Part shown: one piece after another, positions 1-64,000 of the stretch
Layout of the letters: the number at the start of each line of letters is the position of its first letter
Numbering within the stretch: position 1 is the first letter of the stretch
NCBI RefSeq assembly: GCF_031769215.1
Contig: NW_026782699.1
Span: forward strand, 124,001-188,000
Direction of reading: 5' to 3'
Source: Ylistrum balloti
Taxonomy: Eukaryota
Length of the DNA: 64,000 nucleotides
Made by a program: the position numbers and the translations under genes
The notes under the pieces: model-generated
Seen by the model: the letters and a program-made list of their open reading frames with translations, nothing else
What the model was told of the DNA's origin: nothing
The model's database searches: none

Positions 1-69
1 TGGGACTTTATTCAGTCCTCCACATAAGGAGTGTTATTATGTAAAGTTAACTTGACAGTATTGAGTTAC

Positions 70-2865
70 CGTTTCTTCCACGATGTTTCCCTTGATGACC
101 GTAGCCTTGAGTTTACCAATTGTAGTAAATCTAGGGGACCTTCTACGTCTTCTTTGTTGAGTAGTAGGTTCTTCTTCATCATCTTCTTCATCTGTATCGT
201 TTGATGTGCTGTAGCGTGAAGGACGAGCCATGTGATAAAATCTTGACAGTGGAGGTACATCTTCCTCTTTAGAGAAAATTAAAAATTTACCATAAGGTGT
301 TATAGTAACTCTTCCCAAAGTTATAAATTTATAAATTTATAAATTTTGTTATATTGTTAATAAAATTATTGATCCTATTTTCCTCTTTGGGTTATTTTTG
401 ATGACAGACAGGCCAAGTTATTGTTCCTTATGACGAAAAATCTATTTTGCAGATACTAAAATTTTTGTATGTGGACTGTGAAAGCTTGAGTATGCTGACA
501 TTATCTACACAGTACAGCTATAGGTGTGGTCAGATTTCACTTTCTTGTCATTTGTAATCACAAAAATACAAGATACTTCAAAATAAATCAGAGAAGCCTG
601 CCATTAACTTATATTGAAACATGAGCTAATCGTGTTCCATCTGAGATTACATATATATAACTTAAACAATTCCTAAACTTCATAACAATCAATAACAAAC
701 CATTGAAATTTACACCAACACCGGTAATTAGACAATACATAAAAACTACAAGATGATCTAAAAATATATATTCTCAGGGGTTTTTCAATTTTCTTTCCAT
801 GCTAGAGTGTTAGATTATCTTAATTTCAGTGAGTAATTTATTACAATACTGTCAATATCTTTAAACATTTGTTTAAGTTCATAACTGTCAAATTATGGCA
901 CTTTTATACAAAACATGAAAAATTCATTATTTTGGAAATTGAGTACAAAGACATAACAGTAACAAGATACAAATAAATGACTCTGTATATTACATTAACA
1001 TAAATCTACAAGTTGTACACTGAACCAATGTCGCAATCTAGAAAACTTGAAAAATTCACAAATAAACTCCATTAACAGCTTTGAGCAACAAACACTACAT
1101 TACGAAAAAAAACCATTCAATATAAGAATTTTTTTCTTACTACTGCTATGTAATTCAAGGTAATTATCTTTCTTTTTGATACCTGTCAATCTGTGAAGTG
1201 TGGAAATGGCAATTAAGGATATAAGTTCAAAGTTCAACTCTTGTTGAATCTGCCCTTATAAATCTCATGGCAAACATAGGGGGATAAGGCATTATGATGA
1301 AGCATTTCCAGTACTTACACTGAAACAGCAAGACACATGTTATGATTTGTTTGTTTGCTGCCTTAATCACCTTGTCAACTACTATGGTCATTTTAAAGTT
1401 GCCTTTCCCTGTGATAGCTGGTGGCTACCACACTGAACAACATGCAAGAGGCCCACCACATGCCATCCTAGGCAACTGGGGTAAAGTGTCTTTCCCAGAG
1501 GTACAACCACAACAGCAAAGGCCAATCCTCCATCTGACTTTCCCGAGAAACTGGGTAAAATTCAAACTACACATCTTTGATCTTTACTTCAGATTGAAAT
1601 AATTGATTCCCTAAAGACCAAGGTATCACAGCCTGCTGATCCATCTCATGGACATATTGTCATATGAATATAGCACTTTTGCTATTTGGCCCATTCTGTC
1701 CCACCCAAGGGGGCATGAGGTCCACCATTTATACACAACTGATTCCCCTTCACCCAAAGATGCTTCGAACAAAATTGGGACAGAATGCAATCATTCCTAC
1801 AGAAGAAATACTTTAAAGAAATTGCTAAATTTCCATTTTTGGGACCCACTTCTCAGGCCCCCAGATAATCAGACCCAACGTTTATACTAAATTAGTTTGT
1901 CTCCACCAAATGGTGCTTCAGACCAAATTGGAACAGAATAATGAATACTTCTAGGAAAGTAAAAGTATTGTAAAGAATTTGGTCTATTCCCCCTGCATCC
2001 CAGGGCCAGGACCTACTGTTTATACGAAATTGATTCCCCTTCACCCAAGAATGCTTCAGACCAAATTGGGACATACCCCAACATTCCTACAGAAGAATTC
2101 TAAAGAATTTGCTCTACTGTCACTATGGTACAACACCCGTCCTGTCACAATAGGCCCTGACCAACTGTTTTTAAAGAATTGATTCCCCTTCAGAACCAAG
2201 GATACTTTACATGAAAACTGAGACAGAACCCTGACTGATGTGTACCGAGTTTAAGTCTGCTTCAGACTCAGTGATGGCAGACACCGTGTATACAGTTACA
2301 CTCCCACTTTAATACTTAAGCACACAGTCTCATAATAAAGTAGTGCCTATATAACAATACATGTACATAGCGATGTAGGATACCACACTGACATTCTTAC
2401 ATTTTTTTCTAAAGAATTTCTCCCATTTGGCCCTGCTCCTCTGGACCTTGTGTCAGACCCATCTTTTATACAAAGCTGAGTCACCTTTACGCAAGAATGT
2501 TTCATACTAAATCAGGACAGAAACCTGACATCCTAAAGAAAAAGGATCTTGAGGAATTTTCTCTCCCCATCAGGCAACCTCTATTCTGTTAGAGCCACCA
2601 AAACTAAGTTCACTTTCCCTCAGGATACTTCTGACAAAATTTTATCAAAATCCAGTCAGCCATTCATGAATAGTAGGTTAATTGGTGGATAGACAGATGG
2701 TGGACAGTGCATTATGCCACAAGCTCACTTGGTCCTTCAGGCCAAGTGATTTAAAAACTGGTTCAAACTGTCTTTTTACAGCAGAGGAACGCATTATAAG
2801 ATGCGAGTTGATAATATAACATTTGACATACCTTCATCATCAGAGCTTAGGTAGTAGTCCATCAT
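70..2865 (-). CDS. 5' part of a probable third macrodomain (macro-PARP-like) gene, truncated by the left window edge
   Basis: Candidate exons 2865-2832 (MMDYYLSSDDE, phase-1 GT donor) and 266-70 (acidic/Arg-rich linker, then FTTIGKLKATVIKGNIVEET, phase-0 GT donor). The phase pattern and beta1-G-x-I-x-E ending match exon 2 of the two neighbouring macro-PARP genes (IGKTSVTMVTGSIVEQK, LVDSVLIRVVKGSIAKEQ). No catalytic domain lies inside the window. Confidence 0.6.
1595..2760 (+). mobile_element. Degenerate non-autonomous Helentron/pearl-like repeat(s) with internal tandem cores
   Basis: Several copies of GATTCCCCTTCACCCAAG..ATGCTTCAGACCAAATT. The region ends in a GACA/GATG microsatellite plus AAGCTCACTTGGTCCTTCAGGCCAAGTGA near 2690-2755. 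Related copies lie at ~7020-7960 and, inverted, at ~37440-37870. Boundaries approximate. Confidence 0.55.
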
Positions 2866-3712
2866 TGTGTGTTGGTCTAGTCACAGGAGCAACAGATCAC
2901 ATGGTGCAGTACCCAACCCTTCAAATTATTTGTAAACAAAACCATGTAGTTCTATATAGTTTTTGACATAACATCACAGATTAATACATATTTTTATGAT
3001 AAAGTTCAGGTATATGGGATTCCAGGGCTTGACTATGTTGCCTTTCAAACCAAAGCAAGTTTGACCATTTAAACAAAATACAAAGAAAACAATCACCATA
3101 CTGACCAATGTATGGAAGATCATACAAGCCATTTAATGATAAAAAAGGATCAAGATCTGACTACTGACACAAAACTGGCTGTATTCAAATTTACTTTGAG
3201 AATTTCATTATGTATATTACAGTGCATGTAGTGAATCAAATAATACATATGATGCTCAAATGACCTAGTATAGTAAGTGACAGACAATCTGAACAACATT
3301 TGAATTACTTAAAATGGATGTCTCATTTCCTGTGTGTTATATACATCTCATTTCCTGTGTATATACTGAGACTATCTGGTTTGATTTCATTTTCCTCCTA
3401 TAACTGAAACAAGGAAGAAAATGTTGATAAACAGCTTACATTTCTCTGATTTTTAGCATTCTACATAATAATAAATTGATATATTGTAACTTGTACCTAA
3501 CACTGATCAATGAAGTATTCTTTGATTCAGAAAAAAAGTGTCTTTCCTAATAAAATGTATAACTTATTTGTAAAACACCTTCTGGCTTCTAAAGAGAGAG
3601 ATACCTAAATTCAAATACCATAAAATCAGAGCCGTATATAACACTGTGTTATAGATACGTCTCTGATAAAATGAAATATTGTTTGCTGACATTACAACGA
3701 AATAGATTCACT

Positions 3713-3729
3713 ACTTTCATTTTCCATAT
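3713..3729 (-). promoter_or_regulatory. ISRE/IRF-E-like motif (GGAAAATGAAAGT), copy 1
   Basis: The reverse complement reads ATATGGAAAATGAAAGT, matching the IRF consensus GAAANNGAAASY. It lies upstream of the left-edge gene's ATG exon. Function is inferred. Confidence 0.45.
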
Positions 3730-4114
3730 GCATTACCCTGTAAACAAACACTCTTCACAAAGAAATACCTTAGGTTTTCCACTCTTCTGTCTCAGTCTGC
3801 TGTTAACGATGTAAAGACAGCAGTATACCGTGTATATATATATATGGACACGCGGTAGCAAAAGGAAATATCTTAAATCTGGAGAGATTTAAGGATTTCC
3901 CAACTTCCTTGTGTGACTTGATCAAAGCATTGGAGTTATCGCTCCTGTCGAACACTAATTAGGTCGCATCACTTCCGGCAACACTGTGTGCATTATGAAT
4001 TTTGGGAGAAACCCCATTGAAGTTATCGATATTTTCATACTTTCAACTAAAAAGTTTTAAACGTGTGTCCTACACGAAATGTATTTTGTGAAGGCAGTTA
4101 ATAGTGTATAAAAT

Positions 4115-4131
4115 ATATGGAAAATGAAAGT
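4115..4131 (+). promoter_or_regulatory. ISRE/IRF-E-like motif (GGAAAATGAAAGT), copy 2
   Basis: ATATGGAAAATGAAAGT, a perfect 17-bp inverted repeat of 3713-3729. kB-like sites (AGGATTTCCC 3892-3901, GGGAGAAACCCC 4004-4015) and an ETS-like site (CACTTCCGG 3970-3978) lie between the two copies. Confidence 0.45.
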
Positions 4132-4269
4132 TAAATTGTTAATCTGTAGTTGTATGAAACTTAAAATAGTTTACTAGCTTCTCTCAGTAGGTCAGAATCT
4201 CAAGCCAAATCGTTTTTTTCCCACGACAACAGGTGATTTTCTTAACATAGACAAGTACTAGTTACAGGG

Positions 4270-5760
4270 TTGTTGTTTTTTTTATTCCAAATGCAATACA
4301 GCATATCGGATACAAATATACATAATAAATTGTGTCAAATTCTTAAGTATGGCGGAGGACAATTCTATTCGAAGACATAATTATGTACAGACGTTTCATT
4401 CATTACAGCATGACAGAAATACTGTAGCAAATATTCGAAAACAAACAACATAGCAATAAACATGACGTTGTGAAATTTGGTAACACAAGTGCAATACCAC
4501 TACAGAAACTAAATTATCCAAAAATACACGAAGGGTTGATTTAAAGTATTTTTTCAGTATGTAATTCACGAAAATTAAAAGTCTATTACATTTAATCCAA
4601 CAACAGTAATTTTTCAGAAACTATTCCAACATGATAACAATTATTGACCGAGGAGAGTTTTTCTTTTAGTTGTAGCATGCAAAAGATATTTACCAAGTTT
4701 GTTTAAAACCTTCACACTTTTACAGGAAAATGATTGTATTAGTTTATAGACACTTGGATGGCGATAATAGTACTTTTTAATGTATCTACTTCTTAAATCA
4801 GAATATGTAGGACAAAGTAGTACAAAATGTATTTTATCCTCGATATCGTTTTGATCACAAACTGTACAAATTCTCTTACTTCTCGGAATGTTATTGTAAC
4901 GACCTGATTCAATGTTAAGATTGTGTCCTTGGATGCGAAATTGACTCAGTAATTGTTTTAATCTAACATTAATGGGCTTACTAAGGCAAAACTGAATACC
5001 AAATATATCCACAAGATGTTTGTACAGATAACATTTGGAAGATACATCAAAAGCATTGCGTAACTCTTGAAAAAATACGTCATGCACACGTTGTGTGTAC
5101 ATTTGCAAAAAAATATTCTCATTAAATACATTTTAGTTTAACCAGATATGATTAAATCCCAAATTACATAGTTCATGTTTAATTTGATAAACCCAATTAA
5201 ATTTACGATGAGGTTTTCTGACATTCAATTCAACTAAAGCATTGTAACAAGATTTCAAGACACAGTTGATAGTATTTAAAATTTCCAACCAATATTTCAT
5301 TATAGCTATCTTTCGTTGCACATATAAAGAATATCTCCCAGTTTCAAAGTAAACCATCGAAGTATTCACAGTTTTGTGGCGATGATGTAATATAACCCCA
5401 TACTTCACATCCATAATTCAATATACATGAAATATATGTCTCGAATAATGAAATTTTTGTTCCCGTATTAAGGGTAAAATATTTCATTTTCCTTTTTAAA
5501 TGGTAAAATGCTTTTCTTCCTTGAGATGCTAATGTACCTTGTGCAACAGTAAATCTTCCATTATAATCAAAAACTAAACCAAGATAACAAAATTTATCAA
5601 CTATTTCGATAGATTTACCATTAAAAGTCCAACTTTCAAAAGGCAAAAGTCGTTTTCCTTTTCTAAAGACAACAATCTCTGTTTTGTCTGTATTGACATT
5701 TAAATTCCATTTTTCAGTGTACGAGTCAAGTTAACCATCATTTCAAAAAGGATTGAACAC
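4270..5760 (-). mobile_element. 5'-truncated, frameshifted non-LTR retrotransposon (LINE) ORF2 3' end
   Basis: Three frameshifted ORFs: 5646-5344 (IEIVDKFCYLG...ILNYGCEVWG, RT thumb), 5414-5133 (ETGRYSL) and 5108-4641 (FRIQGHNLNIESGRY..RICTVC..IEDKIHFVLLCPTY, C-terminal Cys/His motif). An AATAAA with an A-rich/ACA tail lies at ~4270-4290. Clade not resolved. Confidence 0.85.
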
Positions 5761-7019
5761 TAGTGAATCATGATAGCGCCTTTCATTTCCTTTTTTTTTT
5801 TTTTTTTTCTTCATTTTCCAACATATGTCGAATTCATTATGTACAGGTGCAATTACAGTCTATATTTTATACTGTTTTGGTGGTTTGCAGCCATCTTATA
5901 TGTATAGATAGATATAATATTTTGCCAGTGATAGTCGATTTCAATTTCTACTAGACTCAATCGTCCCTTACAAGCGTACACACAGTATGTCTTCTGTGTT
6001 CATGCTAATACCGTTACGTGAATTTCGGCCATCTGTCTGCCTGTCCGATGTTATCCTGCTTCAGTTTCCGTCGATAACTTAGCTAAATGAGAATATACTT
6101 CAATAAAACTTAGTTCAAGGTGTATCTTACCATTTTGAGACTTAGTTTGACTATTGAATATAATTAGAGTTCACCTTTGATTAACCAATTGATTTCCGTC
6201 TATTTTCTTAGCTATATGTGAATGGATTTCGCGGATCGATTTTGCTTTGCTGATCACGTGTCTTGTATCCTATATTTATTCTTGATTAACAAAGTTCACT
6301 TCTGACTGACCCATCACTTTTTGTGCAACAATTTTTCTACGTGTTATTTGATTTCAAGGGAATGTTGTTTACAGATGCTTTGTAATATCCTTTAGCCAGA
6401 CTATTAGTTGCTTAACGAATCCGCACAACTGCTTCTTAATATTTGACAGTTTACCCGAATAATAATAACACAAAGTTCATGGTAAGTATAAACTTATTTC
6501 TTACATAATTTGCTTGTGTTTACAAACACGAACAAGTAACTATACATTGTACTGAAGTCGAGAACCATCGCACGCCTCATTACCATTTTAAAATGAATCA
6601 CACCAACACATTACCAGGAAATTTTTACATTTGACAAAGAACAGAAATAAAATGTTTTCTATTTGGTAGCATTATCCCTAATCATTTAAGTATTGTAGAT
6701 TTTATTTTCCTGCAACAACAGACTGATGAATAAATTACAGCGCTATCACACTGAAATGCCGTTACTATATCATAACACCCCAACTGGGCACACTATCATG
6801 GCAATACAGTGCTCCATGTAGCTTGTCCTTGCTGTTATTTTAAAGAACCAATTCTTAAGACTTTTAGTTTGTCACAGTTTTGGGGAGAGGACTCGTAACC
6901 TATCTCGTTTGGGTAACTGCACAACACTAAGTCAAAAATAGCCTCATTATTCTAACGACTTATACACTCTAGATTAGTATGAAGCAAGACACCAACAAAC
7001 CTAGGTTTGTTTGGTTACA

Positions 7020-7960
7020 ATTGCTTTGTCCATGATATTGGAGAAAGATGTCAAAAGTTGACCTTTATTTGACCCTTCCATCTTCCCGGAAGGGGTCACA
7101 TCACAATTATGTGAAATGAACCCCTCCATCAAATAATGCCCCAAAGAAGAAGAATGTATGTTTTTCCTACTTGGTAGTGCCCCCCCCCCCCCACCCCTTC
7201 TCTCACTGAGGGGGTCAGAACAACCGTTTATACAAAATACAATTTCCATGAAAACTCTATAAATGTGCCTATTTTTGGTCAAAATACCTTCATCTCAACA
7301 GAAAAGACACTGTCTTCTTGGCTTTTCCCTCTGTTCTGATTAGGGAGTCAGACCCTCCACTTATACAAAAGTCCTCTTCACATAGGTTGTATCTGACCAA
7401 ATTCCTACAGAAAAAGTGGGATACTAGTGTAAAAGATATTCCCATATTTCTACTAACTGGCCATGTCCTTATGCCCTCAGAGCTTAGACACACCATTCAT
7501 ATAAAGTTATTTATTTCCCTTCACACAAAGATGCTTCAGACCAACTTTGAACAAAACCTTGTTATTTCTACAGAAGAAAAAGAATTTTATATGTACTAAT
7601 TTTCCCTTATTGGGCCCCATTCCTCAAGTCCCTTGGAGGTAAGACCTATCATTTATGAAAATGCATTTTCTCTTTTTCCTATTCTCATCCCACCCCTCTG
7701 ATCTTAAGGGGTCCGATAGATCATTTATACATAAGTGAATCCCCTAAGTTCAAAGATGCTTAAAATCAAATTTGGTTGAAATATCTTTATCCCAACAGAG
7801 GAAGAAAGATATTGTATTTTTACTCGGCCCCTCTGCCCCTATGGGAGTCAGACCCACTCTTTGTACAAAACTGAGCTTCAGAGCAAATGTGGTGGTGGGG
7901 GGTGGGAGGGGGGGGGTCGGTATCCTATCATCCTTACAGAAGAAGAAAGATTTTTAATAA
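7020..7960. mobile_element. Degenerate copy of the repeat family seen at 1595-2760
   Basis: Contains TTCCCTTCACACAAAGATGCTTCAGACCAACTTTG, GGGTCAGACC and TTTCTACAGAAGAA motifs plus poly-C/G tracts. Boundaries approximate. Confidence 0.5.
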
Positions 7961-7982
7961 CATGCTAACTTATATATTTGAT

Positions 7983-8537
7983 ATATTCTAGGTAGGTACG
8001 ACACTGGCTGTATTGTCTAAGTGTATGCTATAACATATTCTAGGTAGGTACAACACTGGCTGTATTGTCTAAGTGTATGTTATGATATATTCTAGGTAGG
8101 TACGACACTGGCTGTATTGTCAAAGTGTATGCTATGACATATTCTAGGTAGGTACAACACTGGCTGTGTTTTCTATTCCCAGGTGTATGCTATGACATAT
8201 TCTAGGTAGGGATGACACTGACTGTATTGTCTAAGTGTATGTTATGACATATTCTAGGTAGGTACGACACTGGCTGTATTGTCTAAGTGTATGTTATGAT
8301 ATATTCTAGGTAGGTACGACACTGGCTGTATTGTCAAAGTGTATGCTATGACATATTCTAGGTAGGTACAACACTGGCTGTGTTTTCTATTCCCAGGTGT
8401 ATGCTATGATATATTCTAGGTAGGTACAACACTGGCAGTATTTTCTAAGTGTATGTTATGATATATTCTAGGTAGATACAACACTGGCTGTATTGTCTAC
8501 CCTATATCCTGGTATATGTTATGACATATTCTGGGTA
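7983..8537. repeat. 52-bp minisatellite, ~10 copies, overlapping the stop codon and 3'UTR of macro-PARP gene A
   Basis: Unit ATATTCTAGGTAGGTACGACACTGGCTGTATTGTCTAAGTGTATGCTATGAC, with starts at 7983 and 8035 (period 52). A few units are longer variants. Confidence 0.95.
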
Positions 8538-11500
8538 GCTCTGATGCTGGCTGTACAATACAAATTCCCGAAACAGCCAGGTGCCATCCCCCAGCACACT
8601 GTCACAGCGTTCCAGGTCACTATGGCTGCAGGTATCACTGTTGCAGTTTACTATAAAACATGGTGGCCTCTTCAGAGTGTTTGCAGTCTGAGACAACAGA
8701 CATATTCGGCCCAGACAAACTCTTGTTAACAACATGGTCTTCTCATCCTGGTTTCTGTTACCTTTAGCATCTAAAATGACAACAAGCTTACAGTTAGTGT
8801 TGCATGCAACACATGTCCCCTGTCGTAAATTACTGTATTTATCAGCAAATAAGCCCATGTCTGCTAATAAGCCCACCAATGTTCTGTTGTAAAGCAAATG
8901 GCAGCAAATGCTACTTAACTGTTTGCAAGAAGCTAACCCTTTACTATGGATACGAGTTTGAATGTTGGCCCCATGATCTAATTGCAGTATAAATACATTA
9001 TTTTTTAAAGTAATGCAGAACTTGTTCTGTACCAGAAGTGTCTTGTTTTATTATTTATAAGCTTCCAGTGTATCAAGTTTCAACCAAATCCATCAATCCG
9101 TTCTCAAATTATTGTCTGAAAACTAAATTGTGACAAGATTCTATTTTTAGTAACAGTGACCTTTGTAGTTGATCTTTTGACCCCAAACAAAATCCCACAC
9201 TATATTGCCTTATAAACTACCATTGTATGGAGTTACATCCAAATCCATTAATCCATTCTCAAGTTATTGTTTGGAAACTAAAATGTGACAACAATTTCTA
9301 TTTTTAGTAACAGTGACCTTTGTAGTTGATCTTTTGACCCCAAACAAAATCTCACACTATATTGCCCTATAAACTACCATTGTATGAAGTTTGATCCAAA
9401 TCCATCGATTTGTTCTCAAGTTATCGTCTGGAAACCAACATCCGGACAGGCAGACAGACGGACGGACAGACAGAGACAAACACTATAGTCCCCTCCGGTT
9501 TCAACGGCAGGGGACTAATAAACTTTCTGTAAGATGGATATCTAGACATGGTAGGTGTGGTCACAGATAAACACACAGTCACTACAGACATCTAGATATG
9601 GTAGGTATGGTCACAGATAAACACACAGTCATCTAGACATGGTAGGTATGGTCACAGATAAACACACAGTCACTACAGACATCTAGACATGTTAGGTATG
9701 GTCACAGATAAACACACAGTCACTACAGACATCTAGACATGGTAGGTATGGTCACAGATAAACACACAGTCACCTAGACATGGTAGGTATGGTCACAGAT
9801 AAACACACATTCATCTAGACATGGTAGGTATGGTCACAGATAAACACACATTCATCTAGACATGGTAGGTATGGTCACAGATAAACACACAGTCACTACA
9901 GTCATCTAGACATGGTAGGTATGGTCACAGATAAACACACAGTCACTACAGACATCTAGACATGGTAGGTATGGTCACAGATAAACACACAGTCACCTAG
10001 ACATGGTAGGTATGGTCACAGATAAACACACATTCATCTAGACATGGTAGGTATGGTCACAGATAAACACACATTCATCTAGACATGGTAGGTATGGTCA
10101 CAGATAAACACACAGTCACTACAGTCATCTAGACATGGTAGGTATGGTCACAGATAAACACACAGTCACTACAGACATCTAGACATGGTAGGTATGGTCA
10201 CAGATAAACACAAAGTCACTACAGACATCTAGACATGGTAGGTATGGTCACAGATAAACACAGTCACTACAGACATCTAGACATGGTAGGTATGGTCACA
10301 GATAAACACAGTCACTACAGACATCTAGACATGGTAGGTATGGTCACAGATAAACACACAGTCACTACAGACATCTAGACATGGTAGGTATGGTCACAGA
10401 TAAACACACAGTCATCCAGACATGTTAGGTATGGTCACAGATAAACACAGTCACTACAGACATCTAGACATGGTAGGTATGGTCACAGATAAACACACAG
10501 TCACTACAGACATCTAGACATGGTAGGTATGGTCACAGATAAACACACAGTCACCTAGACATGGTAGGTATGGTCACAGATAAACACACAGTCACTACGG
10601 ACATCTAGACACGGTAGGTATGGTCACAGATAAACACACAGACATCTAGACATGGTAGGTATGGTCACAGATAAACACACAGTCACAACAGACATCTAGA
10701 CAAGGTAGGTATGGTAAAAGAGAAACACACAGTCACTACAGACATCTAGACATGGTAGGTATGGTCACAGATAAACACACAGACATCTAGACATGGTAGG
10801 TATGGTCACAGATAAACACACAGTCACTACAGACATCTAGACATGGTAGGTATGGTCACAGATAAACACACAGACATCTAGACATGGTAGGTATGGTCAC
10901 AGATGAACACACAGTCACTACAGACATCTAGACATGGTAGGTATGGTCACAGATAAACACACAGTCACTATAGACATCTAGACACGGTAGGTATGGTCAC
11001 AGATAAACACACAGACATCTAGACATGGTAGGTATGGTCACAGATAAACACACAGTCACTACAGACATCTAGACATGGTAGGTATGGTCACAGATAAACA
11101 CACAGACATCTAGACATGGTAGGTATGGTCACAGATAAACACACAGACATCTAGACATGGTAGGTATGGTCACAGATAAACACACAGTCACTACAGACAT
11201 CTAGACACGGTAGGTATGGTCACAGATAAACACACAGACATCTAGACATGGTAGGTATGGTCACAGATAAACACACAGTCACTACAGACATCTAGACATG
11301 GTAGGTATGGTCACAGATAAACACACAGTCACTACAAACATCTAGACATGGTAGGTATGGTCACAGATAAACACACAGTCACTACAGACATCTAGAGTTA
11401 AAGCAATCAAGTAATTGACCTTACCAGCATATTGGTCGGCCTTTGTGGAACTCTCTGCCAGATACATTCCTTGACCAAACATGGCTTTCTCTCCAGACAT

Positions 11501-24000: not shown

Positions 24001-26894
24001 TAATGAACATTATTTGTTCCATGGAACAAAGGAAAACATCATCGAGAAAGTGTTGTCACAGGGACTAGATAATCGGATGGCAGGAGATAATGCTATGTTT
24101 GGTGCAGGTGTATATGCTGCTGAGAGCTCCACAAAAGCTGACCAATATACCGGTGGGTATAAGAGTACTTTAAAAAAAATCATTATTTTCCTAAATTTAC
24201 ATAAATGTCCTACCTGAGGTGAATTTAGTAAATAATGGCAAGAAAAAAAAGAAAGCGTGGTAAACAAAAATTGCATAATTCTCAAAAACCAGCTGGGCCC
24301 GTATTCATGAAACCATTCTCATGGTCAAGCATAGATTTTGTGCTAAAGCAAACTTTTTCATAATTCACCTAAATAATATAAAATAATACAAATGTCAAAT
24401 ATAAACATTGAATATAACTTTGGCTTGAAGTCCTTTAAAAAAATTTTTTTTTAATTTTTGGCAAAATCAGCCTTATTTATTAATTTTTAAGCTAAACAAG
24501 ACATAAGGCTTCAGAACAAACTTCATGCTTGAGCATGAGACCAGTTTCATGAATACGGGCCCAGGTTTGTATTCCTTTCAGGCCAGATTTCTTCAATATA
24601 TCATGGAATATTATCTATATTTCAACTTATTAAGGCCCCTAACATCACCAAGGAGTCCTGAGACAAAACTGCTGTAAGATGACATTTGATATATTTGCTT
24701 GTACTCTATCAATTTAGAACAGACAAGGAGGTATTCCTTTTGATTAAGCTGTCAATGTATCCAGGCTTATACAGTTTATGAAATAAAGGTTTTTCTTTCT
24801 CATAGTCTATCTGTTAAAAGATGTACAGATTTTTTGCAAATTTGCAAGTTAGGATTGGGTTTTTTTTAAATCTATATCTGGGTACCTGATATTTCTGGCC
24901 TAAGCCTGTGCAGGTAATAAGTCCTTAATCCACTGTTATAATAAATGCTTTACTGTTATCATTACCCCAGCAATAAGCCCACGGTTGTACTTAGTCGGAG
25001 GTTAGGTGTTAATTCCTCGAGTTATTGCTGAAAATATATACCTTGGTAGTAATAGTGGTACAGTATATGAATATAAATTGTGTCGTACAACAAAGATTTA
25101 TCTCTATACTGTATCTTTTGGATTCATAGTTTTACCTTCACCTCACACCTAATTTATTGAATCTGTTGTAATAGCAGTAATGATTCTAGGCTTGATCTAC
25201 ATGCATACATTTCATACATGATTGATGAATACTGATTTTGCCTTTTGTCCACCTGGCTATAAAAATTTTCAAGATTTGTTAACTCAATATAACTATAAAA
25301 CATTGAACAATTTCTTGGATGATAAGATGTCAAACTGCCTACTAAAATTTCCAATATCATCATGATTATCGTTATGTTTCATTTTTGTTTCTAAGGCCAC
25401 CATCATCTGATGGTTGGATGATCAAACTGCCCTTGGTCTGGTGTCCCTTCTAGTTGTGCATTAATTGTCCCATATTAGGACTCATCTGAGTAACAAAATG
25501 GCTGACAGCTGCAGGCAGCCTTCTTGGATTTTGACAGTAATAGTTTGTTATCTCTGTTTCTTGAAAAGTACTGGATGGATCAATCTCAAATTCCATGCGT
25601 AGGTTCCTCTTGGTCTCTCGTTTTGCATTGTCTGTTTTTTAGACTGATCTGGAAGATAAAATGGCCAACAGGCAGCCATCTTTGATTTGATAGTAATAGA
25701 TTGATATCACTATTTCTTTAGAAATATTGGATCTTTCTAAAATTATAATGTCGCTTTGCTTTAGTCTTTAGTTGTGTTTTTTATTTTTGGACTGATCAGA
25801 AAGACAAAGTGCTGAAAGGCAACTATCTTGGATTTGACAATTAACGATTACCGTCGCTATTTTCTCAACAGGGATTTTGAAATTGAATTTTAATAAAATG
25901 CAGTGTAATCAAAAGTTGTTTAATGATAAATGAAGTTTGAATATTTAGATGAATATATAGTTGAGAGTAGAGTTGATGATGATGAAGTCCAGTCCTTGTT
26001 CGAAGTAATTTTATCTATTGATACATGTATCTATAAACAATATATAGTATGTACACATTATATACAATAGCCATGCCTTTATTATATCAGAGTTCAGGTA
26101 TAGAGTTGTATAATCTCAGGCAAAGCCATAGAGAGCGTTCATCCCACCAGTGGCCTCTGTCCTGTTTGCTCGCCTTGCTTCTCATCTAGCAGACCAAGAG
26201 AGGTCTTTTTATACAAAATATTTGATACATGGGTAAAATGTGGCTTGTAAAAATCTGGTTGTAAGATGATGCCCTTGTGGCTTTTTGAGTGATCTTACAT
26301 GACCAATGATATGTACTTTGACAGTATGACCAGACATTGCTGCAGGCATTTGAGAGTTAGCCGAATGACCGTGAAAATTTCAAAAAAGATTTCAACTTAT
26401 TTATAGTTCATAAGAGCAAGCTTTTAAAGAACAAACCAATGTTTGGTGCCAAGATTCTTCTGGAATCTCCTTTTCATTTTGAAAATCATCTCATCTTTGA
26501 TAAACATTAAAAAAAACACTGGCACTCATTATGGAACAGCTTTCTATTTACCTATGTGGTCAATTGTATTGTGTTGTTTGAAATATATAATGGTATATTT
26601 AAATATATGAACTGAAACCTTTTCCTATGTATCTTTAAAGATTACAAAGACAGAAGGACATCATCTCCAAAGAAAATGTTTCTGGTGAAAATGTGCCTAG
26701 GGGAGGTACATGTATCCAACACAGCTTCCAAGTACAGGCGACCTCCATGTAAAAAGTGTGTTAAAGACGACTGCGCACACAAACATTTCTACGACAGTGT
26801 AGTAGGAGATGGAAAATGGATTTTTCGGGAATTTGTTCTGTATGATCCACGCCAAAGTTACCCAGAATTCATGATCACATATGTCAGAAAATGA
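18068..26894 (+). CDS. Macro-PARP gene B: two macrodomains + tankyrase-like (H-Y-E) ADP-ribosyltransferase domain, ~745 aa
   Basis: Ten coding exons: 18068-18092, 18842-18927, 19408-19644, 20035-20256, 21227-21278, 21778(or 21799)-21890, 22336-22569, 22941-23165(or 23174 with a GC donor), 23357-24152, 26641-26894. Macro motifs: ADVIVTNSA..SMVFPALGTG and ADVLVNLTN..SIAFPCFGSG. PARP motifs: NEHYLFHGT, MFGAGVYAAESSTKADQY, FREFVLYD..QSYPEFMITY. Confidence 0.92.
21315..21610. repeat. Degenerate tandem repeat, ~6 copies, unit ~45-60 bp
   Basis: Recurrent AGAGGTCACCT..A.ATGACCTT core in intron 5 of gene B. Confidence 0.75.
24293..24564. mobile_element. MITE (272 bp) with a perfect 21-bp terminal inverted repeat
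   Basis: CTGGGCCCGTATTCATGAAAC (24293-24313) and GTTTCATGAATACGGGCCCAG (24544-24564). The imperfect inverted match extends to ~40 bp and the interior is AT-rich. No clear TSD, so the superfamily is unassigned. Confidence 0.85.
25390..25870. mobile_element. Degenerate non-autonomous repeat with tandem cores (same family as 36700-37270)
   Basis: Repeated AAAATGGC..ACAGGCAGCCATCTTGGATTTTGAC..TTTGTTATC cores. Boundaries approximate. Confidence 0.6.
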
Positions 26895-27019
26895 TTTCAA
26901 TATTAACGATAATCCTAACACATGGACAGTTCTTCACTCAAAAACAGGGCAATTTAAACAAAAAGTTTTTATCTTAGGAAATAAGATGGCCACAATTAAA
27001 TAAACAGATTAATCTTATA

Positions 27020-27365
27020 GTTTTTATACACCACCGGAGGCGGTCGTATATTGGCGTCATCTTTTTCGTCTGTCCGTCTGTACGTACATCCATTTCTTGT
27101 GAACGCAACTCTTCCTTAACTAATCATCAGATTTTCATGAAACTTGCTCAATGTCACTACTACCATGAGTAGATGTGCATGAAGGGGCGAATTTTTGGTT
27201 CGTTGATTTTTGTAAGATTTATGCCGTTTTCAACTTTGTATCTGTAGCTTTCTCATAGTGGAGCCTTGTGAACGCAACTCCTCCTAAACTAATCATCAGA
27301 TTTTCATGAAGCTTGCTCAATGTCACTACTACAATGGGTGGATGTGCTGGAAGAGTCAATTTTAC
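27020..27365 (-). mobile_element. Pearl/HINE-like element fragment downstream of gene B
   Basis: GTCT/GTCC microsatellite followed by two tandem cores containing CTTGTGAACGCAACTC..AACTAATCATCAGATTTTCATGAA.CTTGCTCAATGTCACTAC. Confidence 0.6.
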
Positions 27366-28970
27366 GTTTTTTCTTGATCTTTATATTTTGTGGCAGTGTA
27401 TATTGTGTCTGTGGCACTCTTGTTTATATATGTACTACCTCCCAAAGTTTATAGGAATAAATACATAATGTCAAGGACTCTGGTATATTACTAGAATTCA
27501 TGATTTGGGTACATTTACACTACCTCTAACATATATAATCATCTACCTTTGAAGATCATTGTTCGTATTATTTTGATATTCAATACTTTGTGATTTTATA
27601 GTACATAGTTTAATATGAATTTTACAGCTGTGCTACAAAAAGTAAGGTTTTATGGTATAGATTATATTGCAGTAGTGCTGAGAAGAAAAATTGTATGTTG
27701 CACTAGCTTTACAGACCTTTTGTTATGATATCTTTGGATATATTCAATATACTCATGCTATTTTTGTAAACTATTATTTGTGTAAATGAAGACTTTGTGT
27801 AAGTAAAATATATATTGATCTGGTTCTTGTTAAGTTTTCTTTCTCAAGCTCCCAATAACAGCCAGCTTGTGTATTGGTGAAACATATTTCAAAGTTAGCA
27901 ATGTGAATGGGAAAATTTGTATTTCTAGAAGATTAAAACTAATATACAAATGCCAGTTGTCTGGTTCATGAGACTGTCACCAGTTTGACATCAGGTTAAA
28001 AGGAGGTGGACAATATGACTGCAAACCATCTTTTTGTTAGAGACATCAACATGTTAGTCTGTTTCACTGTAGCTTGATCTGTCATTTTATAGTTTTTAAA
28101 ATCTGAAATCCAAGAACCTGGTAGCTTTTCTGACCTATTATTACACATGTTGAATATTCTGAAACTGAAAGGAAAGAAGATTGGATTTCAAATGTTCTAG
28201 TCCTCATTCTCAGAAAATACTTTTGAATGTTTTTAAAATTTTGATTTTACAGTGTAAGAAGATTTTATGGACAGGTTTCACAGATTCCATTAAGCATATT
28301 TTGTTTAAATATCAATTAGATTATGACATGCTAAGAATTTAGATTTAAGTAATCAGGGTTAATAACAGCCTGTCGGCAGTCATGGTCACTTTGAGCCATA
28401 AAAACTTCTTTGTTGATAGCTAAAAGTGTTGGAGAAGAAACTTTTCAGTAAAATGTTTAAAAGTTCGAACAATAAATTATTTTTTTTTTAAATAAAAATT
28501 TTTCTTGCTTAAATGTGAAGAAAGATTTTTTCACTGTATTATTGCGTAACTTTTAGACCGATAGAGAACAGATGAAAGCAGATATCATAGGACTTCAATG
28601 TTAAAACGTTGATCTTAGAATGCAAATATGAACTTTGGAATGTTGTACATTAACAAACCTTTATTTCCTTCATCTGAGTCTAACAAAGTCTGTGATTTTC
28701 AAACTACTTAATAAAACAAACAAAAAAATGTTATTCTCTTTGCTAAAGGTCAATTCCTTGTTTTGCCTCAGGGATAGTCAAATATTCCTATATTTCTCTT
28801 GCAAAATTGTAATAGAACAAATCATTTGACAGAATCCAACATATTTTTATTTACATAAATACAAAGTACATTCAGACAACTCCTTCTTGTCCTAACTGAT
28901 CAGTGAATGATGAAAAGCACTTAAATTGTCTGGTTTCCAGTTCACCATTATTTGAATATCACACTAGTTT

Positions 28971-31728
28971 TTATTCTGTATCTGGTCTGAAAGGTGACTG
29001 CCATGTATTGAATACCTCTCCCCATTTTTTTCGTTCTGGAAAATAAAAATTAAAACAATGTTTAGATATACCAACTACAACAATAATAGCAGATTCTGTT
29101 ACCACTAATGCCAATTAGCTGACATTACCATTAATATTTTCTCATTTTTAGGATTTCAGCTTAACAAGCATTTTACATGTACTAAAAATTACAAAATTAG
29201 CTATCAAAATTTATCTGTTTTATTTCTCCCTTGTAAAAATATAAATGACATGTGAAACAATATGTCTGGAGATGAAATATCTAGTCAATCTCTGATACAC
29301 CTGCAGGACAAATTAGGTGTGAATTAGATATTTAGGAAAGTCATATAGTGTAGACGTGAATTTGGTCAATCTCTGATACACCCGCAGGACAAATTACGTA
29401 GGTGTGAATTAGATATTTAGGAAAGTCATATTGTGTAGACATGAATTGATAAATTGTGATCAAATAAACTAAATTATCCTGCTTATTTGATTTGTAAGAG
29501 GCAGTTAGATTCGGGACCTGATTTTTTCTTTCACACTAAAATCTGATTGGGTGTAAAACTTATATCTTTTACACACAGTACGAATGAGGAGACACATACA
29601 CCATGTGAATACAATTAACCTTATTTAATTGGGAAATGTAAACATGAAGACTTCTTACCAATAGCTGGGAAATCATCTGGATGTGTTCGAACATATTCTT
29701 CCAACTGATACATGCGTACTTTGTCCATTTCTTCCAACTTTGAAAGGCCTAAATGTCCTAATGCACCAACAATCAATCCACATGCTAGATTTCTGGGGTG
29801 ACCTTTAAAAAAAGATTTCAAAATTTAAAAAGCCATTTGCTTTTCAACAAAGTTATGATATTGTTTTACAACAGACATTATAAAAGCAAATTAAAACAAC
29901 TGATTACATTGACTCTCAACATTGACAGTCAAACCACGTTATGAATTCTAACTATGTCGGACTTAAAGACAATCAATTAGGTGTTCAGAAAATGGTTATT
30001 TCTCAAAATGCATAGATGAACAAATTTGTGGGGGTTATTTTATGTAAAAGAAAGTCTAGGATAACTCTCTGAAATGGGGAAAAACACTTCAGGGGGGGGC
30101 CCCCATCTCCAGATTGTACTGAACTTAGGGCCAATGATTTTCTGTTTCAAATTTGTACCAATTCCGTTTCAGATTTTCATGAATTCCATTTTTTAAACCA
30201 GTTTCATGAGATCAAACACAAAAACATAGCAGATTGTCAGCAAAAACTTTAATAATTGGATAATTGAAATTTTCCTGATGAACAATTGAACTCATGAACT
30301 GTCTGGGAATAAGATATCTCAGACTAGTTTTCTGAATAGAATACTCAGCCAGAGTACACATTTTCAAGAAATCTTAAACAAATTCATCCCTAGATTCTGT
30401 AGATTTGACGACAGATGTGACAGTGGTTTGTTTAAGCTTTGTTTGACTAGAGCCAGCCAACTTTTTTCTCTCTGCATGTTTTTTAGATATTATATGATCC
30501 TTGACCATGTCAGCTCTAGTAAAATCAATGCTGTGCTGTCAAAATTTGCAAAATAAAATGTCTTCGTCTTCATAGAGGTTGTCTAGGAATTGTGATGCCC
30601 TATATTTCACATTGGCTTTTTTAATAGGATCAAGACTACATTTTTTCACACCCGAAATGCTTGGCATATCGCCACCGTCAGCCATGATGTGTACATGCAC
30701 TAACCATGTGACTTTGGTTACCAACGTAAATCAGTCCTGTGCGGGATGTTGTAAATGTTTCTGAACCACGGTTCAAGTGGTTCAAACAATTTACTTGTTT
30801 ATGCCATGTATTCATGAAAATGAGCACAGGAATTGGGATTGGAATAAAAAGCATACAGAATTTCAGTCGAATTCAATACAAATATATGGGATATTTTCAA
30901 AAACCAAAATTCTGTTTCACCAATTCCGCAATGGCAGAAAAAAATTGGCTCTACTGAACATTTCCACAAAAACAAAAACAAAACTGTTGTTAACTGACTG
31001 AGTGCATGGCTAGGCAAAGTTTGGTGATTCTTTTTAAAAAGATCAGTTGCAAACTGAGCTAATGACAATATTCATCTATGGACAAGCTGACTCCAGTTAC
31101 CTTCCAACATCTTTGCCTGAGGTTTAATAACTTGGAACATACAAAACAGGTCAAGGTCACTCATTTGAATATACTTGATAGCTTTTTCTATGATGCTACT
31201 GGCATAATACCATGACCCTGGGCCTTTTAGCTATTGAAATGAAGTCCAAAATGTAAAAATTTGTTTACAACGGACGACATACAACGCACAACGCCAGACA
31301 AAAGTTGATCGCACAGATTTGAAATCAATATAAACATAGGGGTACTAATAATGTTTATAATGATCTCGAATCTATTTTTCTTTATCATATTATCGGTATC
31401 ACTCCTATAACAAAAATCATTTATGGACCCTTGTGACCTACCAACCTGGCCAAAAAGGAACTCTTTCTACTGATTAGTGAAAGTTATTGTAAAGTCATGC
31501 AAAAAAAAATAATGGAGAACTTAATTCCTGTGCCTTGTCAAAAACTCAGCTGAGTGATTGGAACCTAACTTACACTAGCTACAGCTTTAAGTTACAGAGG
31601 TATCGCTGCTCGCGTTTTACTACACATAAGTTACATCATTTACCTCGATGTAATGGTACTCCTGATAAATAGTTCCATACCATAGAACCACTGAAGCCTC
31701 CTATGAAAAACAATAAATCGTTAAACAT
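28971..31728 (-). CDS. NDUFC2: NADH dehydrogenase (ubiquinone) 1 subunit C2 (B14.5b), ~97 aa
   Basis: Exons 31728-31644, 29802-29659 and 29035-28971 splice in phase to MFNDLLFFIGGFSGSMVWNYLSGVPLHRGHPRNLACGLIVGALGHLGLSKLEEMDKVRMYQLEEYVRTHPDDFPAIERKKWGEVFNTWQSPFRPDTE. It has two hydrophobic segments and the NDUFC2 C-terminal signature Y..HP(E/D)DFP..KK..GE.F. Confidence 0.85.
29290..29447. repeat. Local tandem duplication (~80 bp x2)
   Basis: CTCTGATACACC.GCAGGACAAATT..GGTGTGAATTAGATATTTAGGAAAGTCATAT occurs twice in NDUFC2 intron 2. Confidence 0.85.
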
Positions 31729-31923
31729 CTTGATTGTGGTTTTACAGTTCCAACAAGCCGTAAAACGTGAAGGACACTGTAGAACGGAAATGACTACTGC
31801 GCATGCGTCATATAGGGCAAAACATCCGTTTTCCTTTAGCACGTGAAAGTAAAACGACGACCTCATATATTTGTTGTAAATGCAATTTATGGACGTAAAT
31901 GTGAACGATTCAACGGTTGTAGG

Positions 31924-34900
31924 ATGGAAGATGGTGGCGTTAGACAAGTGGCAAAGATTTCTTTAGCGTCGGCTAGATCTTGTCTTTCGAAAAAAAGATA
32001 CGGCCGAGCATTCGCCAACTTTCTGTTGTTCCTGAAACTTGTTCCAGAAAATCACGATGATGTACTTGAAGATTTTATCATGACCATGAGACTTTGGACT
32101 GAAAACTTAGAGAGAGAAGGCAGAATTGAAGATTTGTTCAAGTGTTTCGATCAAGCTTGTGAGATCCTTCCTGACAATGAGTCAATATTAAACAACATAG
32201 GTGCCCAATTATTTAGGTTGGTTATGATATACAGATTAGTAGTAATCATATAATTTATTCGATCATCTCCGTCTAATCATAGATAAGATGCTGAGAGAAC
32301 AGGTACCAGATGTCATTTAAAAATTCTCTTTTAAAATGCTTCAGTTTGTGTCATACATAGTCAATAAATGGATAGGAAAATGATGAAACTGCATCAGATT
32401 GCCCAGTTGGCTTGTAGATCAGATCAATCAATCATACAAGTCGATGAGGCATGTGTTTCTTTGATTGCAGTTTAAGGTAATTTTGTTATTATCCCACCAT
32501 CATCAGATAATTGGTTCTTCAAGTCACATTTGGTTGTGGTTAGTTGTCTGTCTCCAGTCCACATGTTGGTCTTTAAGCAGATCGAGTTGTGCACCGTCTC
32601 ATCTAAAGAACATAATATGATGACTTATATGCAGTCATCTTACATTTGTACAATGAAGGTTTGTTATTGCTATAAAAGTACTGGCAGGATCTTTCTCAAT
32701 TATTATATGTAGATATGGACAGAAGAAAGAAAGGAAAAGTTCCATCTTTCAAAAAACAAATAAAGACCAAACAGCGATAGATTCCAAGATCTCTCTGGGA
32801 TCTCTTTATTCAAGATTGTCCACAAAATTCCCACATCCAGTCAAGTAATTTGACATATTTATGATGTCGGGGACATAAAATACAGTATTATACATCCCTG
32901 TTGTTGTGTCCTGCAGGACATTTTTCCAGCAAATTTTGAGTGTTATTACAATAAAGATTGATGATTCAACAAATCAGAGTGAAAGTTGAATAACAGTTAG
33001 TCTCAATTATAAGGCTTAGTATTTGAAATCAATTGAAAAATTGTATATATCCCACAAAATAAAACCACTATATAACACTCCCTGACAAAAGACAATATAA
33101 TGACATGTATTATTTATACAAACACTGCACAACACTCAAAGGCAAAAGACATGATAAGTATCATTAAAACACTGTGCCCTTGTCAAGTCAGTTTCATATT
33201 AAATTTTGGATGATGTCAAATTATCTTGCAATGAGTATGCAGGAGGGAATAAAGGGAGGTTCATTGGTAAGGTAGATATATAATACTTATCATTGTCAGC
33301 ACTGGCTGCTTCTTTGCTTGAGAGATTTCGATCAAACTGTAAATGCTTAGGATCATTATCGTTTGGACAAGTTTGAATTTCAGGATTGCCAAGTCAAAGT
33401 CATGGTCACTATTGTTAAAAAATCTTTGTCAGTGTCTTAGCAACTTCATTCTTTTGAGCAATTTTGTTCGAACGTTTAGATCAGGACCACAAAGTCACCA
33501 ATAAGTTTGAGATTTAGCACTGTCAGGTCAAGGTCATCATCACTGTTTTTAGAAAGATTTTGTCAGCAATCTAGTAGTTTTGTTTCAAATAAAGGACCAT
33601 ACATACATCAGATTTGGATTTTCCTTTGAGTTCTAGGTAACAGGACTATTTGAAAATGATTAGAATAAGTACACATCTTTGTTGAATGAAACGATGGCTG
33701 TGTCACCGCCTAATATTGAGTGATCAGTGGATTTGGGGGTAGAACTTTATCTTGCATCAAAAGTGATTGGGGCAAAACAGGAAGGTTTCAATCACTGTAT
33801 AATCAAATGGTGTTAATGTTTGTGTTTTTATCATTGCTGCAAGATATAGATATAAGTCTGTGATAAGGGTACATTTGGTACATATTCAGCAATTCTTGGT
33901 TTGTAATTTAATTACCTGCATGATATGCAATGACCACACATTCAATATTGGTTGTATGAGAAAAAAAGATTCAATATCTTTCTAAAGCAGAAGGTAAAGG
34001 GAATTTTTTCATATACAAGGTGAAACAAAGTTTGTGTATAATCGTTTTATGTAATATTATATATATTACTATTAACATTCATTGTTGTTCAAACCATATT
34101 TTTCAGATTGTTTAATGTACAGGTTAGTTTGTTGTGTGAGTTAAAGGAAAAGCTTACTCTTCTCTTTAATAAGCAATCAATACAAACGAAAGAAAAACAT
34201 GTCCATTGAACTTGTTTATTTTCAGACTTGGGTATGCAGAAGAAGCTGTCTTGTACATAAGAAAGTCACTACATCTGAACCCAGAGTATCTAGCTGCAAG
34301 AGAAAATCTGGAAAATATATGTAGCCACCTTGTTGAAAGATGGCATTTCCGCATGCTTAATGATGTTCGAAGGAATTGTGCATACAGGTCTGCTATCCAG
34401 ACAGCTGTCCAATCTGGCTATCATACCGTTCTGGATATAGGCACAGGTTCAGGAATCCTCAGGTAATATTCTATATATTTATCAACATTTACTTAGAAAG
34501 AATTGTAGGACTTTCAGGTGGTAATTATCAGTCTTTACCTGGCATTGCAATCTTGGTATAAATAGAGATGAAATAGAAATGTTCTGTAACAAGCCCACCT
34601 ACTTTTTGAGTAAAATTCTTGTATTTGACCAGTGGTTAGAACATGTTTAACATACAGTATGAAATTATAATTATTATTGCCTGGACTGATGTTTTTTGTT
34701 TTTTTTGTTTTTTTTTGTTCTTGTTTTTTTTTTTCGTAAAACTTCTTACAGATGGAGGAAATGGTAAATTATGCAGTACTTCAAGCACATTGACCTACCT
34801 TTTGCCCACTTTTGTCTAAAGATGACCTATATTTCTGTTCTTTTCTATTTCCAGTCTGTTTGCTGTAGAATCTGGAGCAGGCGATGTGACAGCTTGTGAA

Positions 34901-37900
34901 AAATCGAAGACAATGTTTGAAATAGCACAGGATGTACTTCGGGAAAATTCTGTTCTCCATAAAGTACGTCTGGTGCGTGAATTATCTACAGACCTTACAA
35001 TGCCCAACGATCTACCAGGGAGGTAATTACTTAAGATTTACTTATATATATATATATATATATATAACAGTAATATTTCTATCTAGCTGTTGATTGAGTA
35101 TCCATGATATATATGTTCATTGCTGATAAAATAAGTCATGTTCTTTAAACAACTTGGTCTGATGAAATATAAAACCAGTATACAAATTTGTTTTTGTCTT
35201 GCAGCATGCTTAGGCAATTGACTTTGATCGTTGTTGGGTTATAATTATATTCGATGATGCAAACTATGACACATTTTTATATACATACGTACCGGACAAA
35301 CTTTGATTTTGAAAGTCACCGCTCTACACACAATGCAAAAAGCACTTAGATTAAATTACCACTAAATCAAGTACATTTACTGTATATGCCTATGGTTATT
35401 TGAAGATAAAATCTATCTGTATAATAAGTTGAGTTTTGAACTCGATCACAAAGTATGATTCTGTAGTTCAGGAGAATATGTTTGGTTTCAGAGTATCACT
35501 GGTGGTGACAGAAACATTTGATGCTGCTTTGTTTGGAGAACATATCATATCTACACTTCAACATGCCTGGAAGGACCTTCTCATGCCTCCAACATCTAGA
35601 CTGGTGAGGACAATAAGTTAAGGGAGATAACTCCAATTTGAATAACAATTCATATGACCCGAAGGGCCAGGATGACCTATAGCCTTCGTGTTTGTTCTGT
35701 CGTTGTGAATTTTAAGGGCTAACAAGTATGTTAAAATGAATGACCTTGACCCACTTTCAAGGTCACGGGCATCAAATGTGTTGAAATCTTTAATCTTCTT
35801 TTCAATAGCCAAAAGGCCCAGGGTGTTGATATTTGGCCTGTATCGTGCTGGGATGAAGGGCTACCATGTTTGTTTTCATGAATGACCTTGATCTTTGTTA
35901 CTCAATAAAAAAGAACAACATACAGAATTAAATTTTATCAAATTTCATGTTACAAGTATTCTGACACATGTAAAGGAAAAAGTAGTGCAGCAACATTTTT
36001 ATACTTTAATCAACTTTCTAACATCGAACCTTTCAAATAATCATCATCAGGAAAAAAAGTTTAATACTGGATTTTTTTTACTTCTCATTGGAGTATATCC
36101 TTAATTGGCATTACCATAATTGTATATATCTATTTGTATTTATGTAACAAGTTTTCTTAATTTTGAACTTATTAAGCAAGAGGATGATCACACATATTCA
36201 CATAGCTGCATTTCAGCACATCCTGCAGTTAAAGCACAATATTTGCTTATGTGAAGCTGCAGGAAATTCATTTCCTTGACCCACAATCCATATATATATA
36301 TATAAATGGACTCTGGGTCAGAAACATGTGGCAAATGTCTCTGATATTATCTGTAATTTAGAGATTTTGTCTAACATTTTGTTTGTTGGTGTAGTTTATT
36401 CATATGTTGAAGGTTGTTTACTAGTAGATATTATTAGATTGATTGCAAAACATGTTTTGTGAAGATGATAAGGAAATTTAATGTTGATCTGTTCAGCGTT
36501 CCAAAGTTATACCAAGTGGAGCAACTCTATACATATGTGCAGTAGAATCTGAAGCTATTCGTACACAAAACAGGTATGTACCCTTCTGTTAATACATACA
36601 TCTGTCATGCAGAACATAATGTTTTCTGTAGTGTGTCATAGTAGTTAAGGATATGCTACATACTATATGCATTTTCTGCACCTGTATTTTAGTTGTAACA
36701 ATTTAAGCTCATCTGGCCTGAAGGACCGATGGAGTTTTTGGCATACCGAGGTAGGTTCCCCCTTGTTCCCATGTTGTGCCAGTCTAATTTCGGGACTTAT
36801 CAGAAAAAGAAAATGGTGTACCGACTGCCATCTTGGATTTTGACTTTGAAAGTTTGTTATCGCAATTTCTTGAGAACCACAGCATAGATCTTTCTCAAAT
36901 TTCATGGGTATGTTTCCCTTGATTCCTAATTGTTTGATTTTGGTATCCAACAGAAAAAGAAAATGGTGATCAGGAGGACATCTTGGATTTTGAATTGAAA
37001 AGTTTGTTATCGCTATTTCTTGATAAATGCTTCTGAAGATTTTTCTCAGATTTCATGCATAGGTTCCTTTTGGTCCCTTTTTATGCCTGTTTGAGTTTAG
37101 GACTGATAAGAAAAACAAAATGGCTGACAGGCAGCCATCTTGGATTTTGCCTAGTAAAGATTTCTCTCAGATTTCATACTTAGATTCCCCTTGGGCTCTT
37201 TTTGTGCCCGTTTGAAATTGGAGGAAACAAAATGGCTTTCAGGTGACCATTTTGGATTTTGTAGTTAATAATCATCATTGCTATATGCTACAAAAGAATT
37301 TTGTAATTTCTTATCAATAAGAACAAAACAGAGAAGAGAAAAGAAGGGAAAAGATGAAACTTCCAAAGAGCAAATAAAGATCAAACAATGGTGGCCAACA
37401 AGATCTTTCATGGATCTCTTCTTTAAAATCCTACCCCACTATGCAAATTATTAGGAATTATTAAATTTTGCCCAAACTTGGTTTGAAGCATTCTTTTTTA
37501 ATAGTGGTTGGTCTCAGCTCTCTTGGGCAGGAGGGACGAGGTCCAATAGGAGAAAAAGAGCAAATTCTGGAAAATCCTGCTCCGCCCATAGGAAAGATTT
37601 TGTCCAAAGTTTTGTATGGGTCTTGGGGCCCCTGGGTTGGAAGGTGTGGGACCCCATTTTGGAAATAGGGTAAATTCTTTAAAATCCTACATTTCCTGTA
37701 TGAATGATTTGGTCTTAAGTATCATTGACCCCTTAAGGACAGAGGGTTGGGTTCCAAAAAAGATGTGTTTTGTGTTGTGTTCTTGGAGATTTTGAATTCT
37801 CTTTTTCTGTAGATTTCATGAAGCAATTTTAGTCAAGCAAAGTCAGATGAGAGATACAAGCCGTATGGGTCTCTTGTTTCCATGAATATTATAAACGTGT

Positions 37901-40900
37901 TATATTGTACATGTATGACATTAGCAAATGATTATTTGGTGCATCTTTTGTTCAGTCTTGTGGATTGGTGGGTGTTAGACATTGCAGGTTAACTTTTAGT
38001 CCCTGTGGTTTGCCTTAACCTGCATGGCACATTTTAATTCATTCGCATAGTGATACAGTTCAGAATAAATTTTCAGACATACAAAATTAATTGAATTATT
38101 GGACTGGTGCCCCTCCCCAGTTTGATTCTGACATTTCTTTCAATCAGTTTTGATTCTCCTCGGTTTTCAAAATTTAGGCTCTTACCATCACTGACAAGTT
38201 CTAGAAGGACAAGACAGCTGTATGATGCAGTTTAATTCCATGTTTATTTATTCCTGTATCTAATTGTATAAGGTGCTTTTCACTTGTGTGTTATTTGTAC
38301 AATCTTAGCAACATACAAAACACTGACCATCTTTAAGCATATTTCATATATTTCAATTTATAGTACATATAAAAGGATACAGACAATGCTAGCTGGACCT
38401 GTCTGTCATGTTCTATTTACCTGGCAGATTCCTGTATCCAGGATTACACAAACTAGACATGGGAGGTGTGGGGATAGTATGTACTACTGGTACTGTAGCT
38501 GACGAACCCTACACCACAGAGAACCTGACTCGTCTTCGCCGGGGATACAAGATGTTATCAGAACCTTCCCTTCTCACCTGTATCAACTTCAATGATCCAT
38601 TGGTGAGTTTCAATGATATTCTGGTACAATGATAACACTAATTACAGCACTGAGACAATACAATAAAGCAAAAACATTACTATCTAAAGACGTGCTATCC
38701 TTAAAATTATATCTAGGTTCTTTGATTTTACTGTTGTATTTGAAAAAGATAATATATAAACATTTGTATCTGTCTAATTTTCTTGCTTTGAAGGAGCTGG
38801 ATATAATAGCCAATGGCATTGAATGGCAGGCAACTCTACCCATTACAACTATTGGAAAGCTAGATGCCATTGTGTTTTGGTTTGACCTTCACCTTGACGA
38901 TGAGATCTCCATAACAACTAACCCATCAATGGAGACCTGTTGGGAACAGGCGGTATTTCCTGTACTGCCCTCTCATTTTCATCAAAGCTGCTGTGGGATG
39001 CTTCATGGTAGATATTATTAATTGTCTAACTATTTGTAAAACATTTGATGTCTATATACGTTCCTTCATTTGAGTATAAAAATATGTAAAATTAAAGACT
39101 TTTGACAATTTCTGTCATTTGTAAATTTATTTTTGAAAGGTGAAATGAAATTCAAATTTCTGATAATGAATAATTTTCTAGGTTTTAATTTCTAAACATT
39201 TTATGATTTAAACCATCTTTTATAAATTAATTCAGTCAATTGTTATTAATATATTTGTAGTTCAAACTCCCAAAGGGCATTCTTGTTTTTAATATATTTC
39301 AGACACACAACATGGGTTTATAATCAGGGATGGAGACTCACTTCATGTAAAGTTCAGTCTAGGAGAAGATTGTTTATGGTTGGTTTCCTGTCACTGCTGC
39401 CATGACAGCGATGATTCAGCACCCTACATGCCTCTGGCAGATTTTATCTGTCCACCACAGGTCACTGAACAATATCTATTGGAAAGGACAGAAATAGACA
39501 AACTCAACAATCTCTATTACAATAAAATGTTCTGTCAGGCCATAGATAAACATTTATCACAGTTAGATTGTGCTGATAGCCTAAGAATCCTTGACTTCTC
39601 TGGAGGGTTATCTCCCCTTTGTTTACAAATGTTAAAGGATAGTGATCATCATTGCGTTGTTATAGCAAGGGAGGGACTACATGATGTCATATGGAAGTTG
39701 ATGTCTGTGAATGATATCGACCGTGATAGACTGCAGCTTGTGGAACCTTCGAACCTGTCAGAGGTCGAGGGAGATTGTCAGCTAATATTGTGTGATATCA
39801 TAGAACAGTGTGGCATCCTCAAACAGCAAGTCCTGGAGGACATCGCACTTCTCAGGTAAGTCAAGTTGGTTAACCTCAAGGGTAGGTAATACTAGTACGT
39901 CTTTAGTAGGTTATGTTAATACATATCACAGGTAGGTCAAGGTAATACACTCTGTGTTACACACCAAAGGTTCGTCAAGCATGTAAACATCAAATGTCAA
40001 GTATGTATAGTGATGGGAATCGGAACAGAAATTTACAATTGATTATCTGGAGGAGTACTATAAACGATTAATCGATCAATCGAAATCTTCCAGGATATTG
40101 GTACAGCTCATTATCATCCGCCATATTGACAACATGCTCTTTCGTACTTATGTTTAAAAGTTGAAATCTAAAGTTTTCTTGATTTATGAATATACAATGT
40201 ACTTTCCTTTTCTAAAAACAAATGAAATCCAAATTTTGATTTACTAGTGTAGATTTGTGTCAGTTTTTTTTATTATAAATACTGAATGAAAACTGCGAAA
40301 CATATGCCAAATACTGGTTACTTCTAGTACTGATACACTAGGCTCGATACAATACGTTGGTTTGGTACATCCCCATCCTGGACCAGGAGGTTATTAACCT
40401 TTTTTTTTTTTTTTGATTAATCGAGCTTACAAAAACTTAAGTCGAGCGCTTGATTTTTGGTTGTAGTCGAGCAATTTTTGACTTTTTTCGACTATCGGAA
40501 CACCACTAAGTATATACACATCAAAGGTCAACCTAGTATATGTTTGAGGTGAGGCTTGGACACATGTAAGTTCAAGCTTTTACATAGGTCAAGCCAGTAC
40601 ACATCACAGTAAGGTCAAGTCAGTGCACATCATAGGAAGGTCAAGCCAGTACACATCACAGTACACATCACAGTAAGGTCAAGTCAGTACACATATCAGA
40701 TAGGTCAAGCCAGTACACATCACAGTAAGGTCAAGTCAGTGCACATCACAGGAAGGTCAAGCCAGTACACATCACAGTAAGGTCAAGTCAGTACACATAT
40801 CAGATAGGTCAAGGCAGTACACATCACAGTAAGGTCAAGTCAGTGCACATCACAGGAAGGTCAAGCCAGTACACATCACAGTAAGGTCAAGTCAGTACAC

Positions 40901-42887
40901 ATATCAGATAGGTCAAGCCAGTACACATCACAGTAAGGTCAAGCCAGTGCACAAGGCAGATAGGTCAAGCCAGTACACATCTATGGTAACAATCCAATAT
41001 TTTTGACAATAGCAATAGTTAAACTTCTAATTTATGATTTGTATATACCTGTACACTAGAAAATTTGAAGATGCCAAGAAGTTTTGCTTTTGTTATAAAT
41101 ATCAAAGAAACCTGACATATATGCAATATATAAAATCGTAAGTGGCACCTCTCTTTTCCTCTAACACAGAGCCACCTGTCTTTCTGCTGGGGGAATCATT
41201 GTTCCTGGCCGTGTCACTATTCACGGTCTGTGTGTAGAGTCGGAAATGCTTCACGGGGATAGTGCTGTCATCAACGAACGTACACTGGGGTACAACATTG
41301 CCAAGTATATGAACAATTTCCAGGTATTCAAAAAAGCTTTCATGTTCTATAAAGGTTGGAATAATGAAAATAATGGAGCGATTTTATTTAAATTTTGTTT
41401 GAAAGCACCTTATTTTGATTGATATCTACTAGTCTCATACAAAAGTAATATGGTAATGTGGACCATGCTGTGGCTCTGACTTATGGTCATGTAAATATCA
41501 TGCGAAAATGTCAATTATTGTTCTCTTTATGTGCTTTTGAGTATATCTGCAGTAAGGGCATATTCAATACCATGATTAGTATAAAGTGAAAGATTTGGAT
41601 ATGGACCTCGGTTTTCCATACCAGGAAATGACTTTTCTTTATATGTGTTGAATATTTTTTGATGATCTGTCAAATTCGTTTAAATGAATAACCTTGACAC
41701 TTTAAATTCACAAGGTCAGATGTGTAAGAAATGAAAATACCAAGAGTCATGATAACATAAAAATAAGGTTTACATTTGGAATAATCAGAAAAGTTGTCAC
41801 ATAATTCTTGCAAATTTTTCATTCATAATCTGCAAAACAGATAGGTGACTGGCCCATGGGACTTCTTTAGATTGCTCCCAGGGTGTCTCCCATTAAATAC
41901 TGGTTGAACCGTTGTTTTGGTTCCCCAAATAATTATTTCTCCGGTAGATAACTACTAAACCATTAAAGATTCCTTCATGAAAGGTGCTGATAAAGTACAG
42001 TGCTTTGTCATTAACGCATTGCAACCTTGCATCAAGGATAAGTGGTAATATTTCCGATAATATCTTGTCCAGTAGATACTTTTTAAACTGTTAAGATATC
42101 TGAAAGTTGCTGTAGATCTTTATCACCCTCTGAAAAAGTGCAGGGCTTCATATTTTGATAATTACGACCTAAAGGTCAATGGTCAAATGAAGTGCTAACT
42201 TTTCCAACAGGCAGTAATTTTCAAATTGTTTAAGATATCTTAATTAATTAAGAAAGTACTAATTTTACCAGTGATTAAGAACAGTACTTTTTAATATCTA
42301 TCCTTGCACATCCAACTTAATATGAAAGCAGCAAATATGCATAATTGCTTAAAAGGGGAGGCATATATTTTTGTTCACTGAAATTAAACAAATCAGTTTG
42401 CTGTGATTGACATGTCCATTTCCTTTCATAACTAGAAAGAATTAAATTACCCTTTTGACTTTCTAAGAGAAGATCACTGTCACATTCTACTTGGTTTTTC
42501 TTTCAGATGACTAAACACGTTGATATAGATTTATCAACCTTATCACATGTCAGGCTCTCTGACCCATTTGTCTTGATGCAATTTGACCTCAATGAACGCC
42601 TGAGTAGCGATGAGCCTCCATCCTTTCTGGAGCAAACCCAGGAAGTGAAGGTCACCATGACAGACGTAGGTCACCTGACTGCTGTAGTGTACTGGTTTGA
42701 ATTTGAAATGGCAGAGGGTCTGAGGTTCACAACACTTGATGGAACGTCCCATTGGAAGCAAGCTGCTGTTATGTTAAAGTCTTCTACAGAATTTACAATG
42801 GGACAAACAGTGGACTTAAATGTTTGTTTGAAAAATAGTTGTATCAGTATCAAAATTGACAAACAATTCAATGATGCTACTCCTTGA
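31924..42887 (+). CDS. PRMT9: Protein arginine N-methyltransferase 9, ~787 aa
   Basis: Exons 31924-32216, 34226-34462, 34855-35022, 35492-35603, 36497-36573, 38428-38602, 38794-39007, 39303-39855, 41170-41323, 42507-42887 (2364 nt, phase-consistent). It has an N-terminal TPR-like region, [12 protein letters not shown], motif [10 protein letters not shown], double-E loop [12 protein letters not shown], a PRMT9-type TCW loop (ETCWEQAV) and a degenerate second PRMT module. Confidence 0.93.
35610..35890. mobile_element. Short non-autonomous repeat fragment (GACCTTGACCCACTTTCAAGGTCAC type)
   Basis: A motif common in bivalve interspersed repeats. Related GACCTT/AAGGTCA-rich pieces occur at ~33270-33660, ~53340-53830 and ~60540-60830. 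Boundaries approximate. Confidence 0.45.
36700..37270 (-). mobile_element. Non-autonomous Helentron/pearl-like repeat with tandem cores
   Basis: Begins TTTAAGCTCATCTGGCCTGAAGGACC, the reverse complement of the element end at ~2720-2757. It is followed by three to four CATCTTGGATTTTG..TTTGTTATCGC.ATTTCT cores. Confidence 0.65.
40008..40508. mobile_element. hAT-type MITE (~500 bp) with an 8-bp target-site duplication
   Basis: Ends TAGTGATG../..CACCACTA. The flanks AGTATGTA (40000-40007) and AGTATATA (40509-40516) match at 7/8 positions. Subterminal ATCGA/TCGA repeats are present. Confidence 0.7.
40585..40980. repeat. ~26-bp minisatellite, ~15 copies, with higher-order alternation
   Basis: Unit AGGTCAAG(C/T)CAGT(A/G)CACATCACAGTA, in PRMT9 intron 8. 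Confidence 0.92.
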
Positions 42888-45139
42888 ACTGAAGCATGTT
42901 CATGTATTTGGCCACTTTACAAGACAGTCAATGAATTGTATAAATGGTGAATCTTATCATTAATACAAAATGTCCTAATTCAAACAGCATCACAGAATTG
43001 GCAAACCTGTAGTTCAGGGATAGCTAGCAAAGCATTTACCAGTAATACTGTAAGGTATGAATACTCCCATGCTCCTTACACAGCAGTATCAGCATTTGAC
43101 AATCATCTGTATACAACCATGTCAACGGTGACTTTGAACGCTGGAAACAAAAACATGTAAGGGGTATTGACATAGTTGGCCACAAGTTTGATTGAATATT
43201 TTAGTAAGTGGAGTTGCTAGCGACAATAATTCTATTTAAAGTGATGCATAACACTAGTACCCTATTTTCACAGGACATATGTAAGTGATAGAACAAGCAG
43301 CGAGTTCGGTGAAAAAACAAAGCATTTGAAAAAAAAAATAAGGGGGTTCTGTTTAAGAACCTATAGGATACACACTACAAGACTAGAATTGTACTTGCAA
43401 AATATTGATACTTTGAAACTCAACACAAAACTGAATAAATTTAAATATTTATTTGATATCATCAAATGAACATAAAATATAGACAACTAGCGCAAGTCAT
43501 CACACAAACGGGTAACAAATTTATTATACTAGTATTCATTGCTGAATCACAAATACAGATCACGGCTGCATCCAAATGTCCATTACAGTCTTACAGCATT
43601 TCTGGTAAATTATGGGTGTTCATTTATGCAAAATATACTTCTATGTAGCTAGTATAAACATGCATGATAACGTGTTTCCATATATTCTACCTGTCTGAAG
43701 TAAAATTTTGAACCATTCTGTATGATACATCATTAAAATTTTGTTACAAATCTAATAAAACTTAATATTTGAATATTGACAATGGGTAAAGTGATCCCAG
43801 TACAATCAATGTGTTCGACTGTTTTCATCTACCCGGTTGAAATAGTCTCTCGAAATACGGAAAGTATTCCACAGTAAATGAATAAACCTAAACGGACAAA
43901 ACATTTTAAATTTCAAATACAACAAAATTTGGATACATTTCTTTCTCCGTGATCTAAATTTGAAACAATTTTGCTCTTAAATATTCTTGAGCAGTCGGTT
44001 TGTTTTTATAAACACTTGAAAATTCTATACTAGTGATTTTCATTGACTACATTTCAGACAAGCATGAATACCTGGATTTGTATGTGCGAAATAATCTAGC
44101 TCTAAACAGCTTTGATTTTAATATGCGTTGGTTAATTTCAACTGTTACTTGAAATCAGGTTTGGCTGTACAATATGAACACAAAATAGCATCAGCACAAA
44201 CACACAACAATGTTCTAGATCCTCCAGCCCATACTTATCTGGTGGTCATACTATCTCTAGCTAATCAGGACAAATTTTCCTCCAGTAAAACGACCAACTT
44301 CCAGCTGGGAACAAGCGTGGACATTTTACAGACATTATCTGTATATATTCTTACCATAACGAACTACACAAAGTGCATCAATATAACAATAATTTTACTA
44401 CTGTTTTGTGTTCCTTATTTATCACATACATTAGGTGGATGTTATGATGCACTTAAATCAATTATCAAATCTTAAAAACTTTAGTTTAAAAATTTGAGTA
44501 TGCCAAGTTTGTTGACATAAATGTACAGTAAGGGATCTTGTCATACAAGATTTATGAAATAAGCAAGAATTTTTCGTTTTATCTAGCCTATGCTGGAAAA
44601 AAATAAACAAAAAACATGAAAAGTTTCATTGATCTTGTATACAAAATGTAAATAAAGTCCGGAGTAAATTTATCACATCAACTTAAGAACAGCATTTTAT
44701 GAGACTTTATCCAATTTGATGATTTTCTCAATACATTTTATTTTCATGATCTCATAATATGAAGTTATGATAATGACATTGCAAATGAGACAATGGGCAC
44801 CTTCCAGTAACAGCACTGCTAGATGTTATTACATGTGTGTTAACACAATCTATTACACTGTTTACAGATTGATATATTCTGGTTTCTGCTTTAAGTAAGA
44901 TCACCAACAGGCTTTTGTTTGAGCTAACAGACCCTGGATGATATACAAGTATGTTGTTACAATAGGTTTTGCACTTTTAGTAAAAGAACTAAAAAGACCT
45001 AACAGCAAATTTGATCCAATTATGGAAAAACAATTTCCCCATAAATTCACAACAATACTACCTACGAACACATTTTTTGGAACTTCATGAATGTGCATAA
45101 TTACCCTTATTCATGCATCTACCTGTGGATCACCGAACC

Positions 45140-45418
45140 TTGGGTGCTATTATGGTAGAATGCAGTAACCTTTAATTATAAAACCTCCATTAAATCTTGG
45201 GTGCTAATATGGTAGAATTCTGTAACCTTTAATTATAAAACCTCCATTAAATCTTGGGTGCTAATATGGTATAATTCTGTAACCTTTAATTATAAAACCT
45301 CCATTAAATCTTGGGTGCTAATATGGAAGAATTCTGTAACCTTTAATTATAAAACCTCCATTAAATCTTGGGTGCTAATAGGTAGAATTCTGTAACCTTT
45401 AATTATAAAACCTCCATC
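45140..45418. repeat. 57-bp minisatellite, ~5 copies
   Basis: Unit TTGGGTGCTAATATGGTAGAATTCTGTAACCTTTAATTATAAAACCTCCATTAAATC, with starts at 45140 and 45197. Confidence 0.95.
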
Positions 45419-46363
45419 CCATATATTAATGTCTGGAAATTGCCTTCACTTGAAAGTCTAATTCTCAGACTTATTAAAACGAGATAAATTGGATAATTAC
45501 TTATAAATATACATCACACTAGTTGTCTCCTTCCATGCTACATTGACATAAATAAAACATATATACATAATGTATACAAATTTTGGATACAGACTATGTT
45601 ATCACAGTTTATCTCCACTAACATCTCTATAACAAACTCACACAATCCCCAACAAATCCTGAGCACACTGTGGTTAGTAGCCTAAAAAACAGTTATAACA
45701 GTTTTGGGATGTTTCTATATATATATATATATATGGCATCATCGACTGTTTTACTGATCATGTCCAAATAAGGACAGTATGTTACATATGCTTCTTGGTA
45801 TAAATAAGTTGATACAGCTGAGGCAGATAAAGTGTTGGTTTAACTAAATGGTGAATCATACTTTTAATCTGCAGTTTTCACAAATCACAACGCATGATGT
45901 TTTTCTTCCTTCAGGTTAAGAAAATTTTGGCAAACCAAGTGTTCAGACCAGTAAAATACCCATGTTTTACAGAAACATATATCAACTTTTTTTCTCAATT
46001 TCCACACACACATTTACACTATGATCAGCTCTGTTCACACACAACCTTACAGATATAAACAAACAACATGACAAAATACATTATACACGTCTTAATGAAT
46101 CAATTTACTTCGTGCAGTTTCTTCTAAAATTCCAAGTGAATGAGAATGATGAACAAGAATCAAAATTGCAGATAAAAGCATCCTGCACTCTCAAACTTTA
46201 TCTTGTTTAGTTGAATGTAACCATTCAGGAGGGCAACATCCTACATTTAAAAATATGTAAATATTAACTCCATCAGACTTCACACAACAAGCAAGGATTA
46301 CAGTTAGAGGATCGCATTCTACTTGTATTGTAGGTTGAAGCAGTGTGATAAGATTTTGTTAAA

Positions 46364-46422
46364 TTAACATGAACTCCTCACTCCATTTTTACCATCATTC
46401 TCATCATCACCATCATCATCAC

Positions 46423-46453
<31 letters not shown>

Positions 46454-49400
46454 TTCTGGGATTTTCTTGTTTTTAATTTCATTGCTGTCTTTGGTTTTTT
46501 TTGTGTTTTGACTTTTGTTCATTTTTAGTTCTGTAGTTTCCTGTTTTTCCTCGTTTACAATTTTCTTCTTGTTTTCACCAGTTTCATTCTGATTTGTTTG
46601 CACAAAGTTTTCAGAAGTGGCCTCCCCCTTTGTTTCATCGGTGCAGGTAGAATGTTTTCTGTTATTTTCCTCATTCAAAACAGCTTTTATCTGGGACAGC
46701 AAACCATTATCCATGTCCTCGACAGCCCACAAACCTGTAGAAATTTCATCAATTCTAATGAAATACTGTTTATGTGAAATTTGTATAATTCATTAAATAG
46801 ATCTTCAGAAAAAATTGAATTCTGAATTCTTCAGAGCATCTTTAATTTCAAGAAGGGTTTAAATCTGAATTTTTCAAATAACATAAATAATTAATGATAT
46901 AAACATCTTTTATAAGAACAATGTACTCAAAAGATATCACCAGGGTATCTTCGGAATTAAATATAATCTCCTGAGTAGATACAGATCTATGATATAAATT
47001 CATTATGAACCTTGACTGAATCACTTTTAACGGACATACCATTTAATTAATTAGACTTACATGTTGATTATGGTCACGGAAAATTTTTTGACATCACCCA
47101 AATATTTTACGTTTCATTTTTGATAAAAATGATTCATTCTCTTCACTCTCTGACTCATATTCCCCTGATGCTTCTTCTTTAGCATCAGCCCCTGAAACGA
47201 AAAATTCTCGAATCAGGATATCTGACTTTAAGACTTCAGTTCATTATCACACTTTCTCTTTGACCATAATCAACACTTATCATACAATCTTTCTCATGAC
47301 TCTGACTTAATTCAATCACAAAGACCATTTTAACTAATACTTTTGATTAGAACATAAATTAATTTGTGAGATTGAAATTTTGATGAGCAATATAATCTAC
47401 ACAATAGAACACTGATAAATTGTGATACCATGTTTGTATTTGAAGGCATTTAAATCAATTCTATACATTCAAAAGTTAACAACTAATCTCACCAATATCT
47501 GTATCTACAACTCCGTTTATAGTGCCATTCACCCCCTTCTCTGTTTCAGCGAAAGCCAATAGTAGAGCTCTCTGTTTTTCTGTTAAAGATCTGTAAACAA
47601 CAATATGAAAGCAAGGTCATATTCCAGTGAAGACTTCAGAGATAGTTATTTCAAAATAGCATCCTGATAACACATTTCCAGGTGTTGGATCTCATTCCAA
47701 CATCATTATACTCTGTAAGTTTTGATAACAATCACTGATTTCTGTCACAAAGTGTCATAGATTTAAGATATTCTTTATTGTTGTCAAATTTAAATGTTGG
47801 TCAAATGATTCATTGTCATAGAAATTACATCCTCGATATTCCAGGTGTTATGATAAATTTCTCTCTCTGATAACCTCCTTTGGTACTTGTATTCTGTAGA
47901 TAACTATAATGGTAAACCTCCTTGGGTACTTGTAATTTGTATAACACCTTCTCAACCTTCTCGGATGCTTGTATTTGGAAGTTAACCTACTTGTATATTT
48001 AGATAGCCTACCTGGGTACTTGTATTTTCAAATGGATGTAGTGATCACCCCGTCCATGGCTGTTAACACGAGCGGCACCCTTTCCTGTCATTCTGATCCT
48101 GCTATGGGAATGGCTCCCATCAGGTATCTAAGTAGAACAAAACGAAACATGTGTATCACAGAAAAGTTCAAATGATTAGATAACTTACCATACATCAGCA
48201 AAAACCAGGGCACTTTCTGATTTTTTTAATTTGTAGTCTAACAAAGTCTTTCAATTCTTAAATCAATAATTTTCCTTCACACATTTACTGGGTTTATCCT
48301 TCGGCAACAATGATCCTGAAAATTTTTCCATATTAACATTATTAGACATTCTTTTTTCCCTGATCCTTTTTTCTCTGTAATTGAAAAAAACATGACTGAG
48401 ACGTCGCCCAATATTACATAACGGTTATCTATGAGATATCAATGAATTCATACTACACATGATGTTGTTGTGTTCTGTTGTGTTTTTGTAAAGTATTAAT
48501 GTACTTACTTTTAGAAGTATGTCTTCATACACACCAGGAATTTTCATGGTGCCTCCCAACACAGCTTGGGAAAGACTTATATTGATGTCACTGTGGATAT
48601 CTGCCCCTTCACGTCTGAACTCTCGACTTCTAGCAACCTATTACAGAAATAAATCTGACACAGTGAAGATAATAACAAGAGATTTCACAGGGATATTGAC
48701 GCCCTCTATATATTTATCCTTAAAAGTTGTAATCTTTTTCTCCATTCATCTCTTCCCTTCTTTGTTTAAACTCATTATCATAGGAAATTTGAAAATTCAT
48801 CTACGAAAAAGTGAATGACATTTTTACTGTCCAATCCAAGATGTTCACCTGCTGACCATTTTGTTTAACTGAACAGTCCCAAGGGGCACAACTAGGGACT
48901 AAGAGGAACCAATCAAGTTCTTCAGCAGCAAAAATGATAAATTATGACTATCAAAAACAAAGATGACCCCCTGTCTGTCTTGTTGCTGTTTTGATAAATT
49001 CCAAAATAAAACAATGTTCAATTAGGGACCAAAGGGAACTACCTATAAAATTTGAAAATTATTCATCCAGTAATTGTTTAAGGACACAATGAATGACCGA
49101 CATTGGGCATGGGATAATTTGAACAGCCCACCCTCTGCTGACTGTGTTCTAAATATGCATCATTGTATAACAGCCTGCATTTGAAATCGAGACTTTTAAG
49201 AAGTGATCACATGTTTTTTATCATAGTAATAAATATATCTCGTGAAGCAAAGAACTGGAATAAATTCAAGATTCCACAGCATGGAATGGAAAATCACTCC
49301 AGCTTGGTAGACTGGTCTTTTATAGTGTCCAAACCAGCATCAGTTTACCAATATATATCATTTCTGTTGTTGGGTGTTAGCATTACCAAATTTAATTGTA

Positions 49401-52400
49401 GTCCAATCTTACACAGATTGGTTTTCTTTTAATGCATACAGAGAAACATTACTTCCTTTTCTAGTTAACAAAACTCTGATGATATATATCTATATGTGAT
49501 ACTGATGGCATAAGTGAACAAGTTAATTCTAATAACAATCAAATTTTTATCAATAGCACTGTCTAATTCAAATATTGACATACAGCTAATGGATATTGGG
49601 TTGTTCACAGAACCTACCTTAAATGTTATAAACACCTCCTGCTGGCCTACCGGCATTCTCACTGTCTGACCATCCTCAACACCTGTCACAATTTAAATTT
49701 TCACATTGAAATTGATCTCTCTCTGCTTAATTATGATAATTAAATCTAAAAATGATAATTCAAACTATGTACAGATGTTACATGATTTGATATACAGCAT
49801 TTGTAATAAGGTACTGCAACCTTATACCTAAATAAAAACTCCTATTAAAGTCACTCCTATTCATCATGCTTTATAATTCATGAAACAACATTATTTCACA
49901 CTATGTAACACAGGAGTTAAGCTCTGACAAGATGTAGAAGTTATCGTTCATTAATGAAGTCCAATCCTTAAGAATCTGCAGTTGATACAGTAAACCTTTA
50001 AAAGAAGCATATCACTGACCAAAGTACTCAATTAAGTCTGTATTACCTACCTGCAGGAACAGGAACAATTACTTTCTTTCGCAGTACAATCTTTCCTTTG
50101 CCGTGACAATCAAAACAAGGCTTGCTTATAACTGTTCGCTTGCCCATACAGCGTCGACACGTTGACCTCATGATGAAGGGACCCGTGTTTATTGTTTCCT
50201 GCCACACAAATGATATTTCCACAATTAACAATGAGTTTTTAAAGGACCTAACCATAAAATTGCGTTATCATTATAGTAAATAAATGCTACTGATCAACAT
50301 TGACACTCGCAAAGCATTCAAAGAAAGAAGTCAGTCACAGAAAGTTCAAAATCTTTGGCAGCAGAACTAGTCCATCATACGAATAAAAAGTAATTTTATC
50401 AAAACTCAGACTGGTTTTATAGTGAAACAATTAAAAGGGGATACCCTACCATTCCAGTGCCGTTACACTGAGTACAGCTTTCAATCTTAGAGCCAGGTTC
50501 AGCCTTGCGACCATTACACCTCGGACAAGTGTCTGTGACATTCAAGTGTATTTGTTTATTACAGCCCCGCACAGCTTCTAGGAATGTTAGGTCCATAAGT
50601 ACCTTCAAAAATCAAAATCATACAGCTACATTCAACATTAAATTCATAGTCAAGACAGTGTTTAACATCAACAAATTATATCTATAATCAGAATTAACTG
50701 AAATGTAAAATTAAGTTGAAATGCTGGGCAGGTGAGACTGCAATCCAGGAAAGTAAATTGTAGGGACACTTGTCATAAGAATGAAACATAAACGATACCC
50801 TACAAGTGTTGAAAAGGAAAAGCAGATGAACAAGCAGCTATCGTACAATTGTCATTACGATCAGCCTGTAATGATGTGAAGTATTTGTCAGATGATGTCA
50901 AGTAAGATATTCACAAACCTCTGATGCTGGTGCAAATCCATATTTAGATTCTTCATAGTCATTGTTTCCACTAAAGCCTTTTCCAAAAATGTCACCAAAT
51001 ATATTACGAAAGAGTTCTTCAGGATTAGTTCCGGAAAAATCTGAAGAGAAACATAGTTCACACAAAAGTTTTAGAAATTGAAACATAAGAGATCTTCAAA
51101 CATCTGATACTGCGGACTACGGTCTACAACTAAATATATACCTAATATTTACTATTATTGTCAACAGGTTGACAAATGTGATGCAGTTTCTTTTTGTTTT
51201 TGTTATGCAGAAGCGTCATAAATAATACGATACGTTTTGACAGAAGTAAGAACGTATCAATAAAAGATGAGTATGTAGTTTTAATTCATTTTATTTCATT
51301 TCTATTGCCTGGTAATGACACATATCTTCTTACAACAAGCCTAACCTAGACATCTGAACTTTGGATAAGGAAATCACTTAAAAAGTAAGAACTTTGGTGA
51401 GAAAGCATTAAATCAAGACACAACAAGTACAAATATATACCCTATAGAAAAACAGTTTTCTATTTATGACCAATTTTAACCATTGCCTTGTTGGAGCACT
51501 CCGATCAAAGACATTCAGACATTTTTAAACATTTCTTTGATGGTAACAGAACTTTCTGTTCTCAATCTAGATGTGGTAGTTTAGAAAACTTACCTTGGAA
51601 GCCCCCTTGTCCAAACCCTGCTCCCGGATGTGCTCCACCACCTCCTGCACTACCCGTAGTCCCAAATGCATCATATTGCCTCTTTTTGCCTTCATCACTT
51701 AAAACCTGTTTGAAATTACAAATTTTTAAAGATTGATTCCAGCATACAAATAACACTTTTTACTGTCACAATACTACAATATTCTTCATCACTGACCTTA
51801 ACTATAGACTTATCAAATCAATGAAGTGGAAAATGGATGCAAAATACTTCAGGGATATCATTACAATCAATGTGTTTCAATGGGTTGAAACTGTCATTAA
51901 CTACCATCTTTACCTCATGTACACTGGGGTGTCAACTGAATCAGACTGTTGTGTTGCATTTCATCTTAGATACATATTCTGGAAGACTACATCTTTTCAA
52001 TTCATTCTAAATATGATCATTTGGCCAATGTTAAGCATATGGAGTTCAACAAATGTCTAAAATTTACCTCGTATGCTTCAGATACCTCCTGAAACTTGGC
52101 TGCAGCATTAGTGTCATTTTTGTTCACATCTGGATGATATTTCTTGGCAAGCTAGAAACAGATGACACATAATTTACCTTTTTTTTTTTTTAATTTTCCA
52201 AAGGTTGGTGAAGAAACAATAAAACAAGCTGATTTTTCTTGGTTATAAACCTATGAATCAACTCAACTAACAACTAGCTAGCCATGAAAACCATCAGTCA
52301 ACTTGGCTTTCATTCCTTATTTTAAATTTAGCTGGATAACCTTTTTATAACATTTTCATTGACACCAAATAAATTACAAATAAATTATCCAAAATGATTT

Positions 52401-54638
52401 AAACAAAAATACACCATAGTATCCACCCGAAGACAAATGAAATTTCATTTCAAGGTAACATGATTAGTCTGTAAATTACACCAACTTTTAACTGACAACT
52501 TTGGTCTAGTGTCCCATTCAAACTGAAACAAGAACTGTCCCTTACTTGATAATATGCTTTTTTAATTTGTTTAGCATCAGCATTCTTCGGCACACCAAGC
52601 ACATCATAAAAATTTTTCTTCAACAACTGCGTACTTGTATGGAAGGGTCGAACTGATGCATACCCAATGACTGGAAAGAAAAAGGAATTGAAAAAAAATC
52701 ATGTCACCATATGTGAATCAGATCATAACAAGAAGTTGAAACCATCAACAACAGTGAATGCGAGACCTTAAAATCATGAATATATATTCAGTCACAAGTT
52801 GTTAAAGGATTCATGTATGAAAAACCCTGATTCCTGTGCATCAGCATTTTGATCCCAGCATTCTGATATCATTCCCTCAGTGGCCTCTCAAATGAGATTC
52901 AGTTAAATTTATGTATGACATATCAGGGCTGACATAGGTACAGAATTTTGGCTACAGTTACCCAAATTTAATGCACTACTTGTACCTAGGTACTTGACAT
53001 TATTTGACCCAACATAAATCACATATCAGTTGAGCAGGACAAATAACTCAGGAGATATGATAAAATCAATGCTATGAACTATGCTTCATAATGACATGGA
53101 CAGTATAATTCAAATTGTATCACATAACAATATACCATTGTATTTGGCTACGAATGTTGTGTCTTAACAACACGAATCTTAAAACATGCGTAACAAGAAG
53201 TGACTGCATTCAGACAGCCTCCTTAGTAAATGTTTTAGTTACACAGATTCCACATGGACGAGTCTTAGGATATCAATAAAATTTGGTATTGAGAAAACAA
53301 AATTACAATGCTAGTTGATAACTATTGCATGTGAACATATTACGAACAGATAAATGTACTACTTCTCATTTTTTTTCTATTGAAACAGAAATATATTCCT
53401 ATCCATCTGCATGTGCAAATCTGTCAGCTCTCTAGATACTTCTTGAGGGATTTTAATCAAACTTTCCACACTTATGTAGGACCATAATATTGCAGAAGGC
53501 TTTGAGTTTCAAAGTTGTTTCAAATCAAGGTCACTATTACCACTTTCCAGAAAATTCTTGTTGGTGTTCCATTCCTTGAAGGATATATTCAAACTTTACA
53601 TGCTCAGAAACAATCTGAATAATAAGGATGAATGGCCATGTCAAGGTCATAGCTTCATTCCTTGAGGAGTTTCAATCAATTCAAATAATACTTGCTAGAG
53701 GGTGATGCATTATCATTAAATAGATCACACTTGCCATCATAGTTGTTCCTCAAGGCTCCTTTATTTAACCTAATTCACAACTTTTTAGTCATTATTGAAA
53801 ACAGGTAATTCAGAAGGGACTGGCTTGTGGTTCAATTCAAATATTTAGGATGATCACATAGCACTGGTTCTATGCCTACCATACTGCTGTTTTGCAGACC
53901 ATCTCTTTGAGATTGCCATTCATTATTAGTATTGGTATTTCTTCTAATTCATTTGATTTACATTCTAATTTTAATAAGCGATGGAAATTTCAAATAATCA
54001 ATTTTCATTTGACTAACGATACGATGAGCTGGTGTTTGCGACAACAATGAGCAATTTCAAACAGTTAACCTTGCTAAAAGTGTGTAGTTACAAGCGTATG
54101 CGCATCATGTTTTCACGGCATTGATGAAGAAATATTGTGGGTATGTGCAACAGTTACCAATACACGTGATTGTGCTCAACTGTCATCGTTAAATCATGGG
54201 TAGTTTAAACGACATAGAAATGGAAAGACTATTCTGATGAAATGACTGAGCCAGGCCGGCCAGGAGACATTTCAGTGATCAAGAATCAATTCAATCTCAG
54301 CGTTCCGCTTCGGAAGGAGTTAAGATGTCCGGGGTTAAAACACCAATTTGCTCCCGATTTATTTTGCAACGAGAAGACCTACGACATTTCAGGAGTTATC
54401 GCGGCTTGACAGACGAGCACGTGTTTCAAGGACACTACTGGTTGTTCATGACGTAATGAAGAATTTTACCATCGATGTCGATACGATGACCCGGGTACTT
54501 TGTCAGCAGCAAAACATGATGTCCTCTTGGCGACGAAACATCACTGCCGTATTTCTTCTGTGGATTATAAGATGTTAAAACACTCTTGTTGCAGTTCTTC
54601 TGCGTCAGACCGCAACATGCTCGCCTAATGGCAGCCAT
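46364..54638 (-). CDS. DNAJA3: DnaJ homolog subfamily A member 3, mitochondrial (Tid1), ~590 aa
   Basis: Exons 54638-54470, 52670-52546, 52151-52068, 51705-51594, 51040-50919, 50602-50450, 50198-50051, 49682-49618, 48637-48509, 48127-48012, 47590-47493, 47191-47111, 46734-46364. It has a presequence ending RPFHTS, a J-domain with HPD, a G/F region, four CxxCxG repeats (CPRCNG, CTQCNG, CRRCMG, CFDCHG) and [10 protein letters not shown]. The first and last exons are less certain. Confidence 0.92.
46385..46455. repeat. (CAT)n microsatellite encoding poly-Asp in the last DNAJA3 exon
   Basis: CATCAT array on the + strand; the - strand reads [21 protein letters not shown]. Confidence 0.9.
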
Positions 54639-54639
54639 T

Positions 54640-55000
54640 TTCTTTTTCTTGTAGGACCCGAAAGGTGTTACTGTTCCGTTGTGAAAGTATATCTTATATC
54701 ATATCTCCTCCTTGAACGAATCATTTCGTACATAAATGAATTTTGATACATGTTTCTACTTTTCCTGAAAACAGTTTGAAATCCCTCTCTGAAAGAGAAT
54801 TTAATAAAAGATGAATTCTGATTTCGAAAACAAGATTAAGGGACATTCGTGCCTCAATCATACATAGGAAATCTCGCGTTATTTCCTTGACCGGAAACTT
54901 CAAAATCAGCTGGAAGTCATCTGCCACTTCCTACTTTCCGTTCCCACCAAGAACTGTCAAACATATTTTGAGGAAGGTATAGCTGATTAGGTCTTTTATA
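54640..55000. promoter_or_regulatory. Putative bidirectional promoter of DNAJA3/CORO7
   Basis: Short interval between divergent genes with ETS-like CCGGAAA (~54891), CACTTCC and TTTCCG motifs. A candidate donor for a non-coding CORO7 exon lies near 54976 and the acceptor at 55778. TSS positions are inferred. Confidence 0.4.
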
Positions 55001-55792
55001 TACTTGATAGTGAAACAAAACATAGTACATATCGATCATTAACTGTCAATGTGTTTGGTTTTCGCTGACTTATCCGTCAAAATAGGTTTGGACCCGCCCC
55101 CTCACTGTCAAGTTCCAAGTGCAATTATTAACAACATAATTTTGAGGTTGTGAACCAAAAGGGCTCTGGTACGGTAAGATGCAGTAAATAAGGAGATCTG
55201 CTATATTAACTTGCATATATTTGCATGCCCATATACACTCTTCTATCTTTTGATTATTCAAGCCGAAATTGTATTACGAAAAGGCAAAAGTATGAAAAGA
55301 ACAAAGAAGCAGACCTCTACAGAAGTGTTTTGTATCGAACATTTATTTGTAGGTTTCATTGCTTTATTTGGAGTGTAGTAAGATATCCTAATGCAAGCAA
55401 TATCTTACACAGTTATTTGCTTATAATTGATTGCTTTATTGATTTAGATGGAGAAGTATCATGTTTACGTCTGTAGTCCAAGATATGTAGTAAAGTATCA
55501 TGACCTCTGACATATTTTAATTTTCAAAACAATTTGTTATATACAGTCAGCTGTGATCTCTCACAATAAAGCTAGTCAGACACTGAAGCTCTGCTATGTC
55601 TGGATATTATGGTTATTATATTACTTTTCATGAAAGCATTGCATATATTCAGTTCTGTTATGATATTCTATTAAATGAAGGTGAGAAATTTATGCTCTCT
55701 GGTAATGAGATGGACAGTTAATTTTGATTTCAGTTAAAATCTTATTTTGAATTATAGCAATCTTGTAATTTTTAACAGGTAAAGCTGGAAAT

Positions 55793-58700
55793 ATGGCGTG
55801 GCGTTTCAAGACTTCAAAGTATAAAAATGCAGCCGCTAAATTTCCAAAGCGAGAGGTATGTTATCATAAGGGAGTGAAAGTACAATTGTAATAGCTCTAA
55901 TTCAATGTTTAATTTGACATCAATTGTTCTCATGAAAATCAAAGAGAAATGGCCAGCTCAAAATGTGGAGATTTGCTGGTACATGTACATGTGTATAAAA
56001 AGGTCATCCTTGGTTAGCAAGAGTAGTCTGTTGAAAAGCTGTAATATTGGACTTAAAACCTGTTAAATAAATAGATATGTACCAGGGTAGATATTTGTTA
56101 AACAGATATAAGCACAGAAAGAGCATTCAACAGCTATAAACACACACAGTATGTTCTTCTATGGAAAAAATATACAAACGGTTTCCAGACAAATAGATCA
56201 CACCATGTATATTATGGTCTTATATAAGTAGTTGATTGAAAGGAACAAATAAGCTGCTAGTTGCTAACTGGAGGCATATTCACTCTGTACCAATTAGCAG
56301 AAGAAAATATTTGAACCTAACACAATTAATAATTTCATTGCATTCCAATTATTTTTATGTACTACATTCATTGGTCCTACTTTTTTGTTTGGTTGCATAA
56401 ATAGCTGTATAAATAATCTAAAATCCCAATCTTTATCAAGGGAGACAAATCATGTTGATGGTAGATCTGTAACAGAAAGTTGAAACATACAGGTGTAATC
56501 ACTTTACTGAATAGTATTTCCAGTAGAGAAAATAGATGAAACTTTTGAATAAGGAATGTTGTTTATTTTACAGGAATGGATACCAGAGTTATCCGTAGGA
56601 AATTTGATGCATTCCTGCGGCAATCATATCAAAGCCAGTGGCGCCTTCATGGCTTTCAACACTATAAATACAGGTATTGTAGTAAACACTCTGTTGATGA
56701 ATTAATTTCACAAGATAGGATGTGCTGTTTTTCAGCTTTTCTTTTTATCAAAAGTAAATTGGGCAGATCTGTTGAATATTTTTCAGAAAACCTGGTCTGA
56801 TTTCGCGTTGCTAAATATTTTGCAAAATATATACCAGGCAGTCGTTTTCTTTAGACATAAACAGTTATTATTGCCAGAAGAACAATGGAAGAGAGACAAA
56901 CTTGCAGATTTTATCTTAATGTTATTTGTTGCCGCTGTGTAGGGATCAAATCACTTTCAGAAGTACTGATGAAACTCTGTCAGTAAAACTAATTAGTACC
57001 AATCAAAACAATGAAGTTCTTATTAGCAAATCATGGCAAAGAAATTCAAACAGAGGCTGCATTGATCAAGTGGTGAGGGTCTCTGACCGTCTTTATCACT
57101 AACCTGCTACCTCTGGGAACTCCAGCCTTCTTCCATCCTGGCTGTCACTAAATGACCCTGGCTGTTAAAAGTAAAATGATGATAAACCAAACCAAAATTC
57201 AGACATTTAAACATCGGTTTGAGAAAATGTAGGTCTATTCCTGTTACTATTGTCTTCACTCATTGGTGGTATCTTATTTTTCAAAGCTAGAGCTGAAGGT
57301 CTGAAAAAAGGGCTATGTGTAATAATCCATGTATACAATATGTTCATAGCATCAATATATTATATAATTTTTATCTATAGACACATAATTCAGGATTGTT
57401 GTCTTTTTCAGGTGGTGGTAGTTTAGGTATACTGCCTGTAAGTACATCAGGACGACTGTCGAATGGTTTGCCACAACTTCCAGCGCATGGTGGTCAGTGA
57501 TAGCTGTGTGTGATTCTGTATGGTTGTATGTGGGGCCTCTAAGATCAGTTATATGTGGTGATATATTGTGATAGATTTCATGATAACTACATTCATTTAT
57601 CGTTAGTTTGTATAATTCATATCTATATTGGAGTTAGCGGAGTTTGTTATTGGTCCTGTTTTAAATAAACACTGCCAATAGTAATACTGTTAAATACAGT
57701 AATACAGTAACATCATTACCATTATCATCTTAACCCAGAAATACACTTTTATCCATATATTTATGGTTTTAATTTTCTCTCTTTGCTTTCAATAATTTGT
57801 TAAAGTTAAAATTCTCAAAGGAGTTAATTTAATCATTATTATTTGGTTTGGAAGAATTTTTGACCTGTCCCCATCTCCTGTCACTAATTCCCACGATTTC
57901 AGAGGTCAACACGCAAGAGTTCTAAGATACGAACCGCTGTTTCATTATCTGATCAAAATGTCAACAATATTGGGTTGTTATTTTATTTTAATCAAATTAG
58001 TTAGAAAATAGAATTCTATATGTGTCCATGAACTTTTCAAACCACCAATCAAAATGCAACGTTACATCGAAACAAAGACCTGATATTAAATTATTGTGCA
58101 TCGCTTCAATTCACTTGTACTCTACTGATAATATCAAAATATAAAGTTCAATTACAGTCTGTAGATATCTACAAGGTGTATATTATCTGTTCACCAAAGA
58201 CTGTAGTTATTGACAAATACAGCAAAAAATTCTATCACAGGATGGTGTGAACATCATTTCTTGAAATCAGTCTTACTAAGAATCAATATCACCCCGCCTC
58301 CTTTTTCTTCTGCAAGCGTTTTTGATAAGAGAATTCTAATGCCTTGTACTTGGTACACTATGTATTGTGAATTAATACTGTGTAATATTGATATATCACC
58401 TTCATGTAACTTGGTGTTGTAATGATATTTCATTGCTTTTGCTGTTAAATTCTCTTTTGCATGGGAAATACACACTTAACATAGTTTCTTTAAATTCTAG
58501 ACTTCCTAAATTTTCTTTAAATTCAAGACTTCTCTAAATTTTCTTTAAATTCAAGACTTCCTAAATTTTCTTTAAATTCAAGACTTCTCTAAATTTTCTT
58601 TAAATTCTAGACTTCCTAAATTTTCCCAAACAATAGCAATAACTAACCTAGACTTCAAATGTTTCAAGATTTAAAAAATGTTTCTTCTAAGTACACCTGA

Positions 58701-61700
58701 AAGCCTAAAAGGATGATACTGTGAAAGGTTCTTAATAAAGAAGACCCTTTACCATACAATTCTTTAAGATCATGTAAGTGGAGCAAAATTCATTCTACAG
58801 GTTATTTGAAAACATCTTCCAAATAACTTTTTAACTTCAGTAGACATTACCAGTGAGCCTTGTTTGAAACATTGTAGTTCTGACGTAAAATCATTTAAAA
58901 TCCTAGTAAATGTAAACTTTGTTTTGATATTTTTATTATTATTATTTTTTTCTGTTTTTTTTTTCTCACTTGTCTGGATGTATATATATTTCTAATTATA
59001 CACACTTATCTAACAATATGATGGGAAAACAGCCTGTATACATAAGGTGTTTACACCAGACACTTCCTACATGTCGCCAGAATACTTGACGTTCATTGAT
59101 GAGACAACATGTAGAAATAGGAGGAGTCAAAGAGATGAAAACCTGTAACCATCCAACCAACCGACCAATCAAATACTTCCTTACATTTATGTTAAACCTT
59201 ATTGTGATCCAGCTGGTTAGCTCTAATTCAAACACGTTATAGGGTCAAACAAACACTAACCAGGAATGGTTTTATTTTGTGAGAGTTTTTCTGTGTCACC
59301 ATTATCTACTAGTTGGATGTTGAGTGCAGTGTCTCACCTTATTATATTTATTTACATGTGTTTTTATATAACTTTGAAATCTCACCACTGAGCCACCTTT
59401 GTGAGTGTATCACTCTGCTATAGGTGTAATACTCTGTTAGCCTGATTTATGTTGTGTAGAAATGATGCAGTGGGGGGAGGGGTGCTATGATTTCATTTGA
59501 AAGACTTTTGGTTTTTTTTGGGACTCAGATATTTGAATCAATCTTTTCCTGTGGGACTCAATCATATTTTGAGAACCAACTATATCTCTTAGTATCTCTT
59601 TGGACTCATCAAAATTTTGAAACTGGTGTTCTGGGCTTGCCTAAATAAATCCTACAAAAATTACTGTACTATTTTCTGATATATATTTCATCATATTTGT
59701 TCTAAGATTTATTTACTTTGAGTGTGCATACTTTTTAGACATGTTAGACTTTACTAAAGTTTTCTCAAAAACCAGAAAGATTGATAGCTAGGAATGTTAG
59801 ACAATATATGCAAGTGTGCTTTATATTTGCATGTATGTATTTCTGGTTTGTATTTGTAAAATGCATAATTCTCCACTGATACTGTATTTAAGGTCTGCTT
59901 TTATAGTAAACAGTTACTTGTTCTGTTTCTTCAGGTTTTTGAAAACTATTTATAGTGTAAAATGATCAGAATAAATATCAACATGTTTAATCTTCCATGA
60001 ATACTTTGATAGACAATATGTAATCATGAGTATGCGAAAAATGTTCAGTGATGTTCAGCATGGAAAAGTTAAATTTTCTGTAGACTAAGATTATATTGTT
60101 TTATCATCCACTGTGATGAACCTCTCTATCTATCACTTTACAGTTTACACATAGATTTAATGATAAAATGTTGTGGAGATTCCTGTACTTTTATTTTACT
60201 GTTATATTCCAGATTACATAACAGATTTTGAGTTTTCTCCCTTTGATGACTACGTTTTAGCGACAGGATCTAATGATACAAATGTGAGTGTAAATTGTTG
60301 TTACAAGTTGTTTAGTTTCACTCTGTTGTGATAACACAGAATAAACAATAACTTACGTTTAAATTTTCTCACTTGAGACTAAAATGAATGAATTTACTGA
60401 TTTACCAAATCATTCATGCTTAATTATGCTAGAACAATGAACTGTTTCTGGCTTTGTGAATTAGCTAAGTAAATTTTCATCCATTTTTTATGTCTAATTG
60501 ACCATTTTGGGGTTTCTTTTGGCTTAAACAGTTTCTAGTTCTTATACAAGGATATTTGGTCATACTTGAATTCCTGCCAGTGGATAAGAATAAATACATA
60601 CATTTGTAAACCTCGTCAGGGTCTTGACCTTTTGACCTTTTCTACTTTCAAAGACGAACTTTAAAACCTTTATCCTTTGTCTAATATAACAGTAGCTTAC
60701 CATATGACCTTCTCCTTCTCCATCATAACCTTTAACCTTTACATAGCATTTTGATCTACACGTAGATAAAGGTTTGATAATAATTTTGCAGTCTTCAGGA
60801 TTTGATGATATAATTATTATGACCTTGTAAAGCACTTGATATTTGACACCTTAATAGAGAGATATGACCTTTCTCAACTTTAACCTGTGACCTATATCAA
60901 CAGATAAAGGTATGGGTGTTGCCGAAGCAGGAAGACATTTATACGAGTGCCTTATCTGACATTAATGCCTCCATGTCATTTCCCAATGAGAAGCGAGTGG
61001 AAAATGTGACATGGAACCCTGTAGCTGATGGAGTGCTTGCTGCGACTGTTTTTGATACAGTTAAAGTGTATGATGTGGAAAGGGGAGATAACAAATATGG
61101 TAATGCCAGCACAACAACATCGCTATCTTTTAGGTGCGGTGGTCTTAGTGATCAGTAAGAATTATAGATTTACAAAATTATTTGACGGTGAAATAATTAT
61201 ATAATAGCAATATATATATATGCTGAAGTAGTTAAAGACATGTAATGCAAAGTAACATTAATTCTGTAAACACATATAATACCATCGTATCCATACAAAG
61301 ATAGTGGCTATTTAGTTAGCTCAAGGTATTCCCAAATCTATATAATATACATGGACATAGGTAGGGCATATTCTCTTCTGCAATATCACAAAATTTTAGT
61401 GAAGCATTTTCATTTTAATTTCCTTTTAAATTTTTTTAATTGATATTAAAGAAATAGGGTTCTGGTACCAAGTTAAGGATATTGATACAACTCTGTCTAC
61501 CTAAGTGATATTGATTTGACAATATTTTTTTTTTTAGCTTTTGGTTGCCATGGTGACCAGATACAGAGTGTGAGTTGGCGGGGGAGTGGCACAACCCTTG
61601 TTACTTCCTGTAAAGACAAGAACCTCCGAATACTGGACCCACGCTCTGGAGGAAAAGTTCTGGTACATACAATGTGTTTTTTTCAAGTTTATCTTTTTGT

Positions 61701-63841
61701 AGAATAGCCCTAGATTTTTGTAATCGTTCATGGGGTTAAATTGGAAAAATTGTTATAAGGCCTTTTTAATATTACATTAGTCCAGAAAAAAATTAAGTAT
61801 TGTGTAGTAAGATGAAATGAATGACAACAATGCAGTCTCCATAAAACTGTTGGATACATTCTGTTAAATACTATCGCGTTCTACTTCATGATACATGTAT
61901 CAGAATTATATACCTGGCCATTTCCTGTACATCAATGTCTCTTAAAATCATCCCTTTCTGCTTCACTAGGCAGACTTTGAGAATACATTTACTGTACACC
62001 AGTGTCTCTTAAAACCATCCTCTGTTCTGCTTCACTAGGCAGACTTTGAGAATACATTTACTGTACACCAGTGTCTCTTAAAATCATCCTCTGTTCTGCT
62101 TCACTAGGCAGACTTTGAGAATACATTTACTGTACACCAGTGTCTCTTAAAATCATCCTCTGTTCTGCTTCACTAGGCAGACTTTGAGAATACATTTACT
62201 GTACACCAGTGTCTCTTAAAATCATCCTCTGTTCTGCTTCACTAGGCAGACTTTGAGAATACATTTACTGTACACCAGTGTCTCTTAAAATCATCCTCTG
62301 TTCTGCTTCACTAGGCAGACTTTGAGAATACATTTACTGTACACCAGTGTCTCTTAAAATCATCCTCTGTTCTGCTTCACTAGGCAGACTTTGAGAATAC
62401 ATTTACTGTACACCAGTGTCTCTTAAAATCATCCTCTGTTCTGCTTCACTAGACAGACTTTGAGAATACATTTACTGTACACCAGTGTCTCTTAAAATCA
62501 TCCTCTGTTCTGCTTCACTAGACAGACTTTGAGAATACATTTACTGTACACCAGTGTCTCTTAAAAATCATCCTCTGTTCTGCTTCACTAGACAGACTTC
62601 GAGAATACATTTACTGTGCACCAGCGTCTCTTAAAATCATCCTCTGTTCTGTTTCACTAGACAGACAGAGAATACTTTCACTTGAATATTCAGGATGCAC
62701 TGTAGCTATCAAAACTGTATTTTTTCTACAGAGTTTTGCATTGAGTATTGATAAGAAAAGTGGTTACAAAGGAAAGAAAAAAATAATAAATAATGACGGT
62801 ATGTATTTCTGTGCTTTCTGAACAGGAAGGTAAGGGACATGATGGGATTAAAGACTCACGGGTGCTGTGGCTTGGTGACAAAGATTTCCTTGTGTCCACA
62901 GGGTTCAACAGAGTAAGTTCTGAAGATTTTTTGTTTAGTAAAAATAGAACTCTTTATATACAGAAGATGATGCAATCTTTCTTCAACTAAAAAATATAAG
63001 ACTGATGAAAATTTGCAGTAGTAGTCTCTTTTTCCATTTACAAATGATGCAGAGAATATGTACTAGTGTTATGATTACCTACAAAGAGATATTGGTTTAA
63101 ACAATAAGATATTTACCATTTTTATGTTACTCAGTTCCATCATTCCAGAATTGTTCATAAGAATTCTTGAATATAGAAACAAGTTTTCCTCCAGTGATAT
63201 ACTTGCACTATATGTTAGTAACTGTATCATGGCTATATACCGAGACCTTGTCCTTTCATCGGTATCAAACCTTTCCAGACATAACCTCCTTTCTTTAACG
63301 TTACTTTATGTTATTATCTTAACTTTAGGACAGACGTCGTGAGGTTCGCCTTTGGGACAGTCGAAGCTTTGGATCCTCTCTACATTGTATAGATGTAGGA
63401 AATTCTACAGGGTGAATATTATTATCAGTTATTAATATCACACTTTTTTGTCATGTTTAGATATAAAGGCCAGGCCAGAGTAGTTTTAAACAATAAAACA
63501 CATAACTTTAACTTGGAATTAAAAAATGGAAACAATATTTACATGGAAAGCCAGAGCAGTTGATCGTGAATACAAACACGAAAATAGTTCTTCCAAGATA
63601 ATTTTTGCAAATAGCTTTTTGAAACCATGTCAAGTTGTTGAGCTGACCATTATTTTTAAAAAAAAAAGGCCAATTGTTTTATTAGAACTGAATATGGTCA
63701 CTGTAAAGTTAAATACTAATGATATGGTTGTTAGGAGTCACTTCGGGTAGATGAACATTTCTACATATTATATGTATTTTTTTCAGGACCATAATGCCTT
63801 TTTATGACAGAGATACAAGTATGCTGTTTTTTATTGGAAAG
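55793..63841 (+). CDS. CORO7: Coronin-7, 5' part (continues past the right edge)
   Basis: Exons 55793-55855, 56574-56673, 57412-57492, 60213-60283, 60904-61099, 61538-61662, 62826-62912, 63329-63411, 63787-63841. Translation: MAWRFKTSKYKN..EWIPEL..CGNHIKASGAFMAFN..ITDFEFSPFDDYVLATGS..WNPVADGVLA..HGDQIQSVSW..DSRVLWLG..VRLWDSR..IMPFYDRDT. The N-terminus (R..SK...NHIK) is CORO7-specific. Confidence 0.92.
58485..58627. repeat. ~27-28-bp minisatellite, ~5 copies
   Basis: Unit TTTCTTTAAATTC(T/A)AGACTTC(T)CTAAAT, in CORO7 intron 3. Confidence 0.9.
61925..62670. repeat. 69-bp minisatellite, ~10-11 near-identical copies
   Basis: Unit GTCTCTTAAAATCATCCTCTGTTCTGCTTCACTAGGCAGACTTTGAGAATACATTTACTGTACACCAGT (GAATACATTT at 61981 and 62050), in CORO7 intron 6. 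Confidence 0.97.
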
Positions 63842-64000
63842 GTAAGAGTTTTTGTTGTTTCCTCTTTCAAAGCATTAATTTACACTCGGATAAACATTCC
63901 TAAAGGTCAGATATTTTTATTATTTTATTAATATTTCTTTTTATCTTGCAACTAGAAATGATTTTTTTTCCAGACTTATAACGGAAAATAAGGTGGTGAC

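Follow-up and report, generated by a model that had tools for sequence, protein, structure and literature searches.

The macrodomain-PARPs are, in the textbook view, mono-ADP-ribosyltransferases or dead enzymes, because the three human members lack the catalytic Glu. The locus described here raises the question of what a macrodomain-PARP that keeps this residue might be. It lies in a window of 64,000 nucleotides from Ylistrum balloti (the whole stretch of DNA that was analysed), in which we found two intact, divergent genes, A (8502-18003, minus strand) and B (18068-26894, plus strand), each encoding a macro-macro-PARP with an H-Y-E triad. Neither a description of H-Y-E macro-PARPs nor any biochemistry of a member of this family was found in the literature searched. 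The explanation which in our opinion best accounts for the whole, with a probability of roughly 0.75, is that the two genes are paralogous mollusc macro-PARPs, which join reader macrodomains to an H-Y-E writer of a separate lineage and share a promoter.

Organization of the gene pair

A head-to-head gene pair had been proposed at 8502-26894 in an earlier sequence-only reading, and both genes mapped there, the two outer positions being the outer bases of the stop codons of A and B. In a spliced mapping onto the window, the exons of gene A were 100% identical to the public protein P0091 (748 aa as annotated) and those of gene B to P0075 (743 aa). Both genes are already in public annotation, and they are members of a large family that has expanded in molluscs; their proteins are labelled "PARP14-like", and it was under this label, as had been anticipated, that relatives were found in databases. 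Gene A has 11 coding exons on the minus strand (18003-17914, 17042-16964, 16053-15950, 15677-15450, 15127-14906, 14608-14563, 14213-14131, 13593-13357, 13231-13007, 12088-11425 and 8770-8502), and all its introns are GT-AG. Gene B has 10 on the plus strand (18068-18092, 18842-18927, 19408-19644, 20035-20256, 21227-21278, 21799-21890, 22336-22569, 22941-23174, 23357-24152 and 26641-26894), with GT-AG introns apart from one GC-AG intron after 23174. These splice sites are based on identity to the public models, canonical sites and conservation; the sequencing runs in which the locus turned up were of DNA type. An ORF scan overlooked the short upstream exons 18003-17914 and 17042-16964 and the micro-exon 14608-14563 of gene A, as well as the short upstream exon 18068-18092 and the micro-exon 21227-21278 of gene B.

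The two annotated start codons are separated by a gap of 64 bp (18004-18067), which would mark the core of a putative divergent promoter region shared by the genes. The first coding exon of gene A is not conserved in orthologues, whose first residue corresponds to Met31 of gene A, and is therefore probably 5'UTR. The two proteins are 36% identical, and the genes are anciently diverged paralogues.

A Pfam scan of the full proteins at E<=1 recovered, in both, two Macro domains (E 1.5e-37 and 1.1e-41) and a PARP domain (E 1.3e-15 and 1.4e-13), with no match to WWE, RRM, ankyrin or SAM, in agreement with the architecture read earlier from the sequence; gene A additionally gave a sub-threshold DUF3990 match. 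The proteins, which have the NAD+-binding His and Tyr, belong to the PARP/ARTD superfamily (PF00644), as the Pfam PARP match is above the gathering score and a structural model matches PARP catalytic domains with Z 21-22. With introns included, gene A encodes macrodomain 1 (residues ~70-245, Pfam Macro) at 14597-16015, macrodomain 2 (residues ~262-445, Pfam Macro and direct reading of the sequence) at 12068-14199, and the ADP-ribosyltransferase domain (residues ~470-748, Pfam PARP and membership of the family alignment) at 8505-11995, with a 2654-bp intron inside, all on the minus strand. On the plus strand, gene B encodes macrodomain 1 (residues ~17-200) at 18865-21256 and macrodomain 2 (residues ~215-390) at 21819-23162, both delimited by phmmer against the PDB, and the ADP-ribosyltransferase domain (residues ~470-743) at 23582-26891, with a 2488-bp intron inside, delimited by an AlphaFold2 model and its structural match.

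The catalytic triad is retained throughout the family

The catalytic motifs are FFHGT, MFGQGMYLAESSTKADQY and LFREFVLY...QSYPEYVITY in gene A, and LFHGT, MFGAGVYAAESSTKADQY and IFREFVLY...QSYPEFMITY in gene B. All motifs quoted in the sequence-only reading were found in the two sequences, and the tankyrase motifs set beside them agree with the tankyrase-2 chains in HMMER alignments. Residue-to-genome mapping places the gene A triad at His616 (11557-11555), Tyr647 (11464-11462) and Glu728 (8565-8567), with Lys654 at 11443-11441 (minus strand); in gene B (plus strand) the corresponding residues are His616 (24020-24022), Tyr647 (24113-24115), Glu723 (26829-26831) and Lys654 (24134-24136). Across 72 family catalytic domains His is present in 71, and Tyr, Glu and the Lys of the SSTK motif in every one. 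In ungapped alignment the FREF Glu matches that of tankyrase-2 (laEYVIY...YPEYLITY) and stands opposite Ile in PARP12 (siFVIF), so that by alignment it occupies the catalytic position, as had been proposed. Both proteins may thus be expected, from their sequences, to be active and to use their own Glu.

According to superfamily surveys, hardly any clade 3 protein has Glu at this position (PMC2964712), and vertebrate-type sequences in our joint alignment have M, L, I or V there. The uniqueness of Glu retention had, however, been overstated: clade-3-type PARP14-like proteins of five mollusc genera (Argopecten, Mytilus, Dreissena, Sinanodonta and Mactra) also have Glu at the third triad position. 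Since these bivalve proteins carry it, it seems to have been on the vertebrate side that macro-PARPs lost the Glu.

The family also has an insert of its own, CxxCx4Cx[H/D/C], just ahead of the Glu strand. In gene A it reads C697-x4-C702-x4-C707-x-H709 (8622-8660, minus strand) and in gene B C696-x2-C699-x4-C704-x-H706 (26748-26780, plus strand). The three Cys columns are conserved in 69, 68 and 70 of 71 members, and 52 of the 71 have H, D or C at the fourth position. Neither the protist relatives nor the PARP12 and PARP14-like domains compared possess this cluster, which is probably a zinc-binding knuckle.

Placement of the catalytic domain

In the catalytic-domain tree the family and a group of protist H-Y-E domains stand on one side, and PARP12 with the PARP14-like domains on the other, of a central branch of 1.35 substitutions (support 100/99), with every group monophyletic at >=97/90. 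The sequence-only reading had proposed nesting in the PARP14/15 clade as the test of a distinct lineage. In a careful tree with 24 PARP14-like domains, these formed a clade of their own (99/94) from which the family was excluded, and a quick tree with 67 PARP14-like rows gave the same exclusion (SH-aLRT 93). Forcing the family and the PARP14-like catalytic domains together cost 41.8 lnL (p-AU 0.049); this is borderline, and the grouping had been picked after a tree was seen. The PARP14-like references were taken from an exhaustive protein search with full-length gene B, which brought up no tankyrase; their catalytic domains score 15-74 bits on the family profile, versus at least 200 for family members. 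Because tankyrase, PARP1-4, PARP10 and PARP16 references were not part of the tree, it does not fix the place of the lineage in the whole superfamily.

The nearest relatives outside molluscs and annelids are uncharacterised protist H-Y-E PARP domains, with 100-170 bits on the family profile, from Gymnodinium smaydae, Durinskia dybowskii, Nutomonas longa and many marine metatranscriptome proteins. In hhalign the family and the protist group match with E 4e-63 and 29% identity over 246 columns. The catalytic domain thus appears to be set apart from those of PARP14/15 and PARP12 and to belong to a lineage that also occurs in dinoflagellates and other protists, which would be a so far unnamed branch of the PARP superfamily. 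When viral contigs were scanned with the protist-group profile, no relative came up that would indicate a viral origin. As leads only, the Atlas contains a 155-member Macro+PARP cluster, in which the 151 members of known phylum are Mollusca, and the next structural neighbour of this cluster is labelled Perkinsozoa.

How far is the domain "tankyrase-like", as it had been called? Against solved structures the family profile scores 94 bits with tankyrase-2, 87 with PARP12, 75 with PARP15 and 68 with PARP14. The lead of tankyrase-2 is due to an N-terminal helical part (19 bits), while in the core alone PARP12 reaches 87 bits versus 75 for tankyrase-2. An AlphaFold2 model of gene B residues 450-743 (mean pLDDT 96.0, pTM 0.93) superposes on tankyrase-1/2 with Z 22 and an rmsd of 1.8 A over ~190 residues at 26-27% identity, and Z 21 for PARP12 makes this a tie. 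The description therefore holds only loosely: the H-Y-E triad and the best profile score agree with it, but the 7-bit lead over PARP12 reverses in the core, the structural scores are tied, and the ankyrin, SAM and zinc motifs of tankyrase are missing. Judged by profile and model, the lineage would be about equally close, among human enzymes, to tankyrase and PARP12.

The macrodomains resemble a PARP14 reader module

In phmmer searches of the PDB, the best solved relative of both gene B macrodomains, on which this closeness was shown, is human PARP14 macrodomain 2 (macrodomain 1: E 1.6e-25 with 5o2d and 2.4e-32 with 3vfq; macrodomain 2: E 8e-21 and 7.8e-35, respectively). PARP14 macrodomain 2 is a reader of mono-ADP-ribose. 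We infer that both macrodomains of each protein are likewise ADP-ribose readers and not MacroD-type erasers. Gene A macrodomain 2 may be an exception which binds ADP-ribose weakly or not at all, because its loop-2 motif reads GTR and not GTG, whereas binding macrodomains have GxG.

Weighing the explanations

That the genes are pseudogenes or annotation artefacts could be argued from the ORF-based model of gene A, which was not joinable in frame across two exons. The 46-nt micro-exon at 14608-14563 restores this frame, however, and both frames are intact. Pecten maximus has the two genes in the same head-to-head arrangement, with the exon structure kept (the 10 exons of gene B are the same), and the overall dN/dS of 0.19 falls to 0.09 for the catalytic domain, which is under strong purifying selection. 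For the coding sequence this explanation is refuted, and we give it next to no credence. It is also improbable that the automatic label is right and that we are dealing with an ordinary PARP14/PARP15 orthologue. The database names, the PARP14 macrodomain-2-like macrodomains and the PARP14-type RRM and KH domains of longer mollusc proteins that share the catalytic domain would agree with orthology; the catalytic domain itself, however, lies outside the PARP14-like clade across the long central branch, PARP14-like domains score far below family members on its profile, its third triad residue is Glu and not Leu or Met, and molluscs also possess separate clade-3-type PARP14-like proteins.

With regard to activity, we see about an even chance that the enzymes are mono-ADP-ribosyltransferases despite H-Y-E, as PARP3 and PARP4 are; the Glu would then be used in initiation, or for an acceptor that is not acidic (Ser, Tyr or nucleic-acid ends), and not in elongation. 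The PARP14-like overall architecture and macrodomains agree with this, as does the core comparison, which slightly favours the mono-transferase PARP12 over tankyrase-2; that Glu and a tankyrase/PARP1-type Lys are strictly conserved in molluscs and protists would speak against it, but is compatible with either activity. The sequence-only reading had favoured a true chain-forming macro-PARP, making oligo- or poly-ADP-ribose which its macrodomains bind and so feed forward, and we hold chain formation by the family to be somewhat less than an even bet. It is suggested by the conservation of H-Y-E, by tankyrase being the top-scoring solved relative, and by the FHGT...MFGxGxYxAESSTKADQY block, which aligns to tankyrase-2 with a small gap only at FHG(T/S) and with the invariant SSTK Lys included. 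Against it, the closest solved macrodomain, PARP14 macrodomain 2, reads mono-ADP-ribose and the family-specific Cys insert sits in the acceptor loop. In PARP1, Glu988 is required for elongation, but H-Y-E is necessary and not sufficient: PARP3 and PARP4 keep it and are mono-transferases, a caveat already raised in the sequence-only reading, and elongation depends on the D-loop and the acceptor loop as well (PMC6486540).

Proposed mode of action and significance

If these are paralogous macro-PARPs with reader macrodomains and an H-Y-E writer, as we prefer, genes A and B would be transcribed divergently off the shared promoter region. The macrodomains would anchor the enzyme where ADP-ribose is already present, and ADP-ribose would be moved from NAD+ via the enzyme's own Glu and not by the substrate-assisted chemistry of vertebrate macro-PARPs, with the Cys-rich knuckle shaping the acceptor side. 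Being held at ADP-ribose-bearing sites, the enzyme would let the marks spread locally. A bolder and rather doubtful extension is that molluscs keep oligo- or poly-ADP-ribose-making macro-PARPs of an old H-Y-E lineage lost by vertebrates, whose macrodomains bind the enzyme's own product, the mark thereby extending outwards from a seed; the "antiviral" macro-PARPs might have worked in this way ancestrally, until vertebrate PARP14/15/9 turned into mono-transferases or lost their activity. An oyster "PARP14" is among reported antiviral effectors (PMC12803857). Any immune role of the present family is our guess.

What the locus brings forward is a large, conserved mollusc family under purifying selection, which pairs PARP14-type macrodomains (with RRM and KH of the same type in longer members) with an H-Y-E domain from another lineage. 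Although the result is comparative only, the family provides a natural test case for the combined action of a reader and a Glu-dependent writer.

Comparison with known systems

Tankyrase-1/2 share with the family the H-Y-E triad, a near-identical donor-site block (FHG[ST], MFGxGxYxAExSxKxxQY), an extra helical insert following the first helices and the C-terminal YPEYxITY motif, besides giving the top profile score and the lowest rmsd among solved structures. They differ in their ankyrin repeat clusters and SAM domain, which were not found in the family proteins at Pfam E<=1, and in the zinc motif (Cys/His/Cys/Cys) that follows the donor-site helix and precedes the next strand: opposite the tankyrase-2 zinc segment GCPVHKDRSCYICH, the profile alignment shows a short Cys-free linker or gaps, and the family's Cys cluster sits in another, later loop before the Glu strand. 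A tankyrase-related catalytic domain without ankyrin or SAM has a precedent outside animals in Naegleria fowleri, whose ART domain is reported to be 37% identical to tankyrase-1 and, going by this published description, to keep the tankyrase zinc motif that the scallop family lacks (Sowa et al. 2022, PMC9688111). The protist H-Y-E domains have in common with the family the PxYW start and the TW...RD insert as well as the triad, but are without macrodomains (some have WW, WWE, MORN or EF-hand) and without the Cys cluster.

PARP12 is the top single-sequence PDB match to the full gene B domain (E 1.2e-09) and aligns well over the core, which runs from FHGT to the C-terminal end and takes in the RPP...YDS segment. 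It is, however, an H-Y-I enzyme with zinc fingers and WWE and without macrodomains, and lies on the opposite side of the long central branch. PARP14/15/9, in turn, have a catalytic domain from another lineage, with Leu, Met or Thr as the third triad residue where the family has Glu, and PARP14 (~1800 aa, versus ~745 aa here) possesses a macrodomain-1-type (hydrolase) domain and WWE which the family does not. What unites them with the family is the arrangement in which macrodomains precede a C-terminal transferase domain and, in the case of PARP14, the close likeness of its macrodomain 2 and the RRM and KH domains of its type in the longer mollusc relatives.

A catalytic domain of H-Y-E type with a Cys cluster of its own

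All the catalytic motifs that the sequence-only reading had quoted are found in both genes of the divergent pair, gene A (public protein P0091) and gene B (public protein P0075). Across 72 aligned, complete catalytic domains from the family, i.e., the mollusc macrodomain-PARPs to which both genes belong, the triad is almost invariant (His in 71/72, Tyr in 72/72 and Glu in 72/72), and so is, without exception, the Lys of SSTK. HMMER aligns the family stretch frEfvvY...YPEYlitY without gaps to laEYVIY...YPEYLITY of tankyrase-2, and rEFVLY of gene B pairs with siFVIF of PARP12. Thus, the Glu stands at the position of the catalytic Glu in tankyrase, as had been proposed, and opposite the Ile of PARP12. 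Directly N-terminal to the Glu strand, in the acceptor-loop region, a family-wide Cys cluster CxxCx4Cx[H/D/C] was found; its three Cys are present in 69, 68 and 70 of 71 sequences, and 52/71 have H, D or C at the fourth position. Gene A has a first spacing of x4. Three gastropod and unnamed family members (P0292, P0317 and P0288) have Tyr for the triad His, and P0292, from Bulinus, also has Gln for Glu; these are possibly inactivated copies.

Each protein contains two Macro and one PARP Pfam domain. At E<=1 the Pfam scan of both full proteins gave no other domain, save a sub-threshold DUF3990 in gene A, which confirms the macro-macro-PARP order without recognisable WWE, RRM, ankyrin or SAM regions. 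Human PARP14 macrodomain 2 is the closest solved structure to both gene B macrodomains (5o2d, E 1.6e-25 and 8e-21; two-domain chain 3vfq, E 1e-32 to 1e-35). Read directly, loop 1 has a single Gly, in contrast to the Gly-Gly of PARP14 macrodomain 1 and the MacroD enzymes, and loop 2 is GTG, GSG or TTG, or GTR in gene A macrodomain 2. Because of these two loops, we infer that the macrodomains are readers rather than erasers.

The family is separate from PARP14-like catalytic domains

An exhaustive search with full-length gene B gave 10,949 proteins at E<=1e-3, 395 of them at E<=1e-30, and by family-profile score the best 150 matches form two sharply distinct sets. The first scores at least 200 bits and nearly all its members have H-Y-E and the Cys cluster (in three the His is replaced by Tyr, and in one the Glu by Gln); every named member of this first set is a bivalve or a gastropod. 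The second consists of macro-PARPs of 1000-3100 aa, e.g., quail PARP14-like, matched via their macrodomains, whose catalytic domains reach 15-74 bits and are mostly H-Y-M/L/I/V.

Trees were built from 152 rows and, more carefully, from 64 rows (LG+C20+F+G4). The sampling covered four sets, each recovered as a clean group: the family (support 99/96), H-Y-E domains of dinoflagellates and other protists (97/90), PARP14-like domains (99/94) and fish PARP12 (100/99). Between the family plus the protist group on one side and PARP12 plus the PARP14-like domains on the other lies a central branch, 1.35 substitutions per site in length (100/99). Forcing the family and the PARP14-like domains together cost 41.8 log-likelihood units (p-AU 0.049), a borderline rejection of a grouping that was named post hoc, after the tree had been seen. 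Given this topology and the constrained-tree test, the family does not nest within PARP14/15 in these trees, in agreement with the earlier proposal of a distinct lineage.

That picture is tempered by two observations. In longer mollusc proteins, this catalytic domain is accompanied not only by macrodomains but also by RRM_PARP14_3 and KH_PARP14, and a Glu at the third triad position (...NPQE-YVIF...) also occurs in PARP14-like proteins of the vertebrate macro-PARP type (clade 3) from Argopecten, Sinanodonta, Mactra, Mytilus and Dreissena (P0226, P0278, P0319, P0250 and P0289; 1130-3035 aa). The corresponding residue is L or M in vertebrates and Q in a hemichordate homologue (P0215). Since the Glu is present in these proteins as well as in the family, Glu-bearing macro-PARPs are, judged by sequence, common in molluscs.

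Tankyrase, PARP12 and protist domains as relatives

The sequence-only reading had called the domain tankyrase-like. As a single sequence, the gene B domain scores 41.3 bits against tankyrase-2, 40.8 against tankyrase-1, 41.4 against PARP12, 35.9 against PARP15 and 28.8 against PARP14, with PARP1 not listed; the family profile gives 93.9, 86.7, 87.3, 75 and 68 bits, respectively, and 50 for PARP1. Of the tankyrase-2 profile score, the N-terminal helical part contributes 19 bits and the core 75, and over the core alone PARP12 (87 bits) is ahead of tankyrase (75 bits). The description is therefore correct where the donor-site block and N-terminal insert are concerned, but does not extend to the entire domain.

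An AlphaFold2 model of gene B residues 450-743 was built from an alignment of 71 sequences (mean pLDDT 96.0, pTM 0.93). Foldseek placed tankyrase-1/2 at the top, with PARP12 among the top matches. VIA-align gave Z 21-22.4 for the tankyrases (rmsd 1.7-2.2 A, ~190 residues, 25-27% identity) and 21.0-21.3 for PARP15 (2.6-2.8 A, ~193 residues, 22-23%), so that by structural Z of the predicted model the two are tied.

With the family profile, a word search returned some 60 additional proteins scoring 100-170 bits, each of them H-Y-E and without the Cys cluster. Judging from these scores, the protist H-Y-E domains are far closer to the family than any solved structure scored. Their named sources are the dinoflagellates Gymnodinium smaydae and Durinskia dybowskii, and also Nutomonas longa; some of the proteins have additional WW, WWE, MORN or EF-hand domains. 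hhalign matches the family to the protist group with probability 100 and E 4e-63, the 246 aligned columns being 29% identical. The protist-group profile ranks the solved structures in a similar way to the family profile (tankyrase-2 93.5, tankyrase-1 87, PARP12 77, PARP15 69 and PARP14 63 bits).

Gene models and layout of the locus

Six-frame ORFs placed macrodomain and PARP fragments on both strands between 8.5 and 27 kb of the window, which has no N runs and a G+C content of ~34%. Word searches found the mollusc family from one exon of the locus, and, when scored with the catalytic region of a 510-aa relative, retrieved P0091 (748 aa) and P0075 (743 aa) of the saucer scallop Ylistrum balloti. 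Both proteins match the window at 100% in every exon and are already in the public annotation as 'protein mono-ADP-ribosyltransferase PARP14-like [Ylistrum balloti]'. Exact spliced mapping gives 11 coding exons for gene A (18003 to 8502, minus strand) and 10 for gene B (18068 to 26894, plus strand), including two upstream exons and one micro-exon per gene absent from ORF-based models. An apparent frame break in the ORF-based gene A was removed by a 46-nt exon (14608-14563). All introns are GT-AG, with the single exception of a GC-AG intron in gene B (from 23175, CAG/GCAAGT, plus strand) that separates the second macrodomain from the catalytic exon.

Only 64 bp lie between the two annotated start codons (within 17914-18092). 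The first coding exon of gene A (30 aa, MRRRPIHP...) has no conserved counterpart in orthologues, whose proteins start at the position matching Met31 (MS..., acidic, Ser-rich); the exon is therefore probably 5'UTR that was annotated as coding, and the predicted transcription starts of both genes would still be close together. The IRF-like elements noted earlier at 17589-17777 would then be located in the first intron of gene A. A search of sequencing runs returned no RNA run that contains the locus. Most of the last intron of gene A is a minisatellite (9540-11396; 50-bp unit, ~40 copies, 86% matches), which stops ~29 bp short of the exon 10 donor site (11425) and accounts for the unusual base composition at 10-12 kb. 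Further tandem arrays are located in the same intron (9055-9435, 157 bp x 2.4) and in the gene B intron between 21278 and 21799 (21365-21613, 45 bp x 5.4). A plus-strand ORF at 38629-39021 has a sub-threshold match to PRMT_C, the arginine methyltransferase oligomerisation subdomain (E 3.9e-05), and probably marks a PRMT-type gene ~12 kb downstream of gene B.

Evolution of the divergent pair

The two proteins are 36% identical and belong to separate, bivalve-wide subfamilies, that of gene A with oyster and mussel proteins and that of gene B with Pecten and Argopecten orthologues and pearl-oyster proteins; scallops have at least one more. In Pecten maximus, the gene B orthologue shows the same division into 10 coding exons, and the neighbour upstream of it on the opposite strand matches gene A at 81-84%; scallops thus conserve the divergent pair. 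In Pecten maximus LR736843.1 (L001:1-4190) the annotated product of the gene A orthologue has 1421 aa and the order Macro-PARP-Macro-PARP; it is either a real double protein or an annotation merging two tandem genes. Between Ylistrum gene B and its Pecten orthologue, dN/dS is 0.19 for the whole protein, 0.24 for the macrodomains, 0.30 for the linker and 0.09 for the catalytic domain. By name, the domain with Glu and Cys cluster ranges over Bivalvia, Gastropoda and one annelid (Lamellibrachia); the Atlas cluster holding the protein has 155 members, and the 151 with known phylum are Mollusca.

Possible chain formation and comparison with known PARPs

Taken together, the facts support an apparently active enzyme that is under constraint, has a catalytic Glu of its own and is coupled to two macrodomains of reader type. 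Elongation by PARP1 requires the Glu carboxylate and is also influenced by the D-loop and the acceptor loop (PMC6486540). By analogy, the Glu carboxylate of the family enzyme could serve elongation. The Cys knuckle is placed where it could shape the acceptor site. PARP3 and PARP4 are counter-examples to the step from H-Y-E to chain formation (PMC6486540). Chain formation, which the sequence-only reading had raised, is therefore possible though not readable from sequence, and we put its chances at somewhat below one half. An immune role is plausible, because the family is expanded and an oyster 'PARP14' is counted among antiviral effectors (PMC12803857).

A literature search of incomplete coverage found no published account of H-Y-E macro-PARPs; the genes are known already, and it is the H-Y-E property and the position of the catalytic domain in the PARP family for which no account was found. 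Citarelli et al. 2010 reported the Glu in a single clade 3 protein, from Tetrahymena (PMC2964712), and Perina et al. 2014 and Delgado-Rodriguez et al. 2023 described invertebrate PARP14-like proteins with no comment on the triad. Compared with tankyrase, whose zinc motif follows the donor-site helix, the family has a short Cys-free linker there and its own Cys cluster elsewhere; compared with PARP14, its architecture is PARP14-like except for the catalytic domain.
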